This document shows, one piece after another, positions 1 to 32,000 of a stretch of 32,000 nucleotides of DNA. Position numbers and translations under genes: made by a program. Where the stretch lies: NCBI RefSeq assembly GCF_040207875.1, contig NZ_CP157942.1, positions 202,001-234,000 on the forward strand, in the 5' to 3' direction. The stretch comes from Wolbachia endosymbiont of Armadillidium arcangelii (GTDB taxonomy: Bacteria; Pseudomonadota; Alphaproteobacteria; Rickettsiales; Anaplasmataceae). Numbering within the stretch: the stretch's first letter is position 1; each line of letters opens with the position of its first letter. Below the pieces are notes generated by a model. It was given only the letters and a program-made list of their open reading frames with translations, did no database searches and was not told the DNA's origin.

Positions 1-1
1 T

Positions 2-1003
2 TCTCCAGCACTGACTGACTTTACTTTCATGGTGAAAAACAGCTCATACATGTTTATAACCGGGCCAGATGTAGTAAAAAAAGTTACATACGAGGACGTA
101 AGCCACGAAGATCTTGGTGGAGCAAAAATCCATACAAGCAAAACAGGAGTCGCAGACTTTGCATTTAATAATGATGTTGAAATGCTGCTAAAAATGCGTG
201 AATTCTTCACCTTTTTGCCGGCAAATAATCAACAATCCCCGAAACCTGTACCAATCTGCAATGATGTCGATGATGTTGATGAATCTTTAAACACTTTAAT
301 TCCTCATAATCCTAATACTCCCTACGATATGTATGAACTGATTGAAAAGGTGTGTGATGAAAGGAAGTTCTTTGAACTAAAACCCGATTTTGCTCGTAAC
401 ATCATAATCGGTTTTAGTAGAATTGGAGGTAACACTGTTGGTGTTGTTGCAAATCAACCTATGCATCTTGCGGGATGTTTGGATATTGACTCTTCAAGAA
501 AAGCTGCAAGGTTTGTAAGGTTTTGTGACGCATTTAACATTCCCATCATCACACTTATTGATGTTCCAGGGTTTCTGCCAGGTACAAATCAAGAATACAA
601 TAATATAATACAGCACGGAGCAAAATTGCTTTATGCTTACGCTGAAGCGACCGTGCCGAAAATTAGTTTGATCACCAGAAAAGCGTATGGTGGTGCATAT
701 ATTGTCATGAACTCTAAACATCTAAAAGGTGATATAAATTACGCTTGGCCAACTGCTGAAATAGCTGTGATGGGCCCTGAGGGTGCAGTTGAAATTATAT
801 TTCGACGTGAAAAAGATCAACAAACACTGGCTAAAGAGTACAAAGAAAAGTTCGCTAATCCATTTTTTGCCGCATCACATGGGTATATTGATGATATAAT
901 AGTGCCAAGTAAAACAAGGTATCACTTTCACAAAGCGCTAGAGCTACTCAAAAACAAGAAAGTAGAAAGGATATGGAAAAAGCATGATAACCTACCTCTG
1001 TAA
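2..1003 (+). CDS. pccB: Propionyl-CoA carboxylase beta subunit (carboxyltransferase); 5' end lies outside the window
   Basis: The frame is open from base 2 ([26 protein letters not shown]...), so the listed M at 29 is internal. Typical acyl-CoA carboxyltransferase blocks are present: [52 protein letters not shown]. Confidence 0.9.
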
Positions 1004-1056
1004 CTTTCTTTTAAGCCTTGCTTGCAAGTTATGCAATATTATAAGTGTAATCAGTG

Positions 1057-1129
1057 TGCCGTTACCAAGACTCGAACTTGGGACCTCGTCATTACCAATG
1101 ACGTACTCTACCACCTGAGCTACAACGGC
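1057..1129 (-). tRNA. tRNA-Thr (anticodon GGU)
   Basis: The reverse complement folds by hand into a cloverleaf. Acceptor GCCGTTG/TAACGGC, D stem GCTC/GAGT, anticodon stem CGTCA/TGACG with loop TTGGTAA, T arm CCAAG-TTCGAGT-CTTGG, discriminator A. No CCA is encoded. Confidence 0.9.
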
Positions 1130-1157
1130 AAGTTCACGTATTATGATAATGAATAAC

Positions 1158-1292
1158 ATGAAAAAAAATAAGGAAAAAGAAGAAGAGAAAAAAAGATTGG
1201 CAAAAGCTTTAAAGCAAAATATTCTAAAAAGAAAAAAACAGCAACAGAGTAGACAAGATGCCAGAGCTCCCAGAAGTGGAAGTAATCTCTAA
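1158..1292 (+). CDS. Possible 44-codon lysine-rich small ORF (MKKNKEKEEEKKRLAKALKQNILKRKKQQQSRQDARAPRSGSNL)
   Basis: ATG at 1158, TAA at 1290-1292. Too short for the ORF track. Overlaps the mutM start by 35 nt. It could simply be an A-rich leader. Confidence 0.25.
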   Translation: MKKNKEKEEEKKRLAKALKQNILKRKKQQQSRQDARAPRSGSNL

Positions 1293-2073
1293 CTTCTTGC
1301 TTGATAAAATTAAAAACAAGCAAATTAGTAATGTTATAGTTAATAATTGGAATTTACGTACCCCAATAACAAAAAATATTGATGATTTGCTAAAGGGCAA
1401 AATTATAAACGATATCAAGCGTAGAGGTAAATATATAATCTGGCACGCAGATAATAATTCGGCTATAATCATACATCTTGGCATGAGCGGAAAGCTTATA
1501 TATGCTGACCACGATCAAGTGCGGAATAAGCACGATCACGTGGTATTTTTATTTTCTGACAACACTTCAATAATCTTTAATGACCCAAGAAGGTTTGGAT
1601 TAGTGATTGTTTTAAACAGAGAACAAGAACTAAACTTTTTTAATAACCTCGGAATAGAACCTCTCACAGATGAATTCAGTGGAGGCTATCTGCGGGAGTT
1701 GCTGAAGAACAAAAAAGTAAATATCAAATCTGCATTAATGGATAATAAATTGATAGTTGGGGTGGGCAATATATATGCTTCTGAAAGTTTATTTAGAGCC
1801 TGCATATCACCACTTAGGCCAGCACAAGACTTGACATATACAGAGTGCAAAAAACTTGCTACTGAAATAAAAAATACTCTGAGTGATGCAATTGCTACTG
1901 GTGGTTCAACACTGAAAGATTATGCACAGCCATCTGGATTTGCTGGATACTTTCAAAATAACTTTTACGTATATGGTAAAGTGCAAAAGCCTTGCAAGAT
2001 CTGCAACAATATCATAACACTTATACGACAAAATGGGCGTAGCACTTATTTTTGCAATTCATGTCAGAATTAA
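1258..2073 (+). CDS. mutM: Formamidopyrimidine-DNA glycosylase (Fpg/MutM)
   Basis: N-terminal MPELPEVE catalytic signature, an H2TH region, and a C-terminal zinc finger CKICNN...YFCNSCQ. Confidence 0.95.
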   Translation: MPELPEVEVISNFLLDKIKNKQISNVIVNNWNLRTPITKNIDDLLKGKIINDIKRRGKYIIWHADNNSAIIIHLGMSGKLIYADHDQVRNKHDHVVFLFSDNTSIIFNDPRRFGLVIVLNREQELNFFNNLGIEPLTDEFSGGYLRELLKNKKVNIKSALMDNKLIVGVGNIYASESLFRACISPLRPAQDLTYTECKKLATEIKNTLSDAIATGGSTLKDYAQPSGFAGYFQNNFYVYGKVQKPCKICNNIITLIRQNGRSTYFCNSCQN

Positions 2074-2082
2074 ATTTTATTT

Positions 2083-2682
2083 TTGAATATGACATTCTTA
2101 CCTAAAAAAGATCCTTTTGATTTGTTTTCAAAGTGGTATGAAGAAGTACTCAATTCGTCATATAGAGAACCACCTGCAATGACACTAGCAACTTGTAGCA
2201 AAGACTGTATTCCATCTGCAAGAGTAGTATTACTAAAGGAATACAGCAAAGAAGATTTTGTGTTTTTCACTAACGTAAACAGTAAAAAAGGGAAAGAATT
2301 GACTGAGAACCCCAAAGCTGCGTTAGTGTTTCACTGGACAGAATTTTCTAGACAAGTACGAATTGAAGGAGAGGTTAAGCTTCTAAGCGGTAAAAAGGCT
2401 GACGAATATTTCTCTTCTCGAGCACGCGATAGTCAAATTAGCGCATGGTGCTCAAAACAATCGAGCGTTCTAAAAAATTGGCAAGATTTTGAGCAAGCCA
2501 TCAAATTGAAGGAGAAGGAATTTTACAACACACAAGTTCCCCGTCCTGACTTTTGGATGGGATTTTGTGTAATACCAAAAGTAATTGAATTTTGGCAAGA
2601 GGGTGAACACAGGAGACATACCAGGTTTAGATATACTCTTGTTGAAGAAAGCAATTGGAAAATAGAACAACTATATCCTTAA
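2083..2682 (+). CDS. pdxH: Pyridoxamine 5'-phosphate oxidase
   Basis: PNPOx blocks are present: ARVVLLKEY...FVFFTN..S.KG.EL..NP.AALVFHW....RQVRIEG and C-terminal IEFWQEGEHRRHTRFRY. Confidence 0.93.
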   Translation: MNMTFLPKKDPFDLFSKWYEEVLNSSYREPPAMTLATCSKDCIPSARVVLLKEYSKEDFVFFTNVNSKKGKELTENPKAALVFHWTEFSRQVRIEGEVKLLSGKKADEYFSSRARDSQISAWCSKQSSVLKNWQDFEQAIKLKEKEFYNTQVPRPDFWMGFCVIPKVIEFWQEGEHRRHTRFRYTLVEESNWKIEQLYP

Positions 2683-3506
2683 TTTTAGATATGCGCTTGA
2701 TGTTATTCAGCCTTTCTTGTCATCCAAGTAAGCTCCCTTATCCTAAAGTTGGGAAACTTGTCTTTTCATTATAAACTCTCTTTAATAGACTACTTCTTTT
2801 TTCTCATCAAGTTTTTCTTAACCTGATGCGCTCCACTGTACAGGTTTTCACATCACTTGCTGGGTGCAGAGATATTGATTTTCGATAAGTCAACTGTTAT
2901 CTACTGATGAGCTAGGTCTGGTATCCTTCATATGTTGTACCAAAAGCTCCATAACCTTTTTTTGCCCAAGAAATTGCTGAAATGAACATAGTGCATTCGG
3001 ATCAACTAACCCAAGAAATCTCTGGAATGCTTGTAGATTCGAGCTATCATTATGCCAGCTACTGTTTTTAAGCAAGAATACTTTATATTGCTCTTGGCAA
3101 CTTATTTGAATTTTTTTCATGCTTGCTATATTCACCAACTTATTAGAATTTCTGAATCAAGTATTTACTGACTCTTTTAGCTATAAACATTAAGAAGTTT
3201 ACCAGCAAAAAAAAAGACAAAGAATCCCCGTAATAGCTAGTTACTCTACTCTTTATTTTAAAATTTGACGTTGGGTGATGTCTTAAACAGCGTTTTTCAG
3301 CTTATGTGGGTAAAAACCCGAAAATTTTGTAAAGACATAGGATGCACATAGTGCAAAAATAGTACACCAAATACAAGTCTTCTTGTCGTTTTAATCTGCA
3401 CAGATTGGGAAGTTAAATAATATAGCTTCATTCTCATGGTAATGAGGTTGACGAAATTTGTCAAGTTGTTTCTATCTGAAACCACAATATTTGTACAGTT
3501 GGAAGA

Positions 3507-3583
<77 letters not shown>

Positions 3584-3656
3584 TCGTTGCTTATTTATTA
3601 TTATATATGCAATAATAAATAATATAAAGAATAAAATCACACTATTACGTATATTT

Positions 3657-5789
3657 ATGTATCTATTAACCTTTTTTAACATAATAGTAAATTATATACG
3701 TAACAATCTACGCAATGAAAAATATAACCTGATACTGTGGGTTCCTGTTTTTCAGTGTGTAGGGGCCTTAACCTATTTTTCCCTAAATTGTGAACCAAGC
3801 TGTATATCTATTTTTCTTTTGCTTTCACCTATACTAATTTTGATTGCCATATTACATAAAAAGTACGCGATATTATGTATCGCTTTAATTGCAGTGCTTG
3901 TAGGATTTACAGCCAGCAAATTAAGAACGGCTTCAATAGACACTAAAATCCTCGACAAAGAAAAGTACGTAAAAGATATTGTTGCTACAGTGAAGGATAT
4001 TAACGATAGGGGCTCATATAAACAATTTTTGCTTTCTGTCTCTACTATCTCAAAATCCTCTCCTGTCATCCCAGCACCCCCTTTTGTCATCCCAGTACTT
4101 GATACTGGGATCCAGAAAAAAAAGATATGGTCACGCGCTGGAATGACACCGGATAGAGCTCTAGATAACATCAGAATATCAGTTATAACTAAAGTGGAAG
4201 AAGGCATTAAAATAGGCGATCAAGTAAAATTATCAGCAAAACTCTTCCCTCTAAAGATTGCGCCTTCGGAGTATGCATATGATTTTGCACGAATAGCATA
4301 TTACCAGAAAATAAGTGCAACAGGTTTTGCAACAAGCAAAATAGTCCTGCACAAGAAGGCTGAAGCAAGGAAATTTCAGGAGTATATAGAATCTTTCCGT
4401 CAGTATATCTATGAAAACCTGCAGCAAAATACCAAAAAACCACATGCGGACATAATTTCTGCATTATTAATTGGCAAAAAAGACGGGATAGATCAAAAAA
4501 CTATGAATGCAATACGAGACTCAGGTATAGCACATTTATTCGCTATATCTGGTCTACATTTATCGTTCGTTGCTGGTCTATTTTTTATAGTATTTCGTAA
4601 TTTATTCGCAATATCTGAAACTTTGACTCTTAAGTATAACACCAAGAAAATATCTGCATTCCTTACTATTTTACCAACCACGTTTTATTTATTGATCACT
4701 GGTATGCAAATTTCCGCTCAGCGTGCCTACATTATGGTGATTTTAGTACTCGTTGCAATAATGATAGAGAGAAAATATCGAGGATTAATAGCAATTGCGT
4801 TTGCTGCTTCGGTGATACTTATAATAGAACCAGAAGCAATCTTAAAACCAGGCTTTCAGATGTCATTTTCTGCTGTCTTGGCGTTGGTTGCCAGTTATCA
4901 GATTAATGCCAATAAATTTTTAAAAATAAAAATAATAAAATATTTTGTGTCGATAATGATCAGCTCAGTAATAGCAAGCTTAGCAACGGTTCCATATACA
5001 ATATATAATTTTAATTATTTTTCAATCAGCGGCATTATTACAAATCTGATTGCCATACCAATAGTTACACTCATTATTATTCCACTTGGAATAATCTATG
5101 TTTTGTTGATTCCCTTAGGCATTGAGTGGATTATAACGCCGCTAATAGAACGACCAATTGAAAGCGTTTTGTACATAACAAATGCAATAGCTAATCTTCA
5201 GTATCTAATTATTCCCATTCGCACTTTTCCTGCCTCATCAATTATTATCATAACACTTGGTTTATTGTGGCTGTGCTTGTGGGAAAGAAATTGGCGTTTC
5301 TTGGGAATTTTCTTTATTGTGCTGGGTATTTGCTTTAGCACCGCATATAAAACCCCCGACATCCTAATAAATGCTGATAATGTTGCTGTAAAAGAAAGTG
5401 ATAACTTACTATATTCTCTCACCAGGAAAAATAGGAACTTTGTTGTCAAAACATGGGCGAAGCAAAATGGGCAGAACCAAATTTTGAATCATACAAAATA
5501 TAGCAATCCAGATAAAAGACTAAAGTGCAACGATTATGGCTGTATATATAATAAAGGAAATAGTAAGTCAGTGTTGCTAGCTTACAAAAAAGAAGATATT
5601 CTAGAAAATTGTGGTAAAGTTGATTTAATAATCCAACTAAGTGAATTCAACTATTCAGTTTGTAATACTAAAACTATCAAATATGCCGATTTAGGAACGT
5701 ATGGCACACATTCTGCTTGGTTAACAAATCGTTACGTAAAGATTAATACAGTGCGCTCCAATAGGCCTTGGCATATGTTGAAAAATTAA
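3657..5789 (+). CDS. comEC: DNA internalization/competence protein ComEC/Rec2 family (polytopic membrane protein)
   Basis: ComEC core block ISALLIGKKDGIDQKTMNAIRDSGIAHLFAISGLHLSFVAGLFF plus many TM helices. The listed start at 3525 runs through the tRNA-Met gene. I moved the start to the first ATG clear of the tRNA (3657, MYLLTFFNII...). Confidence 0.85.
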   Translation: MYLLTFFNIIVNYIRNNLRNEKYNLILWVPVFQCVGALTYFSLNCEPSCISIFLLLSPILILIAILHKKYAILCIALIAVLVGFTASKLRTASIDTKILDKEKYVKDIVATVKDINDRGSYKQFLLSVSTISKSSPVIPAPPFVIPVLDTGIQKKKIWSRAGMTPDRALDNIRISVITKVEEGIKIGDQVKLSAKLFPLKIAPSEYAYDFARIAYYQKISATGFATSKIVLHKKAEARKFQEYIESFRQYIYENLQQNTKKPHADIISALLIGKKDGIDQKTMNAIRDSGIAHLFAISGLHLSFVAGLFFIVFRNLFAISETLTLKYNTKKISAFLTILPTTFYLLITGMQISAQRAYIMVILVLVAIMIERKYRGLIAIAFAASVILIIEPEAILKPGFQMSFSAVLALVASYQINANKFLKIKIIKYFVSIMISSVIASLATVPYTIYNFNYFSISGIITNLIAIPIVTLIIIPLGIIYVLLIPLGIEWIITPLIERPIESVLYITNAIANLQYLIIPIRTFPASSIIIITLGLLWLCLWERNWRFLGIFFIVLGICFSTAYKTPDILINADNVAVKESDNLLYSLTRKNRNFVVKTWAKQNGQNQILNHTKYSNPDKRLKCNDYGCIYNKGNSKSVLLAYKKEDILENCGKVDLIIQLSEFNYSVCNTKTIKYADLGTYGTHSAWLTNRYVKINTVRSNRPWHMLKN
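4064..4150. repeat. Wolbachia palindromic-element-like repeat inserted in frame inside comEC
   Basis: tgtcatcccagcacccccttttgtcatcccagtacttgatactgggatccagaaaaaaaagat... matches the core of the element at 30351-30420 and the repeat at 27585-27702. It translates as PVIPAPPFVIPVLDTGIQKKKIWSRAGMTP without breaking the frame. Confidence 0.6.
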
Positions 5790-5849
5790 GAAACTTGATT
5801 TTAAGGTTGGTTAATGTATACCTAAATAAATTCAAACTAGAAAAATGTT

Positions 5850-7607
5850 ATGGTTACAGACACTAAAGATCCTTTCAAAGACTATTTTGATTTTTTAGGA
5901 TTTAGAAAACTTTCTGACCAGCCCAGTAGAGTTTTGAGCTCTATAAGAAAGTATTCTGGTACTATATCGATAGCAAGTACCATTGCTACTCTTATAGCAT
6001 TTACTGCCTTTTCTATTCAGTCTGTTACAGTAAGTATTGCTGGATTTGCGTTCACGCCAGCACCTCTTGCCTTTATTCCTCTTACAGTTTTCTTACTTAC
6101 TGCTATTATAAACTTTATAAATACACAAAAAATAAAAGAGAATGAAATAGATAAAAAAATAGGAAACTATCAAGTTGACGAACAGTACAGCCAGATTGCT
6201 CAAGAAGCTAAAAAAATTGAAATTGTAACAAATTTAGATAAAAGGGGGGAAAAGCTTTCAATAGTTTTACCAATTTCTAAGACGCAGAGAGAAATACTAG
6301 AAGATATAGAAACAGAAAATAGAAATAGGATTCTCTTGTTTACTGGATCATATGTATTTGGTGCTATTATAGTAGTTTCAGCAACATCACAATCCATTAA
6401 TGCTCCAATAATATTAATAGCTTTATTAGTCGCTATTCTTTTATGCATCATATCAACACTTAGCAATCTAATAAGTAATAGCGTGGATCATGAAAATCAT
6501 ACTATTAGAAAACACAGTTCTTTAGGTCTTCTATTTCCATACTGGTCTGGAAAGGGCATGGTTGTATCAGTGGTAGAAAATAAGCTTGGTAAAAGGGAAA
6601 ATGAACTAATATCTCTAATGGAAAAACTACTTAGTCCGTTTTGCAACTCATTTGACAGTAACCTTAAAAAAGCTTGCGATTTACTTGATAATAGTCTTTT
6701 AAAGCCTGCAAATATTAACATTAAAGAAACGCTTGACAGTATAGGGAAGGATCTCAAAGCTTTACTTGATAAATTAGAAAAAGATATAAAGAAAAATGTA
6801 GATGAGGTGAAAACAACTGCTAGTAAAGAAATAACTGCCTGCCTGAAAGATATTAGTGAAAGTGTGGATGTTCTGTGTAAAGAAGTTAGCAAAGACGTAA
6901 AAGATAAACTGAGTGAAGTGGACGTAGAAAAGGTAATGAGTTTAGTAAACAACTTGAGTAATCTAGCAGAGACTTTAGAAGATAGAATATCTAGACTTAA
7001 ACCTGGAGCCCGTATGGGATTATCTGGAGCGGTTTTTGTAGATGAAAGACTGCCTAACGCACCTAATAACCCCAACCCTCAACAAAATGGGCAAGGAAGC
7101 AGTAGTCGATCTAATGCTAACGGATCTGCAAATAAAGAGATGCAAACTAGTACTAATGAATCCGCAGATCAAGAGATACAGACACAGTTATTAGAAGAAC
7201 ACAACCAACCACATGAGCCTGATAATGAAGATAATACTGATCAACTAGTAGATGAAGAGAAGGAGCTACAAGAACAAATGGCAGTCTTAGAAAAACAAGA
7301 CAGAATAAGGCAGCAGAAAAAAGATTTATTTGAACGAAAAAGAACAGATGAATGGAAAGAAAAAATCAACGGCAAACCAAGTGACTTTCTATATTATTTA
7401 TTAGAATCTATTAAGCTGGAAGAAAAAGATAATAAGGTTGAGGCAACATTACGAAATTTTGATAATAAAATAATAATTCACTGGAAAAATGGCTCTCAAA
7501 CGACTTGCCATATTAAAAAACGAGGTGATCTGCAAATTGAGTCTAGTGCAACAATGTTTATAGACCCAAATGTTCAAGCAGCATTTGAAGTAGCTTGTGC
7601 AAGGTAG
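5850..7607 (+). CDS. Hypothetical membrane protein: two bilobed hydrophobic domains, a coiled-coil region and a Q/N/E-rich low-complexity region
   Basis: Long ORF. Hydrophobic blocks at aa 38-90 and 161-207, each about 50 aa with a short polar break. K/E/L-rich helical region at aa 260-390. The stretch NAPNNPNPQQNGQGSSSRSNANGSANKE is low complexity. No family recognised. Confidence 0.7.
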   Translation: MVTDTKDPFKDYFDFLGFRKLSDQPSRVLSSIRKYSGTISIASTIATLIAFTAFSIQSVTVSIAGFAFTPAPLAFIPLTVFLLTAIINFINTQKIKENEIDKKIGNYQVDEQYSQIAQEAKKIEIVTNLDKRGEKLSIVLPISKTQREILEDIETENRNRILLFTGSYVFGAIIVVSATSQSINAPIILIALLVAILLCIISTLSNLISNSVDHENHTIRKHSSLGLLFPYWSGKGMVVSVVENKLGKRENELISLMEKLLSPFCNSFDSNLKKACDLLDNSLLKPANINIKETLDSIGKDLKALLDKLEKDIKKNVDEVKTTASKEITACLKDISESVDVLCKEVSKDVKDKLSEVDVEKVMSLVNNLSNLAETLEDRISRLKPGARMGLSGAVFVDERLPNAPNNPNPQQNGQGSSSRSNANGSANKEMQTSTNESADQEIQTQLLEEHNQPHEPDNEDNTDQLVDEEKELQEQMAVLEKQDRIRQQKKDLFERKRTDEWKEKINGKPSDFLYYLLESIKLEEKDNKVEATLRNFDNKIIIHWKNGSQTTCHIKKRGDLQIESSATMFIDPNVQAAFEVACAR

Positions 7608-8542
7608 TTGCCATAGACATAACTTTAAACATTAATAGTGATGAGAAAAAATTAAGGTTAGACACCTATATAGCTGAAAAATGCAACATATCGCGCAGTA
7701 AAGCGCAAAGATTGATACAAAATGAGCAGGTGAAATTACTTGGCATACCGATAATTAATAATGACCACATAGTAAAACCAGATGAAGAGTATGTGATGCA
7801 TCTCGTTCAACCTGACATATCCACATCAATTGAGCCTAATTATGACATAAAACTTGATATTGTCTATGAAGATGAGGACATTATAGTTCTGAGTAAACAA
7901 AGTGGATTAACAGTGCACCCAGGTGCTGGGACAAACAATGATACGCTTTTGAATGCAGTTATCGCTTACCTTGATGCAAGACCAAGAATCGTTCACAGGC
8001 TTGATAAAGATACTAGTGGACTAATGGTAATTGCAAAAAATGAAGAAGCCCATGGTTTTTTGTCTGAATTGTTATCAAATCGTAAAATAAAGCGGGAATA
8101 TTTAGCAGTAGTTTGGGGAGCATTACCTTCCCAGCAGGGAACTATAGAAACTAATATCGCTCCCAAACGCGGTAATAAAGAAATGATGTGTGTAACAAAA
8201 ATCACAGGCAAATTAGCAATCACTCACTATTTAGTGCAGAAAATTATAGGACAAGCAAGCCTGGTTAAATGCACTTTAGAGACAGGCAGAACACACCAAA
8301 TTCGAGTCCACATGAGCCACATAGGACATTCCATAGTTGGTGATCAAGTTTACGGCAAAAATAGTAGTAAAAGCACAAAATATGCTAAAAACTCTAGTTT
8401 CATTCGTAATTTCAATAGACAAGCACTACATGCTTACAAATTAGGATTACACCACCCAAAAAGCAAGGAATACATGGAATTTGTCTCTGATTTACCGCAA
8501 GATATAAAAACTTTAATTGGTGAGTTTGACAACATATCTTAA
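7595..8542 (+). CDS. rluD: RluA-family 23S rRNA pseudouridine synthase (RluD-like, with N-terminal S4 domain)
   Basis: HRLDKDTSGLMVIAK catalytic-Asp motif, GRTHQIRVHM motif, and an S4-like segment RLDTYIAEKCNISRSKAQRLIQNEQVKL. The start is a TTG at 7595 and is uncertain, because there is no upstream ATG in frame. Confidence 0.85.
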   Translation: MCKVVAIDITLNINSDEKKLRLDTYIAEKCNISRSKAQRLIQNEQVKLLGIPIINNDHIVKPDEEYVMHLVQPDISTSIEPNYDIKLDIVYEDEDIIVLSKQSGLTVHPGAGTNNDTLLNAVIAYLDARPRIVHRLDKDTSGLMVIAKNEEAHGFLSELLSNRKIKREYLAVVWGALPSQQGTIETNIAPKRGNKEMMCVTKITGKLAITHYLVQKIIGQASLVKCTLETGRTHQIRVHMSHIGHSIVGDQVYGKNSSKSTKYAKNSSFIRNFNRQALHAYKLGLHHPKSKEYMEFVSDLPQDIKTLIGEFDNIS

Positions 8543-8553
8543 TAACATTCGTA

Positions 8554-8760
8554 TTAACCTGTCAATATTATCATCCATGTTATCAAGAAGTTAATTAATG
8601 AGAGAAAAACTGCTGCACTACCTAGATCTTTTACTTTTTTTGAAAGTATATGTTGTTCACTGGAAATACGCTCAATTGTCGTTTCAAAAGCAGTGTTAAC
8701 AATTTCCACAATTAACACCAGGAATAGGCTGCTTATCATTACTGCACGTTCTAGTTGGAT
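8554..8760 (-). pseudogene. dgkA: Diacylglycerol kinase (DgkA) C-terminal half only
   Basis: ERAVMISSLFLVLIVEIVNTAFETTIERISSEQHILSKKVKDLGSAAVFLSLINFLITW aligns from memory with the E. coli DgkA C-terminal half (LLISSVMLVMIVEILNSAIEAVVDRIGSEYHELSGRAKDMGSAAV). A stop lies in frame at 8764-8766, and no N-terminal half was found in any frame upstream. Confidence 0.6.
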
Positions 8761-9506
8761 ACTTCACTAGTACATAAGGAAATAATAAAACCCCAAAACC
8801 TATTAATATCCATTTTGAAATACTATATGCAATGTGTCTATCTATAGCGTACATCTCATGCAAGAATGTTGCAGACCATGCATCTGTAAAGCCTTCTAAT
8901 GGCCCAATCATAAAACCACCGAATAAGCTTATCAATAAAATATCTTTATTGAATATAACCTTGCTTAAATTTCCAATATTTATTTTGTCTGAGGTACCAA
9001 CTCTAGGTATAGACACAAAGGTAGTTAAAGCAAGCAATAATCCGGTTATTATAAATACAGTAAGTCCACCCGAATTCATCAAATAAGATATGTAATGGTT
9101 TAGTGGCAAATATACCACCTAAAATGCCAATAATAGCTGATATGCTAAACATCACAGCGAATTTTTCTCTATGGTAATAGATACTTATTATTTTAAAAAG
9201 TCCAAGTACTGAAGCAGATGATCCAATGCCAGTGATTATTCTTCCAACAATAGAATAACCCCAATTGCTAGAACTAACCAAAGGTAAAGCACCCAAGGAT
9301 GTTAGTGCAATACAAATCGGTACAACAACTTTAGAACCAAATCTATCTAAGAGAATACCTACAGGAATATGTGCTAATACATAGCCTGCATAGTATAACC
9401 CACCAAATTGCCCTATTTCTATTGCTCCTATATTAAACTTTATTGTCAATTCAGAAACTACGACATTTGGAATCATGCGTAATATATATTGGTATGCATA
9501 AAACAA
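8761..9506 (-). pseudogene. MFS transporter, frameshifted and 3'-truncated
   Basis: Two overlapping ORFs (9506->9003 and 9118->8696) read as consecutive MFS segments: FYAYQYILRMIPNVV..LYYAGYVLAHIPVGILLDRFG, then LTVFIITGLL...FTDAWSATFLHEMYAIDRHIA. The frame switch is near 9063-9075, after DEFGW. The frame stays open upstream only to a TAA with no canonical start. Only about 8 of the expected 12 helices are present. Confidence 0.65.
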
Positions 9507-18221: not shown

Positions 18222-19886
18222 ATGGCAATTAATGATTTTGATCAGCAAAGAAGCGCAGAAGTGATTATTAATAATATGCAAAACGTTTTTTGCAAGAAGG
18301 CAAATAAGGCTACTGCCGAAGAAATTAGGCCAGTTGAAGTTGTCATACCTACGCCTAACCAATTCTGTAACAAAGCTAAGGAATGTGAGACTGAAAAAGA
18401 TCGGTGCGAACAAAACAAGCAAACGTGCGAGCAAGATAAGCAGAAGTGCGACCAGGATAAGCAAATATGCGAGCAAGATAAGCAGAAGTGCGATCAGGAC
18501 AAGCAGAAGTGCGACCAGGATAAGCAAATATGCGAGCAAGATAAGCAGAAGTGTGATCAGGATAAGCTAACATGCGAGCAGGACAAGCAGAAGTGCGATC
18601 AGGATAAGCAAGTATGCGAGCAAGATAAGCAGAAGTGCGATCAGGATAAGCAAATATGCGAGCAAGACAAGCAGAAGTGTGATCAAGACAAGCAGAAGTG
18701 CGACCAGGATAAGCAAACGTGCGAGCAAGACAAGCAGAAGTGCGATCAGGATAAGCAAATATGCGAGCAAGATAAGCAGAAGTGCGATCAGGATAAGCAA
18801 ATATGCGAGCAAGATAAGCAGAAGTGTGATCAGGATAAGCTAACATGCGAGCAAGATAAGCAGAAGTGTGATCAGGATAAGCTAACATGCGAGCAAGATA
18901 AGCAGAAGTGTGATCAGGATAAGCAGAAGTGCGATCAGGATAAGCAAACGTGCGAGCAAGATAAACAGAAGTGCGAAGATCGAGCTAAAAGCTGTCAAAA
19001 CGAGAAGGATAAGTGTGATATAGAAAACAATCAGCTAATAAGGGATATAGAACGTTGTAGAACAATAAAAGAAAGACTTGATAAAGAAGCTCTGGAGCTC
19101 AAAAGCAAGATAGAGTGCTTTAAAGCTGTAAAGGAAGGGTGTGATAAAGAGAAGCAGCAACTCAACAGCAAAATATATGATCTTGAAGATGAAAAGCTAA
19201 AACTTGGTAGAGACTTAGAACGAAATAAAAAAGAAAAAGAGGAATGTGACAAAGAGACTCTTAAGCTTGAAGGCAAGATAAAATGCTATAGAGCTGAAAA
19301 AGAAGGATGTGATGAAGAAAAGCAGCAACTCAGAGACAAAATACGTGATCTTGAAGGTGAGAAGCATAAGCTTGATACAAAAATTATTGAACTCAAAAGA
19401 GATATAGAACGGTGTAAAGATGAAAAATGTGAAGTAAAAAAAGAATATTGCACTAAGACAGAAGAAATCGAAAGCAATCTTAAAATGACTTTTGAATCAG
19501 AAAAAAGTAAAGAAATAGATTGTGAATATCTTAATAAGCTAAGAGATGATCTGGTAGTAAAATCAATTAAAACTGGTGAAAAAGCTGGCAGTGCAAATAT
19601 ATCATACTGGTATTTTGAAGATGATAAATTATATTACGGTAAGCAAGGTACTATAACAAGTCCATATGAATTAGAAAAAGACAGCATTTACTTAAAGGTG
19701 CTGACTAGTAATGAGCAAAAACCGTACTATCAATTAGGTATCTGCGACAAAGGTGGTAGCTTAGTTACAAAGCTTGATTTGTCTACAGATGATATAGATA
19801 TAAGCATATGTAACATGGTAGGTGGAGAGAGGATCACTGCCATTAAGTTAAGGGAAAGTGATGGACTGTATTGTAAAATCAGGTAA
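18222..19886 (+). CDS. Cysteine-heptad repeat / coiled-coil protein; the 3' end is replaced by IS4 sequence
   Basis: 27 near-identical C-[DE]-Q-D-K-[QL]-x heptads, then 3 degenerate heptads, a diverged 2 x 56-aa K/E-rich duplication (aa 287-398), and a non-repetitive C-terminal domain. The last 16 codons and the stop (from 19834) lie inside the IS4 terminal repeat. Confidence 0.75.
   Translation: MAINDFDQQRSAEVIINNMQNVFCKKANKATAEEIRPVEVVIPTPNQFCNKAKECETEKDRCEQNKQTCEQDKQKCDQDKQICEQDKQKCDQDKQKCDQDKQICEQDKQKCDQDKLTCEQDKQKCDQDKQVCEQDKQKCDQDKQICEQDKQKCDQDKQKCDQDKQTCEQDKQKCDQDKQICEQDKQKCDQDKQICEQDKQKCDQDKLTCEQDKQKCDQDKLTCEQDKQKCDQDKQKCDQDKQTCEQDKQKCEDRAKSCQNEKDKCDIENNQLIRDIERCRTIKERLDKEALELKSKIECFKAVKEGCDKEKQQLNSKIYDLEDEKLKLGRDLERNKKEKEECDKETLKLEGKIKCYRAEKEGCDEEKQQLRDKIRDLEGEKHKLDTKIIELKRDIERCKDEKCEVKKEYCTKTEEIESNLKMTFESEKSKEIDCEYLNKLRDDLVVKSIKTGEKAGSANISYWYFEDDKLYYGKQGTITSPYELEKDSIYLKVLTSNEQKPYYQLGICDKGGSLVTKLDLSTDDIDISICNMVGGERITAIKLRESDGLYCKIR
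18405..18971 (+). repeat. 21-bp coding minisatellite, 27 units (tgcga[gc]ca[ag]ga[tc]aagca[ga]a[ac]g-type)
   Basis: Directly visible periodicity. Codons 62-250 of the 554-aa ORF. All overlapping ORFs in other frames or on the other strand show the same 7-aa period. Confidence 0.95.
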
Positions 19887-21410
19887 GATCCACAAATTAA
19901 AAGAAGTAATGACATGAGTAAAAAAAAGAATAATCATGTTTATAAAAAATAAATTGATGAGTTTAAACTTTATAAACGCACACAGAGCATCCTCAAAAGA
20001 CTTCTCACGAAAAAGAAAGCTGCCCTTCATTAATGTATTTCTCCTGATTTTTAGAAAGAGTGTAAAGTCATTACAAGTAATGCTTAATGAGTTTGTTCTG
20101 CATACAAGAAAAGATTACACAATTACGGCAAGTGCATTTACTCAAGCAAGAAAGAAGCTAAAGCATACTGCGTTTTCAGAGTTAAATGATGATATAGTTT
20201 CCCTATACTACCAAGATCAGGAATTTAAAACCCACCATGGCTTCAGAGTACTTGCATTTGATGCTTCAATACTGATTCTGCCAAAGAGCGACAAAATAAT
20301 AGGCGAGTTTGGCTCAAGAGCAGTATGGAATGGAATCCAGAGATTTGAAGACTATACAAGTGCAACCTTTGAAGTTTGCTACGATGTGCTAAATAATATT
20401 GCAATAAAATCTGTGCTAAGTAGAGGTGACAGCTATGAGGTTGATTTAGCGATCGGTATGCTTGAATCCATAAAATCAGACGATTTGTTAATCTGTGATA
20501 GAGGATACGTATCTTATCGATTTCTTGCTGAGCTTACAGGAAGGAAAATCAATTATATAATTCGCTGTCCAAGTTCGTCTTTCAATGAAATAAACGCTAT
20601 GTTTAAGCCGGAAAGCCCATCTAGTATGGTGGTAGTGTCTACCGCACCTATTAAAGTAGCAAGACAGCTACGAAAGCTAGGATTACCTGATGAGATGAAA
20701 TTCAGGTTAGTCAAAATAATACTTTCTTCTGGAGAAGTTGAAGTGTTAGTAACATCTCTGTTAGATGAGCAAAGTTTTACAGTCGAAGAGTTTGAGAGAT
20801 TATATTACTTGCGCTGGGGAGTAGAAACATTTTTTTCTAGGCTGAAGGGAAGATTAAATTTAGAGAATTTCACAGGAAAAAGTATTGAAACTATCAAGTA
20901 GGATTTTTGGTCAACTATCTTCATCAGTAATCTAGAAAGTATCATGATAGAAGATGATGAAGAGACATTGAGCGCACAGAATAGTAAACTAAAAAAAAGC
21001 ATCAATAAATCTGTCTCATTTAATGCGATTAAAAACTTAGCCTTTGATATTTTTTCTACAGAGTCAGACATAGACTGCATTATGGATCGACTATCACAGT
21101 TATTTTTGATGAACACTTTAGTGGTAAGAAAAGGGAGAAGAGTTGATCGTCATAAGATATCTGATATTCGTTCACTCAACTACCAGAAAAGAGCTAGAAA
21201 ACATGTGTTTTAAATTCAAGATATCTTTTCAGTATCATTGCATTAGTACATTCTTTGCAAAATAACCTGCAATTATTACTTTTTTAAATAACTTGCACTT
21301 TTCAGACTCTCTTTTCTTAAAAATTCACCCTAGTATTTACCATAATTATCAATCACTTCAAATTTTTTGTCCAATCTTAACTTCTCTTTCCCTTAACTTA
21401 ATGGCAGTGA
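19834..21410 (+). mobile_element. IS4-family insertion sequence, copy 1 (1,577 bp; transposase inactivated)
   Basis: Terminal inverted repeats tcactgccattaagttaagggaaag at 19834-19858, and the reverse complement at 21386-21410. Nearly identical to the copy at 25921-27497, in inverted orientation. Confidence 0.9.
19936..21213 (+). pseudogene. IS4-family DDE transposase with a nonsense mutation (TAG at 20899-20901; CAG in copy 2)
   Basis: The 321-aa and 89-aa ORFs together equal the 425-aa protein of copy 2, apart from Q322->stop. The IS4 Y-(2)-R-(3)-E-(6)-K signature is present: YYLRWGVETFFSRLK. Confidence 0.9.
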
Positions 21411-22177
21411 AGAGAAGCTCCTCCTCGCTCGCTCAGCAGGCTTATCTGGTATAGATTATATCCCTGTACCGTCCTGAAAGTGTGGTATACTTCCTCCGCC
21501 GTTGCTCCTCCTCTAAGTAGTTCTTCCTCTCTCTCATCACTTGTGTTTTTTATTATCAAATCGATGTGGTGGTCGACTTTTTCTTTCATGCTCATCTTGC
21601 TGTAGAGATGTTCATCGAAGGTTATGAATAGATTTTTGATATATACCATTATTGGTCTAATTTCGTTGTGATTCTTGAACTTTTCGAGAACTTTTTCTAT
21701 TACTTCTTCTCTAATTGCGAGCACATCCGGCGCTTTTGACGTTTTTAAATCGCGAAATTTTTCTTTTACTACTTTCACAAAGTATTTTTCCGCCGCTTTC
21801 TGCTCTCTACTTGCATAGATTTTCTTTGCTTTGTGCGGATTGAAAGGTTCTGAAAGATAACTTCTATGTTCCGGAGGAACAGAAGTGCCATTTTTAAATC
21901 ATCTTACCTCCTCATTTTTTAAAACTTGTAGTAGTTCACTGCCAGTAAGACGCGTGTCGAAAGTTCTCGTCGGAAGTTTGCGCTCAATTGACTTTCCTCG
22001 CGCCTTAATTCTCCTTGCAGAATTGACCTGTGCTTGCACATGTTTACTGTTGAGATTAACTATGTGTATGCTTCCACGTATGCTGAAGTTGTGATGGACG
22101 CGATAATGAGAAGTTAAGCTTTTTTTTGCTTGACTCTTTTTTTCGTTTTGATATTCTTTACTTTGATTTCCTTTCAT
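21398..22177 (-). pseudogene. Unknown gene with an in-frame TGA (21899-21901) and a 3' end truncated by IS4 copy 1
   Basis: ORFs 22177->21899 and 21898->21398 share one frame, and translating by hand across the gap gives ...NEEVR*FKNGTSVPPEHRSYLSEPFNPHKAKKIYASREQKAAEKYFVKVVKEK.... The last three codons and the stop (HCH*) are IS terminal-repeat sequence. No family recognised. Confidence 0.55.
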
Positions 22178-22355
22178 AGGATGTTAGTAGTTTTTTTTGT
22201 TTGCGCTTTGAATTCTACTAAAAATTCAAATAAGTGTAAAGGGCAGAAATGCCCTTTACATAAATTCCCCTTAAAATCTAATGTTTACCAAGGATAGTAT
22301 AGCTTTATGCTATATAAAGCATATACCTTTTATTGTTTGATCTACAAATCCTTTA

Positions 22356-22384
22356 TTGAAAAATTCAGAAAAATGTTGTATAAT
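22356..22384 (+). promoter_or_regulatory. Sigma-70-like promoter P1 of TA cassette 1 (TTGAAA-17 nt-TATAAT)
   Basis: TTGAAA at 22356-22361 and TATAAT at 22379-22384. It lies within a ~58-bp block conserved upstream of all four antitoxin genes. Confidence 0.6.
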
Positions 22385-22408
22385 TACTGATAAACTTCGG
22401 TAAAACTT

Positions 22409-22648
22409 ATGGCGGATTCAAGGATTAATGTAACTTTCAGTAACGAAACCTCAGGTTGTCTTGCTGATTTGGCTAAAGCTACTAAGAAGCCTGTTCAAGA
22501 ATTAGCAGAAAAGTTAATCAGAAGGGCGATTGACGAAGTAGAAGATATTGCACTATCTCAAATTGTTGATGAGTGTGATACCCCAGATATGGAGATGATT
22601 AGAAGTAAGGATATAGACTGGAATACAGTTCTAAAAGATGGAGCATAA
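22409..22648 (+). CDS. RelB/ribbon-helix-helix-type antitoxin (cassette 1)
   Basis: 79 aa (MADSRINVTF...LADLAKATKKPVQELAEKLIRRAI), with an acidic C-terminus. Overlaps the downstream RelE-like gene by 11 nt. Confidence 0.8.
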   Translation: MADSRINVTFSNETSGCLADLAKATKKPVQELAEKLIRRAIDEVEDIALSQIVDECDTPDMEMIRSKDIDWNTVLKDGA

Positions 22649-22937
22649 GCTCAAATACGATATTATCTATTCAAAAAATATTCTTAAGAAAGATCTTCCA
22701 CGCATCTCAAAAGAAATAAGGTCAAGTATCATAAAAGCCATAGAAGAGCGACTGGCAGTTGATCCAATGAAATTTGGTAAACCGTTATATGGTAACTTCA
22801 AAGGACACAGAAGGGTAAGAGTTGATGATTACCGCATTGTCTATCGTGTGGACGTTATAGAATACAAAGTAATTATTGTTTCAATAAAGCACAGAAGTGT
22901 TGTTTATAAGCAAACAAAGTTATCAGATTTATTATAA
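22638..22937 (+). CDS. RelE/ParE-superfamily toxin (cassette 1)
   Basis: 99 aa. PLYGNFKGHRRVRVDDYRIVYRVD...VIIVSIKHRSVVY is the typical RelE/StbE C-terminal pattern. Confidence 0.85.
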   Translation: MEHKLKYDIIYSKNILKKDLPRISKEIRSSIIKAIEERLAVDPMKFGKPLYGNFKGHRRVRVDDYRIVYRVDVIEYKVIIVSIKHRSVVYKQTKLSDLL

Positions 22938-22940
22938 GTC

Positions 22941-22974
22941 AAAGATCTCTTCTGAATTTTTAGAAGAGATCTTT
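22941..22974 (+). terminator. Hairpin immediately after toxin 1 (13-bp perfect stem, 8-nt loop)
   Basis: aaagatctcttct gaattttt agaagagatcttt, starting 4 nt after the stop. It is followed by ATTGAAAA and overlaps the start of the P2 block. There is no long U-tract. Confidence 0.5.
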
Positions 22975-22975
22975 A

Positions 22976-23004
22976 TTGAAAATTTCAGGAAAATGTTGTA
23001 TAAT
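22976..23004 (+). promoter_or_regulatory. Promoter P2 of TA cassette 2 (TTGAAA-17-TATAAT)
   Basis: TTGAAA at 22976-22981 and TATAAT at 22999-23004. Same conserved block as P1. Confidence 0.6.
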
Positions 23005-23028
23005 TACTCATAAACTTCGGTAAAATTT

Positions 23029-23250
23029 ATGGCAGATTCAAGGATTAATGTAACCTTTGATACAGAAACCTCACAACACCTTATTGAGCTGGCTAAGGCT
23101 ACTAAGCAGTCTGTTCAAAAGTTAGCAGGAAAGCTGGTCAAAGAAGCGATCGAGCTTGAAGCAGAAGATATTGCGTTTTCTAAAATTATTAGGGAATTGA
23201 GTGATGATGATGCAGAAGAAATAGAAGATAGTGAAGACATCTGGAAATAA
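23029..23250 (+). CDS. RelB/RHH-type antitoxin (cassette 2)
   Basis: 73 aa, MADSRINVTFDTETSQHLIELAKATKQSVQKLAGKLVKEAI. Overlaps the toxin gene by 20 nt. Confidence 0.8.
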   Translation: MADSRINVTFDTETSQHLIELAKATKQSVQKLAGKLVKEAIELEAEDIAFSKIIRELSDDDAEEIEDSEDIWK

Positions 23251-23539
23251 ACGTTATACTCTCAAATATCTCAAACATGTTATTAAGAGGAATATACCTT
23301 CCTTACCAGAAGACATTAAACCAAGTATTAAAGAAGCAATAAAAGAATATCTAGAGACTGATCCTATTGGTAATGGTGTATCATTACGCAATAGATTAAA
23401 GGGACATCGCAGAATACGAGTGGGTGATTATCGTATCATCTACCGTGTAGATACTGCAAAACGTATAGTAACTGTTGTTTCGATAGGACATAGAGATAAC
23501 ATTTACAATCAGGCAATATTAGACTTACTAAAACGTTAA
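23231..23539 (+). CDS. RelE/ParE-superfamily toxin (cassette 2)
   Basis: 102 aa, LKGHRRIRVGDYRIIYRVD...VTVVSIGHRDNIY. Confidence 0.85.
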   Translation: MKTSGNKRYTLKYLKHVIKRNIPSLPEDIKPSIKEAIKEYLETDPIGNGVSLRNRLKGHRRIRVGDYRIIYRVDTAKRIVTVVSIGHRDNIYNQAILDLLKR

Positions 23540-24405
23540 ATCAATATCCTGCCAGTATTAACTTGATAAGGTACCGTAACCTTTCCAGTTGAGCCGCTTC
23601 TATTCTTTGCAACGTTTATCTCCAGTTCGTTATTAGAGCCTATTTTATAGTAGCTGTCTCTGTAGAGTAGTAAAACTATGTCAGCATCCTGTTCGATGCT
23701 CCCTGACTCTCTTAGGTCTGCTAGTTGCGGTCTTTTGTTTTGCCTTTCTTCTACTCTGCGACTAATTTGTGATAATGCTACAACAGGAACTTCAAAGTCT
23801 TTGGCGATGTTCTTTAAAGTTCTGCTGATCTCTGTTACCTCAAGAGTTCTATTCTCCGTTCTTCCTGATCCTCTGAGTAGCTGCAGATAGTCAATGTAGA
23901 TGCATTTTATGCTGTATCTTTTACAGATTGATGCGATTTTTTTTCTGAGGACATTTAAATCTATATTGCCTGAGTTATCGATGAGAATATTTAGAAAAGT
24001 TATTTGATTTATTCCGCGATATAAAAGATCCATATTTTCATTCTTGAGAATGTTATTTATTGTTTCATTCACTTCGATGCTGATTATTCTATTGATCAAT
24101 TGATTGGCTGACATCTCAAGTGAGAAGAAGCAGATGTATTCATGGTCATTTAAGAGCTTTGCGGCCTGTAAGGCCATGTATAATGCTATTGAGGTCTTAC
24201 CAATTGAAGTACGAGCGGCAAGCACAGTGAGCTCTCCTTCCTTGAAGCCACCTGTTATTCTATCAAGCTCCTCTATTCCTGTGGTCATTCCTTCGATGTC
24301 ACTCGTATTGCTGAGTAGCTTATTGATATAGTTTTTATAGTCTTTGAGATAGTCAAAGATTAACTTGACGTCCTCATCGACCCTGAGCCCTCCTTCCTGA
24401 TCCAT
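23536..24405 (-). CDS. DnaB-like helicase, C-terminal RecA-type ATPase domain only (289 aa)
   Basis: TGIEELDRITGGFKEGELTVLAARTSIGKTS (Walker A), IKCIYIDYLQLL (Walker B), ISRTLKNIAKDFEVPVVALSQISRRVE, LADLRESGSIEQDADIVLLLYRD. The N-terminal DnaB domain is absent. Its stop overlaps the toxin-2 stop on the opposite strand (TTAA at 23536-23539). Confidence 0.85.
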   Translation of the reverse strand: MDQEGGLRVDEDVKLIFDYLKDYKNYINKLLSNTSDIEGMTTGIEELDRITGGFKEGELTVLAARTSIGKTSIALYMALQAAKLLNDHEYICFFSLEMSANQLINRIISIEVNETINNILKNENMDLLYRGINQITFLNILIDNSGNIDLNVLRKKIASICKRYSIKCIYIDYLQLLRGSGRTENRTLEVTEISRTLKNIAKDFEVPVVALSQISRRVEERQNKRPQLADLRESGSIEQDADIVLLLYRDSYYKIGSNNELEINVAKNRSGSTGKVTVPYQVNTGRILI

Positions 24406-24588
24406 TCTTCACCTTAAACCGGAGGCTCCTCAAACTCAAGATCTTGTTTCGTCGCCTCTCCCAATGAGTTATATTATATTATTTATAAATAATATAATAT
24501 AACTTATAGTGGGGGGTACCCAAAAAAATGGTTATTTTTGAGCTGAGCAAAGCCACCTAAGGTGAAGAATGGATCAGGAAGGAGGGCT
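24386..24588. repeat. 31-bp perfect inverted repeat (arms 24386-24416 and 24558-24588) spanning the dnaB-like start codon
   Basis: The right arm taaggtgaagaatggatcaggaaggagggct is the exact reverse complement of the left arm. 141 bp lie between the arms. Confidence 0.9.
24467..24504. repeat. 38-bp perfect AT-rich palindrome
   Basis: agttatattatattatttataaataatataatataact equals its own reverse complement (checked base by base). It is centred between the 31-bp arms. Confidence 0.95.
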
Positions 24589-24604
24589 GTATAATAATAT
24601 ATTT

Positions 24605-24889
24605 CTACAGTAAATCTAATGGTATCTTATCATAAACATCTTTTCTATATCCTACTGAAGCAGGAATTATTTTATGTTCTGCAATGTTTATACGGTACAC
24701 AATACGACAATCTTTAGTTCTGAAGCTTCTATATCCTTTCAAATTACCACTTAGCGGTTTACCAACCTTGAATGGATTAAATGCAATTTCGTCTTCTATG
24801 AGTTTTTTTATTTTTTTTCTTATTTCTGGTGACAAGGGACGAAAATCTCTCTTAAAGATTTTTTCTGGGTAATCAACCTCATACTTCAC
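24605..24889 (-). CDS. RelE/ParE-superfamily toxin (cassette 3), divergent at conserved positions
   Basis: 94 aa, PLSGNLKGYRSFRTKDCRIVYRIN...GYRKDVY. It has the same architecture as the other three toxins, but GDYR is replaced by KDCR and HR by YR. Confidence 0.7.
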   Translation of the reverse strand: MKYEVDYPEKIFKRDFRPLSPEIRKKIKKLIEDEIAFNPFKVGKPLSGNLKGYRSFRTKDCRIVYRINIAEHKIIPASVGYRKDVYDKIPLDLL

Positions 24890-24896
24890 AATTTAT

Positions 24897-25133
24897 TTAT
24901 GCAGATAATAGTGTATCCCAATCTACATCACCGCCTTTAATCATCTTTGCATCAGGAGAATCAGTTTCCTTGATGATTTTCGAGAGTGCGATATTTTCAA
25001 TTTCACATTCGATTCCATCTATGACTAACCTTTTTGCTAACTTTTCAACTGACTCTTTGTTGAATGTAGCTAGTTGGGTGAGATTGTGGAGAGCTTTTGA
25101 GTTGAGTGTTATAACAACTTTTGAATCATCCAT
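24897..25133 (-). CDS. RelB/RHH-type antitoxin (cassette 3)
   Basis: MDDSKVVITLNSKALHNLTQLATFNKESVEKLAKRLVIDGI. I moved the start to ATG 25133, because the conserved leader ggtaaaattt directly precedes it, as in the other cassettes. Confidence 0.7.
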   Translation of the reverse strand: MDDSKVVITLNSKALHNLTQLATFNKESVEKLAKRLVIDGIECEIENIALSKIIKETDSPDAKMIKGGDVDWDTLLSA

Positions 25134-25161
25134 AAATTTTACCAAGATATACTGCTACATA

Positions 25162-25190
25162 AGTATACAACATTTTCCTAAAATTTTCAA
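25162..25190 (-). promoter_or_regulatory. Promoter P3 of TA cassette 3 (TTGAAA-17-TATACT)
   Basis: On the minus strand, TTGAAA is at 25190-25185 and TATACT at 25167-25162. Same conserved block. Confidence 0.55.
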
Positions 25191-25250
25191 TAAAGAATGG
25201 ATCAGCAAGGAGGGCTGTATAATGAAATATACTATGCTTATAGGAAGGTT

Positions 25251-25535
25251 CTAACTTTTATAGATGTATTCTCTATGCTCTATTGCAGTAATTATTACTG
25301 TACGTTCTAATTTACTTATCCTATAAACCAAACGATAATCACCAGATCGTATTCTACGATGTCCTTTGAACTCACCGAGTAATGGATCTCCTGCTTTTTC
25401 AGGAGAAAGTGTAAGACGCTCTTTTACAATTTCTTTTATCCTTGACCATATTGTCTTTGGAAGGTTTGAAATGTCTTTGTGAACTACATTTTCCTCATAG
25501 CAGATTAAATACTTATCACCAGTTGATGTCTTCAT
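25251..25535 (-). CDS. RelE/ParE-superfamily toxin (cassette 4)
   Basis: PLLGEFKGHRRIRSGDYRLVYRIS...VIITAIEHREYIY. The start is set at ATG 25535 (MKTSTGDKY...). This parallels MKTSGNKRY of toxin 2 and gives the same 20-nt overlap with the antitoxin gene. Confidence 0.8.
   Translation of the reverse strand: MKTSTGDKYLICYEENVVHKDISNLPKTIWSRIKEIVKERLTLSPEKAGDPLLGEFKGHRRIRSGDYRLVYRISKLERTVIITAIEHREYIYKS

Positions 25536-32000: not shown

Follow-up and report, generated by a model that had tools for sequence, protein, structure and literature searches.

A Cys-heptad coding minisatellite in a predicted helical rod of an IS-truncated Wolbachia gene

The target gene, its family and its disruption

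The window analysed here is a 32,000-nt stretch of DNA from the Wolbachia endosymbiont of Armadillidium arcangelii, and the target gene within it is a forward-strand ORF of 554 aa (18222..19886) in which a unique N-terminus, a Cys-heptad array, a Leu/Ile coiled coil and a conserved family domain follow one another in that order. The N-terminal 54 aa (18222..18383, forward strand) are modelled by AlphaFold2 as non-helical, at low confidence; they contain no hydrophobic signal-peptide-like stretch, and the homolog search with them gave no match. The array then spans 31 heptads (aa 55-271; 18384..19034, forward strand) and encloses a core minisatellite, whose 27 near-identical units of 21 bp comprise 14 distinct 21-mers (18405..18971, forward strand). 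A canonical rod part of 19 heptads keeps the register of the array (aa 272-404; 19035..19433, forward strand) and leads into the conserved domain (aa 403-537; 19428..19832, forward strand), which is cut short by an insertion sequence. Directly upstream lies an ORF of 172 aa (17662..18180, forward strand), whose product is 100% identical to P0174, a hypothetical protein of the Wolbachia endosymbiont of A. arcangelii; because it is co-oriented and ends 41 nt before the target ATG, it is a possible operon partner. The scan for promoters and terminators returned none above the shuffled background.

The conserved domain gave the target its relatives. Over residues 403-537 the target shares 35-44% identity with hypothetical proteins from Wolbachia and Ca. 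Mesenet; the domain homologs P0012, P0057, P0068, P0074 and P0108 were found with E-values between 1e-20 and 1e-9, and phmmer aligned aa 429-540 of the target with P0012 at E 1.7e-20. An alignment of 10 family sequences has 16 invariant columns, including C, D, VK, G, N, W, F, Y, CD-G and CN. These hypothetical proteins form a small family confined to Wolbachia and Ca. Mesenet. The middle domain is what its members (P0012, P0154-P0157, P0074, P0068, P0108) have in common with the target. The homologs differ in carrying a beta-rich N-terminal domain of ~170 aa, in whose place the target has its rod, and an extra C-terminal region of ~137 aa, ending in LLDDLLCL..LQDG.QIIG, which the target has lost through the insertion; the target is thus the family's middle domain fused to a rod. 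No Cys-heptad array was found in the aligned homologs, and in P0157 the variable linker of the family has an EKLE coiled-coil insert free of Cys. The upstream ORF (17662-18180) was considered as a detached family N-terminal domain and rejected (BLASTP E > 0.8; hhalign probability 0.13%). A tie of the family to phage WO was looked for among IMG/VR relatives and PHROG matches, and neither yielded any. In the AlphaFold2 model of P0156 only the N-terminal domain, which is absent from the target, is confident; the shared region has a pLDDT of 26-63, so that a fold search would be meaningless for the target.

A first-pass annotation made from the sequence had described the 3' end of the gene as IS-disrupted, and the boundary bears this out: a nearly intact IS4-family element of 1576 nt with 28-nt terminal inverted repeats (copy 1; 19834..21409, forward strand) begins at nt 19834, in codon 538, so that the final 17 codons of the ORF are IS terminal repeat sequence and the ~137 aa lost amount to roughly one third of the region conserved in the family. 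The transposase was matched to NF033592 (7.9e-59) and to PF01609; its ORF is broken in copy 1 by a nonsense codon (20899-20901), and a second copy, inverted with respect to the first (25922..27497, reverse strand), encodes an intact transposase of 425 aa (26118-27395). The two copies differ at only 3 nt of 1576, and the disruption of the gene is therefore recent. No target-site duplication was seen flanking copy 1, and the element had no match among plasmids. The lost 3' part of the gene found no match in a tblastn search of the window; its removal by inversion between the inverted copies was considered and rejected on that result, together with the lack of matching target-site duplications in any pairing of the flanks. 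Synteny with other Wolbachia ends at ~8754 and returns at ~30432, which places the gene in a non-syntenic island of ~20 kb that also holds a split ANK gene, MFS transporter fragments, a DnaB fragment and an IS256-like fragment.

The Cys-x6 array as a coding repeat

Cysteines occur at aa 55, 62 and so on to 265, with 30 consecutive spacings of exactly seven residues, giving 31 in-register heptads. The earlier count of 27 near-perfect units was a fair one: units 3 to 28, 26 in all, fit C[DE]QDK[QL][KITV] exactly and unit 2 reads CEQNKQT, with the degenerate heptads CETEKDR before and CEDRAKS, CQNEKDK and CDIENNQ after, as had been listed. The annotation had also spoken of cysteine recurring every seven residues for about 31 turns, of which the spacing stands and the turns do not, 31 heptads being equivalent to ~62 helical turns, or ~32 nm. 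The statement that all other positions are polar or charged has to be withdrawn: positions 6 and 7 carry Leu in 3 units and Ile or Val in 6.

The array is the product of tandem duplication and not a chance pattern. Tandem Repeats Finder reports it at 18405-18976 with periods of 42, 63 and 147 nt, and exact duplicates of 80 and 65 nt lie inside it, in agreement with the higher-order pattern of unit variants noted earlier. Self-identity is 82% at a shift of 42 nt against 71% at a shift of 21 nt, from which it follows that the true unit is a 42-bp di-heptad, CEQDKQK-CDQDKQ[I/T/V/K]. In a six-frame scan of the window the 31-Cys array was the only long C-x6 run; the other run has 4 Cys and lies in an opposite-strand frame of the array itself. 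The units stand head to tail in 27 core copies, with a period (21/42) that is a multiple of three, in an ORF that stays open.

Variation between units is concentrated at synonymous or conservative third-codon sites: all seven third-codon columns of the 21-bp unit are variable, as against 4 of the 14 first- and second-position columns (hypergeometric P = 0.0028). We therefore regard the array as a selected coding repeat, and the first-pass view that it is both real and coding is confirmed by the in-frame 21-bp period, the open frame and this third-position bias. Every one of the 27 core units has TG[CT] as its Cys codon (22 TGC, 5 TGT). Recent amplification of a single Cys-containing unit could partly account for the uniformity of the cysteines; the target is known from one strain, and no ortholog was found.

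Searches for relatives of the array support the original remark that the repeat is not recognisable as a member of any described family. Pfam, NCBIfam and PHROGs gave sub-threshold coiled-coil noise only, and the PDB sequences matched were limited to streptococcal M-like coiled coils, namely the IgA receptor 8skv and M6 in 9mmx (E 8.6e-6 and 5e-4). A word-indexed search of 5.8 billion proteins returned three matches, all to unrelated proteins, which were set aside as relatives because the similarity is confined to a Cys-free heptad, DQ[GD]KQIA, and is compositional. Long C-x6 runs among the HMMER matches (for example P0010, P0015, P0032, P0059 and P0111) were likewise rejected, many of them looking like translations of unrelated 21-bp DNA repeats. 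With the target as query, 185,579 species genomes yielded no relative, the Wolbachia loci retrieved did not match it, and a degenerate DNA pattern of the di-heptad found nothing in metagenome and viral contigs; an orthologous locus was thus seen in none of the protein, genome, metagenome or viral collections. Exact look-up recorded neither the target protein nor the protein of the fpg neighbour.

The absence of the target protein from collections in which its upstream neighbour is present is consistent with its treatment as a pseudogene, and the array might accordingly be a decaying remnant, a neutral by-product of slippage in an accessory gene that no longer functions. The cut at codon 538, the failure to find the rest of the family domain (~137 aa) anywhere in the window and the wealth of broken genes in the island all speak for such decay. 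Yet 537 codons are still open, the third-codon bias records past selection on the frame, and the insertion is recent, on the near-identity of the two IS copies; a truncated rod could still be made. We hold this account to be possible but doubtful.

Register, predicted helix and core of the rod

Although the oddity of the array described in the first-pass annotation is real, the array is not free-standing: 19 more heptads continue its register, which is unbroken and without stutter over 50 heptads (aa 55-404, ~350 residues). Position 1 is Cys in all 31 array heptads and then Leu, Cys, Phe or Tyr in 18 of the 19 downstream, and this continuation makes the cysteine a genuine core position. Lys fills position 5 in 29 of 31 array heptads; downstream, Ile and Lys alternate there, with Ile, Leu or Ala in 9/19 heptads and Lys in 9/19. 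The two-position hydrophobic core (a plus d) of ordinary coiled coils is not found in the array, where the Cys of position 1 is alone apolar, and the earlier statement that this is not a normal coiled-coil core was correct. The downstream rod itself contains a tandem duplication of 168 nt, or 56 aa (19041-19208 and 19209-19376; 74% identity). A single long coiled-coil-type rod is thus present, and the array is the part of it that has been expanded and substituted with Cys. Structure prediction, which had been recommended as a check, agrees as far as its low overall confidence allows: a single-chain AlphaFold2 model gives helix over aa 45-402, with a pLDDT of 80-87 over most of aa 50-180 and a mean for the model of only 53. 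With Cys in a core position, a continuous stripe of thiols facing a partner helix would be geometrically plausible. Taken as a whole, the first-pass interpretation is partly supported.

The array, predicted as it is to be helical, could instead be a monomeric single alpha-helix (SAH-like), a charge-stabilised linker of variable length in which the cysteines are passengers. Its composition is 50% charged and 27% Gln, with ~0.2 opposite-charge pairs per residue at both i/i+3 and i/i+4 (0.21-0.22) and a single weakly hydrophobic position per heptad, and SAH domains are commonly mis-scored as coiled coils (PMC8203680, PMC5378345). However, this composition is far from the ER/K type, with Asp (21%) instead of Glu, no Arg, only 29% E+K+R and 14% Cys set in a seam at every seventh residue; moreover, Cys stands exactly where the adjoining canonical coiled coil carries its Leu, as seen in 18 of 19 heptads, and the cysteines have been retained through synonymous TGC/TGT changes. 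We consider a single-helix linker unlikely.

Two known systems resemble the rod in part. Streptococcal M and M-like rods are, like the rod predicted for the target, long parallel alpha-helical structures with in-frame tandem repeats, non-ideal heptads and charged core residues, and their repeat number varies by recombination. Unlike the target, M proteins carry a signal peptide and an LPXTG anchor, build their cores from Leu, Ile and Ala, and are essentially devoid of Cys; the similarity between the two is one of composition only. The zipper of Nek2 kinase, in which one core position is consistently filled and the other is charged, is marginally stable and ambiguous in register (PMC3149346). 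The array is alike in having one heptad core position consistently filled and charged residues at the other; the Nek2 zipper differs in that it uses Leu over few heptads and forms no repeat array, as against Cys over 31 heptads in the target.

A putative cysteine core

The repeat is a lineage-specific, in-frame coding minisatellite of an accessory gene, and on balance we favour a reading in which it has produced the Cys-core section of a predicted helical rod that probably assembles as an in-register homo-oligomer. Unequal recombination or slippage would have built the array out of an ordinary rod heptad with a Cys, of the sort seen downstream at C307-DKEKQQ and C363-DEEKQQ. In the assembled rod Cys would occupy 'd' and Lys 'a', a pattern that favours dimers, and the thiols of different chains would come face to face in every layer. 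In the reduced state association would be marginal, owing to the one weakly hydrophobic core residue per heptad, and it could be locked by oxidation, as an interchain disulfide ladder, or by thiophilic metal ions bridging the chains. Rod length would be set by the length of the array, which alone may contribute ~32 nm. The present copy of the gene has probably been disabled or altered recently by the IS insertion.

Some observations run counter to this rod proposal. If Cys is at 'd', positions e and g are both acidic and would repel one another in a parallel homodimer unless the Lys at 'a' compensates; Asp lends itself poorly to helices, and the model has the low mean pLDDT given above; the gene is truncated, and its promoter and terminator signals do not rise above background. 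Standing disulfides are disfavoured by the missing signal peptide, both the bacterial and the host cytoplasm being reducing.

Core cysteines are known to form interchain disulfide rings or thiolate metal sites, as in the 'cysteine zipper' of RSV F (PMC4476739) and a Ni(Cys)3 trimer (PMC10299331). Such engineered Cys zippers and metallo-coiled coils place Cys, as the array does, at a or d core positions; they differ from it in having 1-4 Cys layers within a Leu/Ile core, whereas the array would have Cys in every layer and no other hydrophobic core residue. Searches of the curated libraries found no natural counterpart of such an all-Cys-layer core. To our knowledge, Cys-core coiled coils are almost exclusively engineered, as disulfide 'cysteine zippers' or designed metal-binding peptides.

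The thiols also invite comparison with metallothioneins, the array being then a polythiol that sequesters Zn, Cu or Cd on behalf of symbiont or host. Thirty-one regularly spaced thiols, at 14% of residues, and the binding of metals as Cys3 sites by designed core-Cys coiled coils (PMC10299331) lend this some attraction. Against it, the Cys-Cys spacing is always seven, without CxC or CxxC clusters; cysteines seven apart on one helix are separated by ~10 Å, so that chelation of a single ion is impossible without oligomerisation; and both His partners and nearby metal-homeostasis genes are absent. Metal sequestration as the function of the array is in our judgement very improbable.

Returning to the rod with a Cys core, its boldest extension would be a natural 'poly-cysteine zipper', with as many as 31 layers of thiols, that assembles or stiffens only upon oxidation or metal bridging, and that belongs to a wider, uncurated class of Cys-core proteins including P0019, P0020 and P0077; we rate this extension as distinctly unlikely. 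Were it true, an intracellular symbiont would possess a scaffold of tunable length gated by redox state or metals. A natural Cys core position in 31 consecutive heptads, retained by selection on the frame, would be a test case of how far thiol chemistry can replace hydrophobic packing in a coiled coil, and for Wolbachia biology the protein is a candidate fast-evolving accessory protein of variable repeat length that might serve for typing isopod-associated strains; its present value is limited by its occurrence in one genome, in an IS-truncated gene.

P0019, which has RTX repeats, P0020, which has EGF/teneurin-like domains, and P0077 are unrelated natural proteins with uncurated C-x3-[L/K]-x2 heptad arrays that, like the target, begin each heptad with Cys and carry Leu or Lys at position 5, so that this register is not confined to the target. 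They differ from it in having mostly Leu at the second core position and in their extracellular-type contexts, and are apparently secreted. As no flanking homology with the target exists, the resemblance is one of convergence and not of family. In P0020 the heptad CNTDKNT reads C-x2-D-K-x-T, as does CDQDKQT in the target.

Sequence and coding frame of the array

The open reading frame (ORF) at 18222-19886 (+ strand) encodes a protein of 554 aa with cysteine at residues 55, 62, 69 and onward to 265, and each of the 30 successive spacings is exactly 7. The array so defined (nt 18384-19034, +; 31 in-register heptads) bears out the first-pass annotation of a long stretch with cysteine at every seventh residue: 26 heptads (units 3-28) match C[DE]QDK[QL][KITV] exactly, unit 2 reads CEQNKQT, and the degenerate heptads on the flanks are those previously listed. 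Two points of that description needed correction, as 31 heptads correspond to ~62 helical turns (~32 nm) rather than to 31, and the remaining positions are not uniformly polar, with Leu, Ile or Val found at positions 6 and 7 in nine units. Across all six frames of the window there is no other C-x6 run beyond one of four cysteines, which lies within this array but is read from the opposite strand.

At the DNA level, Tandem Repeats Finder placed the array at 18405-18976 with periods of 42, 63 and 147. Shifted by 42 nt, the array matches itself at 82% identity, against 71% for a 21-nt shift, which makes the true repeat a di-heptad in which CEQDKQK precedes CDQDKQ[I/T/V/K]; tri-heptads occur occasionally. 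The 27 core units comprise 14 distinct 21-mers, and the longest exact duplicates inside the array measure 80 nt and 65 nt; the array is too varied to look like an assembly artefact, and it bears the marks of fairly recent duplication.

Given that a stop-free repeat leaves several frames open, codon positions were compared across the core units. All seven third-codon columns are polymorphic, against 4 of the 14 first- and second-codon columns, three of which fall in residues 6 and 7 while the fourth is a single D-to-N change in unit 2; the chance of finding all seven third positions among 11 variable columns is 0.0028. Cysteine is encoded by TGC in 22 units and by TGT in 5, and the synonymous changes preserve Cys, Q3, D4 and K5. 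In the other two forward frames the differences are nearly all non-synonymous and stops occur, and two of the three reverse-strand frames contain stop codons. The frame of the array also runs contiguously into a downstream domain with true homologs. Together, the codon-position pattern and this contiguity show the repeat to be a protein-coding minisatellite shaped by purifying selection on the peptide.

A heptad rod with cysteine in its core

With heptad positions numbered from Cys55, position 1 is Cys in 31/31 heptads of the array (aa 55-271) and position 5 is Lys in 29/31. The register persists past the end of the array into aa 272-404, where position 1 is Leu (11 heptads), Cys (5), Phe (1) or Tyr (1) in 18 of the 19 heptads, and position 5 is Ile, Leu or Ala in nine and Lys in nine. 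From the 1-and-5 spacing, "d" is position 1 and "a" is position 5. The protein is thus one heptad-periodic rod of 50 heptads (~350 residues) with unbroken register, in whose N-terminal 31 heptads Cys replaces the core Leu and Lys takes the second core position. The canonical downstream part contains a 168-nt (56-aa) tandem duplication, and two of its Cys heptads, C307-DKEKQQ and C363-DEEKQQ, are of a type that may have seeded the amplified CDQDKQK unit.

AlphaFold2, run with a 7-sequence alignment, predicted helix over aa 45-402 with pLDDT of 80-87 across most of aa 50-180, in a whole model that is poor (mean pLDDT 53, pTM 0.31). The single-chain model is interrupted at residues 111-114 and 238-243, breaks that we take to be an artefact of monomer modelling. 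The array is a selected, register-perfect rod, predicted to be helical, with cysteine at a core heptad position. One could instead regard it as a monomeric spacer resembling a single alpha-helix (SAH), in which cysteine is a passenger; continuity of the register and conservation of Cys through synonymous changes both argue against this, and the array does not qualify as an ER/K SAH domain.

The array works as coiled-coil heptad repeats do, but the two-position hydrophobic core that defines the canonical leucine zipper is missing, so it was not filed as one; the earlier view that this is not a normal hydrophobic-core coiled coil was well founded. So was its placement outside known families, as curated libraries returned only sub-threshold coiled-coil noise (ERM_helical, DUF7491 and SMC; in the PDB, streptococcal M-like proteins).

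The cysteine-core rod would assemble as an in-register homo-oligomer; lysine at "a" is tolerated in coiled-coil dimers and favors them. Thiols from different chains would then meet in each of the 31 layers. Association in the reduced state would be weak, owing to a single weakly hydrophobic residue per heptad and acidic e and g flanks. In the "undecided" zipper of Nek2 one core position is filled (PMC3149346), and the likeness to the array lies in this single filled position and the expected weak association. On oxidation, interchain disulfides could lock the rod, as they do engineered cysteine zippers (PMC4476739), or chain-bridging thiophilic metals could do so instead, as in designed Cys-core coiled coils in which metal bridges the chains (PMC10299331). 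Cysteines seven residues apart on one helix lie ~10 Å from each other, too far for one chain to chelate an ion, and metal chemistry would need oligomerization. A metallothionein-like metal buffer is a further reading of so many thiols, against which stands the absence of CxC and CxxC motifs; the array does not qualify as a metallothionein. The protein has no signal peptide and, unless it is exported, would reside in the reducing cytoplasm; a standing disulfide ladder is accordingly less likely a priori.

Cysteine heptads also occur in three unrelated, apparently secreted database proteins (P0019, P0020 and P0077); here Cys again takes position 1, and position 5 is either Leu or Lys, as in TCEGDLGVCEGDLATTSGTLS and CNTDKNNCNGNLTI. 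Their long arrays adjoin RTX or EGF-type domains, P0019 having RTX repeats and P0020 EGF/teneurin-like domains with units such as CNTDKNT and CNGNLTI, and no Pfam model covers the heptad repeat in these proteins. Heptads with a Cys core may represent a convergent motif that is not yet curated, and the arrays of these three proteins an uncurated class of disulfide-capable coiled coils. The Wolbachia array is the most extreme all-Cys, no-Leu form among the matches inspected; the motif is striking and apparently undescribed, and is known from one genome, in a truncated gene for which no orthologs were found.

A truncated, chimeric gene

Matches from an exhaustive HMMER search of 1.84 billion representatives were of two kinds, to the repeat region only or to the C-terminal domain. 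The former, whose similarity is compositional, were rejected as relatives: they are heptad coiled coils made of Q/K/D/E, or ORFs that cross 21-bp repeats of an unrelated kind. The true homologs number five (P0012, P0057, P0068, P0074 and P0108) and align with aa 420-549 at 34-42% identity. A follow-up search and cluster look-up assigned them to the Wolbachia strains from Xenopsylla cheopis, Lepidoptera (group B) and Nasonia giraulti, along with W. pipientis records and Ca. Mesenet. All of the family proteins are annotated "hypothetical," many are truncated, and none has a match in Pfam, NCBIfam or PHROG. Sixteen alignment columns are invariant, from Cys403 onward.

Where our protein has its rod, the homologs have a beta-rich N-terminal domain, and no Cys-heptad array is found in any of those aligned. 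P0157, another protein homologous to the C-terminal domain, carries, within the variable linker that separates two conserved cysteines, an EKLE coiled-coil insert devoid of Cys, which marks this linker as a hot spot at which helical segments are inserted. All full-length homologs extend ~137 residues past the point at which our protein stops. It thus shares the middle domain of the family and neither its N- nor its C-terminal region: the gene is chimeric and truncated, a partial member of a small family specific to these symbionts.

The 3' end is disrupted, as had been proposed: an IS4-family copy (19834-21409; 1576 nt, 28-nt terminal inverted repeats) interrupts the ORF at codon 538, with its final 17 codons and stop supplied by the IS end. 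A second copy (25922-27497), inverted relative to the first, differs from it at 3 nt, one difference being a stop codon at 20899 in the transposase of copy 1; this near-identity indicates that the disruption is recent. The missing C-terminal coding region was not found anywhere in the window, and no pairing of the IS flanks shows a target-site duplication, so the 3' part was probably lost by IS-mediated deletion or rearrangement. The protein is absent from protein collections, consistent with annotation as a pseudogene, whereas the product of the co-oriented upstream ORF (17662-18180) is present, sharing 100% identity with a hypothetical protein from the Wolbachia endosymbiont of Armadillidium arcangelii. 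Such absence would fit an array that is a functionless pseudogene remnant, but the codon bias and the young IS argue that it was functional until recently. A short extra inverted repeat (ATGCCAG...), rather than a direct repeat, borders copy 2, and the inverted pair of IS copies could invert the 4.5 kb lying between them.

Genomic setting

Housekeeping genes in the window comprise those for a methylmalonyl-CoA decarboxylase alpha-type carboxyltransferase, fpg, pdxH, comEC and rluD, with RluD 92-93% identical to its counterparts in Wolbachia genomes. Nucleotide synteny with other Wolbachia ends at ~8754 and returns at ~30432, a gap which places the array gene in an accessory island of ~20 kb, where repeat proteins, IS elements and toxin-antitoxin genes abound. 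The island lies between rluD and the segment 30432-32000; in Wolbachia of Tribolium confusum (wCon) this segment is only ~2.4 kb from rluD.

An ankyrin-repeat gene (10053-11241, +), which carries a 99-bp (33-aa) tandem array, is probably a pseudogene: a stop in frame at 10416-10418 and a change of frame ahead of 10849 break it into three ORFs. The leucine-rich repeat (LRR) protein at 14532-17276 (-; 914 aa) has an N-terminal RI-type LRR_6 array (72-bp DNA period at 16596-17058), a long unique middle and a hydrophobic, Cys-rich C-terminal membrane anchor, and has the appearance of a candidate eukaryote-like effector. The C-terminal part of a DnaB-like helicase (23536-24405, -) has four RelB-like antitoxin/RelE-like toxin pairs or remnants around it (22409-22937 and 23029-23539, +; 24605-25145 and 25251-25577, -), and the whole group falls in the interval bounded by the inverted IS4 copies.

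Two adjacent ORFs (12505-13332 and 13336-13926, both -) have no assigned function; the former matches positions 508-652 of phrog_16592, a 974-residue phage family (E 2e-37), and may be a piece of a larger phage-associated protein. By eye, 12063-12326 (-) resembles a short fragment of a mutator/IS256-type transposase, in an island that has transposase fragments, and 8696-9506 (-) two overlapping fragments of a major-facilitator-type transporter; both would point to more gene decay at the island edge. Tandem paralogous small ORFs (27784-28110 and 28226-28573, both -; 108 and 115 aa, ~80-89% nt identity) have signal-peptide-like N-termini (MKNFLLLVALILSF...). Short palindromic or inverted repeats with CCCAGTG...CACTGGGATGAC occur at several intergenic sites (30313-30486, 27586-27620 and 30370-30404) and may constitute a miniature repeat family of this genome.

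Follow-up and report, generated by a model that had tools for sequence, protein, structure and literature searches.

The window, by which we mean the whole 32,000-nt stretch of DNA from the Wolbachia endosymbiont of Armadillidium arcangelii that was analyzed, has housekeeping genes in its outer parts, encoding a carboxyltransferase, Fpg, PdxH, ComEC, a pseudouridine synthase, a BrkB-family protein, and a short-chain dehydrogenase. These genes lie on both sides of a plasmid-derived island (Table 1), which is bounded by two inverted, 100% identical IS4-family copies of 1576 bp each (19834-21409 and 25922-27497). The interval between the two copies contains four RelE/ParE-type toxin-antitoxin pairs, a helicase gene, and a broken version of the plasmid core gene HP1, and parA, parG, and an intact HP1 are absent from the island. 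A search of a plasmid collection returned matches to this interval only in the Wolbachia plasmids pWALBA1 and pWALBA2. Given that housekeeping genes are located on both sides, and that the helicase protein is 100% identical to one on a 1.71-Mb contig from the Wolbachia endosymbiont of an Armadillidium species, the locus is chromosomal in this isopod Wolbachia strain rather than being an extrachromosomal plasmid. Martinez et al. have described Wolbachia "plasmid-like islands", of which the present island is one (PMC9560607). An earlier description of this DNA made from the letters alone (the sequence-only reading) had spoken of an otherwise decaying region; this holds for the neighboring HP1, which is a pseudogene, but not for the region in general, and the helicase gene is intact. 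The element studied here lies between the start of the helicase gene and a co-oriented toxin-antitoxin operon immediately upstream, for which a promoter is predicted at 25190-25162. No terminator is predicted between this operon and the module, which are separated by only the 16 nt from the toxin stop codon to the far arm.

Table 1. Features of the island and of the nested inverted repeat, in window coordinates.
Feature	Position	Strand	Details
Plasmid-derived island	19834..27497	.	two inverted IS4-family copies enclosing 4512 bp
Helicase gene, DnaB C-terminal domain only	23536..24405	-	289 aa, intact; Pfam DnaB_C E = 2e-80
Near arm	24386..24416	-	minus-strand reading TAAGGTGAAGAATGGATCAGGAAGGAGGGCT: SD-like AAGGTG, ATG at 24405, first 6-7 helicase codons; pairs with 24558-24588; 14/31 pairs covary across 11 homologues
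S1, asymmetric conserved segment	24417..24466	-	plus strand GGAGGCTCCTCAAACTC...TTTCGTCGCCTCTCCC; proposed 5' leader of helicase mRNA
AT-only palindrome	24467..24504	.	perfect, 38 bp
Candidate helicase-sense promoter	24494..24523	-	-35 TTGGGT 24523-24518; two -10 options
S2, second asymmetric segment	24505..24557	-	G6, A7, T-rich tract, GAGCTGAGC; proposed upstream promoter half (T-run, -35)
Far arm	24558..24588	+	begins 16 nt past the stop codon of the upstream toxin gene
RelE/ParE-type toxin-antitoxin operon	24605..25145	-	toxin 24605-24889, antitoxin 24897-25145
Solo partial arm copy	25193..25216	+	24 nt, 96% match, between two toxin-antitoxin cassettes

Measured from arm to arm, the module is 203 bp long. 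Its two arms are 31 nt each, 100% complementary, and separated by 141 nt; the arm sequence occurs exactly twice in the window when up to three mismatches are permitted, against an expectation of zero (100 shuffles). The A/T-only palindrome between them is the longest palindrome in the 32-kb window; first-order Markov simulation of 200 sequences of 32 kb gave longest palindromes of 15.7 nt on average and of 26 nt at most. The centers of symmetry of the palindrome (24485.5) and of the arms (24487.0) are offset by 1.5 bp. C-rich and G-rich runs bound the palindrome, with A- and T-tracts of the bent-DNA type alongside, including G6 at 24511-24516 and A7 at 24522-24528. The nested palindrome is real and non-random, and the positions of the palindrome, arms, and tracts given in the sequence-only reading, as well as the nearly central placement of the palindrome, are all confirmed. 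On the minus strand the near arm reads TAAGGTGAAGA-ATG-GATCAGGAAGGAGGGCT, and so the ribosome-binding site and the start codon of the helicase gene lie within it, as had been claimed, and the coding part comprises six full codons and two nucleotides of the seventh. Symmetry also extends beyond the arms and the palindrome: the 203 bp form a quasi-palindrome in which S1 and the complement of S2 both keep GG(A/T)GGCT and CTCAAA, and positions 24429-24485 and 24486-24542 are 70% complementary. The sequence-only reading had proposed that the whole element could extrude as a cruciform, and predicted folding energies for a 213-nt stretch are far below those of shuffled sequences, being -58.5 kcal/mol for DNA (z = -11) and -105 and -108 kcal/mol for RNA from either strand (z = -12 and -13).

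An element of this kind has been described before. Reveillaud et al. (2019) reported an extragenic palindrome (EP) of 209 bp on the Wolbachia plasmid pWCP, containing two palindromes and located between RelE-2 and DnaB_C, and an EP copy is still present there although the pWCP helicase gene is interrupted by an IS (PMC6401122). A later paper used primers EP-F and EP-R to obtain an amplicon named "RelE-2+EP+DnaB_C", and we find that EP-R is an exact match to positions 24230-24251 of the window, inside the helicase gene and directed toward the element. Compared by way of the published description and this primer, the pWCP EP, which has no published function, and the window module are alike in size (209 versus 203 bp), in having two nested palindromes, and in their position between a RelE toxin gene and DnaB_C, whereas the pWCP element is on a plasmid and the window copy is chromosomal, within an IS4-flanked island. 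Because position, size, and anatomy agree, the window module is, by these marks, a chromosomal copy of the EP element of the pWCP/pWALBA plasmid backbone; its mean column identity with pWALBA1 and pWALBA2 is 89% across the whole module. As a sequence feature, EP is already in the literature, and the window copy is an additional, chromosomal member. New with respect to the literature that we searched are the family-wide conservation, the concerted way in which the arms evolve, the directional constraint, a single natural inversion, and the argument that EP is a control region and not an origin.

We compared 12 distinct modules, comprising those of the window, pWALBA1, pWALBA2, a Rickettsiales MAG (L003), three metagenome contigs, and further loci from the Wolbachia of Cylisticus convexus, of a Drosophila species, and of Cantharis cryptica, from Logan assemblies, and from a 9.9-kb plasmid-like contig in a spider assembly. 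The module is kept in all 12 homologues, and it adjoins the helicase start wherever a helicase gene is present. All 12 share a common layout of arm, S1 (GGAGGCTCCTCAAACTC...TTTCGTCGCCTCTCCC), AT dyad, G-run, S2 (ACC-A7...T-run-GAGCTGAGC...GCCACC), and arm. The conservation asked about in the sequence-only reading is thus found in pWALBA1, pWALBA2, and ten other distinct loci, and its extent over both plasmids and islands shows that the module is not an artefact of a recent breakpoint. The same reading had considered that homologues might lack the palindrome or carry it in degenerate form. The AT block is dyad-symmetric in every homologue, with mirrored substitutions and indels, while its length, center, and sequence drift in a (TA)n-like manner; a perfect palindrome, however, is found in only two of 11 copies, the window (38 nt) and L009 (44 nt), and even the copy from Cylisticus, which is the closest relative, has one mismatch. 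Perfection of the palindrome as such is, on this alignment, not conserved.

The asymmetric segments behave differently. Mean pairwise identity is 0.90 in S1, compared with 0.67 at four-fold degenerate sites of the helicase gene, and S1 contains long invariant runs in the homologue alignment; because its identity exceeds that at the degenerate sites, S1 is, judging from these values, under purifying selection. The mean identity of S2 is 0.77 over a column set that includes part of the palindrome. S1 is on the helicase side in 11 of the 12 loci, and the fact that S1 and S2 stay distinct although the flanking arms are homogenized implies that the element has a selected direction. Between pWALBA1 and pWALBA2, EP is the best-conserved shared block (94.9% over 235 bp), but its parts are not equally similar, the inner segments being approximately 99% identical while the arms differ. 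Since these two plasmids are co-resident, the near-identity of the inner segments fits a recent exchange via crossovers in the arm cores. The helicase gene has been lost from pWALBA2, in which the arm is followed only by a 34-aa ORF, and the module, having survived deletions on both sides, is intact there with arms that are complementary at 30 of 30 positions. In wStri (L008), the module has decayed along with a helicase pseudogene, and one assembly (L020) has an internal deletion in the module.

In the 11-sequence alignment, 98.2% of arm cells are paired, and 14 of the 31 arm pairs have changed on both sides, a number reached in none of 500 shuffles. About half of these double changes are transversions (GC to CG, TA to AT, CG to AT), and intermediates are rare, which argues for copying of one arm onto the other and not for stepwise compensation through wobble pairs. 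The pattern points to DNA-level concerted evolution of the arms, by gene conversion or by hairpin template switching. In L021, 12 arm positions differ from the window and each difference is mirrored in the partner arm; its start codon has shifted to the outer end of the arm, and the arms still cover the translation start. L021 also has a solo arm copy of 24 nt, located ahead of a toxin-antitoxin promoter, that retains the canonical sequence, and this "fossil" implies that the two EP arms of L021 changed together at a later time. Two arm mismatches are present in pWALBA1, where they are T-G on the helicase-antisense strand and hence A-C in helicase-sense RNA, and arm G-T mismatches in general are biased to one strand (6 versus 1), although the events are few. 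In L003, the whole segment between the arms is inverted while the outer flanks are unchanged and the helicase gene is intact. L003 and L025 are one contig from two sources, and the arrangement recurs in L026, a Logan assembly that was produced separately. This inversion implies that the arms do recombine, but rarely, so that the recombination aspect of the sequence-only reading is borne out both by the concerted evolution of the arms and by the inversion in one lineage.

What might such an element do? Our preferred reading, which we hold tentatively and regard as quite possible if somewhat short of probable, is that the module is a directional promoter and leader of the helicase gene and that its far arm blocks translation from read-through transcripts. 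We infer a promoter, two kinds of transcript, a translational block, and a role for RNase III from the following considerations. The directional promoter would lie inside the module, with a T-run and a TTGG-type -35 in S2 and the -10 in the S2-proximal half of the palindrome; in the window, the candidate -10 is either TATATT at 24501-24496 (spacer 16) or TATTAT at 24499-24494 (spacer 18). Across copies, the putative promoter consists of the T-run, TTGGnn in S2, a C-run spacer, and TATACT or TATTAT in the S2-proximal palindrome half; an equivalent site is called by a consensus scan in L001, L017, and L021 and is present on the same strand in all 12 homologues. The transcript from this promoter would have S1 as its leader, and the near arm would provide an open ribosome-binding site and start codon. 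Because the far arm is upstream of the proposed promoter, it would be present only in RNA reading through from the toxin-antitoxin operon, in which its sequence is exactly complementary to the ribosome-binding site and start of the helicase gene. There it would form a 31-bp duplex with that site, blocking translation and probably serving as an RNase III substrate. Predicted folds are consistent with this scheme: the read-through RNA buries the whole start region in the 31-bp duplex and has a folding energy of -104.9 kcal/mol (z = -12), while an RNA starting within the palindrome is predicted to be unstructured (-26.1 kcal/mol, z = -0.7). As a net effect, helicase synthesis would be shielded from the toxin-antitoxin promoter, which is autoregulated. 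A DNA-level process, gene conversion between the repeats or hairpin template switching, would keep the arms identical and occasionally invert the inner segment. A further pairing, between S1 (AGCCTCC) and the near arm, was considered and rejected, as S1 is invariant while the arm varies and there is no covariation. The local hairpins that folding predicts within S1 and S2 are uninformative, being either unchanged or disrupted across homologues.

The helicase-control reading draws support from the fact that the arms cover the translation start in all gene-bearing homologues, even in L021. It also draws on the agreement with the pWCP EP, the retention of the module beside the helicase start, the lack of a predicted terminator ahead of the far arm, the contrast between the two predicted folds, the directional constraint, the shared position of the candidate promoter, and the homogenization of the arms as DNA, to which the solo arm of L021 bears witness. 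Some copies, however, fit it poorly. pWALBA2 keeps the module without a helicase gene, and neither pWALBA2 nor L028 has a co-oriented operon upstream of the far arm. The A-C mismatches that the pWALBA1 arms would have in helicase-sense RNA, and the intact helicase gene of L003, from which the inverted promoter would face away, also count against it, as do a perfect 31-bp stem that far exceeds the need of translational occlusion and consensus scans in which promoter matches are no commoner than in shuffled AT-rich sequence. A rival reading takes the module to be a plasmid replication element, serving as an origin, as a site of helicase entry, or as a priming site on single-stranded DNA, in which the AT palindrome would melt or extrude, an initiator would bind the arms, and the adjacent helicase would be loaded. 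One copy is present per plasmid-type sequence examined, including the helicase-less pWALBA2 and also pWCP (PMC6401122). The module adjoins the helicase gene and is conserved better than any other block that pWALBA1 and pWALBA2 share. It offers an unwinding-type stretch of 38 bp of A and T only, a dyad held between C and G runs and accompanied by A- and T-tracts. Inversion is tolerated in one lineage, and the strand bias of the G-T mismatches, few as they are, is as expected for a single-strand hairpin. OriV-Finder has assigned the oriV of pWCP to 16-nt tandem repeats (PMC12934988); these repeats are directly upstream of parA, their sequence differs between plasmids, and they look more like a partition site. 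We nevertheless consider the replication reading, one of those raised in the sequence-only reading, to be unlikely, and the evidence as a whole does not support it. The DnaA box TTATCCACA is absent from 24386-24588 at up to one mismatch, and the module contains no iterons or direct-repeat family. Elsewhere, between the 3' ends of parG and HP1, an AT-rich stretch is flanked by two conserved DnaA boxes, which are 117-127 bp apart in pWALBA1, pWALBA2, and L028. Both boxes are perfect in L028, pWALBA1 and pWALBA2 have one perfect and one single-mismatch box each, and L024 has a weaker form, with equally spaced boxes of one mismatch each. The chance expectation for a perfect 9-mer is 0.14 occurrences in 18.8 kb. 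This HP1-parG pair, for which the searched literature contains no mention of DnaA boxes, is more likely than EP to be the origin, being the more canonical candidate. GC skew, suggested beforehand as a check, follows gene orientation and has no mark at EP, the cumulative minimum of pWALBA1 being at 5148, where gene orientation switches. Directional conservation and the 11:1 orientation bias are unexpected for a symmetric origin, and the near-identity of the pWALBA1 and pWALBA2 inner segments can be explained by recent exchange. There is also no known initiator. HP1, considered as initiator or recombinase, has no Pfam family, no PDB sequence match, and no Foldseek match below E = 0.07, and its AlphaFold model has a mean pLDDT of 58.6.

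The inversion in L003, with the same arrangement in L025 and L026, raises the alternative that the module is an invertible promoter switch in which the arms are crossover sites and the orientation of the 141-bp segment decides whether or not the promoter faces the helicase gene. A candidate directional promoter does lie between perfect inverted repeats, the arms are shown by their concerted evolution to interact at the DNA level, and the differing arms and nearly identical inner segments of pWALBA1 and pWALBA2 look as if they had been swapped by arm-core crossovers. In a particular form of this idea, to which we give little credence, the arms would carry identical, outward-facing ribosome-binding sites and starts, and a flip would redirect the promoter from the helicase gene to antisense transcription into the neighboring toxin gene. 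If true, this would provide the plasmid with an on/off switch for its replication helicase, operated by an unknown or host-encoded recombination activity. We find the switch itself distinctly improbable, however, because only one of the 12 distinct loci is flipped and no tyrosine or serine recombinase adjoins any copy, the neighboring genes being toxin-antitoxin pairs, the helicase gene, a gene for a PD-(D/E)XK Rpn-family protein, HP1, and IS transposases. Moreover, a rare RecA- or replication-mediated inversion accounts for a single event, and the element is internal to the island and not at its edge, which also eliminates an integration (att) site. Finally, the module might have no function of its own, being an old inverted duplication of the region upstream of the helicase gene that was seeded at a small AT palindrome and persists because hairpin template switching corrects its halves toward each other. 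The quasi-palindromic character of the whole 203 bp, with motifs shared by S1 and the complement of S2 and 70% complementarity, is as this would predict; double changes of the transversion type, with their scarcity of intermediates, are better matched by copying than by selection, and the decay beside the wStri helicase pseudogene (L008) and the internal deletion in L020 are in line with it. Absence of function is nonetheless very doubtful in our judgment, since S1 is more conserved than silent sites, the module outlasted the flanking deletions in pWALBA2, and S1 and S2 differ in all lineages despite homogenization of the arms, implying selection on the asymmetry.

Several other candidates were rejected. 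A MITE is excluded by there being one full copy per locus and by flanks (CCCTG and GTATA) that are not a target-site duplication, and no toxin-antitoxin operon terminator is predicted. An integron-like cassette site was considered because solo arms precede toxin-antitoxin promoters, but at the junction the solo copy in the window meets the promoter of the next cassette at a shared 6-nt ATTCTT. Since ATTCTT occurs natively in the arm as well as upstream of the promoter, unequal or microhomology recombination is explanation enough. An Rfam search of 24200-24800 returned only plant microRNA-precursor hairpins, at no more than 49 bits against thresholds of 140-249, and no match to the S1 core was detected when viral contigs were scanned.

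Wolbachia is not yet genetically transformable. A vector would most naturally be built from its plasmids, and for the design one has to know which non-coding parts of the backbone are needed and what role each of them plays. The homologue comparison shows the EP block to be, as far as the sampled loci reveal, a conserved core module of the whole plasmid family. EP is most likely an expression-control element rather than an origin, and for vector work we flag the HP1-parG pair of DnaA boxes as the likelier origin of the two. The EP arms are also a clear case, found in nature, of a short inverted repeat that evolves in concert while overlapping a translation start.

The module can be compared with several known classes of inverted repeat. 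Protelomerase targets (telRL/tos) such as that of the phage-plasmid N15 also have a perfect central palindrome inside flanking inverted repeats, but there is no protelomerase gene here and Wolbachia plasmids are reported to be circular (PMC6401122, PMC9560607). With fimS, hin, and the invertons of gut bacteria, the module shares short perfect inverted repeats, a segment of approximately 140 bp, and a candidate promoter by the start of a gene; EP differs in lacking a nearby recombinase gene and in having repeats that contain a ribosome-binding site and a start codon, and its two orientations are known between lineages only. Single-strand origins of rolling-circle plasmids (ssoA, ssoU) and the ssi/Frpo hairpins found on conjugative and IncQ plasmids are orientation-dependent, imperfect hairpins of 150-300 nt with conserved unpaired stretches, located in replication modules, and IncQ plasmids pair a small DnaB_C-like helicase with inverted priming sites. 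EP resembles these in being an imperfect, orientation-dependent hairpin in a replication module and in having an IncQ-like helicase neighbor. In contrast to rolling-circle and IncQ replicons, however, the pWALBA-type plasmids have no annotated HUH Rep, primase, or double-strand origin, and the stem of the EP hairpin is too short for both a -35 and a -10. The helicase-control reading has its closest parallel in the fold-back inhibition of IS10 and IS50, in which the transposase promoter lies between the arms of an inverted repeat, the proximal one overlying the ribosome-binding site and start codon and the distal one being present only in transcripts entering from outside. The EP stem, at 31 bp and perfect, is much longer than that of IS10, the gene concerned encodes a helicase and not a transposase, and the counterpart of the promoter between the IS10/IS50 repeats is a predicted position only. 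The central arrangement is nevertheless the same, in that the near arm of EP covers the ribosome-binding site and start codon and the far arm is complementary to it.

In a locus from a Rickettsiales MAG (L003), and likewise in L025 and L026, the extragenic-palindrome (EP) module has the 141 bp between its arms flipped with respect to the helicase gene and the toxin-antitoxin operon. The helicase gene of L003 is intact and encodes 292 amino acids. L003 and L025 are one contig; L026 comes from a Logan assembly that was produced separately. In one further Logan assembly (L020), the palindrome and S1, the asymmetric conserved segment on its helicase side, are missing between the EP arms, leaving the junction CCCC/TCGG, and the helicase gene beside this shortened EP is also intact. 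This loss in L020 may be a genuine deletion or else an artefact that assembly introduced at the palindrome.

Solo EP-arm copies occur between toxin-antitoxin cassettes, and each copy meets the promoter of the next cassette at a common ATTCTT. Such junctions probably reflect microhomology-mediated stacking of cassettes. The four cassettes in the window, whose point of convergence is the helicase gene, have in common a promoter block of about 80 nt (TTGAAA, 17 nt, TATACT or TATAAT), and their toxins are diverged paralogues.

The IS4-family copies that bracket the plasmid-derived island each carry 28-nt terminal repeats, and the pair resembles a composite arrangement of recent origin, one that could flip the entire 4.5 kb. 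What remains in the window of HP1, a plasmid core gene, is split and is cut by an IS4 copy. Neither a family nor a fold was recognisable for HP1 using Pfam, PDB sequences, or an AlphaFold model with Foldseek.

Coordinates of features in the window and in homologous loci
Feature	Locus	Position	Detail
EP, inter-arm segment inverted	L003	2070-2278	
EP lacking S1 and palindrome	L020	1829-1929	
Solo EP-arm copies (24 nt)	Window	25193-25216	between cassettes
	L012	2197-2213	between cassettes
	L021	566-582	between cassettes
Four RelE/ParE-type toxin + ribbon-helix-helix antitoxin cassettes	Window	22347-23539, 24605-25787	two per strand
IS4-family copies	Window	19834-21409, 25922-27497	inverted orientation; 1576 bp each, 100% identical
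HP1 fragments	Window	21398-22177 (-)	68% identical to residues 139-264 of pWALBA1 protein
Tandem TrbC/VirB2-type pilin genes	Window	27784-28110, 28226-28573 (-)	
21-bp tandem repeats	Window	18295-19092	
72-bp repeats	Window	16524-17099	
54-nt inverted repeat	Window	30313-30486	91% complementary, 66 nt between arms
Short palindromic motif	Window	4085-4115, 27586-27620, 30370-30404	
IS-like unit (1218 bp)	Window	11261-12478	28-nt perfect inverted repeats, 1162 nt apart
Broken ankyrin-repeat ORFs	Window	10053-11241	
DnaA-box pair	L001 (pWALBA1)	918-926, 1045-1053	one perfect, one with single mismatch
	L002 (pWALBA2)	942-950, 1069-1077	one perfect, one with single mismatch
	L028	4925-4933, 5042-5050	both perfect TTATCCACA
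	L024	2851-2859, 2968-2976	one mismatch per box
parA-upstream tandem repeats	L001	18691-18767	directly upstream of parA
	L028	5986-6032	directly upstream of parA
	L002	16755-16820	directly upstream of parA

Just beyond the island stand two pilin genes that are ~80% identical at the DNA level. Elsewhere in the window, a long array of 21-bp repeats lies within a 554-aa ORF having no Pfam match, and 72-bp repeats occur within the gene for a 914-aa leucine-rich-repeat protein. The 54-nt inverted repeat, together with a short palindromic motif (GGGATGACA...CCAGTG...) that recurs in several scattered copies, has the appearance of a small family of dispersed palindromic repeats. Broken ankyrin-repeat ORFs adjoin a unit that resembles a small IS.

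The intergenic region between the parG-like gene and HP1 of Wolbachia plasmids holds two DnaA-box sequences spaced 117-127 bp apart with an AT-rich stretch between them, making the pair an origin candidate of canonical look; we found no mention of it in the literature searched. This region is absent from the island in the window. A different region, the tandem repeats upstream of parA, is the one termed VNTR and oriV in the related plasmid pWCP (PMC12934988). The repeat unit varies by plasmid, being TGACACGTTGACTTAA (16 nt), TGTACAAGTGTACAAA (16 nt), or, in pWALBA2, short AT-rich units. In their position and their divergence between plasmids, these repeats bear a closer resemblance to a partition centromere or operator.
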